Origin: Candidatus Levyibacteriota bacterium
Lineage (GTDB): Bacteria > Patescibacteriota > Microgenomatia > Levybacterales > UBA12049
DNA: 47,931 nt
NCBI GenBank assembly: GCA_009695045.1
Contig: SIBS01000004.1
Span: 1-47,931, forward strand
Direction: 5' to 3'
Position 1 is the stretch's first letter, and each line of letters starts with the position of its first letter. The notes under the pieces were generated by a model. That model worked only from the letters and a program-made list of their open reading frames with translations, did no database searches and had not been told where the DNA came from. Positions 1 to 47,931 of the stretch are shown in pieces. Both the position numbers and the translations under genes were made by a program.

Positions 1-161
1 CCATAAGTAATTCAAAGCTTTTTAGACTTCAAGAAATCCTAGAACAAATTCTGTCTAAGAATAATTTCTATTTATAGAATAAAACTATTTTTCTTATTGA
101 TTATTATAACCATTATTAAGTATAGTTATATATGTAATTATATTTATAATCTAATTAATTT

Positions 162-1580
162 ATGAAATACATTTTTATCACATATAGTGGACTATCATTA
201 CCCATAGCATATAAATTACAACAGGAAAAAAATGAAGTCATTGTTGGACAAATAGAAAATATCAAAGACTATGTTATGGAAGACGAATCAGAAAAAGCGA
301 TCGAAATAGATTTCAATAAAAAAAGGCGACTTGACTTATTTAAGGGAATGCTAGATATTCGACCAGCAGATCAAGTCATAGAGCAACTTCGTCGTTCAAA
401 AAATCTCAAAGATTATTTTCTTTTTTTTGAAGAAAACAATCTCTATAGATGGGCGGATAAGGTAAGAGACTTAGATTGTCAGGGAAATTTTCCCACCAAA
501 GAAGATTATTTATTTGAAATAGACAGAGATAATGCAAAAAAATTTGTTAGGAAGTATTATCCAAAATTATATACCCCGGAAATCAAGGAGTTTGACTCCA
601 TCAGGGATGGCATAGAATTTCTAAAAACAGCAAAGGATATCTGGGTTCTAAAAGGACGCGATGATAGCGCGGCGACATTCGTTGCAGATGTTGACTCCGC
701 AGAGCTGGCAAACGCGCAAGTAATTGATTGGCTAGAAAATTTTCCATTAAAGTATGAGAAGCTTGGTTTTATTTTAGAATTATTTATTCCTTCCGTAATT
801 GAACTTACCCCAGAAATTATGTTTTATGATGGAACTCCTTTATTTACTACTGTCGGTATTGAAAATAAATCATTTGGAAGTGGAAATTTATCAGTACAAA
901 CAGGATGCGCAGAAGATCTAGTTTTCCCAACAGAAATGGAAGATCGCATTAATAAAATATCATTTCCACCTGTAATTTATGAGATGGCAAAAGAACACAA
1001 AGGATTATTTATATGGGACGCATCATTACTTATAAATAAAAAGGATGGGAAGATATATTTTGGAGAATTTTGCTCTAATCGTCCTGGATATAATTCTTTT
1101 TTTACAGAACTTTCTCAAGCAAAATCAGTTCATGATTTTTTTGAAGGAGTAGTCCAAAGAGAGGCACCATTAAAGCCTGGGACAGTAGGGACATCTCTTA
1201 GACTTTTTAATATGAATAGAGATGAGGATAGCGAACAAATTTCTGATGGAATCACAGTTGATTTCAAGCCAGAAATAGAAAAAGATTTGTGGCTATGGGA
1301 TGTAAAAAAGAATGGCGGAAATAGATTAGCGACAGCAGGTACGGATTGGAATCTAGCAGTTCTAACTGGAGCAGGTAAGTCCATAGATGAAGCCGTAACA
1401 AAGCTCTATGAAAACGTTGATGGCTTCTCTTTTGTTGGCTCTTATTATCGATCGCAGGATGATTTTATTTCCCAAGATTATCATAATTCTATTATAAATC
1501 GGCTCAATTATGGTCTAGAGCGAGGTTTATACAGGTTACCATTTGACGTTCGGGTTGGCGAACTTGATATTGATTACTAA
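162..1580 (+). CDS. PurD-like (phosphoribosylamine-glycine ligase-like) ATP-grasp protein, divergent
   Basis: ATP-grasp-like elements (WVLK, ILELFI, GEFCSNRPGY resembling PurD EFNxRFG) and a PurD-like C-terminus (VLTGAGKSIDEAVTKLYENVDGFSFVGSYYRSQD). Lacks the bacterial GxGGRE N-terminal motif. Confidence 0.7.
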   Translation: MKYIFITYSGLSLPIAYKLQQEKNEVIVGQIENIKDYVMEDESEKAIEIDFNKKRRLDLFKGMLDIRPADQVIEQLRRSKNLKDYFLFFEENNLYRWADKVRDLDCQGNFPTKEDYLFEIDRDNAKKFVRKYYPKLYTPEIKEFDSIRDGIEFLKTAKDIWVLKGRDDSAATFVADVDSAELANAQVIDWLENFPLKYEKLGFILELFIPSVIELTPEIMFYDGTPLFTTVGIENKSFGSGNLSVQTGCAEDLVFPTEMEDRINKISFPPVIYEMAKEHKGLFIWDASLLINKKDGKIYFGEFCSNRPGYNSFFTELSQAKSVHDFFEGVVQREAPLKPGTVGTSLRLFNMNRDEDSEQISDGITVDFKPEIEKDLWLWDVKKNGGNRLATAGTDWNLAVLTGAGKSIDEAVTKLYENVDGFSFVGSYYRSQDDFISQDYHNSIINRLNYGLERGLYRLPFDVRVGELDIDY

Positions 1581-1658
1581 AATATAAATATGCCTAATAC
1601 GCATACTATAGGATATATACTCTCCCTCTCTTAAGTGATATAATAAGAAATCAAATAT

Positions 1659-2174
1659 ATGAAAAGCAACAGATTATTAGATCTAAAAAATTTGAAATTT
1701 GAAGTTCGTGACGTAATGCGCTACGACGATGTTGGTGATTATTTCGATAACAAGATAATTGCTTATGATTTCAAAGATGATATCATTACAAATGCTATAT
1801 TTCTTCATGAATTTATTGAATATATGCTTATAAAATCCTCTGGTATCGACGCATCACTCATTGATAGATTTGATACTGATGATGATGCCCCAGAAATGCA
1901 CCCAAGAGAATATGAGCTTTATGAAAAATTTCACGATATGTCAAATCGAGTAGAGCGTCAATTTATAGAAAATCTTGGATTAAATTGGGATGATTATGAC
2001 AAAACCATCAATACAAAAAAAATAAAAACTGCCATAAAGCTCATCACAGAAGAACTTCATAAGGAACACCCAGATGAAGTAAAAATTCAACATTCACGAG
2101 AGGTGGTGCGAGAATCTTCAAACAGCTTACCTAATGACGAACAAAAAAATAAAAATTCCAAAAATAAAGTCTAA
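1659..2174 (+). CDS. Hypothetical protein with HExxE...H..E putative metal-binding motif
   Basis: 171-aa ORF with RYDDVGDY, FLHEFIE, FHDMSNRVE, LGLNWDDY; extended -10 TGATATAAT upstream. Confidence 0.6.
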   Translation: MKSNRLLDLKNLKFEVRDVMRYDDVGDYFDNKIIAYDFKDDIITNAIFLHEFIEYMLIKSSGIDASLIDRFDTDDDAPEMHPREYELYEKFHDMSNRVERQFIENLGLNWDDYDKTINTKKIKTAIKLITEELHKEHPDEVKIQHSREVVRESSNSLPNDEQKNKNSKNKV

Positions 2175-2821
2175 TTATTTGAAATAAGAATGTGTATCCT
2201 AGACTGATCGAGAATTACTTGCCCCTTTAACTGTGTTTTAATCTGTACTTGATATAATTTATTTCCACTATCTAAAATTATTTGCCGTGAAAATAAAAGT
2301 TTAAATGGTTCAGTCGTAGACATATCTGAAAACCATACTGGATGTTTATCTGTTGAATTATAAAGCCTTACATAAACTATTTGACTTGAACTAGGAACAC
2401 GAATCGATGCTTCAAAAATAATACTTTTTATGTTCTTATATCTATCAGTATCCACATAGGCACTAGCGCCAACGATATTTTCCCAATCATCGCTTGCACT
2501 AATTCCTGTACCAAGTGGGACAAAGAATTCAGAAACTAAATTAGTAAAGGAAGGGTTATCTAGGCTTGAAGTATCTGTAATTTTTGTTATAGAAGTAACA
2601 AAATCTCTTATGTCCTTCATGCAGTCTGTTTTACATATCTCATTAAGCTTAACTTTATCAGGCTTTTGGGTGATAGGCAAAGAAGGCGTAGGCAAAGTTT
2701 TATTGATATTAGTAGTTGAAATAAATCTATTTTTAAAAATTAAAACGTCTAATATGAAAAGATTTGCAGCTATTAGAATAATAAATAAACGGGTTAATAA
2801 AGTTTCTAAAGTATGCCGCAT
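2171..2821 (-). CDS. Membrane-anchored hypothetical protein
   Basis: N-terminal hydrophobic helix (LFIILIAANLFILDVLIF), Pro/Thr linker, beta-rich C-terminal domain. Confidence 0.65.
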   Translation of the reverse strand: MRHTLETLLTRLFIILIAANLFILDVLIFKNRFISTTNINKTLPTPSLPITQKPDKVKLNEICKTDCMKDIRDFVTSITKITDTSSLDNPSFTNLVSEFFVPLGTGISASDDWENIVGASAYVDTDRYKNIKSIIFEASIRVPSSSQIVYVRLYNSTDKHPVWFSDMSTTEPFKLLFSRQIILDSGNKLYQVQIKTQLKGQVILDQSRIHILISNN

Positions 2822-2930
2822 AATTTGAAATATATCTTTTTATTATTTATCAAAAATTTATTTTAATAAACAAATCTATTATAACAATTAAAAATTATAT
2901 AATTCTATTCCAATTTTATACAAAAATATG

Positions 2931-3560
2931 TCAGGCTATTACTGATTCAGATAATAATGCCATCGCGCCACCGAGCAAGATGCCACCAAGCACATCGGAT
3001 AGCCAATGTTCGCCTAAATAAACTCTACTTAAAAACATACTAGCGTCATATAAAACTATTATAAATAATAATAATATCTTTAGATTCATAGAGATATTCC
3101 TTGATTTATAAATATATAATCCAATAATAAGTGTTATAAATATTGCTCTTGCAGAATGACCAGAGGGATAAGAAAAATCTGTACTTACCGTAAATTGAGG
3201 AAATTCTACTAATTTTTCTGTTCTAATCATAAATTCTGGCGGTGGACTATGATCTATAAAAGTCTTTCCAAATATCTCAATAAGGTGCAGGATAACATAT
3301 AAAAAAAGAGCAAAAAAAGATTTCAATTTTTTTCTAATAGCTAATACTACTAGTAATATAAATGTCGCAATTTCAAAACTACCAACAAAGCTAAGAGTAG
3401 AAAATGATTTATCAAGTCTTCTACTGATATTGTCCTGCACGCGAACAGTTGTATCGAAATCAATTTGAGTAAAAATATTCTTATGAATTAGATATGAGAA
3501 TAAAACAAACAAAAATAAAATTAATAATCCAATAAGGAATATGTGCAATCGTCGCAGCAT
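2931..3560 (-). CDS. PAP2-family phosphatase (undecaprenyl-pyrophosphate phosphatase-like)
   Basis: PAP2 motifs SYPSGH and SRVYLGEHWLSDV; several TM helices. Confidence 0.9.
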   Translation of the reverse strand: MLRRLHIFLIGLLILFLFVLFSYLIHKNIFTQIDFDTTVRVQDNISRRLDKSFSTLSFVGSFEIATFILLVVLAIRKKLKSFFALFLYVILHLIEIFGKTFIDHSPPPEFMIRTEKLVEFPQFTVSTDFSYPSGHSARAIFITLIIGLYIYKSRNISMNLKILLLFIIVLYDASMFLSRVYLGEHWLSDVLGGILLGGAMALLSESVIA

Positions 3561-3815
3561 TTAATAATAATATCACTAATTATCAAACAATTCCAATTAA
3601 TCATATTAATATGATATTTTTATCTAATTAGCCTCAATTATTTTAATTTTCATATATATTTATGGCAAATTACAATCGATAATTCAGTAAGGATTAAAAG
3701 TATCAAGGTGATTGATAAAAGAGTATAAAATGTTTTTTAATAATTAAGAATAAATTGACAATAGCAATATTATTTATATCCATTATAAATGGACATTTAA
3801 TAAAAGTGTCCTATA

Positions 3816-4745
3816 TCACCTCTTCACCAGCCTATGTTGATTCAGCTTTATCTGTAATGATTCTGAAAATCTAGTTACAGCCTCACTATAAGCATAAACT
3901 CTAATAAATTCTTCTGATATTATCCATTTTTTCTCTTCTTTATCATATATAGCTGACCTACCTACTCCCCAATTTTTAGAAAATTCATTAAATTTATTAT
4001 TATAATCAATGATTATTTCTTTCATTAATTCTTTTTTTACCTCATCCTGAATATCAGGATCTATTTTTTTTTCCGAACTAGCCATAATCAAAATTAATTT
4101 GTGCTTCATATCCTGAACTATTCTTTTATCTTTTTCACTTAAATAATCATTTTCTATTCTTGAATTAATTAATAACTCCATATCTCGAATTATATTATTC
4201 TCTATGATCATGGCTTGAATTTCAGGACTATTGATATCATTGCTACCTGCAAGCTGAATTACTTTTTTAATAAACGAAGGGTATGCACTTTTTTCTTTTA
4301 ACAATTTCGCTGAATCAATCAATTCAGTTCTTGCATCCTTAATATGCTTTGTGTCTTGTCCCCATAAATCAAGGTAAAACTCTTTATCTGATGGAGAATT
4401 TATTCCATTTTGAATAAACGATGACCACTCGGTAGAACTATGCGGAGCAGTTGGATACCAATCAGTTTTATCTCTAATTAATTTTAATCCTATTTTCCCA
4501 TCAACTACAGAACGATTATATTTTAAATCTCGGGATCCAAAAATTGGCCAACAGCGGAAAATTATAGGTAAATTATCTATGACCATGTATCCCCTAACCT
4601 CTTTTATTTTACCATCCTTATTTAGCAATACATGACCATAATCTATAGTATTAAAAAGTTTTATTACTTCAGATTCATGTGTCTATAAATCTAATTTTAT
4701 AATTGTTTCAAAATTTTTCTCTAGATTGAGTCCTTCTACTGCCAT
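3816..4745 (-). pseudogene. Hypothetical protein interrupted by an in-frame TAG (probable nonsense-mutated gene or sequence error)
   Basis: ATG at 4745 behind TGATATAAT reads MAVEGLNLEKNFETIIKLDL*THESEVIKLFNTIDYGHVLLNKDGK..., in frame with the 270-aa ORF ending at 3816. TAG at 4685-4683. Confidence 0.55.
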
Positions 4746-4785
4746 AGACCAAGGATTATATCAGATGATTGATAAAAAGTGTAAA

Positions 4786-5667
4786 TTATCTAATATCTAG
4801 ATCTTTGAGGAATTTTTTAAATTCTGTTTTTATATCTGGATGCTCTAATGCGAGCTCTACTACAGTTTTCATATATTCTAATTTATTTCCCGTATCATAA
4901 TAGCGACCATTTTGAATTTCTACTGCATACACTGGAACTCCTTCATTTTGAAGGAGATTGATTGCGTCAACAAGCCAAATTTCTCCACCTTTTCCAGGTT
5001 TTAAACTTTTAAGCGCTCTAAAAATCTCAGGAGGGACAATATATGCGCCATGAGTCGCAATATTTGATGGTGCCGAATCTGGATCTGGTTTTTCAACAAT
5101 TGATTTAATTTTGTAAACATTATTTCTAACTAGCTCTAAATCAGCGATTCCGTACCTCTTGAGATCTTCTTTTTTTTCTATACGAACCCCTGATATAACG
5201 ATTCCACCAAGTTCTTGATGTACTTCCATCATTTGCGCTAGGCGCGGTGGCTTTGAATATATAAACTCATCTCCCCATAAAACAGCAAAGGGCTCATCTT
5301 CTATAATTGGCTCCGCAGCCAAAACAGGTGTGCCATTCCCATAAAGACCTTTTTGTCGAACATAAATAAAATTCGCCATCTCAGAAATCATACGAGTCTG
5401 CTCAAGTAGTTCATGCTTATCACCTTGTTCAAGATTTTTTATAAGATCTTGGTTAGGAACATCAAAATGATCTTCAATCGCACGTTTAAGCGCACCAGTA
5501 ACTATAATTATATCTTTTACCCCTGATGCTACAATCTCTTCAACAACATATTGAATAACTGGCTTATCTACTATTGGAAGCATTTCTTTAGGAAGTGCTT
5601 TTGTTTGAGGCAAGAATCGAGTTCCAAATCCAGCTGCTGGTATAACTGCTTTTCTAATTTTTTTCAT
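4786..5667 (-). CDS. galU: UTP--glucose-1-phosphate uridylyltransferase
   Basis: KAVIPAAGFGTRFLPQTKALPKEMLPIVDKPVIQY, VEKP, GEIWLVDAI, YYDTG motifs. ATG start at 5667 preferred over the TTG at 5676. Confidence 0.93.
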   Translation of the reverse strand: MKKIRKAVIPAAGFGTRFLPQTKALPKEMLPIVDKPVIQYVVEEIVASGVKDIIIVTGALKRAIEDHFDVPNQDLIKNLEQGDKHELLEQTRMISEMANFIYVRQKGLYGNGTPVLAAEPIIEDEPFAVLWGDEFIYSKPPRLAQMMEVHQELGGIVISGVRIEKKEDLKRYGIADLELVRNNVYKIKSIVEKPDPDSAPSNIATHGAYIVPPEIFRALKSLKPGKGGEIWLVDAINLLQNEGVPVYAVEIQNGRYYDTGNKLEYMKTVVELALEHPDIKTEFKKFLKDLDIR

Positions 5668-5819
5668 AAAAAACAATAACCAATAGCAAATATTTATAGT
5701 ATAGTATTATTTGTATTGGTCTATGAACATTGTACTCGTCATTTACTTGAACTGTCAACACCAATATTATTATAAATAACAAAAGATAATCAAATCTATG
5801 CAATGGTATAATTATGCTT

Positions 5820-7793
5820 ATGAATAGAGTAGAACAAGGAATTATTCCAATAAGTCCAGTCACCGATCTAAATTTATTTAATTATTCAAAAGAGGAATTT
5901 ACTAAAAATATCGGCCAAGTTGAATTTATCAATGAAATTATCAAATTTAAAGAATTATCTACTCAAGCAGATACTGAATTTTATAAACAAATTTTCGATA
6001 GACTTAATATTCTAAAAGAAAATGATAAAAAAATTTATTTATTGAGGGATAAAACATTTATTCAGGCTACTTTTGGAGAGGCTTTTTTAATCATAGATAG
6101 AGATTTATCCGCATTTTCTATTTCACAAGAAGATAAATTTACTTTTTTTCAAAACTGCCTAAATACTAACAATAAAATATTTGAATTTAGTTCAAAAAAA
6201 AGTACCATATCAAATTCTGAAAAAATAAATCAATTTAATAAAAATTTACAAGATGTAAAAAAACCACCGTGGTTTAACGGGAGTGATTTAAAATGGTTTG
6301 ATTTTCTAAGAAAATATTCAAACTTCTCTATTCTAATTAATTCGGGAAAATCTATTAATATGATAAATCAAGAACATAAAGATAATGGTTTATTTGGTGA
6401 AACCAATAGTAAAGCTGAAGATTTGCCAGATTGGCTAATTGAACCTATTAAGGATATTCCAAAAATAGAAGACATAGAAGAGAGAGCAATAGAATTTAAA
6501 GAAGAAATTAATTCAATAAATATTGATCTATCTAATAATTATACAGAGATGGATAAAATTATATTAGAAATAAATGAAAAAATATCAAAAAATAATAAAT
6601 CAATACTTGAAGAGATTGTTTCATTGAGTTTATTGAGAGGGTTTTCAGGAAAATTAATCACAAAATATTTTATAAATTATATTATTAATGAGGTAAGATT
6701 ATCTTATGAAGAAAATATTAACTTTAAATCAATCACTAAAAAAGATAAAAATCTCAACTTGGACACTTCGTCATCTGAATATCTATATTCTTTACAAAAT
6801 AAAAAACACAAAGAAGATTTTGCATTATGGCTTGAAAAAGAATTTATTGATTCAAAAACAGGAATATTATCAGTAAAAAATCCATTAAATGATCAGGTTA
6901 GTAAATATTTTAATCTATTTCTTGAATATATAACAAATAAAACAGATGATTCTATTTCCTCCGAATGGAAAGAAGTTAAGAATGAATCCAAAGTATTATA
7001 TAACTTCCTTCAGCACGATGTAAAACCATATCTAGATAATTTAAGTCCTTATGAATTATCGTTTCTTCAAGTATATTTTAATGAGAAAAAGGGTGACTCT
7101 TTTGAATCTATTATTTTTATTTTTGCAGAATACATGCTCCAAGGAAATCAAAAAATAAAAGATAAAAAACCAGATAAAAAAATGGATAAATTAGAAACAT
7201 TCATAAATAAATGGATAAATGATAATTTTGAATACTATTTTGAAGAAATAAATAAATTGACCAAAAATGGATTCATTGAGCAAGCTACTGAATATCCCAA
7301 GTCTGAAAATCTAGAATTAATTATTGAAAAACAAGTAGATAAACAGCTAGAAAAACAAAAAATAATTAAATCTATAAATCAGGAAACTCAAAACACGCTG
7401 GCAATGACTGAGAAAATTAAAAAATTATCTATAGTCAATTGGAAATTATTTATTACTATCAATCCTAATAATAATAATCAAACAAATCTAACTCATATTA
7501 AGGGAGAAAATAAGGAGGAAATGACAAGCTCTCTTCGCGAATACATGGGAATAAACAATACGCCTTCTAGTCTCGATCCTCATATCTATATTGATTCGCT
7601 TGAACTAATGCTAAATCATTTAAATAAATCTGACCATTTATTTTCTAGATTAAGAGAGTCTATTAATGGAATAGAATATTTTAAAATAAAAAAAAGACGT
7701 ATGAGAATTTTTTATTTAATAGACGAAGCCAAAAATGAAATTATTTTCTACCTACATAAAAAAGAAAAGGATGCAAATAAAATATACTCATAA
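5820..7793 (+). CDS. Large helical hypothetical protein with C-terminal RelE/ParE-like domain
   Basis: 657-aa reading from ATG 5820, which lies 7 nt after TGGTATAAT. C-terminus RLRESINGIEYFKIKKRRMRIFYLIDEAKNEIIFYLHKKEKD resembles the RelE/ParE pattern. Confidence 0.6.
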   Translation: MNRVEQGIIPISPVTDLNLFNYSKEEFTKNIGQVEFINEIIKFKELSTQADTEFYKQIFDRLNILKENDKKIYLLRDKTFIQATFGEAFLIIDRDLSAFSISQEDKFTFFQNCLNTNNKIFEFSSKKSTISNSEKINQFNKNLQDVKKPPWFNGSDLKWFDFLRKYSNFSILINSGKSINMINQEHKDNGLFGETNSKAEDLPDWLIEPIKDIPKIEDIEERAIEFKEEINSINIDLSNNYTEMDKIILEINEKISKNNKSILEEIVSLSLLRGFSGKLITKYFINYIINEVRLSYEENINFKSITKKDKNLNLDTSSSEYLYSLQNKKHKEDFALWLEKEFIDSKTGILSVKNPLNDQVSKYFNLFLEYITNKTDDSISSEWKEVKNESKVLYNFLQHDVKPYLDNLSPYELSFLQVYFNEKKGDSFESIIFIFAEYMLQGNQKIKDKKPDKKMDKLETFINKWINDNFEYYFEEINKLTKNGFIEQATEYPKSENLELIIEKQVDKQLEKQKIIKSINQETQNTLAMTEKIKKLSIVNWKLFITINPNNNNQTNLTHIKGENKEEMTSSLREYMGINNTPSSLDPHIYIDSLELMLNHLNKSDHLFSRLRESINGIEYFKIKKRRMRIFYLIDEAKNEIIFYLHKKEKDANKIYS

Positions 7794-8025
7794 AGAATGG
7801 TATTATTGATATTTAACAATATAAATTATTATATTTTTATATAAAATTAACCGTATATAAAATCTTTCATCTCATTATATGCACTAATCTATCCAATCAG
7901 CAGTAAAGCATTACTCAAGCGGACTCTTTACATACGATTTTGAATCTGATAGAATTAATCCTACAGTTTCGTATCTAATAACTTAATTATCTTAATAATA
8001 TATTTAGATATTATAAATTTTTTGT

Positions 8026-8208
8026 ATGGGGTCTATTATCACCTTTCTAAAAGAGACTAGAGATGAATTACTAAAAGTAATTTGGCCAATGCAAAAAGAA
8101 GTAATACGATTAACTACGCTGGTGATAATAATAAGTCTTATGGTTGGAGTATTTATCGGTGGGATAGATATTTTGTTTACCAAACTATTAGCATTTTTAA
8201 TTAAATAA
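8026..8208 (+). CDS. secE: Preprotein translocase subunit SecE
   Basis: FLKETRDELLKVIWP motif, single TM, directly upstream of nusG. Confidence 0.93.
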   Translation: MGSIITFLKETRDELLKVIWPMQKEVIRLTTLVIIISLMVGVFIGGIDILFTKLLAFLIK

Positions 8209-8209
8209 T

Positions 8210-8965
8210 ATGGATGATCAAAATCAACAAGAAGGAATAGAAAAACAATTAGTTAATGAGACTAATGAATCAATTGCTGAAGAAATAATTCCCGTGGAAG
8301 AAGATAATTCCTCAGTCAGTACAATTAGTACCAGTGACGAATCCAGCCAGCATAACGTATCTAATTCTAACAGCGCAACTGATAATGATACAGAAAAAGT
8401 AATGGAAAATATCTCAGTGACACCGTTATCGCCTCCAGTAGATAAAGGTAAATGGTATATTGTCCATACATATTCTGGACATGAAGACAAAATTGCCAAA
8501 ACTCTCAAGCAGAGAATCGAAACAATGGGATTTGAAGATAGGATACATGACATCATTGTCCCAACCAGAAATACAATTAAAGTATCTAAGGGAAAAAAAG
8601 AAAGCATAAATGAAAGAATATTCCCCGGCTATGTTTTAGTAAGGATGGAGCTAAATGATGAAACATGGCTTCTTGTAAGAACTACACCAGGGGTCACTGC
8701 TTTTATTGGTGCAGGCAATAAGCCAACACCTATTTCAGAAAAAGAAGTTGAAGCTATTAAGAAATTTATGAATATGGAAGAGCCACTTTATAAAACTTCC
8801 TTTTCATCGGGCGAAGCAGTTAAGATTATAGATGGACCTTTCTCTGATTTTCTTGGAACAATTGATGAAATCGATGATGCAAGAGGAAAAGTAAAGGTTC
8901 TCGTGTCTATATTTGGTAGAGAAACCCCAGTAGAACTTGACTTACTTCAGGTTGCAAAACTATAA
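8210..8965 (+). CDS. nusG: Transcription termination/antitermination factor NusG with acidic N-terminal extension
   Basis: WYIVHTYSGHE, IFPGYVLVRM, KOW domain GPFSDFLG...VSIFGRETPVEL. Confidence 0.97.
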   Translation: MDDQNQQEGIEKQLVNETNESIAEEIIPVEEDNSSVSTISTSDESSQHNVSNSNSATDNDTEKVMENISVTPLSPPVDKGKWYIVHTYSGHEDKIAKTLKQRIETMGFEDRIHDIIVPTRNTIKVSKGKKESINERIFPGYVLVRMELNDETWLLVRTTPGVTAFIGAGNKPTPISEKEVEAIKKFMNMEEPLYKTSFSSGEAVKIIDGPFSDFLGTIDEIDDARGKVKVLVSIFGRETPVELDLLQVAKL

Positions 8966-8973
8966 TCTAAATT

Positions 8974-9399
8974 ATGGCTAAAAAAATAAAAACTTTTATT
9001 AAACTTACAATTGCTGCTGGAGCCGCAACGCCTGCCCCACCAGTTGGACCAGCACTAGGTCAACACGGACTTCCAATTATGGAATTCGTAAAGTCATTTA
9101 ATGATAAAACAGCAGATCAAAAAGGAACAGTTATTCCAGTAGTTATAACTGTCTATGATGATCGAACATTCTCATTTATAACAAAGAAGCCACCTGTTGC
9201 AGAGATGATTAAAAAAGCCCTGAGCAGAGATAAAGGCTCGCAAAAACCAGGCAAAGAATCAGCTGGAAAGATTACCATGGATCAAGCAAGAAAAATTGCT
9301 GAAGCAAAATTAGAAGACTTAAATACAGATGACATAGAGATGGGTGCAAGAATTGTTATGGGAACAGCACGATCAATGGGTATTCAAGTTGATAAATAA
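8974..9399 (+). CDS. rplK: 50S ribosomal protein L11
   Basis: AGAATPAPPVGPALGQHG, GTARSMG. Confidence 0.98.
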   Translation: MAKKIKTFIKLTIAAGAATPAPPVGPALGQHGLPIMEFVKSFNDKTADQKGTVIPVVITVYDDRTFSFITKKPPVAEMIKKALSRDKGSQKPGKESAGKITMDQARKIAEAKLEDLNTDDIEMGARIVMGTARSMGIQVDK

Positions 9400-9427
9400 A
9401 TTATAATTTTTATAAAATAAGGATTTT

Positions 9428-10243
9428 ATGGGTAAAATAAGAATAAAAACAGAAGGAGATGAAGCAAAAAGTAATAAAATAAAGAAACTTAAAAAAGTTA
9501 ATTCTTTCTCAGGTGATAAAAATGAAATAAATCAAAAAGTTGAAGCCTCTATAGATAATGAGATTAATATAGTTGCTTCATCAAGTAAAACAGAGATAAA
9601 AGATAAGAATAAAATCTCAACATATAAAGAAAAGCTTAGTAAAAACCAAAGTCTTCGCTCTAAAAAATATCAAGATATTGCTGGAAAAGTAGATAGGAAA
9701 AAGACTTATTCTCTTGATGAAGCGCTAGTTCTTCTTCCAGAACTACAAATAACAAAATTTGATGAATCAGTTGAGCTACATATCAATACCACTGAATCAG
9801 GATTATCTGGAAATATACAACTTCCACATGGAACTGGTAAAAAAATACGAGTTGCAATTGCTGATGAGAAAACTATAGCAGAAATTGAAAATGGTAAAAT
9901 TGACTTCGATATACTACTTGCAGAGCCAGAAATGATGCCAAAACTAGCGAAGATTGCAAAATATCTTGGACCAAGAGGACTTATGCCAAATCCAAAAAAT
10001 GGCACTGTTACACAAAATATTCAAGAATCAGCAAAAAAATATGAACTAGGACAAGTAAGTTATAAAACAGAATCAAAAACACCACTACTTCATCTTCTAG
10101 TTGGAAAGGTTTCTTTTGGTAAGGAGAAGCTTACCGAAAATATCAAAATTGCCGTACAAACAGTCCAACCAAAATATATGCAAAAAATTATTATCAAATC
10201 AACAATGAGCCCAGGTATAAGAATAGAAATCTCTTCAATATAA
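9428..10243 (+). CDS. rplA: 50S ribosomal protein L1 with Lys-rich N-terminal extension
   Basis: KFDESVELH, LPHGTGK, LGPRGLMPNPKNGTVT, STMSPG. Confidence 0.97.
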   Translation: MGKIRIKTEGDEAKSNKIKKLKKVNSFSGDKNEINQKVEASIDNEINIVASSSKTEIKDKNKISTYKEKLSKNQSLRSKKYQDIAGKVDRKKTYSLDEALVLLPELQITKFDESVELHINTTESGLSGNIQLPHGTGKKIRVAIADEKTIAEIENGKIDFDILLAEPEMMPKLAKIAKYLGPRGLMPNPKNGTVTQNIQESAKKYELGQVSYKTESKTPLLHLLVGKVSFGKEKLTENIKIAVQTVQPKYMQKIIIKSTMSPGIRIEISSI

Positions 10244-10377
10244 AATCTATCCCCCTACCTACCTTACGATATATACTCTAGCTACTAACTAGCCTAAAAA
10301 TAAATCGTAATCAAACTATTGCTTCTTCTTTATTTATATATAATAATTATAATGCTATAAATAATCAGTCTATATAT

Positions 10378-10977
10378 ATAAACAAAAAAAATAAAGATAA
10401 ATCTCTTAAATTAATAGACTTATTAAAAGTCATTTTTTATGTAGTAATTATTGTAATTATCATCATTGGAATTAATCAGACAAATTTAATTTTTAATAAA
10501 AAAAGATTATTACTTAGTAAGCCAATCAGACCTGCAATTATTAATCAAGAAGATATCTTGAAAAAAACTGCAGAATCCATAAAGGAAGATAATAATAATG
10601 AGATATCGTTGCTTCTTAATCTTGCAAAATTACAAAAAAATCCAGATGAACAATATGCATTTTATGTTAAGACATATGAAAAACTTATAATTCTCTATGA
10701 AAAAACAAAAGATGAAAAAATAAATCTTGAACTAAAACAACTCAGGGACTATATGAAAAAATCACTCAACAGCGCTCAAATTAAAAAAGAAGAGAGATCT
10801 ATCGTAGCTATCTGGATAAATGATTTAGAAAATAATAAAGAAATGCCACTTATACCAAATAAAGAATCCTATGTTGACTTCTCTTTTAATTCAAATAATA
10901 CTCATAAATTGAGCATGGAGACATACTATACGGATGGCACATTAAGGAATTCATTGATCACTTTATTACCTAAATAA
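10378..10977 (+). pseudogene. Membrane-anchored hypothetical protein with probable lost (ATA) start codon
   Basis: Frame is open from 10282 to 10977 and includes a basic segment plus TM helix (NKKNKDKSLKLIDLLKVIFYVVIIVIIIIGI) upstream of the TTG at 10558, but no ATG precedes the TM. ATA-AAC-AAA at 10378 sits where a start is expected. Confidence 0.45.
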
Positions 10978-10988
10978 CATCAATAAAT

Positions 10989-11237
10989 ATGTCAAGAAAA
11001 ATAAACCTAATCAATACAAATTTGACAATATATATAATAATAGCCTCACTCTTGCTTGGAGTAATAATCACTGCATATCTTAATCAGCAAAAACAACAAG
11101 GAGAAACTAGAGCTAATATTGATCAGGATAAAAGTATAGACATAACCGATTACAATGATAATCTACTTAAAAAAGTTGGAGAAGATACCTATCAACTCAA
11201 CTCCAATACGGTGAGGATACGCATAAAAACTCCTTGA
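10989..11237 (+). CDS. Short membrane-anchored hypothetical protein, possibly truncated
   Basis: 82 aa with N-terminal TM (IYIIIASLLLGVIITAYL) followed by QQKQQGETRA. Confidence 0.5.
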   Translation: MSRKINLINTNLTIYIIIASLLLGVIITAYLNQQKQQGETRANIDQDKSIDITDYNDNLLKKVGEDTYQLNSNTVRIRIKTP

Positions 11238-11562
11238 AGGCTTAATCTTTATACGGAAAAAGCCAATTAACCAAGAAACACTACTATCTTCAAATTTACA
11301 AATATATCTGTTAATTTCTTATAAAAATTAAAAAAATAAAATCAAAAAATAATAAACATTATTTATGATTTCTAGCTTCATTTTCACATATTCATAAACT
11401 ATAAGATATATTATTTTTATCCCCAACTTATCCACAGAACATCTTATAGTTCGGCCTATTTTTTTATTTTTATCTTATTATAAGACATACATTATAAAAA
11501 TCAGTAAGAAAGGTTGTCAATTATCAATAATGCTATTGATTATTGATTTATAAATCTTTCCG

Positions 11563-11571
11563 TGTTATACT
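11563..11571 (+). promoter_or_regulatory. Extended -10 promoter for rplJL
   Basis: TGTTATACT about 10 nt upstream of the L10 leader; TTGATT -35-like hexamer at 11543-11548. Confidence 0.65.
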
Positions 11572-11580
11572 ACATTCAAT

Positions 11581-11630
11581 CCAGAGACAGTAGGCGTCTT
11601 AATTAGACTTAAATTAGCCTGCCGAGGAGT
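11581..11630 (+). ncRNA. L10 leader (rplJ-rplL autoregulatory RNA)
   Basis: GAGACAGTAGGC...TTAA...GCCTGCCGAGG matches the known L10-leader pattern and lies upstream of rplJ. Confidence 0.85.
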
Positions 11631-11685
11631 AAAAAGTACTAGAAAATTAGCATTGTATATACTAAGGCTAATAAAATAAGTATCT

Positions 11686-11714
11686 AAAACTCCTCAGGAA
11701 AGAGGAGTTTTTTT
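11686..11714 (+). terminator. Attenuator hairpin in the rplJ leader
   Basis: AAAACTCCTC-aggaaa-GAGGAGTTTT followed by a U-run ending at the rplJ ATG. The hairpin contains the SD GAGGAG. Confidence 0.8.
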
Positions 11715-12257
11715 ATGGCAACAAAGCAAGCAAAAAAATCAATAACAAAGATAACCAAGGCAAAAGTAGTTGCACATTTATTTGAAAAAGTAAAAAAATC
11801 AACTGCTATGATTTTGACCAACTACCAAGGAATGACTCATATTCAAATAGAGGATTTGAAGCGTATCCTTAAAAAATTTGATTCAGATCTAACTATCACC
11901 AAGAATACCCTTCTTCTTCGAGCACTTAAAGAAAGCAAGATAGATGCACCAGTGGAAATGTTTAACCAACCTACTGCTACCATTTTTACGTATAATGAGC
12001 CCTCTACTGCGCTTAAAGAATTAAGTAAATTTATAAAAATACTCAAGATGCCAATTATAAAATTTGGCGTATTTGATGGAAAATTTCTTTCAGGGAATGA
12101 AGTAGTAAGACTCGCAATGCTTCCATCAAGAGAAGTATTATTATCACAATTAGTTGGTGGCCTAAAATCCCCCATCTATGGATTACACAGAGCACTTAAT
12201 TGGAATTTACAGAAATTTGTAATGACATTAAAAGCAATTGAAGCAAAAAAAGTTTAA
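11715..12257 (+). CDS. rplJ: 50S ribosomal protein L10
   Basis: NYQGMT, KNTLL, LAMLPSREVLLSQL; upstream of rplL. Confidence 0.96.
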   Translation: MATKQAKKSITKITKAKVVAHLFEKVKKSTAMILTNYQGMTHIQIEDLKRILKKFDSDLTITKNTLLLRALKESKIDAPVEMFNQPTATIFTYNEPSTALKELSKFIKILKMPIIKFGVFDGKFLSGNEVVRLAMLPSREVLLSQLVGGLKSPIYGLHRALNWNLQKFVMTLKAIEAKKV

Positions 12258-12277
12258 GATGAAAGGTGGTGAGTATA

Positions 12278-12667
12278 ATGGCAAAAATTTCTAAAGATGA
12301 ATTGATTCAAGCAGTAGAAGAAATGTCCGTTCTGGAACTCGCAGAATTAGTCAAGGCACTTGAAGATAAATTTGGAGTAAGCGCACAAGCTATGGTTGCA
12401 GCACCAACAAATGGAGCAGCTCAAGCAAGTGATGCAGAACCAAAAGAAGAACAAACCAGCTTCAATGTGATAATCGCAGTTACAGGCGCCAACAAAATAG
12501 GCGTTATTAAAGCACTTCGAGAGTTAGTTCCAACACTTGGTCTTAAGGAGGCAAAAGATTTAGTTGATGCTGCGCCAAAGGAAGTAATGACAGCAGTCAA
12601 CAAAAAAACAGCAGATGAAGCAAAAGAAAAACTTACGGCTGCAGGTGCAACTATTGAACTTAAGTAA
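12278..12667 (+). CDS. rplL: 50S ribosomal protein L7/L12
   Basis: [45 protein letters not shown] 12278 follows the SD-like AGGTGG. Confidence 0.97.
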
Positions 12668-12754
12668 TTTTTTAAATAACTGCTATCTAAAAATTATATC
12701 TTGACTCTGCTAAGCAATCATTGTCATTGAAATTAGATACCATGAGAGTAGAAT

Positions 12755-12798
12755 AACAATAATGATCATCCAAATGGACGGTCATTATTGTTTTTTTT
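12755..12798 (+). terminator. Intrinsic terminator downstream of rplL
   Basis: AACAATAATGATC-atccaaatggac-GGTCATTATTGTT followed by a T-run. Confidence 0.8.
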
Positions 12799-12866
12799 AG
12801 TTTAGGATAAAATTTATTACATTGGCCTTAATAATAAGGCTTGGAAGAAAAAAATAATATTACCCA

Positions 12867-12895
12867 TTGACAAGAATATGCTAGTTTGTTACCTT
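12867..12895 (+). promoter_or_regulatory. Sigma70-type promoter for the BldC-like gene
   Basis: TTGACA (12867-72), 17 bp, then TG-t-TACCTT (12887-95). Confidence 0.6.
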
Positions 12896-12918
12896 ATAGA
12901 AGACTTATATATACTCTT

Positions 12919-13131
12919 ATGCCTATCGTTAATCAAAATATATCAATCAACAACCTTCCAGATCTATTAACCGTCCGAGAGGTAGCACAGGTTCTTCGAG
13001 TATCTCCCCTTACTATCAAAAGATGGGGCAAGAGAGGAAAATTGCCAGCAATTAGAATTAATTCCCGAGGAGACAGGAGATATAAAAAAGAAGCAGTACT
13101 TTGGCTACTTGGAATCCAACAAAAAATTTAA
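12919..13131 (+). CDS. BldC/excisionase-like (HTH_17/MerR-type) small DNA-binding protein
   Basis: LLTVREVAQVLRVSPLTIKRWGKRGKLPAIRINSRGDRRYKKEAV follows the BldC pattern LLTPAEVA..FRV.P.TV.RW...GKL..IR..GGHRRY. ATG 12919 preferred. Confidence 0.85.
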   Translation: MPIVNQNISINNLPDLLTVREVAQVLRVSPLTIKRWGKRGKLPAIRINSRGDRRYKKEAVLWLLGIQQKI

Positions 13132-13237
13132 ATCTAAAATATTAAGCAATCCCGATAATAATATATTATTAATCTATATTTATTATTTTCCCCACAAAAG
13201 AAACATCCACATATTCAAGCATAAAAATACTAATATT

Positions 13238-14113
13238 TTAACTATGTGGATGATATTCCGCTTGATGGCTTATTCGAATTAACCACTCATTTGGATTATC
13301 AAGATGTGTCTTAATAAAATTAACCGTCTCTTTTGTATCTTGTGTATTTACAAAAATCCCCGTACCTACCTCTAATCCACCCATAATCTTCTTACGAGGT
13401 ATTAAACGAAAATACCAATTATCTCCAGGATAAATATAAAAGTTACAAGGAAAAACACCTTCATACCTAATAAGGTATATCTGGAATAAACGAGAGACAA
13501 TGCTTGCGAAATCCTTCATTTCAATGTCATTCACTTCGCCAAAACTATTGTGAGATCTTTTTGGCGTTATCCAGACTTCATCTGGCCATTGAGATTTTTG
13601 AGGACAAAATAAAACAAAATTTGAATTCTCAAATGCAATTTGCGAGGCTATTAAGTCACTTTTTTGAAGCGTTGGGGTATTTATAGAAACATCGTACGGA
13701 AGAATCACGATTTGAGAATGAGGATGCAAAATGCTTTCACCACCATCTTTTTCTCTATTATGAAATATATATACTCTCCCCTTCTTCTCGTGAGTGATAT
13801 ATCGCTGACGAAATGCAATAAAAATATCCTTAACTAAATCTATTGGTAATGATTCAAAACTTTTATAATGACTCTCTGAATGAATTACCACTTCATGAAT
13901 TGTAGCAAATGGAAACTTATTGCTCAGGATACGAACTTCTCCATTTATGTAAAGTGGATCTTCATGAAGATTTTTTACGCAAAATGGGCAATTAGCATCC
14001 ATTTTGGAGCTTATACTTTTTACAGAATCTGAGTTCGGACGATTTGCTCGCCTAGGCGCTGAAATGACCCATTGTCGAGCATCTGAATTATGTAAAAAAC
14101 GAAAATCAGCCAT
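13238..14113 (-). CDS. Galactose-1-phosphate uridylyltransferase (GalT)-like HIT protein
   Basis: WVISAPRRANRP, CPFC, NKFP, HEVVIHS, FHN...GGESILHPHSQ catalytic motif. Confidence 0.85.
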   Translation of the reverse strand: MADFRFLHNSDARQWVISAPRRANRPNSDSVKSISSKMDANCPFCVKNLHEDPLYINGEVRILSNKFPFATIHEVVIHSESHYKSFESLPIDLVKDIFIAFRQRYITHEKKGRVYIFHNREKDGGESILHPHSQIVILPYDVSINTPTLQKSDLIASQIAFENSNFVLFCPQKSQWPDEVWITPKRSHNSFGEVNDIEMKDFASIVSRLFQIYLIRYEGVFPCNFYIYPGDNWYFRLIPRKKIMGGLEVGTGIFVNTQDTKETVNFIKTHLDNPNEWLIRISHQAEYHPHS

Positions 14114-14429
14114 ATATAAATATATTAAATAAAGTATAAGTTAAAATCTATAAAATTGAAAGAATATATATCCTTATCTCAATATCCACAATCTATTTTA
14201 AATATATAAAGTCTTAAGATATTGATTCGGTACTTGAAGTATTATAGTATTTGTTAACACTGAATATAATTCAAAAACTTCTATTGAGGATAGATATATC
14301 TATCAATTACCTTATTCAATAGATTACTCTATTCAAATTTATATCTCACCAACAAAAATACCACCAAATCCCGATATCGTTTTCGATAATAAATAAAGAT
14401 TCTATGTAGATAAAAATAGCCACTTAACA

Positions 14430-15269
14430 TCAAATAACAATTTTCCTTACTGTTCTCTGCTCCTCAATAAAAGTTATAAATCCAATTTTCTCCAAAACAA
14501 AAAATGTCAGCCAAAACAAAGAATATATTAGTAAGTTAACTAAGGACGTTATGGACTGAAAAGTGATAAAAAAAAGTAAAGCCAAAATTATTGGCACAAA
14601 ACCAATAAAGGGCTTTATTATATCTTGTATCTGTCCTCTTATCGTTTTTTTAATCGAATCTCTTATGAAATTCTGTTGAGATTCTGAGTTTATTTTAAGC
14701 AAAGATTGCGAATCATTACTTTGCTTAATTAATTGATTTATATTAGGTGATAATTCTATAACTGTTTCTATAATAGAATCAGGAATTTGAAATCCATTCT
14801 TCATAAGAACATTATTAATTGAAAAGTAATAAGATACAGCAATCACAAAAATTAATAATCCAGATAGATATTTAACAATTGGACTAAAAATTGAAGCAGG
14901 GGAAAAGTTAAGATAGTTTTTCATTACATTTTCCACTGAAATATAAATAATAAATAATATTACCAATATTCCAATGGCAAATACCAATCCAGATAACTGA
15001 TATCCAAAAAAAATAATTGCCAAAATAAAAAGTGCTACTCCAATTGGAATAATCAGCTTTAATTCCATTGCCAGAGTTGAAAATAAAATAAATAAAAAGG
15101 AAAAAAGAGAAATAAGAATTGAGATATTTATCATGTCAATATATACCTGTGAAGATAAAGAAAAAATAAAATCGTATGTATTAAAAAGATATGATAATTT
15201 ATGGCATAAGAATGCAAAGGCAACTAATAAAAAAGGTGCGAAAGTTAATTTTTTTAAATATTTAATCAT
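14430..15269 (-). CDS. Multi-pass membrane protein of unknown function
   Basis: 279 aa with about 6-7 hydrophobic helices. Confidence 0.7.
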   Translation of the reverse strand: MIKYLKKLTFAPFLLVAFAFLCHKLSYLFNTYDFIFSLSSQVYIDMINISILISLFSFLFILFSTLAMELKLIIPIGVALFILAIIFFGYQLSGLVFAIGILVILFIIYISVENVMKNYLNFSPASIFSPIVKYLSGLLIFVIAVSYYFSINNVLMKNGFQIPDSIIETVIELSPNINQLIKQSNDSQSLLKINSESQQNFIRDSIKKTIRGQIQDIIKPFIGFVPIILALLFFITFQSITSLVNLLIYSLFWLTFFVLEKIGFITFIEEQRTVRKIVI

Positions 15270-15377
15270 TTTGTTAATTAATCAAGATTTATATTATAAA
15301 TCTATAAATTTCCGTAAGCATATTTATCTCTTTTATCTAAAGTTCACCAAGTAAGAAAATCAAAAAACTATATTCAA

Positions 15378-16475
15378 TTATTTACTTGCACATATAAGTT
15401 CTTCATATATTTTTTCATAATTTTCAACCATTACATCCACGCTAAAATGATCCTCAACACGTTTTCTACACTGAGATGGTAATATACTAGGAATCTTTTC
15501 TAAAGCTCTTGCAAGACCATCTACGCCCTCTTCTACATCAACTACAAAGCCCGTCTCGCCATCTTTAACTACTTCTATAACTGCTCCCTTGTTAAATCCT
15601 ATTACAGGCGTTCCACAACTCATCGACTCCGCCATTACCAATCCAAATGGTTCTTCTTGATTCACGGTCATTAGAAGTGCTTTTGCATTTTGCATATAAT
15701 TAACTACGTCTTCTTTGGAAAGTGACTGTTGTGAAACTTTTTTACTTACCCATTCAATCGTATTAGATAAATATGGTTCTACTTCTTTAGCAAATGCCTC
15801 ATTATCTAATACATCCCCTATCATTTTTAAAGGAGTTCCTGTTTTTTGTGCGAGTTGAATAGCCCACCCTACTCCCTTTGGATCAATATACGTACCATCT
15901 TCATTTTTAGAACCATTTATCCTACCAATCCATAATAAATAATCCCCCTTCTTTTCTTTAAATTGATAAACAGATGTATCTATACCATTGTATACAACAG
16001 CGTGAACAGATGTTTTTTTTAGAAGATTTCTATATGCTTTTGAAAGCGCAATAAAATGTGAATTATGAAATAAACCCATAGCATCATCAAGATAATCTGC
16101 CGCAACAGCATGTAAAGTTGTGACCAGCGGAATATCAAGTTGCTCATCAACGATATGAGGAAAAATATCAGGATATGTATGATTATGTATTATGTCAAAA
16201 TCTTTCTGTAAAGATAGCATAATTTTTGCCTGTTGAATAAGAGTTGCAGTTTCTCGAATAAATGGATTCTCAACAGGTGGCAAATCAACCCATCCAGATG
16301 GAATAATAGAAATTATTTTAACTCCTTCAATTATGCTGTCGCCTGTTCCAAGCAATGACACCTCATGTCCTCGACTAACCAATCCTCTTGCAAGCTGGTA
16401 AATTATCCTAGATCGAGATGCGAATTCATTTTCAGCAACCTTACGCTTAAGAGTTGATAAAATAAGTATTTTCAT
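15378..16475 (-). CDS. Glycosyltransferase family 4 (GT-B)
   Basis: GLVSRGHEV, VVYNGID, EEPFGLVMAESMSCGTPVI, GETGF. Confidence 0.92.
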   Translation of the reverse strand: MKILILSTLKRKVAENEFASRSRIIYQLARGLVSRGHEVSLLGTGDSIIEGVKIISIIPSGWVDLPPVENPFIRETATLIQQAKIMLSLQKDFDIIHNHTYPDIFPHIVDEQLDIPLVTTLHAVAADYLDDAMGLFHNSHFIALSKAYRNLLKKTSVHAVVYNGIDTSVYQFKEKKGDYLLWIGRINGSKNEDGTYIDPKGVGWAIQLAQKTGTPLKMIGDVLDNEAFAKEVEPYLSNTIEWVSKKVSQQSLSKEDVVNYMQNAKALLMTVNQEEPFGLVMAESMSCGTPVIGFNKGAVIEVVKDGETGFVVDVEEGVDGLARALEKIPSILPSQCRKRVEDHFSVDVMVENYEKIYEELICASK

Positions 16476-16578
16476 CTTTTAAGAATAAAGAATCAGCAAG
16501 AAAGAATCAAGAAGATAAAAATTAATAATTCCATCTAAAAAATAAAGACGCATAGATTAATATTATTGCACTATTAAA

Positions 16579-18081
16579 TTAATATCCGATATTTTTTTTC
16601 CTAATAGCTTCAATTTTTGACATTAACCGATTTAAATAAGTGGGGATGGAGGGTTCATCAGGTTCATTATTGGGAAATATCTGAAATCCATCATTGGATT
16701 CATTAGTGTTTTCTGGCATTACAGCTGGCTTCCCTTCTATCAATTCTCTTTCATTACTAATTAATCTCTTAAGTAAGAGATTACAGTCATAATTATTATA
16801 TAAATTAGTTGGGAAATTTTTCTCAAACCAGTTAGATTTAAATAATCTATTCCAGTAATACTCAGGATGAGACGATCCTCTCTTAAAAGAATAGTTTGCA
16901 AATCCTATGTGTTCGAACGACTGCATCTCTAACTCAATACCGGAAATTCTTACCAAAAATTTTATCATTTGTATATCTTTTGAGCTACCAAGATTATCAC
17001 CTTCAAAATTATTATTTCCTATTGAATCTTTAATATCATATATTTTGACATCAGATCCTACCTCATCAGAAGCCAAACAAAGCTGATCAATAAATAAAAG
17101 TAGATCTTTTTTATCATTAGCAACAACTCTTACGCCAATTGTATCCTTAGTATAACTACCTGAATCACCTCCGTTATTCTTCCGTTCAGATTTAACTCTT
17201 CTGTCATGAGGTGTTTTTAATCTATTTGATATATATACGTCAATAATCCTACCCTTTTCAGGACCTTCTTTAACACTAAACTTACGCCTGCTAACCACTA
17301 CCAATTTCTGATCTATGGGAAGATTATCATAGATATAATCTGCTTCCTCAAAGCTAAGCTCCATAACTTCAACTCCCAAACACTCAAATTCATTTTTAAT
17401 ATCATGTGTACTTAGAAAATAAACATTTTGATTAATTTCCGATTTTCCCTCTATCCATAGATATTCATTAAGAATATTTGTAAATTTAATCATCTCTTCA
17501 CGTTTTTTAATTAAAAGTGGGTCTCTCTCAATTATAGCAGCATCTTCCATGTGTCCTAATTTTCTCATAGCTTCAAAATTGTATTTATTTGAAACTTCGG
17601 GATTAAAAGCAATAGATAAAAGGTCTACGGGATGACTGGCTAACTCTATCTCATTTGCCATTTCAAACATTCCAGATATAAATTTTGGCATTTTCTCCAT
17701 AGGAACCACAATGCTCTGATTAGATCCTTCAGCATATCTTTCAAAAGTAGAAGTAATTTCAGTTATGGGAATATTGTAGTTTTTTGCAATTCTTTCATTA
17801 GCATTATCATATATTGATTTTCTAAAATCTTCGTCATTGTTAAATTCTTGGAGCCAATCACTCAATCCACGTCGACTCTCTAATCCAATTAGTTTTAGTA
17901 CTCTTTTTTTTTGTAGATTAAATTCGATTCTCTCTCCTGAGGTCAAAGACTTCATCCATTTTCGAATTATCCCATAATTATGCATTGAGATTATATTTTC
18001 TCCTTGATCATTTTCTGTGACTTTATTCTTATCTTGAATAGAATCTAAATTTAGACTAAAAAATTCCTGCTCTTTATTCAT
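16579..18081 (-). CDS. Hypothetical protein with C-terminal RelA/SpoT synthetase-like nucleotidyltransferase domain
   Basis: RLK...K.ERK...KDTIGVRVV...D...KDSI...ELEMQ...HPEY follows the order of RelA/SpoT synthetase motifs. Confidence 0.6.
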   Translation of the reverse strand: MNKEQEFFSLNLDSIQDKNKVTENDQGENIISMHNYGIIRKWMKSLTSGERIEFNLQKKRVLKLIGLESRRGLSDWLQEFNNDEDFRKSIYDNANERIAKNYNIPITEITSTFERYAEGSNQSIVVPMEKMPKFISGMFEMANEIELASHPVDLLSIAFNPEVSNKYNFEAMRKLGHMEDAAIIERDPLLIKKREEMIKFTNILNEYLWIEGKSEINQNVYFLSTHDIKNEFECLGVEVMELSFEEADYIYDNLPIDQKLVVVSRRKFSVKEGPEKGRIIDVYISNRLKTPHDRRVKSERKNNGGDSGSYTKDTIGVRVVANDKKDLLLFIDQLCLASDEVGSDVKIYDIKDSIGNNNFEGDNLGSSKDIQMIKFLVRISGIELEMQSFEHIGFANYSFKRGSSHPEYYWNRLFKSNWFEKNFPTNLYNNYDCNLLLKRLISNERELIEGKPAVMPENTNESNDGFQIFPNNEPDEPSIPTYLNRLMSKIEAIRKKNIGY

Positions 18082-18235
18082 GTTGGGTATTATATATAAT
18101 AATAAATAAATTCTCTAGTCAAAAACGTTCTCTCACAATAAGAAGATTAATTTCGAAATTATTATTTCAAGATTAAAAGACTTATATGTATATATCAATA
18201 CCTATATTAATAGTCATTATATATATCGTACTATT

Positions 18236-19417
18236 TCAAGACTGGAGCCTTTTTTTCATTGAACGTTCATAAAGATGATAGAATTTTGCTGCAATTCTCT
18301 CCCAACTAAAACGATTCAATACGCTTCTGTACGCATTGTCACCCATTCTCTTTCGCAATTCATCATCGCTTAGAAGAATGTTTACTTTCTCAACAATCGT
18401 ACTCGCACTCTTTGCTCTCACGAGAAACCCGTTCTCGCCATCATTCACGATTGTAGTTACTCCTCCCTTTCTCGTTACGATAACCGGTGTCTTATTCGAC
18501 ATTGCCTCTAGGATAACCATTCCAAGTGGCTCAGCCCATACTGATGGAGCCACATATACATCTGCTCTGAGATAAAAATCATTAATCTCACCTAATCGCT
18601 GAGAAAAATATCCAAGCATATGCACGTTTTCTAATTTGTATTTTAAAATAAGAGTCTCCAGGTATCCCCTTTCTGGACCATCACCTAAGATTACTATCTC
18701 AGCCTTAATCCCTCGAGCAGCTTTAATAAGGTACTCCACCCCTTTATGTTGGGTCAATCTACCTGTAAATAAAACCATTCGCGAATATTTGAATTTATAT
18801 TTTTTATCAATCCATGATACGTCCTTTTTGAAATCAATCCCATTACTAACTCCACCAGGTATAACTCTAGTCTTTTTTGCCAAATCATTTCCAAACATCT
18901 GTAAATACCATTGACGCGTAAAGTTACTGTTTGCAGTTATAAACTTTGCTCTCTCTGATGCCTGACGCGTGGGCCCCACCCATCTATTATCCTCTTTAAA
19001 ATAATACAAATCACTACCATGTGTAGTTATTCCATAAGGAATTTTATAGAAAATATCTAAATTTCTCATTACGGCAGGCAGAAAAGCAGTATGAAAAACA
19101 TGAATAACATCTGGCCTAAATTGCTCAATCGCCTTACTACACCTTAATAGATAATAATTATAAACTGAGATAAACTCTTGAGACGTGAATTTAGAGTATT
19201 TTTTTATATCTTTTAGCTCAGGGTTTCCTACAAAAACACCCATCTGTGGAGGCTTAAGCCTAAACATCCTTGCATCCTTAAACATTCTACTCTCAGGCGC
19301 AACAATACCAGCCTTGAAATCAGGAAACTGAGCATTCATTTGTATAATAAGACTACGAAGCCATGTCCCTGACCCATTACCCCACAATGGAAACATATAG
19401 ATATAAAGTACTTTCAT
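18236..19417 (-). CDS. Glycosyltransferase family 4 (GT-B)
   Basis: TTHGSD, FTGRLTQHKG, GDGPER, PSVWAEPLGMVILEAM, GENGFLV. Confidence 0.93.
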   Translation of the reverse strand: MKVLYIYMFPLWGNGSGTWLRSLIIQMNAQFPDFKAGIVAPESRMFKDARMFRLKPPQMGVFVGNPELKDIKKYSKFTSQEFISVYNYYLLRCSKAIEQFRPDVIHVFHTAFLPAVMRNLDIFYKIPYGITTHGSDLYYFKEDNRWVGPTRQASERAKFITANSNFTRQWYLQMFGNDLAKKTRVIPGGVSNGIDFKKDVSWIDKKYKFKYSRMVLFTGRLTQHKGVEYLIKAARGIKAEIVILGDGPERGYLETLILKYKLENVHMLGYFSQRLGEINDFYLRADVYVAPSVWAEPLGMVILEAMSNKTPVIVTRKGGVTTIVNDGENGFLVRAKSASTIVEKVNILLSDDELRKRMGDNAYRSVLNRFSWERIAAKFYHLYERSMKKRLQS

Positions 19418-19440
19418 GGTTTGTAGATATTAAGCGAATC

Positions 19441-20274
19441 TTAATTCTTGCGCTCCATTGTAAACCATTCTTTCAAAATTAGCCACAAGAAGATTATAAT
19501 CTTCCACTGCCTTTTAGCTCGCCAAGGCTGAATCATCAGGCGAAATAACCATTCCATGCCTATTTTACGAATAATTAATGGTGCCCTAGCTACGTTACCA
19601 CTTATATAATCAAATGATCCACCAACCGCCATCATCACCCTAACTGATAGATGCGGAAGATTTTTGACTATCCATTCTTCTTGTTTTGGAAAACCAAATG
19701 CTACGAATAAGATATCTATTGATCCTGATGATCCATAATTTTTCTCAACTAATAATTTACTATTAACTCTATTTAAATCTTGACTTTTGTTTTGAATTTT
19801 TATCGCCTGATTACGCATGCCAATATATTCACCAGTCTTAAATCCATCTCCTCCCCACTCCTGAGCTACAAAAACTATTCTAAGATTAGGGTAGTTATGA
19901 AGTAAGCGCTTCGCCGTCATCTCTGCTATTCCTGGTCCTCCACCCAATAAGCCTACCGTGATAGGCTTTTCGGATACCTCGCTACACAATTTTTCCATGA
20001 AATTAACCCCAGTAACCCTCTCTTTAAAGGGTTTTCCCAAAAATATGCCCGAAAGAAATACACCAACCCCGTCACACAATGAAATTCGTGCCTGATTGAG
20101 TATTTCCTTAAACGACTTATCATTGTTTGCATACACCAAAATTTCAGGATTTGGAGTTACAATATAAAACTTTTCTTGTGTTTTTTCAATTTTATCAATA
20201 ACATATTCTAGGATATAAGAACAATCTGCATTTGTAATTCCAACTTCTAATAATTTATTTTTTATTATAGACAT
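19441..20274 (-). CDS. WecB/TagA/CpsF-family glycosyltransferase
   Basis: IVTPNPE, CDGVG, RVTGV, FVAFGFPKQE, VGGSFD, RAP...GMEWLFRL..QPWR. Confidence 0.93.
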   Translation of the reverse strand: MSIIKNKLLEVGITNADCSYILEYVIDKIEKTQEKFYIVTPNPEILVYANNDKSFKEILNQARISLCDGVGVFLSGIFLGKPFKERVTGVNFMEKLCSEVSEKPITVGLLGGGPGIAEMTAKRLLHNYPNLRIVFVAQEWGGDGFKTGEYIGMRNQAIKIQNKSQDLNRVNSKLLVEKNYGSSGSIDILFVAFGFPKQEEWIVKNLPHLSVRVMMAVGGSFDYISGNVARAPLIIRKIGMEWLFRLMIQPWRAKRQWKIIIFLWLILKEWFTMERKN

Positions 20275-20526
20275 AATATTATTATAAGATATTTATTGCT
20301 ATCGTAGACGACGAATATATAAGCTCCTTGAACAAACTAAATACTCTTTTTTTAATCTCATTTATAATTTATTTCGCTAATTACTATGTATTTTTATCTT
20401 TTTACTATAAAACCATCAATTATTATATTAATTTTTATTATTTGTGAAAAGTATTGTATTTTTGTGAAAATTTATTAATTATAGGATTAAAAATTATATT
20501 ATTTATAATAATTTTTATTCATTTAT

Positions 20527-21576
20527 CTACTTACGAGAAATGCTTCTTTTATATAATTCTATATTCTCTAGTGCGACACCAGTTCCCCGAGCAACGCAAA
20601 GAAGAGGATCTTCGGCCACGTGACAAGGTACGCCTGTCACCTGCGTCATTAATTTATCAAAGTTTTTTAACGTAGATGTTCCGCCCGACATAACAATACC
20701 TTTATCAATAATATCACTAGCGAGCTCAGGAGGAGTTTGCTCTAGGACACCTCTTACTCCTTGAATAATATCCAGAAGCGTTGACCGTATTGCATCATTA
20801 ATTTGAATCTCATTTAACTCTATCATGCGAGGCATACCAGAAATACTATCTCTTCCCCTAATTTCCATTTTTTTCCATAATGATTCCTTATCCTCATCAG
20901 AAAGCTTAATTTTACCCTCATCAGAGATTACTGGCAACGCATTCCCAATCTCCATTTTTATTAATTCTGCGGTTCGCTCTCCAACTAGTAAATTAAATTT
21001 CTTCTTTATATAAAGCGCTATTGCCTCATCGACCTTGTTTCCTGCTACTCGAACAGAATTATGAACAACAACTCCACCAAGAGAAATCACAGCACACTCC
21101 GTAGATCCTCCTCCAATATCAACTATCATATGACCCGCAGCCTGAGCAATGGGTATCTTAGCTCCAATTGCAGCAGCCAATGGTTCTTCGATAAGATATG
21201 CTACCTTTGCCCCAGCAGACATGGTCGCATCTAGAACTGCTCTGCGCTCGACCTGTGTAACTCCCGACGGTATACAAATCATCACTTCCGGCTTGAAAAA
21301 ACGAGCCCTCCCGCAAGCCTTATCTATAAAATATGAAAGCATAGCTTCGGTAATTGTGTAATCTGCAATTACGCCATCTTTTAGTGGACGCAATGCTACG
21401 ATGTTTCCAGGCGTTCTGCCAAGCATTTCTTTTGCCTCCCTACCTACAGCTACTACTCGATTCTCTTCAGCTGTTACAGCCACAACGGTAGGCTCATTCA
21501 ATACTATTCCTTCACCCGCTAAATAAACTAATGTATTAGCAGTTCCAAGATCTATACCTATTCTTTTTGAAAACAT
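20527..21576 (-). CDS. mreB: Rod shape-determining protein MreB
   Basis: IGIDLGTANTLV, RPLKDGVIAD, EEPLAAAIGA, VDIGGG, TPPELASDI. Confidence 0.97.
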   Translation of the reverse strand: MFSKRIGIDLGTANTLVYLAGEGIVLNEPTVVAVTAEENRVVAVGREAKEMLGRTPGNIVALRPLKDGVIADYTITEAMLSYFIDKACGRARFFKPEVMICIPSGVTQVERRAVLDATMSAGAKVAYLIEEPLAAAIGAKIPIAQAAGHMIVDIGGGSTECAVISLGGVVVHNSVRVAGNKVDEAIALYIKKKFNLLVGERTAELIKMEIGNALPVISDEGKIKLSDEDKESLWKKMEIRGRDSISGMPRMIELNEIQINDAIRSTLLDIIQGVRGVLEQTPPELASDIIDKGIVMSGGTSTLKNFDKLMTQVTGVPCHVAEDPLLCVARGTGVALENIELYKRSISRK

Positions 21577-21784
21577 ATAAAATTATTTTTGTATTATGAT
21601 TTGAAATATTAATTTTAAATATATCAAAACATAACTTTACTATATCAATTTTTCTAATTAACCTTAGATAAATTTAATTATAAAGTGCCTTTAATCTTCT
21701 TGCAATAGTTATTTCTAATAGTATTAATAATGCTCTGAATATAATAATCATATAATTATATAAAATCTGATATAATGAATAGAG

Positions 21785-22963
21785 ATGAATAAGCACCTGC
21801 TCTATTCCTTTATTATTGTTGCGTCACTATTTACAATAACTACTTTAGTTTTTATTTACGGAAGAGGTTATAGGTTTAATTTTAATTTAAGCAAGCCAGA
21901 GGTAAATGGAACTGGGTTATTCGTAGCTACTAGTGAACCAGATGGTGCGCAAGTTTTTATAAATGGCCACCTTTCTACTGCCACCGACAACACAATTAAT
22001 TTAATGCCTGGAGATTACGATGTAAAAATATTTAAAGAAGGATATTTTCCTTGGACTAAAAAAATAAAAGTTCAAAAAGAAGTAGTAGCAAAAGCCGAAG
22101 CGCTCCTTTTGCCAGTGGCACCAAAATTAGAAAGCATTACTTCGATAGGCATATCTAATCCAGTTATTGATCCATCGATGATAAACATAGGATATACAGT
22201 ATCTAGTCAATCTGCGCGCAAAAATGGAGTATATGTACTAAATATGACTACTAGATTACTCACGCTGCAAAGTGCATCAACACAAATTGCTGACGACACG
22301 ATAGATACCTTTTCTTCTTCTTCTATTTTATGGTCTCCAAACGGACAAGAAATTTTAGCAACTACATCAGGTGGGACTATGTATATTCTAGAGAATACTA
22401 ACTCTACCCAGATTCCAAAAGACGTCAATAATACATTAACCATATTACAAGATACATGGAATACTGAACGAGCCGAAAAAGAACAAGCACGCATGTATGG
22501 GCTTAAATTATCACTTAAGAAAATGGTCATGGAGAATTTTCATATTCTTTCATGGTCACCTGACGAGACGAAGATCCTTTATCAAGCATCTTCGTCTGCA
22601 GGCCTACCTATAATCATAAGTCCTCGCCTTATTGGCACAAACTCCACGCCCGAAGAACGAAATATAAAACAAAAAAATATATATTTATATGATTTAAAAG
22701 AGGATAAAAATTATAAAATTAATGTCCAAGAAGAAGCATTAACCTCGCTAACTTGGCTTCCTGACTCAAAGCATATTCTTTATGTACAAGATAAAAAAAT
22801 ATTTATCGCAGATTACGACAGCACCAATGCAACAACTATCTACGCAGGGCCTTTTATTGGAAAATATGCATTCCCATGGCCAAACGGATCCAAGATAGTT
22901 ATCTTAACAAATCTTGGAAATCAACAGCTTGCTCCAAATCTCTACACAATTAGCCTAAAATAA
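21785..22963 (+). CDS. Membrane-anchored PEGA-domain protein with TolB/WD40-like propeller
   Basis: N-terminal TM; TSEPDGAQVFING...LMPGDYDVKIFKEGYFPW (PEGA); repeated WSPNG/WSPDE/WLPDS/WPNGS. Confidence 0.85.
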   Translation: MNKHLLYSFIIVASLFTITTLVFIYGRGYRFNFNLSKPEVNGTGLFVATSEPDGAQVFINGHLSTATDNTINLMPGDYDVKIFKEGYFPWTKKIKVQKEVVAKAEALLLPVAPKLESITSIGISNPVIDPSMINIGYTVSSQSARKNGVYVLNMTTRLLTLQSASTQIADDTIDTFSSSSILWSPNGQEILATTSGGTMYILENTNSTQIPKDVNNTLTILQDTWNTERAEKEQARMYGLKLSLKKMVMENFHILSWSPDETKILYQASSSAGLPIIISPRLIGTNSTPEERNIKQKNIYLYDLKEDKNYKINVQEEALTSLTWLPDSKHILYVQDKKIFIADYDSTNATTIYAGPFIGKYAFPWPNGSKIVILTNLGNQQLAPNLYTISLK

Positions 22964-23026
22964 TATTTAGCCCACGGTATTTAACTTATCATGTCATAAT
23001 TTCAATTATAACTATTTAGATAGTTT

Positions 23027-23722
23027 CTATTTCGGCCTCGCAATAACAATAAGCCTTTTCCATGTTGTACCAGGTGGCCAGCAGGTCTGCATGATGAGCG
23101 ACTCTTCCTTCTTATTCTGACTATTTATAAGATAAGATGTATCTAGGGCCTCAATCACCCTTGAATCAACTACGATATAATTGTGACGGATATTCTCAAA
23201 GAAAATGGACACTTCATCTCCAGCAGTCATGTCTTTGAGTAGATAAAATTGCGAATTATATCTGCCTACATTCCAAAAATTATCAGTTGAATGTGCAAAT
23301 AAATAAATATTTCCCTTCATTCCTGGAAAAATCGACCCCCTTGCATGAGCGATACCTTTTTGCAAGATAGGCAAAAAATCAGCCTCACTTGATGAGTCCA
23401 CATTCGGAAATATTTTTGTATTTATGCCAATTTTAGGAATAACAATACTAAAATTAGTATCTACTGGAATAAGTATTCTAATGCCTTGATCATTTTTTGG
23501 CAATTTTGATGTTGTAATTTTTTTATTTATTTTACCAAACTCTGAAGGAGTATCGATTTCAATAATCTCATATTTAATCCCCTGTAATTTTTCCAGCCTA
23601 AAACTAATTTCATAAAAAAGTGTTGGACCAAGAGTAGCAATTATTCCAAATATAGAAAAGATTACCAAAAAATTTCCAATAATTCGCAGGATTATGAACT
23701 TAATATTTTTTTTATTAGTCAC
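23027..23722 (-). CDS. Sortase
   Basis: N-terminal TM, IPKIGI, LFAHS (His), MQTCWPPGTTWKRLIV (Cys/Arg catalytic motif). Confidence 0.9.
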   Translation of the reverse strand: MTNKKNIKFIILRIIGNFLVIFSIFGIIATLGPTLFYEISFRLEKLQGIKYEIIEIDTPSEFGKINKKITTSKLPKNDQGIRILIPVDTNFSIVIPKIGINTKIFPNVDSSSEADFLPILQKGIAHARGSIFPGMKGNIYLFAHSTDNFWNVGRYNSQFYLLKDMTAGDEVSIFFENIRHNYIVVDSRVIEALDTSYLINSQNKKEESLIMQTCWPPGTTWKRLIVIARPK

Positions 23723-23764
23723 TCAATAATCCTATTAGGTTTTATGATAAAATACAAATTAGAA

Positions 23765-23837
23765 GTCCTCGTAGCTCAATGGATTGAGCAGTCCCGTCCT
23801 AAGGGAAAGATTGGAGGTTCGACTCCTCCCGAGGACA
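23765..23837 (+). tRNA. tRNA-Arg (anticodon CCT), CCA end not encoded
   Basis: Acceptor stem GTCCTCG/CGAGGAC, D arm GCTC/GAGC, anticodon loop GTCCTAA, T arm GGAGG-TTCGACT-CCTCC. Confidence 0.95.
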
Positions 23838-23921
23838 CAGCGATAGGTTAATTAGGTAAGAAATGTATTAGATTATACCTTTTATAATCTATATTTCTAT
23901 AATCAATATCCTCTTTCTAAG

Positions 23922-25823
23922 TTAGTCATTGTAATGTCCAGCAATTATTTTATTTGCCATTTCTATTAATTCATTATATCCACCCCATGCCCTAGTATCT
24001 CCACGCAAATCTTTGATATGATGGTCATCAAAGCCTAATAATTCTCCCTTATCTTTAGAAATATCAACTCGTTTAATATCATTCTTTTCTTTAAACTCTT
24101 TAACAGCTAATGTCGGATCCCCATCATAAAAAATTAAATGCTTTGGCTCCTTTTGAGGATTTTCAATAAAATATTTCTTCCAATATTCTTCTGACAAAAC
24201 AGTATTTTCTGCTCTTTTCCAATTTGCACCGATTTCTCTAAGTATTTTAAGTGCCCCATCTCTTTTAGAATCTCCAAAACCAATAATGCCATCCCGTTTA
24301 AATTTATTAATACCATCAAATTTATCATACAGATAACACGCAATGCTCATTGCGGGACCCTCAATGAGACCGAGTCCAATAATCTCTTTTTTAATAATTT
24401 CAATCTTGGTTTTCCTTTCTGATTTATTATCTCCAGATTCTTTATGTGATTGAACTATGGGTGATTCAATATTAAGATCCTCTATCCATTTTATAAAAGA
24501 AGAAACGATTTTTTTATCTTCTACCATCACTTTTTTTTCTTCACCATCTATAGTCTTTATTTCATAAGCATATACTGATCCTGTTTCTGGATCAACAGGA
24601 GTATTTTTAGGTAAAAATACTAATCCAGTATCTATATAGATTCCTGAATTATCTAACAATGAGGGCCAAATAAAAACATCGTTCCATTTTGTTTCGCTCT
24701 GTGGTTTAGTAAAATCTTTCTCCCAACCATTGAAGGCAAAATTGTGTTGTGAGACCAAAACATCAGTGGGATACAAGAAAAAAACTTCATTATTTGATTC
24801 TCCACCATAATAACTATCGGCAACAGTCTGAGCGGCAAAGTGAATAGCTGTCTTATCTGGATATAATGGAGCAGCAGCAGTTGTAAAATTTAATTGAGCA
24901 ATTAATCTCTGCACTGCTTCATCCTTACTCTCTGCTTTTAAAACCCAATTGTCAAGAAATTTTCTCACAGATTCCTCATCTCTTCCGCGCAATCCATCTG
25001 CGCCAATACTCATTGGCGGACGCAATATTTTATCATCATCCAAAACGCTCATAAATCCGTTATGGAATTCCTGAAGCCCAGATGAATGAGAAGTCATTCC
25101 ATTGTGATCTCTAAAACCTTGTCGCGTAACATGCGAGAGGAAATACGGATTTAATCTACGCCATAAAGCTATGTATTCTTCCGTTGAAAGATTTTTGAGA
25201 AATTCTGGCTTTAACAATTCCTTCTTTTCTTCATTCGTTAAGGGAGTTATTTTCATTTTTTCATAAAACCCTTTGAGCAACTCCCTGTTATTTGGTATCT
25301 CTTTCTTTTGAGACTCTAATTTTTCTAGCTTTTCTTTTTCTTCATAAATCTGTCTGAATAGAGAATTATCTTTTAATTCTATGGATTCTAATTCTTTTTC
25401 TAATTCAGAAATCATCTTATCTTTAATACCGAAAATGCTCTTAAGTCTAACAAATATTCCCATCTTTTCTTTCTTAAGCATTATGGATTTTTCTTCTCTC
25501 AATTGATTCAATTTTATTTTCTGCTCTTCAAACTGTGAGACATTATTTCCTCCATTACCAATGCCTGCTTTAATGTCTTGAGATTTTGTCCTATTTTCAG
25601 AAATTAAAATTGCCATATCATCTCTTCCTTTTTGATTATATTTTTTTGAAATAAAATATGGATCCAATAACTCTTGTCTTATAATATCAATTGAATTACT
25701 AGGCATAGATTGAGCATTAGATGGATCAATTTCCTCAATTTTATTTTCTAGAACAGGGGTGATCAAATTTTTCGGCAATTCACTTTTGCTACCATCTCCA
25801 TCCATCTTAAAAACTTCAGTCAT
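23922..25823 (-). CDS. Large hypothetical protein: N-terminal coiled coil plus globular domain with HVTRQGFRDH motif
   Basis: 633-aa ORF; E/K-rich coiled-coil-like segment at about aa 95-200; leaderless-type promoter upstream. Confidence 0.75.
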   Translation of the reverse strand: MTEVFKMDGDGSKSELPKNLITPVLENKIEEIDPSNAQSMPSNSIDIIRQELLDPYFISKKYNQKGRDDMAILISENRTKSQDIKAGIGNGGNNVSQFEEQKIKLNQLREEKSIMLKKEKMGIFVRLKSIFGIKDKMISELEKELESIELKDNSLFRQIYEEKEKLEKLESQKKEIPNNRELLKGFYEKMKITPLTNEEKKELLKPEFLKNLSTEEYIALWRRLNPYFLSHVTRQGFRDHNGMTSHSSGLQEFHNGFMSVLDDDKILRPPMSIGADGLRGRDEESVRKFLDNWVLKAESKDEAVQRLIAQLNFTTAAAPLYPDKTAIHFAAQTVADSYYGGESNNEVFFLYPTDVLVSQHNFAFNGWEKDFTKPQSETKWNDVFIWPSLLDNSGIYIDTGLVFLPKNTPVDPETGSVYAYEIKTIDGEEKKVMVEDKKIVSSFIKWIEDLNIESPIVQSHKESGDNKSERKTKIEIIKKEIIGLGLIEGPAMSIACYLYDKFDGINKFKRDGIIGFGDSKRDGALKILREIGANWKRAENTVLSEEYWKKYFIENPQKEPKHLIFYDGDPTLAVKEFKEKNDIKRVDISKDKGELLGFDDHHIKDLRGDTRAWGGYNELIEMANKIIAGHYND

Positions 25824-25929
25824 GATATTATTATCACATTTTTAATTATCAATAATCAATACTTAGCATAAAATTACATTTCAAATTTTAGTACTTTATT
25901 TTTGTCTCAATTGATATTAAAATAAAAAT

Positions 25930-26598
25930 GTGACTAAAAAAACAATAATAATTTGTATAGGCGTAATGGCATTCTTAATTGGTGGATTATATCTATTGAT
26001 TATTTACTCCGATTTACCCGAAAATACATCATCTGGTGAAAATATTGCTCCAAAAATATCTGATACCGACAATATTAGACAGGATGAATCTGTTAAGAGT
26101 GGGTCTATTTCAGCCAGTGTCACATTGATTGAATATGGAGATTTTCAATGCCCAGCATGTAGTAAATACCATTTTATTCTTAAACAATTGGAAGAAAATT
26201 TCAAAAAAGAATTAAAAGTGGTATTTAGACATTTTCCACTAACAAATATTCATAAAAATGCAATGCTAGCAGCGCAATCTGCGCACGCAGCAGGATTGCA
26301 AAATAAATTCTGGGAGATGCATGATTTAATTTTTGAAAATCAAGATAAATGGAGCGATACTGATCCAATTGTAACATTTATTGAATATGCGAATGCGCTT
26401 AATATGGACACAAAAAAATTTGTAGAAGATATGCAGGCAGAATCAACAAAGAAATTCATATTAGACCAACAACTTAAGGGGTCTACTGCTGGAGTAATGT
26501 CTACTCCATCCTTTTTCTTAAATGAAAAACTTATTGAATCCCCAAGTGATTACGAAGAATTTAAAAAGATTATCCAAGATGAAATTAACAAAAAATAA
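25930..26598 (+). CDS. DsbA-family thiol-disulfide oxidoreductase, membrane anchored
   Basis: EYGDFQCPAC, FRHFPL, KFWEMHDLIF, STPSFFLN. Confidence 0.92.
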   Translation: MTKKTIIICIGVMAFLIGGLYLLIIYSDLPENTSSGENIAPKISDTDNIRQDESVKSGSISASVTLIEYGDFQCPACSKYHFILKQLEENFKKELKVVFRHFPLTNIHKNAMLAAQSAHAAGLQNKFWEMHDLIFENQDKWSDTDPIVTFIEYANALNMDTKKFVEDMQAESTKKFILDQQLKGSTAGVMSTPSFFLNEKLIESPSDYEEFKKIIQDEINKK

Positions 26599-26977
26599 AA
26601 TACTTCTCCTACTACTATCTATTGCAGGGTTTTTTGATAGCAGCTATCTTACAATACTTCACTATAAAAATATAATTCCACCATGCAGCATGGCAAAAGG
26701 TTGCGAAACGGTATTAAATAGTCAATTTTCAACAATTTTATCTATTCCAATTGCGCTTATAGGTAGTCTATATTTCTTATCGCTGATATTTATAAATATT
26801 CTCGGATCCTATCATTATCTTAAAATCTTATCCTTTTTAGGAGTCTTAATTTCTATTATTTTATTTCTAATACAAGCAGTCATATTACGTGCTTTTTGTC
26901 AATATTGCATACTTTCTGAAGTAATTATATTAATTATTTTTATATTAAGTTATCGATTCCGTTCTTCTTCTACGTAG
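26579..26977 (+). CDS. Vitamin K epoxide reductase (VKOR) family protein
   Basis: C...GCETVLNSQFS, TM helices, FCQYC active site. ATG 26579 overlaps the end of dsbA. Confidence 0.9.
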   Translation: MKLTKNKILLLLLSIAGFFDSSYLTILHYKNIIPPCSMAKGCETVLNSQFSTILSIPIALIGSLYFLSLIFINILGSYHYLKILSFLGVLISIILFLIQAVILRAFCQYCILSEVIILIIFILSYRFRSSST

Positions 26978-27417
26978 ATACTGGAGAGATCCATCTTGTC
27001 CCACATAAAAATTTCATCATTTTTAAATATAAGCGATGATTCTTTATCTGCATTAACTGAATCCTCTGATGCATGAATAAGATTATATTGCTGACTCATT
27101 CCAAAATCACCACGAATAGTGCCTGGTTCTGCATCTCTAGACTTTGTTACCCCTATCATCTTGCGAATAGCTGATGTTGCCTCTAATCCTTCCCAAAGCA
27201 TAGCAATAACTGGATATGACTGCATATAGCTTTTTAGGCTTGGAAAAAATGGCCTGTCTTTATGATGAATATACCATTCGTCCAGGAGAACATCGGAAAG
27301 AGAAACCATCTTGAGACCAACAAGCTTAAGCCCCTTACGCTCGAATCTATGCAAAATCTCACCGATTAGACCTCTTTGTAATCCATCTGGCTTTACCAAT
27401 ACAACACTTCTTTCCAT
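26950..27417 (-). CDS. ndk: Nucleoside diphosphate kinase
   Basis: VKPDGLQRGLIGEI, PGTIRGDFG, NLIHAS. Confidence 0.96.
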   Translation of the reverse strand: MERSVVLVKPDGLQRGLIGEILHRFERKGLKLVGLKMVSLSDVLLDEWYIHHKDRPFFPSLKSYMQSYPVIAMLWEGLEATSAIRKMIGVTKSRDAEPGTIRGDFGMSQQYNLIHASEDSVNADKESSLIFKNDEIFMWDKMDLSSIYVEEERNR

Positions 27418-27428
27418 AATATATCTAT

Positions 27429-28703
27429 TTAAATTTCTAACAATTTTTCAAACGGCTTTTTATTCTCAAAGTTACCTATAATTGCAAGATTCAATCCATT
27501 TTTTACCATATACTTCTTGGCGACATTAACGACTTGATCAATAGTAACCTTATCTATTTCTATCAAAATTTTATCTGGATTGTCAATCTTATCTTCTAAC
27601 AATTCTTGATTTGCATAAAAACCAGCAACAGATCTACTATCCTCCAATTCCAAAACTAAATGACCCTTAAGATATTCTTTTGCTTTTTTTAATTCTTCCT
27701 TTGTTATCCCATGATTATCGCTTTTAATTTTCTTATATTCAGCAACTATTACCTCTACTGCTTGCTCTGTTCTTTTTGAATCAACTCCTGCAACAGAAAC
27801 CAGGCTTCCACAATCCTGATAATGATCCGATGAAGTTCTAACATAATATGCTAAGCCACGTTTTTCTCTTACTTCATGAAATAATCGACTACTCATTCCA
27901 CCACCCAGAATAGCAGAAAGCAAAGATAACGAATAACGATCCTCATGCATTGCTTGCACGGTCCTAACTCCTAATGCAATATGCACCTGCTCCGTTGTCT
28001 TATGTTTTATCATAACTTCTGGTTTTTTCTGCTCTTCTATTATCTTAATATATCCCTTTGTCTCAAACTTATCCATTTTCCCGAAATATTTTTCTACTAG
28101 TCCATTTATTTTTTTATTATCAAATCCACCAGCAACAATTACAACGATATTACTTGCTGAATAAAGACTCTTCAAGTATTCAAGGAAATCCTCTCTTGTA
28201 ATTTTATTGATGACATCTTTTTCTCCCGCAATATCCCATCCCATTGGGGTATCTCCATATAGCAATTTTTCATATATATCTCCAATTTTTCTTACCGGTG
28301 TATCTTCATATAGATTAATTTCCTCCAAGATAACACCTCTTTCTTTATCTATTTCTCGATTATCAAATAATGAATTCTTAAGCATGTCTGACAAAACATC
28401 TAATGAAAGATCGACATGAGTTGATAAAGATTTTATGTAGTATCCAGTTGCTTCTTTGCCAGTAAATGCATTTATTTCTCCACCAATTCCGTCAACAAGT
28501 GAAGCTATATCCATTGCACTTGGTCTTTTTTTTGTTCCCTTGAATGCCATATGCTCTAAGAAATGAGATATGCCACTATTTTTTTCTACCTCGTACCGAC
28601 TACCAGCACCAACCATTACCATTACCGTAGCGCTTTCAAAAGACTTCATTGGAATAGTAATGAGGCGTATTCCATTTGACAGAACTTGACGATTGTAAAT
28701 CAT
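27429..28703 (-). CDS. M16-family (pitrilysin/insulinase) zinc peptidase
   Basis: Inverted zincin motif HFLEH, NAFT, LGGGMSSRLFHEVREKRGLAY. Confidence 0.94.
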   Translation of the reverse strand: MIYNRQVLSNGIRLITIPMKSFESATVMVMVGAGSRYEVEKNSGISHFLEHMAFKGTKKRPSAMDIASLVDGIGGEINAFTGKEATGYYIKSLSTHVDLSLDVLSDMLKNSLFDNREIDKERGVILEEINLYEDTPVRKIGDIYEKLLYGDTPMGWDIAGEKDVINKITREDFLEYLKSLYSASNIVVIVAGGFDNKKINGLVEKYFGKMDKFETKGYIKIIEEQKKPEVMIKHKTTEQVHIALGVRTVQAMHEDRYSLSLLSAILGGGMSSRLFHEVREKRGLAYYVRTSSDHYQDCGSLVSVAGVDSKRTEQAVEVIVAEYKKIKSDNHGITKEELKKAKEYLKGHLVLELEDSRSVAGFYANQELLEDKIDNPDKILIEIDKVTIDQVVNVAKKYMVKNGLNLAIIGNFENKKPFEKLLEI

Positions 28704-28791
28704 AAGACAATTATTATAACACTACTCTATTTATTTTGCCAAGCGAAAAATATAATATTTATATAAATAAAAAGGCGTATCCAATCTTAAA

Positions 28792-30543
28792 CTACATTTT
28801 TTCTGGAACAGGTATTCCAAGAATCTTAAGACCATCACGTAAAACTATTCCTACAGCAGTAGTTAAATGTATCCTAAACCCTCTTTGATCTGATTCCAAA
28901 ATTTTGTGCTTTTGATAAAAAATATTAAATTGCTGGGCAAGACTAAATAAATAAGTACATAAAATATGTGGTGAAAACATATTAGCTGATTCATTTATCA
29001 CATCCGCATACTGAATAATCATTCGAAGTAATAATAATTCATCCTTGCTACTAGACTCTGGTATCTGGAAAATAAACTTATCCATGCTTTCTATTTCTAA
29101 TCTTGCAAGAATACTCTGAGTCCTCACATATGCATATTGCAAATAGGGACCAGAATTACCATCTAGAGATATTGATTCATCGAAGTTGAATAATACATCA
29201 GATCCAAGTGAAAATTTAAGCAGAGAGTACTTCACAGCCCCTAGTGCTACTTTCTCCGATGAGTCCTCACTCATTTTTACATAACGATCTTGAATTTGAT
29301 GCATTGATTCATCTAATAACCATTCGCCTGTAATCACGTTTCCCTTTCGACTAGACATTTTTCCCTCTGGTATGCGAACCATACCATGCGATATGTGTTT
29401 TGTCTTTACCGCAATATCTGGATAAATTAACTCTAGCGCTTTAAGAAGGACTCGAAAATATTCATTAATTTCATTTCCCGTGACTATAACTGACATGTCA
29501 TAAGAAAAATCTTTATATTTACGAGGAGCCAGTCCTAATTCCTTTGCTTCATAAGTAGGAAGTCCTAATGAATTTATAAAAACACGATTATGTAATCCAT
29601 ATTTTTCTCCTGGGAAAATAATTGCACCATCACTTTCTTCAAAGATACCCTTTAATTGATACTCTTTGACAATCTTTGACCCTTCTGGACCCACTTCACT
29701 TTCAAAATAATAATTATCAAATTTTGTTCCTAATCTAGCATAAATTGTTTCAAAATATTTCAAGCTCCATTCACGTCCAACATTATATGCAGGCATAACT
29801 TCTATGTCTTTGTCATATATTTTTTTATTAAGTACCTTTATTTGCTCTGCAGCCTGAGAATCATCCTCAAATGCTCTTGATCCATATGAATAAGCGTCTC
29901 CTAAAAATTTTATCTTCTCATGAAGACTCTTCTCTTCAAGATTTGCTATTCTCAAGACTAGATCTTGCCCAGATTTATTTTCTAAATTCTGCATAAATCC
30001 CCACACTGCTTTCGCAACATGCATCCCTACATCACCTTGATAAATTACCCTACGAACATTCGCACCTTGTGCCTCAAGTAAACGAGAAAGCGATTCACCA
30101 ACGATATTACTATAGAGATGGCCTATGTGAAATTCCTTAAAAGGGTTAGTATCCGTAAACTCTATCATTATTTTTTCTCGATTCCTTGTTTTAATTGCCA
30201 AATCAATCTGTTTATTATCTATCAGTAAGCCGATTGAGGTGCTAATAAATTTCTTTGACAACCAGAAATTTATAAAGCCAGGATTAACAACATTTATCTC
30301 GTCTATAATCTCATCATTTAAAGCAAGATATCGTTCTTTTATTATTTCAGCAAGATCTAATGAGGAAGAAGCAATGTTGTTTTTTATCGCATCCACCGAC
30401 AACTGCATCGCAATGCTTGTTGTGTAATCCGCATGCTTAAGACTAGTTGGATGAGTAACTTTTACATTTTTATCAAATAATCCCAAACCAATCAGAATAT
30501 ATATTAGCTGATCTGCGATATGCTCACTTACATCAAGTATCAT
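28792..30543 (-). CDS. argS: Arginine--tRNA ligase
   Basis: PGFINF, EFTDTNPFKEFHIGH, KMSSRKG, GNSGPYLQYAYVR, C-terminal PEKM. Confidence 0.96.
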   Translation of the reverse strand: MILDVSEHIADQLIYILIGLGLFDKNVKVTHPTSLKHADYTTSIAMQLSVDAIKNNIASSSLDLAEIIKERYLALNDEIIDEINVVNPGFINFWLSKKFISTSIGLLIDNKQIDLAIKTRNREKIMIEFTDTNPFKEFHIGHLYSNIVGESLSRLLEAQGANVRRVIYQGDVGMHVAKAVWGFMQNLENKSGQDLVLRIANLEEKSLHEKIKFLGDAYSYGSRAFEDDSQAAEQIKVLNKKIYDKDIEVMPAYNVGREWSLKYFETIYARLGTKFDNYYFESEVGPEGSKIVKEYQLKGIFEESDGAIIFPGEKYGLHNRVFINSLGLPTYEAKELGLAPRKYKDFSYDMSVIVTGNEINEYFRVLLKALELIYPDIAVKTKHISHGMVRIPEGKMSSRKGNVITGEWLLDESMHQIQDRYVKMSEDSSEKVALGAVKYSLLKFSLGSDVLFNFDESISLDGNSGPYLQYAYVRTQSILARLEIESMDKFIFQIPESSSKDELLLLRMIIQYADVINESANMFSPHILCTYLFSLAQQFNIFYQKHKILESDQRGFRIHLTTAVGIVLRDGLKILGIPVPEKM

Positions 30544-30610
30544 AAAGCAAGTATATCATTGCAATTAGTAAATTAAGGATAAATCACGACCACAAAGCTA
30601 AAACCACCTA

Positions 30611-30639
30611 TTGACATTGCATTAGGCGATTGTTAATCT
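30611..30639 (+). promoter_or_regulatory. Sigma70-type promoter, leaderless configuration
   Basis: TTGACA, 17 bp, TAATCT with TG extension; 6 nt to ATG 30646. Confidence 0.7.
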
Positions 30640-30645
30640 AACGCT

Positions 30646-31008
30646 ATGCAGCATTTGCTAATTATCGACAATGACATGCCTCAAAATTTCATCACTATTC
30701 TTAAATCAGAAAATTTTCATTTAACCTGCGCGCTAGATGGAAAAACTGGACTAGAAAAAGCTAAAGAAAAACCAATAATGATACTCTTAGCCCAAATGCT
30801 ACCAGACATAAGTGGAAACGAAGTACTTAAATTACTAAAATCAGATGATATTACAAAAAATATCCCAGTAGTTATCCTATCTAATCTTAGTGATCAGGAA
30901 AGAATAAGTGAAGCACTTGCTCTTGGTGCAATAGAATATATTATCAAATATCTAGTTAGCGCTGAAGATCTTGCTAAAAAAATAAGAAAAATTATACCTC
31001 AAGAATAA
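30646..31008 (+). CDS. Stand-alone atypical receiver (CheY-like) domain lacking the phosphoacceptor Asp
   Basis: Receiver-fold motifs (LIIDND, MLPDISGNEVL, IPVVILSN, GAIEYIIK) but ILLAQMLP in place of ILLDxMLP. Confidence 0.85.
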   Translation: MQHLLIIDNDMPQNFITILKSENFHLTCALDGKTGLEKAKEKPIMILLAQMLPDISGNEVLKLLKSDDITKNIPVVILSNLSDQERISEALALGAIEYIIKYLVSAEDLAKKIRKIIPQE

Positions 31009-31226
31009 AATATTAACAAAATCCCATTACTTAAATCATATTTATTTTATAAAAACTGGAACAAATTATTCAGAGATTTTAAATCAGACAAACATATCTA
31101 TTTATATCAAAATCTAGCACTAAAAAAGTTATACTGATTAAAATAATGCTATTTTATAAAATCTATTAATTAGCAATTATAATTATGAAGTGATAATAAT
31201 AAAACGGGTTGATATAGCAATCCTTT

Positions 31227-32093
31227 TCAATATATAGCTTCTATACTACTTCCATTTGTTATCAAATCTATATCGCCTAAGGTATCTGTTCTTAGTACTA
31301 AGATATGCTTCTTTGTTAATAAGTTAAGTATCTCAGATGATGGATGCCCGTATGAGTTTTTTCCCACAGATATGATTGCAATCCGTGGATTAAGTATGGC
31401 AATAAGACGCTCATCAAGGCCAAATCGCGATCCATGATGTGGAACCTGTAATACTGAGACCGTATCATGATACTTACTTAATGCATCATTTAATGGATTA
31501 GCCTGACTATCGCCAGTAATCATAAATTTTATACTTCCATATGAAATACGAAATACAAGCGAACCAAACTCCCTACTCTCCCCAATTTTACCATTCGGAC
31601 TTGTCTTATTAAGTAAATCTCTTGATGGACTTATTATCTCTATTCCTACACCATCAGAAGTTGTAAATTTATCCCCTGCTGTTACATAGCGAGGCTTTAA
31701 ATTCATTCTAGTAATAACTTCTTTAAAGAAAATGAATGAGGGAATTGGATTATCCAATTGCTCTGTGCTAAATGAAGACACATTAAATTGCTGCAAAACA
31801 TCAATAAGACCAATAAAATGATCTTCATGTGGATGAGAAAGGAAAACTTCTGAAATATTCCTCTCCCAAAAGGGTAAGTGTCTATGTAAACAGTCTATAA
31901 TTTTCTTATCTGGTCCGCCATCAATAATAAAATTAATGCCACTTGGAGTTCTCAGCAATACTCCATCTCCTTGACCAACGTCACAAAATACAACATGAAG
32001 CTTACCATCAAAAAAAATATATCTTTGATAAATTATCATTCCAAAAAGAACAAAAAGAATACAAAAACTACCTATCAATATTTTTTTTAGCAT
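31227..32093 (-). CDS. ComEC-type metallo-beta-lactamase-fold protein (separately encoded)
   Basis: DVGQGD, IDGG, SHPHEDH, TGD, VPHHGS, SVGKNSYGHP, RTD..G. Confidence 0.92.
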   Translation of the reverse strand: MLKKILIGSFCILFVLFGMIIYQRYIFFDGKLHVVFCDVGQGDGVLLRTPSGINFIIDGGPDKKIIDCLHRHLPFWERNISEVFLSHPHEDHFIGLIDVLQQFNVSSFSTEQLDNPIPSFIFFKEVITRMNLKPRYVTAGDKFTTSDGVGIEIISPSRDLLNKTSPNGKIGESREFGSLVFRISYGSIKFMITGDSQANPLNDALSKYHDTVSVLQVPHHGSRFGLDERLIAILNPRIAIISVGKNSYGHPSSEILNLLTKKHILVLRTDTLGDIDLITNGSSIEAIY

Positions 32094-33348
32094 ATATCTG
32101 CTTCAGTCCCATAACGATACTTACTAATAAGCAGTAATATCCAATTATAATTGGTACTGAAGCCTTCTCAATAACGATACCTATTGGAATATCGCCAAAA
32201 AATTGGGTAATAAATATAAAGTAAGAAAGGAATGGAATTGATAAAAAAAGAATAAATTTTCCAATAATTGGTATAAAAAGTCCAATTACCCCAACAAAAC
32301 TACCAATTACCATTAAAGGCGGAATAACCCACAAAACTAATGGATTAACTACTAACGAAATTAATGAATATGTACCAAAATTTACAAGCAGAATTGGTAT
32401 CGTAGCCAATTGTGCAGATATAGTGGTTAGAATATCAGCTCCAATAGGACTATTTATCAGAAACTTTTCTATTCGCAAGGGTAGAGCTTTTGGTAAAAAT
32501 AATATGCCCAAAGTTGCAGCAAAAGAAAGTTGAAATCCTATATCGAAAAGCAAATATGGCCAAAATAAAAGCATCATCCATCCCGTTAATAATACTATAT
32601 ACCAGCTAAGAACCTGTCTTCCCATTATTTGTGCTGAAAAAACAAGCCCACCCATTATTGACGCACGCAAAATTGAGGCTTCTAAGCCAGAAAAAACTGC
32701 ATAAAAAGCAATCACAAATAAAGTAAGGATCAATGCATATTGCCGTTTGAAAAAAACAATAAAAAGATTACTTACAAACGCTGCAACAAGCGTGACGTTC
32801 ATTCCCGAAGCGGCAACAACATGTAATACTCCGGATATACGAAGTTTATCCATAAACTCATTCGACATATCCTCTTTTATACCAAAAACAATTCCCAATA
32901 GTAGGCTTGCATGTGTCTTTGGGAGCGTATTTCTATATAATGATATTGTCTTTTGGCGGACTATATAAGTAGCTGCTAATATATTGTTTTGATCTTTTTT
33001 CTGAGCCTCAATTTGGGGCAAAAACATTGATAATGCAACCCTTTTTCTATCTAGCACTTGGTCATTTTGATTGCTAATATCAGGCGTGATAGTTTTATGA
33101 ACTCTACCTGAAATATAAATAGTTTGTCCATAATGAAATAATGGAAAATGATTTGCTCGTATAAAAACACGCTCACCATTTGCTAGTATCACTGATAATT
33201 CTTGGAATCTTCCTTTTTCACGCGGCTGAGTAAGTAACGTTGTACTAAAATTAAGCATTTGACCATCAATAATGCTATGTTGTTTATAGTAGAAAATATA
33301 GAATCTAAAAAGTAAAACAACAATTATAAAAAAAATAAAAAATTTCAT
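32068..33348 (-). CDS. comEC: ComEC/Rec2 competence membrane channel domain
   Basis: SGVLHVVAASGMNV, SILRASIM, DIGFQLSFAATLGI; multiple TMs. ATG 33348 preferred. Confidence 0.92.
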   Translation of the reverse strand: MKFFIFFIIVVLLFRFYIFYYKQHSIIDGQMLNFSTTLLTQPREKGRFQELSVILANGERVFIRANHFPLFHYGQTIYISGRVHKTITPDISNQNDQVLDRKRVALSMFLPQIEAQKKDQNNILAATYIVRQKTISLYRNTLPKTHASLLLGIVFGIKEDMSNEFMDKLRISGVLHVVAASGMNVTLVAAFVSNLFIVFFKRQYALILTLFVIAFYAVFSGLEASILRASIMGGLVFSAQIMGRQVLSWYIVLLTGWMMLLFWPYLLFDIGFQLSFAATLGILFLPKALPLRIEKFLINSPIGADILTTISAQLATIPILLVNFGTYSLISLVVNPLVLWVIPPLMVIGSFVGVIGLFIPIIGKFILFLSIPFLSYFIFITQFFGDIPIGIVIEKASVPIIIGYYCLLVSIVMGLKQIYAKKNIDR

Positions 33349-33419
33349 TAACTGTCGCCACAGAGAGATAATTACAATCAAAAATCCCCTATTTCATAAA
33401 TCCTGCCTAATTGATGCGC

Positions 33420-34058
33420 TTAGTACACTGATATCTTATCTTTTATCTGCTCAAATACCTTACTGGACAATATCTTCTTCTTTAATAATTCATCTATTGC
33501 TGAAAATGGCCTACCATCTATAATTTTTTGTGCAGAAACTATGCCTATACCAGAAAGCGTATCCAAATCGCTTAAGCTTGCAGAATTAATATTTATCAAT
33601 CCATTTAAAGTAAAATTATCGGAGTTTCCTAAAACCGCCTTGCTATCTTGTATAGGCCTAGATACTTCTCCGATAGATGGTATGTATATCTTTTGTCCAT
33701 CAGTAATTTTCTGTGCTAAATTAATGTTTTTTGCAACCCATTTCCTATCTGCATTCCCAGATAATCCACCAGCAGATATAAGTGCATCTTGCATTCTAGC
33801 TAAATTAGTAAGTGAATACATTCCCGGATTTACCACTGATCCACTCACGTCAATAACTATTTTTTCAGCAACTTCTAAAATATTTCTTTCATCACTAGAC
33901 TCAAAAACTACTTTATTTTCAGAATTTTTTGAAAATATTAAAGTAATCAGACCATATCCAATCAATATCAAACCTATGCAACCAAGAGCTAATGGAACAA
34001 TATGAAGTCTTACCAACGGTGAATGTTCTTGCCAAAAATCTTGCAGGATTTCTTTCAT
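33420..34058 (-). CDS. comEA: Competence DNA-binding protein ComEA
   Basis: TM, SLBB domain (IDVSGSVVNPG...INLAQKITDGQKIYIP), HhH (ININSAS..DLDTLSGIG..SAQKII). Confidence 0.94.
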   Translation of the reverse strand: MKEILQDFWQEHSPLVRLHIVPLALGCIGLILIGYGLITLIFSKNSENKVVFESSDERNILEVAEKIVIDVSGSVVNPGMYSLTNLARMQDALISAGGLSGNADRKWVAKNINLAQKITDGQKIYIPSIGEVSRPIQDSKAVLGNSDNFTLNGLININSASLSDLDTLSGIGIVSAQKIIDGRPFSAIDELLKKKILSSKVFEQIKDKISVY

Positions 34059-34128
34059 TACTTTATTTTCACTTATTATTCCCCCGTTTTAATAGCAAAC
34101 GAGTAAAATTATTAATATATTAAAATAT

Positions 34129-36780
34129 TTAATTAGTAACAAAGTTTATTATTTTACCTGGTACAAAGATTATTTTTTGATTATCATCATTTAGATACTG
34201 TTGAATCCTATCAAGACTTCTTGCCACATTCTCTACCTCATTCTTATTCATTGCTTTATCACTTTCTATTATAAAAGAATCGCGCAATTTACCGTTGACT
34301 TGCACAACTATTGTCAACTCATCATCCACTAACAACGAATCATTATAGGTAGGCCATGCCTGTTTGTGAATACTAGCACTTTGCATATGCATATTTTGCC
34401 AAAGCTCCTCCGTAAGATGTGGAGCAAAAGGCGCAAGTAGTTTGAGAAATACTAAATAATCTTCCCTATCTAGTCTTTCTTGTTTTACTAAAAAATTATA
34501 ATACTCCATTAAGGCTGAAATTGCAGTATTATAGCGAAAATTACTTAAATCATTTGTTACCTTCTTAATTGTCTTATGGCGCATTACTCGAGTTGCTGTC
34601 ACGCCCATTGAAGCAGTGCTGCTCTTTTCTATCAATACCCATACTCGCTTGAGGAATCGATAGATACCCTCAAGGCCACTATCGAAAAAATCTCCACCAT
34701 CAGAAAAAGGACCAATAAACATTAGGTATGTTCGAAGTGTATCTGCTCCATATTTTTGAATGTATATATCTGGGATGACAACATTCCCCTTGCTCTTGCT
34801 CATTTTTGCACCATCTTTAATTATAAGTCCATGTGCAAAGAAATTGGAAAATGGTTCTTCAAAATTAGAACAAAGACCATTATCTTTAAATACCATAGAA
34901 ATAAATCTTGAATATAATAAATGCAAGACAGAGTGCTCGGATCCACCGACATACTGAGCCACGGGAAGCCAATTGCGAATCCTCTTTGCAGCATTGCCGG
35001 CTTTCTCTTTTAATACATAAGACTTGTTTGATAACTGAGATTCTTGTTCAAATATTTCTGAACCAAAAGGTATATTATCAAATTCTGTAAAAAGATAACG
35101 GAAAAAATACCAGCTAGAATCCAAAAAAGTATCCGATACATCTGTTTCACGCTTGGCTTCTTTTCTACAATAAGGACAAATCGTATTATAAAATTCAGGG
35201 TGACTTTCAAGTGGTGATTTTCCGGTTCCTAACGGCTTATAATCTTCAATATGCGGTAATTCTATTGGCAACTTATCATCTAAAACAGGATGCCAACCAA
35301 TCATTGAAGAATTATCTTCATTTTTTTTAAGCCCATTAACTGTAAACCATGATTTTCCTAAAGAAGCACAATTTGAGCAATAAATCATTGGAATAGGTGG
35401 TCCCCAATATCGCTGACGAGAAATGAGCCAATCCCGAAGATGATAACTTGTTATTCTTTTTCCCCATTTCTTTTCCTCTAGATAATCCATTATCTTATTA
35501 GATGCCTCGCTAGTCTCCATGTCATCGAGAAATTTAGAGTTAATCATGGTTCCTTCTTTTTCTTGTACATTATTTTCATTTGTGATCTCAGAAGTATCTC
35601 CATCTTTACCAACAACAACTCTAATTATGGGTATTCCGAATGTTGTGGCAAATTGAAAATCTCGAACATCATGTCCCGGAACACCTACCACTGCACCAGT
35701 ACCAACATCCCCAATAACAAAATCACTTATCCAAATAGGTAATTTTGCATCATTAAGATTATTAAAGGCATAAAGACCTGTAAAAACTCCTGTTTTTATT
35801 CTTCCATCTACCATACGTTCCATTTCTGTTTTATTTTTTCCTATTTCAACATAAGAATTAATTTCATCTCGAATATTTCTAGATATCACTATCTCATTAG
35901 ATGAATCTAGCATCAATGTTACTAATTCATGTTCTGGACCAATAACTACGAATGTTGCACCAAAATTAGTATCTGGCCTAGTAGTAAAAACAGTTACAGA
36001 TAGGCTATTTTTACCATTATTAGGAGCTTTACCATTACCGTAAACTACTGGATAAATAATATTTATTCCATCTTTTTTACCAATCCATTGTTTTTGTGAT
36101 ATTTTAACTTTTTCTGACCATTTTAGAGAATCTATGTTTTTATCTAAGCGATCTGCATATTTTGTTATTCGGAAAAACCACTGCTCTAAATCCTTTTTCT
36201 CAACAAGATTACTGCAGCGCTCACAATTCCCATCAATTACCTGTTCGTCCGAGAGTACAGTCTTACAATCGGGGCACCAATTTACAGGAGACTTCTTTCT
36301 ATATGCTAATCCATTTTTAAAAAGAAGAATAAAAATCCATTGTGTCCATTTATAATATCTTGGATCATATGTCTCCAGTGTTCTTGTCCAGTCAAATCCA
36401 TTTCCTATGCTTCTCAGTTGTCTATAGAAATTCTGCTCTGTAATTTTTGATTGCTCCATTGGGTGCTCACCAATTTTAAGTGCGTAGTTCTCTGAATGAA
36501 TACCAAAACCATCCAAGCCAATTGGCTGCAAAACATCATATCCCTGCATACGCTTAAATCGACCATAAATATCGCTACCCGTAAAAGCGTAGACATTTCC
36601 AACATGAAGTCCCCCCGCTGATGGATAAGGAAACATCATAAGATTATAAAAGGGTTTTTTTGCGTTATCTAAATCTGGCGAATAGACCTTGTCTTCTTCC
36701 CATTTTTTTTGCCAACGAGATTCAATTTCGGAAGGATGATATTCTTCACCTGTTTTTTGTTCTTCTATGGGGTTTTTCAT
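34129..36780 (-). CDS. leuS: Leucine--tRNA ligase
   Basis: MFPYPS..GLHVGN, FTTRPDT, DWLISRQRYWG, DTFLDSSWY, KMSKSKGN, VQVNGKLR. Confidence 0.97.
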   Translation of the reverse strand: MKNPIEEQKTGEEYHPSEIESRWQKKWEEDKVYSPDLDNAKKPFYNLMMFPYPSAGGLHVGNVYAFTGSDIYGRFKRMQGYDVLQPIGLDGFGIHSENYALKIGEHPMEQSKITEQNFYRQLRSIGNGFDWTRTLETYDPRYYKWTQWIFILLFKNGLAYRKKSPVNWCPDCKTVLSDEQVIDGNCERCSNLVEKKDLEQWFFRITKYADRLDKNIDSLKWSEKVKISQKQWIGKKDGINIIYPVVYGNGKAPNNGKNSLSVTVFTTRPDTNFGATFVVIGPEHELVTLMLDSSNEIVISRNIRDEINSYVEIGKNKTEMERMVDGRIKTGVFTGLYAFNNLNDAKLPIWISDFVIGDVGTGAVVGVPGHDVRDFQFATTFGIPIIRVVVGKDGDTSEITNENNVQEKEGTMINSKFLDDMETSEASNKIMDYLEEKKWGKRITSYHLRDWLISRQRYWGPPIPMIYCSNCASLGKSWFTVNGLKKNEDNSSMIGWHPVLDDKLPIELPHIEDYKPLGTGKSPLESHPEFYNTICPYCRKEAKRETDVSDTFLDSSWYFFRYLFTEFDNIPFGSEIFEQESQLSNKSYVLKEKAGNAAKRIRNWLPVAQYVGGSEHSVLHLLYSRFISMVFKDNGLCSNFEEPFSNFFAHGLIIKDGAKMSKSKGNVVIPDIYIQKYGADTLRTYLMFIGPFSDGGDFFDSGLEGIYRFLKRVWVLIEKSSTASMGVTATRVMRHKTIKKVTNDLSNFRYNTAISALMEYYNFLVKQERLDREDYLVFLKLLAPFAPHLTEELWQNMHMQSASIHKQAWPTYNDSLLVDDELTIVVQVNGKLRDSFIIESDKAMNKNEVENVARSLDRIQQYLNDDNQKIIFVPGKIINFVTN

Positions 36781-37071
36781 AATCTATTTTGATGATTAAG
36801 ATTTATAATGATTAGTATATCATATCCGCTATTTACCCTCATAAAAACATTAATAAAATTATTAAATATCTCATTTATAAAAAATAACACTTATAAAAAT
36901 ACTATTTATTATTTTAAAAAACACTAATTTAATAATTAATTGTAAATATCAAAATATATCAAAAGATATATTAATATATTAATACAAATGTTAATTAATG
37001 AATCATCTATTTTACTTGCTTTCCTATAGCTAATTCCGATAGTATGATTAAAAGACTTAAAATATTTTTAT

Positions 37072-37704
37072 ATGAAATTACTTTGGCAATCAATTTGTCT
37101 TATTGGATCATTTATATTTGTCTTTATATGGCAAAATACCATATTATCTATATATACAATCCAGATATTTGGTTCACTGATTACGATTTTCATACTTGTA
37201 TCTTTTAAAAAAAAGGGGCTCAATCCATTCAATAACATCGATAACGATGAACCTTTTAGTATTGCTATACTATGTATCATAATGCTACTTCTTGTTTTTT
37301 CAACAGGTGGTATTAGTTCCCCATTATTCTTCCTTTTATATTTTTTAATTTTTAGTATTGCATTTGTCTTTGAGCCACCAGCTGTATTTATCTTTGCAAT
37401 TGGTATTTTTCTCATATTTCTACCCGATACGCTCAAGAATGATGTCTATGGAAATGCTATGCGCACTGGATCAATACTCCTAGTCTCGCCTCTTGGTTTT
37501 TTCTTTGGAAAAGAATACAGTAATCAAGAAGAAAAAAATAATATAATCGATAATATAGCTACCAAATCAACTAATGCATCAAATATAATTATAAATGACG
37601 CCACGGAAATCATTAATAATGAACCATCATTAAAAAAGGACAGTATTGAAAAAATAAATGAGATCCTAGACGAAGCAGAATCACTAAATCAATCAAATAA
37701 ATAA
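37072..37704 (+). CDS. Membrane protein with C-terminal cytoplasmic helical tail
   Basis: About 5-6 TM helices including STGGISSPLFFLLYF; polar helical C-terminus. Confidence 0.75.
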   Translation: MKLLWQSICLIGSFIFVFIWQNTILSIYTIQIFGSLITIFILVSFKKKGLNPFNNIDNDEPFSIAILCIIMLLLVFSTGGISSPLFFLLYFLIFSIAFVFEPPAVFIFAIGIFLIFLPDTLKNDVYGNAMRTGSILLVSPLGFFFGKEYSNQEEKNNIIDNIATKSTNASNIIINDATEIINNEPSLKKDSIEKINEILDEAESLNQSNK

Positions 37705-37729
37705 TTCTAAATTAAAATAATTCTGATAA

Positions 37730-38464
37730 ATGAAATTAATCATTGCTCTTCTTAGTCTTATTTTTATAATTTTAAGCTCAAAACAAGCACTTGCCCTAAC
37801 AATGTCCAATAGTAATTGGACTATACAATTTGGCAATTTTAATTCTGGAGCAGGAAAGACAACAAATTTAAATTATAAAATGGGAGTTACTATTGGTCAA
37901 ACTGCAGCAGGAATGTTTTCGGGAACAAATTATAAAACTCGATCTGGATTTCAATATATCAATGTTACTAGTGCATCATCATTTTCTATTTCAATATCCG
38001 AATTACTTATTGATTTTGGATCTCTTTCACCAGGTAATCCATCCAAGAGGACTAATACCATTAGGATATCCAATGGGCCAGTATCAGGATATACTGTAAC
38101 AGCTTCAGAAAGTAGCCAGTTAAGAGAATTAAGGACAGGTGATGTTATCGCAGACACTACCTGTGATGATGGGTCATGCACTGAAGCTATATCTTCTAGC
38201 TGGGATAGTCCCCTAACATATGGTTTTGGATATAGATGTGACAATATAACTGGTACCGATTGCACTAGTGATTTTACAACAGATAATTATTATAAACAAT
38301 TTGCAAATTCCTCTATACAAGAAAGCCCACAAAAAATAATGTCTGGCATAGGCGACTCTCTGGAAAAAGAAGTGAAAATTACTTATAAGGTGAATATTTC
38401 AAATTCCCAAGTCGCTGGTCAATATAGTAATTTTATCTCATTTATAGCCACTCCAGTCTTTTAG
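37730..38464 (+). CDS. Secreted WxL-like/pilin-like surface protein (small subunit)
   Basis: Signal peptide (..QALA), IDFG, SGYTVTA, GFGY, four Cys, C-terminal AGQYSNFISFIATPVF. Confidence 0.65.
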   Translation: MKLIIALLSLIFIILSSKQALALTMSNSNWTIQFGNFNSGAGKTTNLNYKMGVTIGQTAAGMFSGTNYKTRSGFQYINVTSASSFSISISELLIDFGSLSPGNPSKRTNTIRISNGPVSGYTVTASESSQLRELRTGDVIADTTCDDGSCTEAISSSWDSPLTYGFGYRCDNITGTDCTSDFTTDNYYKQFANSSIQESPQKIMSGIGDSLEKEVKITYKVNISNSQVAGQYSNFISFIATPVF

Positions 38465-38957
38465 ATTTTAGCTTGGTAAAATAATTATCTTTTTCAGCAT
38501 TAGCTCTTTTTAACTTTTCACAGATTTTATCCTAAAAAACATTGATTATAAATCAAAAATAAAAATTTATGCCTATAAAATTAGATGTTATCATAATTAG
38601 CTTTGATTATTGAACAATTTCTACTCTCAAATATGTATTCTTGGAGATAATATTTTACCATCGCCTCAATAAATTTTCACAGATTTTAGCCCTATTAAAT
38701 TCAAGTTTTTTATCTAGCATTTGGGATGAATGTCTGCTAATTATTATGTGGGATAAATTATAATTATTCAAAAAAATCATATTTACAGTAAAATCTATAA
38801 ATTAATATACTTATCTAAATCGCATATAGATAATTAATACTTAAATGTAATAAAAAACATTATTGCTCAATAAGGCCTATTCTTGCTTTATCCATATTGA
38901 TAGAATCAAGAAAAATGATACGATATATTCATGGTCAACATTTAATTTGATAAAGTA

Positions 38958-39989
38958 ATGAGATTTTTAAAATTTAAGTTTATAATTGGAGTATCAATAG
39001 GCATTTATATAATTGGCATGCTTGCAAGCAATGCTAGTGCTGATGGAGTTAATCTTGGTGTCTATCCTCCAATTATTCAAATAATAGCAACTCCACCAGC
39101 AAAAATAGAAAGCGAGGTAACTATACAAAACCTAGAAAATCAGTCAATTAATGTATCTATTGAACTAAGACCATTTACCGCATCTAAGAAAGAGAATGGA
39201 GAAGTAAGATATCTTAATAAAAATGAGCCGTTTGGAGCTGATCCATTATTGCTACAAAGAATTGAGATAGTTGAAAATGGAAAAATTATCAAAGAAACCG
39301 TTCTTGGTCCCAAACAGAAAAAAACATTAAAAATAAATATCACTATTCCCAAAGAATCACCGCTATCAGACTACTATTTTTCTATTCTATTTATATCAAA
39401 ATCATATCAATATGATCAAATATCGCAATCAGAAAAAGAGCCAAAACAAAGTGGATCATTTATGCAGGTAGGGATTTCTACAAATATATTATTATCAGTA
39501 GGTCCAAAAGGTATTGCTAAAGGTACAATTGAAGAGTTCTCCTCACCGCTCTTTATGGAAAAGGGACCAGTTCCATTTACAGTAAGGATTAACAATAAAA
39601 GCGAACACTCAGTGGCACCAAAAGGAAATATTTTAATTAAAAATTTTTTTGGACAACTAATTGGCAACATTGAACTAGCGCAGGTAAATATACTCGCTGG
39701 AACTATTCGCTCTATACCAGATATAGAACATATCATAAATTTGAAAACTCAAAAAGAAATGCTATCAATGGATCATCCAAAAGCTTTTTGGACCGAATAT
39801 TTCCTACTAGGACCATACACAGCTACACTAACAACCTCACTAACCGACAATGGGCCAATTTATAGTCGTACTATCTATTTTTTTGGTTTCCCTATTCAAG
39901 GAGTAATTGGAATACTTATGTCAGTAATTATTGTCTTCTGGCTTAAGCAGAGAATAAATTATCATAAAAAAAATAAACCAAATACATAA
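38958..39989 (+). CDS. DUF916/WxL-interacting-protein-like secreted protein with C-terminal TM anchor
   Basis: Signal peptide (ASA), GVYPPIIQI, two Ig-like beta domains (..IPKESPLSDYYFSILF; VRINN..H..P.G.I), C-terminal TM plus basic tail. Confidence 0.65.
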   Translation: MRFLKFKFIIGVSIGIYIIGMLASNASADGVNLGVYPPIIQIIATPPAKIESEVTIQNLENQSINVSIELRPFTASKKENGEVRYLNKNEPFGADPLLLQRIEIVENGKIIKETVLGPKQKKTLKINITIPKESPLSDYYFSILFISKSYQYDQISQSEKEPKQSGSFMQVGISTNILLSVGPKGIAKGTIEEFSSPLFMEKGPVPFTVRINNKSEHSVAPKGNILIKNFFGQLIGNIELAQVNILAGTIRSIPDIEHIINLKTQKEMLSMDHPKAFWTEYFLLGPYTATLTTSLTDNGPIYSRTIYFFGFPIQGVIGILMSVIIVFWLKQRINYHKKNKPNT

Positions 39990-40104
39990 AATGTCTAATT
40001 ATGATTAATTAATTTTGCTAAATTATTAATAATCATGCTCATAACTATTGATATTTACTAAAATTATATTGATAATTACAAAACTAACTTATGTTTATAT
40101 ATTT

Positions 40105-41541
40105 ATGAAAATATTAAATAAATTATTAATTATATTTCTGGTATTGATTTATCAAGAATTATTAACAACAAAAGCACAGGCTTCGCCCCTTTTAACTATT
40201 TCAGATACAACAACTACCTCTCGCCCATCTTCAGCTTCCCCGCTCAATTCTGATGCTAGTATTGGAGACAATGTGCTCAAAATCTATGATAATAATTCTC
40301 GTTTTCTATCATCTGATAATGTAAAGATAATCCGAACATCAAATGCAGCAAATATAGCAACTGGATTTATGATTGCTTCTCAAGCCTCAGAATTAACATC
40401 TGTATATCTGACCAATGAAGGAGTGTCTGATTTTGTACAAGCCGGAACGGATGTATTAATCAATCCAGTTACCGCAATGCACAAGATAGTCTTTAAGACG
40501 GTAAATCCTATTCCTGCTGGAGGTAAAATAATTATTACTTTTCCAGGAATTAGCAACAACACCGCATCTCCATCTGCTTCATCATTTGCTTTTAATGGAC
40601 TCAATTCCGATACGGGAGAAAAAATAAAGGCACACAATGCCATCTGTAGTATTACTGTTGAATCACCTAGAATAACTTGTGTCACTTCTAATATTATTGT
40701 TGCTGGCACTACTATAACTCTTTTAATTGGATGCGCTAACAACACTGAGACGTCCTGCATTACACAATCACCAACAATTATTAATCCTACCAAAAAAAAT
40801 ATAGCAGGAGAGTCAAAAAGTTGGCTAATTTCAATAACAACTCAAGACTCTAGTACGATTCCCATTGTTATAGATTCTGGAAAAGCAGTGGTTAGCAATA
40901 TTGAATCAGTAACTATCCGTGCCAACGTAGATCCAACAATTACATTCACGATAACAGGTATTAATAATGGTTCTTCAATTAATTATCTAAATCCTAATTG
41001 TGGAATAAAGGAAACTACGAATACAGGCATCAATGCTACATTTTCTAGTATTGATATTGGTGTTGTTGATGAAATGCCTGAAATAAATCAAAAACTAAAT
41101 AATATTACCGCTCAACGCATCAACATTACAACAAATATATCAAATGGTTATTCACTCACGGCCACATCTAGTAGTCATTTAATAAATACTGTAACCGATA
41201 CATGGTTCAATGACTGGATTACTCCAAGAGCATTTAATCCAAATGTGGAAGGTTTTGGACTACATCCATGTGGTACTGATGCTCCAATTAATTTTAATGA
41301 AGGCCTATCACATTCAGTGGAGTGCTTTACAAAAACATCTGGATCTTCATCAAGAGAATGCCTGTACTCATGGCCCACTAGTACCAAGTCAATAACTATT
41401 GCATCACGAACTATTGGCCCAGTACAGGGAGAGAATGGATCCGGCATCACAAGCATATCCTATGCAGCGGGAACAGACAAATCTATACTAGCTGGTACAT
41501 ATAAAACTTCAATAACATATCTTGCGATTCCAATATTTTAA
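40105..41541 (+). CDS. Secreted WxL-like/pilin-like surface protein (large subunit)
   Basis: Signal peptide (AQA), Thr/Ser-rich beta domains, C-terminal domain homologous to 37730 (IDIG, NGYSLTA, GFG, GTD, AGTYKTSITYLAIPIF). ATG 40105 preferred. Confidence 0.7.
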   Translation: MKILNKLLIIFLVLIYQELLTTKAQASPLLTISDTTTTSRPSSASPLNSDASIGDNVLKIYDNNSRFLSSDNVKIIRTSNAANIATGFMIASQASELTSVYLTNEGVSDFVQAGTDVLINPVTAMHKIVFKTVNPIPAGGKIIITFPGISNNTASPSASSFAFNGLNSDTGEKIKAHNAICSITVESPRITCVTSNIIVAGTTITLLIGCANNTETSCITQSPTIINPTKKNIAGESKSWLISITTQDSSTIPIVIDSGKAVVSNIESVTIRANVDPTITFTITGINNGSSINYLNPNCGIKETTNTGINATFSSIDIGVVDEMPEINQKLNNITAQRINITTNISNGYSLTATSSSHLINTVTDTWFNDWITPRAFNPNVEGFGLHPCGTDAPINFNEGLSHSVECFTKTSGSSSRECLYSWPTSTKSITIASRTIGPVQGENGSGITSISYAAGTDKSILAGTYKTSITYLAIPIF

Positions 41542-41555
41542 CTTAAAATAAAATT

Positions 41556-42518
41556 ATGAATATTAAAATGAAATATCATTGGAGATTAAAAATTCTTATA
41601 CTAATCATCATATTTTCTACTTGCAATATCTATAGAGGAAGAACATATGCTCAAGAAATACAGCAACGGTCATTTACCATCAGTCCTCCTATTGTAGAAA
41701 AAGAACTTAATCCAGGAGACATATCTGAAGGAATTATTAAAATCGAAAATCAAAATAATGATAATCTTATTCTATCAATATCAACTCAAGATTATATAGT
41801 AGAAGACACGAATGGAACCCCAGCTCTCGTATCTTCAGATAAAATAATAAGTAAATATTCCGCAAAATCATGGATTGGAACAGATCAATCAACTGTCACG
41901 ATAGAGCCTCACAAAAAAATCGAAATATCATACTATATTAAAATTCCCAAAGATTCACGACCGGGAGGCCATTACGCTGCAATTATCTTCAGCCCAATTA
42001 ATCGAATTAACAACGAAGGAACAGGCGCTACTGTAAACACTTTGCTTGCATCTCTATTTTATCTTAACATAAAAGGAAATATAATTGAAAACGCATTGCT
42101 AAACAAAATTAAAATAAATAGCTTTCAAGAATATGGTCCAATAAATATAGCCACACAAATTAGAAATCTAGGCGATCTACATATTCGACCAGATGCAAAG
42201 TTCACGCTCTATGATACCTTTGGCAAAGTAATAGAAACACAGCAATTAAAAAAATCGAATATATTTCCAGGATCATCTCTTGACTTTAAAAATACCATGG
42301 GCAAAAAATGGATGATTGGACAATATAGAGTGGAATTTTTAGGAGGGTATGGAAAATACAATAATAAACCTCTCTCCTCGTCAATAACATTCATAATATT
42401 TCCATGGAAAATATCAATAATTATAATTCTTATCACTACCCTATTTATTCTTGGTACTATATATTTCGTAAGAGAAAGAGGCAGTAAGAGAGGTAGAAAT
42501 CCATTAATTATTCTTTAA
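41556..42518 (+). CDS. DUF916/WxL-interacting-protein-like secreted protein with C-terminal TM anchor
   Basis: Signal peptide, TISPPIVE..LNPGD, SAKSWI, IPKDSRPGGHYAAI, IRNLGDLH, C-terminal FPWK plus TM and basic tail; paralogous to 38958. Confidence 0.75.
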   Translation: MNIKMKYHWRLKILILIIIFSTCNIYRGRTYAQEIQQRSFTISPPIVEKELNPGDISEGIIKIENQNNDNLILSISTQDYIVEDTNGTPALVSSDKIISKYSAKSWIGTDQSTVTIEPHKKIEISYYIKIPKDSRPGGHYAAIIFSPINRINNEGTGATVNTLLASLFYLNIKGNIIENALLNKIKINSFQEYGPINIATQIRNLGDLHIRPDAKFTLYDTFGKVIETQQLKKSNIFPGSSLDFKNTMGKKWMIGQYRVEFLGGYGKYNNKPLSSSITFIIFPWKISIIIILITTLFILGTIYFVRERGSKRGRNPLIIL

Positions 42519-42624
42519 ATAAGTTATATTTTATCCTGAGCAAGATATAGCTATAAAAGTTATTAAATTATTACTCAATGCGCAATTTAAAAACATTATT
42601 AAAATAAAACTATCATAATTATAT

Positions 42625-43536
42625 CTAATAACCAATGAACCAACCATGATGCAACTTTTTCTTTTTTAATTTAGTTAGAAATTTCTTCCAAAATTTATTT
42701 TTAGTAATAATTGAGAATATCCTTGGATAAAGCCTAAATAGTAACATTAAGATTAAAATAAATAATGGGAATATCATCCACAATATATCAAAATTAATAT
42801 TTGATATATATTTCCATAATCTAGAAAAGAAATCATTTAACCAATTATTAAACTGATCAGTAACCGAAAGAACAATAATCATCGCCCCTTTTTTAGATTT
42901 AAAGGAATCCTTTCCTTTAAAGGTCGCCTCAGCAAAAATATAATTTTCACCCAATCCTAATCCAAATATTTCTACAGTATAGTAGCCTGATTTATCAGAG
43001 ATAGTTTTAATAATTTTACCATTGCTAATAATTTTCACTTCTGCTTCTGGCATAGTGTATCCAATTACCGTAGCTGAAGATCCTAGTGCTATTTTCGTCC
43101 TCACCAGTCCTATCGTTGGAGGCAAAAATAAATCTTTTTTTGTAATCACACTTTCAGCTGGTGGAAATGAAAAACACACTTCAGATATGCCAATTTTTTT
43201 AAAATCTACAGCAATTAAACAGAATTCAGATAGTCTTTTTTTTATAATTTCATTAGAGAAAGTAAAATAACCATCTTTGTCAGCAACGGTAGAATTTAAA
43301 AACTGATCTTCATTAATCCTTAAAACTATGCTTGCATAAGGACTAGCAGATCCAGATATATTTAAGAAATAATCACCAACGAATGCGCTTACGTTCACGG
43401 AATTATTAGATTGAATCGCAAATGCGAAATTAGTATGTATAGATATCAATATAGTACTTATTGTAATAAAAACTATCAATAGAAAATATTTTATTATTAA
43501 TTTTTTAAATATTATTTTTTTGAATTTAATCCACAT
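42625..43536 (-). CDS. Secreted/membrane protein with two Ig-like repeats and C-terminal TM
   Basis: Signal-like N-terminus; two repeats (ISGSASPYASI..ADKDGYFTF; VIGYTMPEAEV..SDKSGYYTV); TM; C-terminal LHHGWFIGY. Confidence 0.7.
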   Translation of the reverse strand: MWIKFKKIIFKKLIIKYFLLIVFITISTILISIHTNFAFAIQSNNSVNVSAFVGDYFLNISGSASPYASIVLRINEDQFLNSTVADKDGYFTFSNEIIKKRLSEFCLIAVDFKKIGISEVCFSFPPAESVITKKDLFLPPTIGLVRTKIALGSSATVIGYTMPEAEVKIISNGKIIKTISDKSGYYTVEIFGLGLGENYIFAEATFKGKDSFKSKKGAMIIVLSVTDQFNNWLNDFFSRLWKYISNINFDILWMIFPLFILILMLLFRLYPRIFSIITKNKFWKKFLTKLKKKKLHHGWFIGY

Positions 43537-44063
43537 ATATTATATTGCAAACTGCCCCATTAAGTTAACACATGCTCTACTATTATCCATAAAATATTAC
43601 ATTCGAAATAATTAATATTTTATATTTTTACTATATATTTATGATTCATATAATTATTTTTAATTCACCTATATATATTGTAGACGAATTTAGAGTAGAA
43701 AAACAAATGATAACAAATATAAAATATAATGCCGTAAACACAATCTAAATAGCAAATAATAAAAAATAGCATTTATTATATTTGGATTGCCAAATTATAA
43801 TTTTTAAAAGTTGAGCTACAATGATATGGTTATTTTTAATAATTACTTCTGTTTTAATATTTTCTTACATTCAGATTACTAGGACTATAGGACTTTATAC
43901 CTTGCTTAAAATACGAATAAAAATAGAAAAACTTATCATTTTTCAATTTAGATTATATTATTAATGATGTAATTTGAGATATTTAATATATAGATTGATG
44001 ATAAAAAAATACGAAATCTTTAAAATAATAAGGTTTTTATCGTCTTAAATTACCCTCTAATAC

Positions 44064-44096
44064 GTCCAAATCAATATACTAGATATTAATTTGGAC
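44064..44096. repeat. Inverted repeat with 13-bp arms and 7-bp spacer
   Basis: GTCCAAATCAATA-TACTAGA-TATTAATTTGGAC; arms are 12/13 complementary. Confidence 0.8.
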
Positions 44097-44122
44097 AAGC
44101 CTAGTATTTATACTATGGGATA

Positions 44123-44151
44123 TTGACAACGATACTAGTAGTTTCTAAGCT
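44123..44151 (+). promoter_or_regulatory. Sigma70-type promoter facing the giant ORF
   Basis: TTGACA, 17 bp containing the palindrome TACTAGTA, then TAAGCT. Confidence 0.6.
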
Positions 44152-44219
44152 ATAAGTGTATGAAAAATCAAATTATTTCAAGTAATTATTTAGATCATGA
44201 AAATTATTGCCCAGATACA

Positions 44220-44250
44220 AGATTATACAGATTATACAGATTATACAGAT
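44220..44250 (+). repeat. 9-bp tandem repeat (AGATTATAC) x3 plus partial copy
   Basis: agattatac agattatac agattatac agat read directly from the sequence. Confidence 0.9.
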
Positions 44251-44689
44251 ATATTAATTTAATGTTTTATCATCAAATAACTCTTCCCTATGCTTGTGCC
44301 TATTCATTTACATACTATAGACACTTTTCTATGACAGGAGTAAATCAAGAATGAATCCATATAAAATAAAACCATATATTAATTCACGAATATTAAAAAA
44401 AAACTATCAAACCTATCGCCCATTCATGGCCTCTGCTTCGGCCAAGATGTTTTGGGTATCAATTGCAATCACTTTAAGTTTTGTAATAAGTCAAACATTT
44501 TTATTTTTTACAAGATAAAAATATAAATATCTAAAATTACGCTAATAAAAATAACCTGTCCATGGATCACTTAAAGAGTTTATTAATATCAAAAAGTAAT
44601 AATCTGATATATATTATATCTTTTGTCGGGTCGTACACAAAAACATCATTCTTCATTAAGATAAATTCTAATTCTAAAAGGAGGCTACC

Positions 44690-47600
44690 ATGAGTTTACT
44701 GGAAAAGTTTAAAAAATACCTACAGGATCAGACTACGCCTGCATCTAGGGCTACAATAAAAAATTACTTAGCAGATGTTGGTCAATTTATAAAATGGTGC
44801 GAGGATAAATTTGGCTATTTTTCTCCAAAAGACATAAATTATGTAACTATTTCAACATATAAAAAAATTAAAAACGATTCTGGTATTTCATTAAGCTCAA
44901 TTGATAGGCATATTTCTTCGCTTCGTAAATTTCATACTTTTCTAAGTATAAGTAGTCATGATATTGAATCTAATCCATTTGTAGATCCTATTTCTAATTT
45001 TAACAATATTGTTCCTACGGATAAATGGAGTATTAAGAAATTTAAAGATTATCTTTATGCATGTAATTCATCGCCTCTTACTATAAAGAACTATATCGCT
45101 GATGTGCGTCAATTTACTAATTGGATAGAATCACATATGGCAAAAAATGGTCAGGGAATATGGACAGAAAACCTTCTAGAAAAAATTGATAACTCACTTC
45201 TCCAAAAATATAAAGACAACTTAATTAATTCTAATATCTCTGCGCTATCTATAAATCGAAAACTTTCATCTAATCGTAAGTATACTGGATGGGCACAAGA
45301 TAAGGGCCTAATGCATTTTCAATCTGAAATTATAAATATAAAAAAGCCAACATCTCAATATAGTATTCCAAAAAATAATAATGATCTATCTTCTAATGTA
45401 AATATGATAAAGACTAATAATTCTTTGTATTCAAATAATGATAATAGATTAAAAATAAAATATTCAATACTACCTCCAATTCGACTTTTACAAAAAATTT
45501 GGAATGGAATACTTTGGATACTTGATGAAATTTTTACAGGTCATATTATTGATATTATAGAAAATATTGATTATTTGCTTTGGAAAAGTAATGGGAAAAG
45601 AATTTTTGTTAACACAAAAAAGATTAGCAAAAATATTATTAATAATATTTCTTCAAACAAAAAATTAACAATTGCAAATATATCAAAATATGACTATTCA
45701 CATCATGAAATATCTACTACATCTATGCCATTACATTTTAAAATACTTCATCATCTACGAAATACTCGACCAAATTGGTATCATAAGTATCATTCTTACT
45801 CAATCTCCCACTATCTCCATTTTGCAATTCTTGTGATCGTAATGTCTGCATTAGGTTTTGGATTTTATCAAAAATTTATACAAGAAACTGGCACCAAAAG
45901 CATTGCTTTAGCAGGGCCAATATCGCCAAACAGGGTGCTTTCTTTTCAAGGAAGATTAACTGACAGTAATGATATTCCAATCACATCACAAAAAAAACTT
46001 AGATTTAGCATTTACAGCAATGAGACTTCAACCGCTGCTGCAGCCATTGAGCCATTTTTATGGCAGGAGTTACGAATTGCCACTCCTGATGCTGATGGAA
46101 TTTTTAGCGTACTTCTAGGATCTAATCCTACAGGTGGCCCTACTGGACTATGTGGTGATTTTCCAGCAACTACTCCATGTGGAATAAAACAATCAATATT
46201 TGGGGACCATGATTTATTATGGCTAGGCGTAAGCGTTGAAAATGATTCAGAGCTTACTCCTCGTCAACAAATTGCAACAGTTGCATTTGCAACAAATTCA
46301 GAACTTCTTCAAGGTCTACCCCCCACAATAGATACTGCATGGATTAGCAATAATACAAATACAAACGCTATACTTGCATTGAATAGTTCTGGCACTCTTT
46401 CAATCGGTGGAGCAAGCGGATCTAAGACTACATTTCAAGCAAACGGAAAGTATACGCTTACGGGACGGGTTTTATCAATTAACACAACTGCTGGAACAGA
46501 TACGAATATTGAAATTACTCCAGATGGTATTGGAAAGATAGATGTTCAAAAACCATTACAAAATAGCACAAGTAGTAACAATATACTCTCATCCATTGGA
46601 TCCGTGGAAATTGATGATACTTTTTCCGTACTTGCTACATCATCCGGAATACCAGCAGCAACAATAAATCAAAATGGATCAGGAGATATATTTACTGCAT
46701 CATCTTCTGGAAATACAAAATTTACAATTACAAATTCTGGTAATGTTGGAATAGGAAGCGTAATGCCTGGATATAAATTAGATGTTACCGGAGACATCAA
46801 CGTATCAGGTGGATTTAAGGTAAATGGCGTAAGCTTTACTGGTAGCTCTCAATGGACTACTAATTTAAATAATAGTATTTATTTCAATACTGGAAATGTT
46901 GGGATTGGAACTACTGCTCCGATAGGATTACTTCATGTTTCTGGAAGCGTTGGGGGCAATTCAATTGGAATAATAAATAATGAAGGTAGCGTTGGAGATA
47001 TATTTACTGCATCATCTTCCGGAAATACAAAATTTACAATTACAAATTTTGGAAATGTTGGCATTGGAAGTATTACGCCAAATGCAAAACTTCAGATTGT
47101 TGGATCTGATACATCAAATTCTATCTTTGCTGCAAACATTGGTGGGTCAACTGGTACAGGACTCATTGTTACAAATTCAGGAAATGTCGGGATTGGAAGC
47201 GTAACGCCTGGATATAAATTAGATGTTACCGGAGACATCAACGTATCAGGTGGATTTAAGGTAAATGGGTCAAGTTTTGGTAATCAATGGATCACAAGCG
47301 TAAATACTATATCAAACAGTAATTCTGGAAATGTTGGCATTGGAAGTATTACGCCAAATGCAAAACTTCAGATTTTTGGAGATGATGCACTCAATACCAG
47401 CTTTGCTGCTAATATTGGCGGAAATAATGCCCTAGAAACAGGACTCGTTGTTACAAATTTAAACAATGTAGGGATTGGAACAACTGTGCCATTTTTTAAA
47501 TTAGATATTGATGGAGATATTGGTCCAAGCTCAGATAATGCATATAATATTGGGTCATCTTCTCTGCGATGGGGTACTATTTATGCAAATTCTGTAAATA

Positions 47601-47931
47601 TACCTGCTAGCAATGGTTCTTTTGGACCATGGGTTATTAATGGTAATCTATTATCTACTACCAATCCATCATTTGATCTTTTAATTGGAGGTAGTGCCAG
47701 TAACTCTGCTTCATTTCAAATATTTGCAGGGACTGATATTGGTATAAATGCTAGAGCTGGTGATGCTTCTACTTCTGGATCACTTGTATTTAATGGAGCA
47801 GCATCACCTACTATTGATATATTAAATAATCAAAGATTAGATTTTCAAACTTCTAGTGGTGGAGATACTGGTCTTACTGCTAGATTGTCTATTCTTGGGA
47901 ATGGAAATGTTGGGATAGGGACTACTGCTCC
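44690..47931 (+). CDS. Giant surface fibre protein (3' partial): two integrase core-binding/SAM-like domains, TM helix, GNVGIG-repeat extracellular region
   Basis: Not in the ORF track because it has no stop in the window. SD AAGGAGG (44678-84), ATG 44690, frame open for 1080 codons to the window end. SAM-like units FKKYL..SRATIKNYLADVGQF..SSIDRHISSLRKF and FKDYL..SPLTIKNYIADVRQF..SINRKLSSNRKY; TM FAILVIVMSALGFGFY; LSFQGRLTD domain; seven GNVGIG/NNVGIG units. Confidence 0.88.
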   Translation, partial: MSLLEKFKKYLQDQTTPASRATIKNYLADVGQFIKWCEDKFGYFSPKDINYVTISTYKKIKNDSGISLSSIDRHISSLRKFHTFLSISSHDIESNPFVDPISNFNNIVPTDKWSIKKFKDYLYACNSSPLTIKNYIADVRQFTNWIESHMAKNGQGIWTENLLEKIDNSLLQKYKDNLINSNISALSINRKLSSNRKYTGWAQDKGLMHFQSEIINIKKPTSQYSIPKNNNDLSSNVNMIKTNNSLYSNNDNRLKIKYSILPPIRLLQKIWNGILWILDEIFTGHIIDIIENIDYLLWKSNGKRIFVNTKKISKNIINNISSNKKLTIANISKYDYSHHEISTTSMPLHFKILHHLRNTRPNWYHKYHSYSISHYLHFAILVIVMSALGFGFYQKFIQETGTKSIALAGPISPNRVLSFQGRLTDSNDIPITSQKKLRFSIYSNETSTAAAAIEPFLWQELRIATPDADGIFSVLLGSNPTGGPTGLCGDFPATTPCGIKQSIFGDHDLLWLGVSVENDSELTPRQQIATVAFATNSELLQGLPPTIDTAWISNNTNTNAILALNSSGTLSIGGASGSKTTFQANGKYTLTGRVLSINTTAGTDTNIEITPDGIGKIDVQKPLQNSTSSNNILSSIGSVEIDDTFSVLATSSGIPAATINQNGSGDIFTASSSGNTKFTITNSGNVGIGSVMPGYKLDVTGDINVSGGFKVNGVSFTGSSQWTTNLNNSIYFNTGNVGIGTTAPIGLLHVSGSVGGNSIGIINNEGSVGDIFTASSSGNTKFTITNFGNVGIGSITPNAKLQIVGSDTSNSIFAANIGGSTGTGLIVTNSGNVGIGSVTPGYKLDVTGDINVSGGFKVNGSSFGNQWITSVNTISNSNSGNVGIGSITPNAKLQIFGDDALNTSFAANIGGNNALETGLVVTNLNNVGIGTTVPFFKLDIDGDIGPSSDNAYNIGSSSLRWGTIYANSVNIPASNGSFGPWVINGNLLSTTNPSFDLLIGGSASNSASFQIFAGTDIGINARAGDASTSGSLVFNGAASPTIDILNNQRLDFQTSSGGDTGLTARLSILGNGNVGIGTTA
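46682..47374 (+). repeat. Near-identical intragenic DNA modules in the fibre gene
   Basis: 46682-46736 vs 46994-47048 (55 nt, 1 mismatch); 46754-46827 vs 47195-47268 (74 nt, 1 mismatch); 47050-47098 vs 47326-47374 (49 nt, identical). Confidence 0.9.

Follow-up and report, generated by a model that had tools for sequence, protein, structure and literature searches.

Why would the gene for a giant surface fibre begin with two domains typical of XerC/D-type recombinases, and what might these domains do in front of a fibre? Patescibacteria live attached to other microbes and have few classical signalling systems, and how they sense or regulate this attachment is, to our knowledge, poorly understood. 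The gene in question, which is conserved among tiny freshwater bacteria, lies at the end of contig SIBS01000004.1 from a Candidatus Levyibacteriota bacterium. The window that we analysed is this entire contig (47,931 nucleotides), so the C-terminus of the protein is absent from this assembly. A first-pass annotation, made from the sequence letters, had proposed that the protein lacks a catalytic domain and combines two core-binding (CB) domains with one membrane segment and a fibre part. Pfam and hydropathy analyses bore out this architecture.

A conserved gene for a fibre precursor

The gene (44690..47931, forward strand, as are all parts of it given below) is a single open frame of at least 1080 codons that is cut by the contig end. 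Its coding part (44690..47929) has an ATG start, with a Shine-Dalgarno-like aaaggagg on its 5' side, and encodes 1080 amino acids, with the 3' end open. Searching the remaining 12 contigs of the genome, we found neither a continuation of the ORF nor a paralogue.

Such a gene could be an artefact or a relic: either a chimeric assembly of an integrase fragment and a fibre gene, or the decaying integrase of a mobile element. The contig does end within repeats, and homologues go by the public name "site-specific integrase." However, one contig in each of four runs (from four studies) is colinear with the window over 43400-46800, with 0-9 differences. These independent assemblies run across the N-terminal module, so the join between the SAM-like and fibre parts is not a chimera. 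(All four assemblies break up from about 46800 onward, and our contig itself stops inside the repeats.) Furthermore, the same fusion is present in 123 of the 151 genomes of the order, with 31-46% identity across the full 420 amino acids of the module; the synteny is fixed, with leuS and a pam-like operon adjoining in 21 of 21 loci; and neither Pfam nor NCBIfam models found any remnant of a catalytic domain. For practical purposes this reading is refuted, and we give it next to no credence. The ORF is a genuine, conserved gene, and it encodes a surface-fibre precursor. This fibre resembles mosaic adhesive trimer (MAT) fibres and phage tail fibres and, judging from its homologues, is probably trimeric.

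The 420-residue N-terminal module occurs in 65 of 73 genera of the order and always opens frames of about 1350-7115 amino acids, so the homologues do keep the CB-fibre fusion. At E ≤ 1e-30 we obtained 174 cluster representatives (50% identity), and the match begins within 25 residues of the target's start in 141 of the top 150. Public databases yielded 156 matches at E ≤ 0.001. The expectation that automated pipelines would call such proteins integrases proved correct: many of the named matches are labelled "site-specific integrase" or "XerD." These names would mislead surveys of mobile elements. Our literature search found no paper that describes CB domains fused to a fibre.

Among 29 loci from across the phylum, 7 encode two CB domains, 2 encode one, 1 has a weak CB match, 1 has only the juxtamembrane motif (described below), and 18 encode a plain signal peptide. 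These 18 CB-less fibres (17 from other classes of the phylum, plus locus L060) all start with a normal signal peptide, whose AxA site immediately precedes the beta-sandwich. Because the same fibre has an ordinary signal peptide in other Patescibacteria, the CB pair is a lineage-specific extension of the leader.

CB1 (amino acids 1-97; 44690..44980) was identified from PF13495 (E = 2.4e-8, amino acids 3-81), PF13102 (E = 3.4e-5), an AF2 model, and Foldseek. CB2 (amino acids 113-207; 45026..45310) was identified from PF02899 (E = 4.9e-17), which matched two stretches of the protein, the best being amino acids 115-205. The two CB domains, which are 37% identical (E = 4e-11), are an internal duplication. 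The genome has a single Xer of its own, and CB1 shares 24% identity with the CB domain of that protein. In the AF2 model, CB1 is a four-helix bundle (pLDDT mostly above 89), and the predicted fold of the CB domains is that of the CB domain of XerA, from the XerC/XerD-type tyrosine recombinases. A Foldseek search with the whole N-terminal model returned nothing at E ≤ 0.001; the E-values were above 0.1 and the matches were confined to the CB domains, among them those of XerA (rmsd 1.5-2.5 Å over 85-100 columns) and 3nrw. A sequence search of the PDB with amino acids 1-237 also gave a weak match to 3nrw (E = 0.049).

We found no catalytic domain (PF00589) at E ≤ 1 in a Pfam scan of the ORF. This domain was likewise absent from six full-length homologues and from the precomputed Pfam annotation among the 120 homologue matches listed. 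The NCBIfam/TIGR models for XerC/XerD were matched only at positions 2-106 of about 290-295. Lacking a catalytic domain, the leader cannot recombine DNA.

Could the CB pair still bind DNA? The invariant residues are K24, N25, Y26, D29, F33, W36, S70, R73, and F81 in CB1 and K133, Y135, D138, R190, K191, S193, and S194 in CB2. According to the alignment and the AF2 model, they map to helices 2 and 4 of each bundle. Some helices of XerC/D-type N-terminal domains are described as entering the major groove of DNA (PMC3537659), and by this mapping helices 2 and 4 correspond to them. The CB domains are also basic, with median net charges of +5 and +4 across 227 proteins. In our protein, CB1 and CB2 have charges of +4.1 and +6.3 per 100 amino acids, whereas the proteome has its median at +0.94 and its 90th percentile at +4.44, so that CB2 lies above the 90th percentile and CB1 slightly below it. 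A basic charge is likewise expected of any membrane-proximal cytoplasmic domain. Taken from the sequence, these features suggest that the CB pair binds DNA.

From the leader to the fibre

The CB pair is followed by a linker (amino acids 208-256; 45311..45457) that is probably disordered (pLDDT below 50 for amino acids 215-253) and whose alignment columns are variable and gapped. Next are a YSxFPPxRLxQK motif, seen in the alignment consensus, and a long amphipathic helix, modelled at amino acids 262-300 (together, amino acids 257-300; 45458..45589). A very basic pre-membrane region (45590..45808; net charge +10 over amino acids 301-371) ends in the juxtamembrane motif RPNWYHKYHSY (amino acids 360-370). 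In 161 unique sequences that were preselected by [RK]PxW[YF], the R, P, and W columns and the Y columns at positions 5 and 8 of this motif are 100% conserved, H at position 9 is conserved in 96%, and Y at position 11 in 81%. A search of the ESM Atlas with amino acids 208-400 gave nothing usable.

A single hydrophobic segment (amino acids 374-397; 45809..45880), either a signal anchor or the h-region of a giant signal peptide, separates the leader from the fibre. Windows of 19 residues with a mean Kyte-Doolittle value above 1.5 start at amino acids 370-379 and span amino acids 370-397, and this is the only such stretch in the ORF. The transmembrane segment that had been proposed at 45821-45868 falls inside it. 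There is no N-terminal signal, the net charge ahead of the segment is +10, and there is a positive-inside bias: within 15 residues of the segment, the median number of lysines and arginines is 3 on the N-terminal side versus 1 on the C-terminal side, with the N-terminal side higher in 162 of 217 proteins. On this basis, the leader is probably cytoplasmic and the fibre exported. Because the leader of 56 of the 217 homologues contains a second stretch that is fairly hydrophobic, we infer this topology rather than assert it.

Behind the hydrophobic segment is a beta-sandwich (LSFQGRLTD...FSVLLG...WLGVSV...PRQQI; amino acids ~415-530; 45932..46279) of about 115 residues. LSFQGRLTD begins at amino acid 417, and AF2 places strands at amino acids 417-528, with pLDDT up to 98. 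This domain had only generic Ig-like or Big-1 matches (best E = 7e-3 in the PDB; E = 6.8e-4 for a Big-1 match in BFVD), and of 401 genomes of the phylum, 50 encode it. The remainder of the window (46682..47931) encodes a predicted beta-helix fibre, identified by its motifs and by homology to MAT fibres. It has six GNVGIG motifs, from 46739 to 47903; all of these are in the fibre ORF and none are elsewhere in the genome. Amino acids 665-803 match the solved MAT fibre Bd2133 (8ond; E = 3.3e-10), and 8ojn was matched at E = 0.0021. MAT fibres are trimers on the cell surface (PMC10769870), so the first-pass annotation was right to tie the GNVGIG repeats to trimeric fibres. It had also pointed to a chaperone domain of the S74 type, and among the 120 homologue matches listed, 43 have PF11962 and 8 have PF13884, which are S74/G2 chaperone-type domains. 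SDxxxK does not occur within the 1080 amino acids that precede the contig end; the homologue P0006 has SSREMK at its S74 match, which is mid-protein.

The fibre may or may not remain attached to the leader, depending on a candidate site for signal peptidase I, A406-L-A408 / G409 (45905..45916), whose small-x-small columns are retained. In the CB family (161 unique sequences), the -3 residue is V, A, or T in 80% and the -1 residue is A, G, or S in 95%, and the site aligns with the AxA sites of the CB-less homologues. Compared to a Sec signal peptide, the h-region and the -3/-1 rule fit, but the 373-residue n-region is atypical, as is the c-region, which has about 11-13 residues between the hydrophobic segment and the candidate site. 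Because this c-region is long, cleavage is uncertain either way.

The first-pass annotation had favoured a permanent tether from the chromosome to an adhesin: the segment would be an uncleaved signal anchor, and one polypeptide would run from the DNA-bound CB domains to the external fibre, for mechanical anchoring of the nucleoid or of the base of the fibre, or for direct signalling of host contact. Our results weaken this proposal. It is true that the ORF is continuous, here as well as in 123 of the order's 151 genomes, that the long c-region may hold the small-x-small site beyond the reach of signal peptidase, and that the conserved juxtamembrane motif and membrane-embedded histidines suggest more than a disposable signal peptide. 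On the other hand, the conserved small residues are exactly where the 18 CB-less homologues, with their ordinary signal peptides, have AxA; the genome encodes one signal peptidase I (as well as M50 site-2 protease homologues); and the MAT fibres of Bdellovibrio have a cleavable signal peptide at the start and a beta-rich domain behind it (PMC10769870). A permanent tether is possible but doubtful. Given the signal peptides of the CB-less homologues and the conserved site, the fibre may be cut from the CB leader. We see the choice between joined and cut as nearly balanced, and we lean towards cut.

Another reading does away with DNA: the CB bundles might be a cytoplasmic platform for protein binding or assembly. 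(Examples would be holding the nascent precursor, docking to Sec/YidC or to a polar site, or oligomerisation of the leader.) The whole 420-residue leader is conserved as a unit, including the helix of unknown fold at amino acids 262-300 and the juxtamembrane motif, and this motif is also present in two loci that lack CB domains (L054 and L071). Also, with frames of up to 7115 amino acids, export may need help. However, the invariant residues are on helices through which the parent family contacts DNA (PMC3537659), and both CB domains exceed most of the proteome in basic charge. Furthermore, a plain signal peptide exports the same fibre in 18 of 29 loci, including some frames of over 3000 amino acids, so a helper domain is not needed for export. 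We think that a platform is unlikely.

The upstream repeat and the neighbouring operon

If the CB pair does bind DNA, a candidate for its target lies upstream of the gene. Three tandem 9-bp GTATAATCT repeats (GTATAAT) are at 44220..44246 on the reverse strand, 444-470 nt upstream of the ATG. This is the sole 9-spaced tandem of its kind in the 677-kb genome, and the repeat is nearly unique in each genome. Within the upstream intergenic region, no other stretch was matched in the majority of the relatives' loci, and one other short stretch was matched in three of them. The exact pattern has 100 matches, in 87 of 151 genomes, versus 7 for a reversed control, and 92 of the matches (in 83 genomes) are 12-760 nt upstream of the fibre's ATG (median 62) and on the same strand. 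A relaxed form is present in 20 of the 20 relatives' loci that were read.

The repeat is also found 5' of CB-fibre genes in two other families. Allowing one mismatch, it is present in 5 of 10 CB-bearing loci, while a sixth (L059) has ambiguous low-complexity matches, and in 0 of the 17 CB-less loci from other classes. The CB-less locus L060 has only weak one-mismatch matches, at -214 and +7. In families f9 and f10, the CB-fibre loci lack the repeat, as does one of the two f7 loci, and the co-occurrence of the repeat with the CB domains may reflect shared ancestry. Moreover, the repeats are perfect -10-like hexamers at a promoter-like distance, so they might just be the promoter. Searching 43400-44800 against Rfam gave no match at E ≤ 1. 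A scan of the upstream intergenic region with the sigma-70 consensus found 8 sites versus 12.4 expected, and is thus uninformative.

In the window, the gene is intact even though the repeat lies about 450 nt from it and points the opposite way. We considered an invertible, fim-like promoter switch and rejected it: the flanking inverted repeats are only AT-rich and chance-like, and the best exact pair is 12 nt. The contigs of the four runs contain no strand-change joint; because contigs drop rare variants, a minority orientation could escape this check. Among the sequencing runs listed as containing this DNA, none was an RNA run.

Farther upstream is a Pam-pilus-like operon (37072..43536), identified from synteny, NCBIfam, and Pfam. 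On the forward strand it includes a 210-residue ORF (37072-37704), pilin-like proteins of 244 (37730-38464) and 497 residues (40048-41541), and chaperone-like proteins of 343 (38958-39989) and 320 residues (41556-42518). On the reverse strand is a 303-residue protein (42625-43536) with Ig-like domain matches, which we read as ending in a transmembrane segment. The fibre gene comes after this operon in 21 of 21 loci, with the pilin-like and chaperone-like families upstream in each. The NCBIfam matches are to PamT (E = 5e-13; 49 bits versus a curated cut-off of 240) and Pam_pilin_C (E = 8e-6; 26 bits versus 55), and Pfam gave WxLIP_PGBD (E = 3e-8) and a weak Big_6. The scores behind the putative Pam assignments are weak, whereas the synteny is strong.

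A preprint (Troman et al. 2026, PMC13278184) describes the pam operon and reports that a "tail fibre-like protein" consistently co-localises with it. Our fibre gene adjoins pilin-like and membrane-anchored chaperone-like genes, and by this neighbourhood we tentatively liken its family to that protein; the accessible text of the preprint gives no domain description of the protein and uses the word "integrase" 0 times.

ComEA/ComEC, as a DNA-uptake partner, was another candidate that we rejected. These genes are about 10 kb away, beside leuS, which we read as housekeeping gene order; ORF clusters of ComEA/ComEC-like size and position are beside leuS in 11 and 10 of 21 loci.

A possible membrane-tethered regulator and its known counterparts

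Our preferred explanation, to which we give about an even chance of being right, is that the gene encodes a surface-fibre precursor whose cytoplasmic, non-catalytic CB pair is a membrane-tethered DNA-binding regulator, possibly acting at the repeats of its own promoter. Where other Patescibacteria use a short signal peptide, this lineage has a leader of about 408 residues. It consists of the CB pair, the variable linker, the amphipathic helix, the basic stretch rich in histidine, tyrosine, and tryptophan, the hydrophobic segment, and the signal-peptidase-type site. The CB pair would serve as a one-component regulator in the manner of ToxR or CadC, using a DNA-binding domain derived from a recombinase, and would couple transcription to the synthesis, export, or engagement of the fibre. 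The genome-unique GTATAAT repeat is the best candidate for its target, but this is a tentative choice, and we would sooner bet against it. The most specific form of the proposal is a new kind of autoregulator that acts on its own GTATAAT repeats and is held at the membrane or is released by signal peptidase and site-2 protease whenever a fibre is exported or pulled. This seems unlikely to be correct in full. If it were, the status of the fibre would be reported straight to DNA, with no kinases or second messengers, and a signal peptide would have gained its cytoplasmic end from the DNA-binding domain of a recombinase.

In any case, this is a nearly order-wide gene beside the newly described Pam pilus operon (PMC13278184). 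It unites a fibre of the host-recognition type with a recombinase-derived, putatively DNA-binding pair and has a genome-unique, conserved repeat at its promoter. The fusion is a hint that gene control may be linked directly to surface attachment, and it offers a testable handle: one protein fragment, one DNA element of 27-35 bp, and one candidate cleavage site.

How does this protein compare to known systems? Tyrosine recombinases such as XerC/D and phage integrases share its N-terminal CB domain, but they have the R-K-H-R-H/W-Y catalytic domain, which the fibre protein lacks. Unlike them, it has the CB domain duplicated in tandem, followed by a membrane segment and a putative exported fibre. 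Regulators of the ToxR/CadC type join a cytoplasmic DNA-binding domain at the N-terminus to an extracytoplasmic part through one membrane segment, and they bind promoters. This is the same layout that we propose for the fibre protein. In contrast, ToxR and CadC have a winged helix and a small sensor domain, instead of a recombinase CB bundle and a giant fibre outside, and the fibre protein may also be cut by signal peptidase.

A precedent for re-using an XerC/D-type N-terminal domain without the catalytic domain is provided by the plant ALOG transcription factors, in which it stands alone as a DNA-binding regulator (Iyer and Aravind 2012, PMC3537659). Unlike the fibre leader, the ALOG factors are eukaryotic, single-domain, and soluble, with a zinc-ribbon insert and no membrane or fibre part.

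The fibre itself has closer counterparts. Its beta-helix repeats share homology with the solved Bd2133 and Bd3182-type MAT fibres of Bdellovibrio, and we liken the two by position, as both have a beta-rich domain directly after the export signal. MATs have a plain signal peptide there, whereas the fibre protein has a 373-residue, putatively cytoplasmic extension before the hydrophobic segment. Phage tail fibres and tailspikes with an S74 chaperone are another parallel, since S74/G2-type domains also occur in some homologues. In four full-length homologues these matches are mid-protein, with about 440-570 residues behind them, and in this we compare the homologues with the MATs.

A fibre gene with a tandem core-binding leader

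The fibre gene is a single uninterrupted frame of 1080 codons (44690-47929, forward strand) that runs off the end of the contig; its ATG is preceded by a Shine-Dalgarno-like aaaggagg. The window is all of contig C8 of a 677 kb genome (13 contigs, about 31% G+C, completeness 95.9%), and our search of the other 12 contigs found neither a continuation nor a paralogue of the gene. In the encoded protein, Pfam identifies two integrase SAM-like or core-binding (CB) domains and no other domain: PF13495 matches aa 3-81 (E = 2.4e-8), and PF02899 matches two stretches, of which aa 115-205 is the better (E = 4.9e-17). The NCBIfam models for XerC and XerD match over their first ~100 positions only, which implies that the catalytic domain is absent. 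Identity is 37% between the two CB domains (aa 1-97 and aa 113-207), and 24% between them and the CB domain of the sole tyrosine recombinase in the genome.

An AlphaFold model of the leader (the ~408 aa before the fibre), built from 30 sequences, has two confident four-helix bundles (pLDDT mostly >89), a disordered linker (aa 215-253), a long helix (aa 262-300), and then a membrane helix. Just one stretch of the protein passes the hydrophobicity threshold (windows spanning aa 370-397); we place the segment at aa 374-397, preceded by RPNWYHKYHSY and a region of net charge +10. Foldseek gave no significant match to the whole leader model, and its top local matches were the CB domains of XerA, 3nrw, the Tn1549 integrase, and Cre. 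(For XerA, the rmsd was 1.5-2.5 A across 85-100 columns with 24-26% identity.)

The fusion of CB domains to a fibre is genuine and conserved. With aa 1-420 as the query, a full HMMER scan yielded 863 cluster representatives at E ≤ 0.001, of which 174 reach E ≤ 1e-30. The targets range from 181 to 6048 aa, and in 141 of the best 150 the match begins within the first 25 residues. The remaining nine are mostly short proteins that are probably truncated. Within the order Levybacterales, the leader is matched in 123 of 151 genomes (E ≤ 1e-8), including 108/130 high-quality genomes and 65/73 genera; by family, the counts are 81/99 (f1), 40/49 (f146), and 1/2 (f147). Most of these genomes have one such gene, with open frames of up to 7115 aa. 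Across the phylum, the same query matches just 6 of 401 sampled genomes (E ≤ 1e-10). The first-pass annotation had asked whether reads would reveal a chimeric join, and this is answered by the contigs from four of four runs (four studies, of freshwater and lake metagenomes), each of which runs colinear with the window from 43400 to 46800 and shows 0-9 differences. That the fusion is an artefact is thus barely conceivable.

The outer part of the protein resembles the mosaic adhesive trimer (MAT) fibres of Bdellovibrio: aa 665-803 match the solved fibre Bd2133 (8ond, E = 3.3e-10) and aa 723-855 match 8ojn (E = 0.0021). As described in the available portion of PMC10769870, MAT fibres are trimeric beta-helices that are displayed on the surface and implicated in prey recognition; S74 and non-S74 forms exist, and in every case the signal peptide is directly followed by a ~130-aa beta-rich domain. 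In our protein, the LSFQGRLTD...PRQQI domain is modelled as a beta-sandwich (pLDDT 74 overall, >90 in the core) whose relatives are generic Ig-like/Big-1 domains only. The S74 chaperone domain that the first-pass annotation predicted for the missing C-terminus is present in homologues: among the 120 matches listed, 43 carry PF11962 and 8 carry PF13884. In four full-length homologues, an S74/G2-type match lies mid-protein, with about 440-570 residues behind it; one homologue, P0006, has SSREMK at the mid-protein S74-type site with about 480 aa behind it.

Among the homologues P0006, P0019, and P0169, those of full length share a domain at their C-terminal end (...TPVGTPSAQxPFLxRQ...FNWLIxN), and in one short homologue the leader and hydrophobic segment are joined almost directly to this domain. 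Beyond ~46800, inside the fibre repeats, all four assemblies fall into pieces of 57-325 nt. A joint at 46909, with the same 17 other letters, is present in the contigs of all four runs; three runs continue from it at 47212 and one at 46771. The number of fibre repeats in the window, and the order in which they stand, may be inexact, or variable in the population.

Origin of the leader and the signal-peptide question

A query with the beta-sandwich (aa 321-560) matches 50 of 401 genomes from the phylum, and we examined the N-termini at 29 of these loci. Seven have two CB domains, two have one, one has a weak CB match, one has the juxtamembrane motif only, and 18 have a plain N-terminal signal peptide. 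Seventeen of these 18 are from other classes of the phylum. (The eighteenth is locus L060, whose group is not shown.) On visual inspection, each of the 18 plain signal peptides carries an AxA-type site 5-10 residues ahead of [ILV]x[FY]QG[RK]L. In the CB family (161 unique sequences), the columns ahead of PPRILSFQGRL are V/A/T (80%), L/F, A/G/S (95%), and A/S/T, and the candidate cleavage site in the window's protein is A406-L-A408/G409. Because the CB family has a small-residue site as the plain signal peptides do, the hydrophobic segment occupies the position of a signal-peptide h-region, with the CB pair extending its n-region.

The CB leader is not confined to this outer part: CB-fused fibres with collagen repeats, FG-GAP, or LamG occur in Roizmanbacteria and other Microgenomates-type records. 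In some proteins labelled Roizmanbacteria (P0250, P0261, P0269, and others), the CB domain and this beta-sandwich occur together with collagen triple-helix repeats, which indicates that the leader has been joined to trimeric fibres of more than one type.

The genome encodes one signal peptidase I as well as M50 site-2 protease homologues. With a long c-region (about 11-13 aa) and conserved His residues in the hydrophobic segment, we rate cleavage of the fibre from its leader as about as likely as not. If it is cut, then a CB-bearing stub would stay in the membrane after each fibre is exported, and a site-2 protease could release it. If it is uncut, then the DNA-to-surface tether proposed in the first-pass annotation would hold. 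We consider it unlikely that the role of the leader is purely that of a mechanical or nucleoid tether.

A tandem repeat upstream and a Pam-like operon

At 20 of 20 relatives' loci, the ATG is preceded, on the gene's strand, by a 9-bp GTATAAT repeat in two or three tandem copies, with the consensus GTATAATCC-GTATAATCT followed by TGARGCTAA; the element is nearly unique in each genome. The exact pattern GTATAATNNGTATAAT has 100 matches in 87 of the 151 genomes, versus 7 for the reversed control. Most of the matches (92 of 100, in 83 genomes) are 12-760 nt upstream of a fibre ATG (median 62) and on the same strand; of the rest, two are the window's own and six are elsewhere or on other contigs. 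At the loci examined, six genomes that lack an exact match have one-mismatch versions. The window's element (44220-44246; 444-470 nt upstream) has three copies on the opposite strand, and the window is alone in this inversion among the 84 genomes with an exact match beside the gene; the arrangement is identical in four of four assemblies. The element is the sole 9-spaced tandem in the source genome and the sole stretch of the 1153-bp intergenic region that is matched in most relatives' loci. (One more short stretch is matched in three.)

The element is also found upstream of CB-fibre genes in two further families. We did not find it before three two-CB genes (f9, f10), one single-CB gene, the gene with the juxtamembrane motif only, or 17 CB-less genes of other classes; L060 has weak one-mismatch matches, those at L059 are ambiguous and of low complexity, and since the genomes are interrelated, the co-occurrence of element and CB domains is a lead and not a statistic.

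Other features of the upstream region vary. The octamer TTTTCACA is within 600 nt upstream of the fibre gene at 18 of 21 loci. Several loci (L028-L047) have a TTTCAC-type motif ~20-35 nt ahead of the ATG, the expected place of a ribosome-binding site, whereas the window has the classical aaaggagg. Between the inverted element and the ATG, the window has a 55-codon ORF with a hydrophobic tail (44351-44518) that contains a terminator-like hairpin (44427-44444); nothing resembling either was found in the relatives' loci.

Over the 10 kb that precede the fibre gene, we set the window against 20 genomes of two families (ORFs clustered by blastp, E ≤ 1e-8, 50% coverage). The gene order is fixed among these 21 loci: leuS on the reverse strand (21/21), a 210-aa ORF (19/21), a 244/497-aa family (21/21), a 343/320-aa family (21/21), a 303-aa reverse-strand protein with Ig-like domain matches whose end we read as a transmembrane segment (13/21), and the fibre gene (21/21). 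Between leuS and the fibre gene, positions 37072-43536 of the window encode pilin-like proteins, membrane-anchored chaperone-like proteins, and the protein with Ig-like domain matches. The 244-aa protein matches CPR_pilus_PamT (E = 5e-13) and Pam_pilin_C (E = 8e-6) from NCBIfam, both under the curated cut-offs, and the 343-aa protein matches WxLIP_PGBD. This operon appears to be Pam-like, matching the pam operon of Troman et al. 2026 (PMC13278184), which in the accessible part of that preprint comprises pilins, membrane-anchored chaperones, a tip pilin, and a membrane-anchored terminator. According to the same part, a "tail fibre-like protein" is consistently found alongside the operon; nothing further is said about it, and the word "integrase" occurs 0 times there.

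On the other side, leuS is adjoined by ComEA (SLBB and HHH_3), ComEC (Competence), and an ORF with a metallo-beta-lactamase fold (31227-34058, reverse strand). By size and position, ComEA-, ComEC-, and metallo-beta-lactamase-like clusters are beside leuS at 11, 10, and 8 of the 21 loci, respectively. We read this as housekeeping gene order and not as a link to the fibre.

Proposed function and comparison with known systems

CB domains of the XerC/D clade bind the major groove of DNA via conserved core helices, and in plants an XerC/D-type domain has become a stand-alone transcription factor (both from the available text of PMC3537659). In our family, the invariant residues of both bundles sit on helices 2 and 4, both CB domains are basic relative to the proteome, and the charge distribution favours an N-in topology. 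We infer that the leader is a cytoplasmic, membrane-held, and predicted DNA-binding pair that would be incapable of recombination. A platform for protein binding or export, which would not involve DNA, seems as improbable as the purely mechanical tether. Our preferred reading, at about even odds, is a regulatory role in which the leader is a membrane-tethered one-component regulator; the promoter repeat is a tentative and rather doubtful candidate for its site.

Public records label the CB-fibre proteins as "site-specific integrase" or "XerD". The protein is not a tyrosine recombinase, since our tests for the catalytic domain that defines these enzymes came out negative. In our literature search, no paper described a fusion of CB domains to a fibre. 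Both the architecture and the cis-element are well supported and unusual. On the outside, the protein would work like a MAT or tail-fibre adhesin, and on the inside perhaps like ToxR/CadC or the ALOG proteins.
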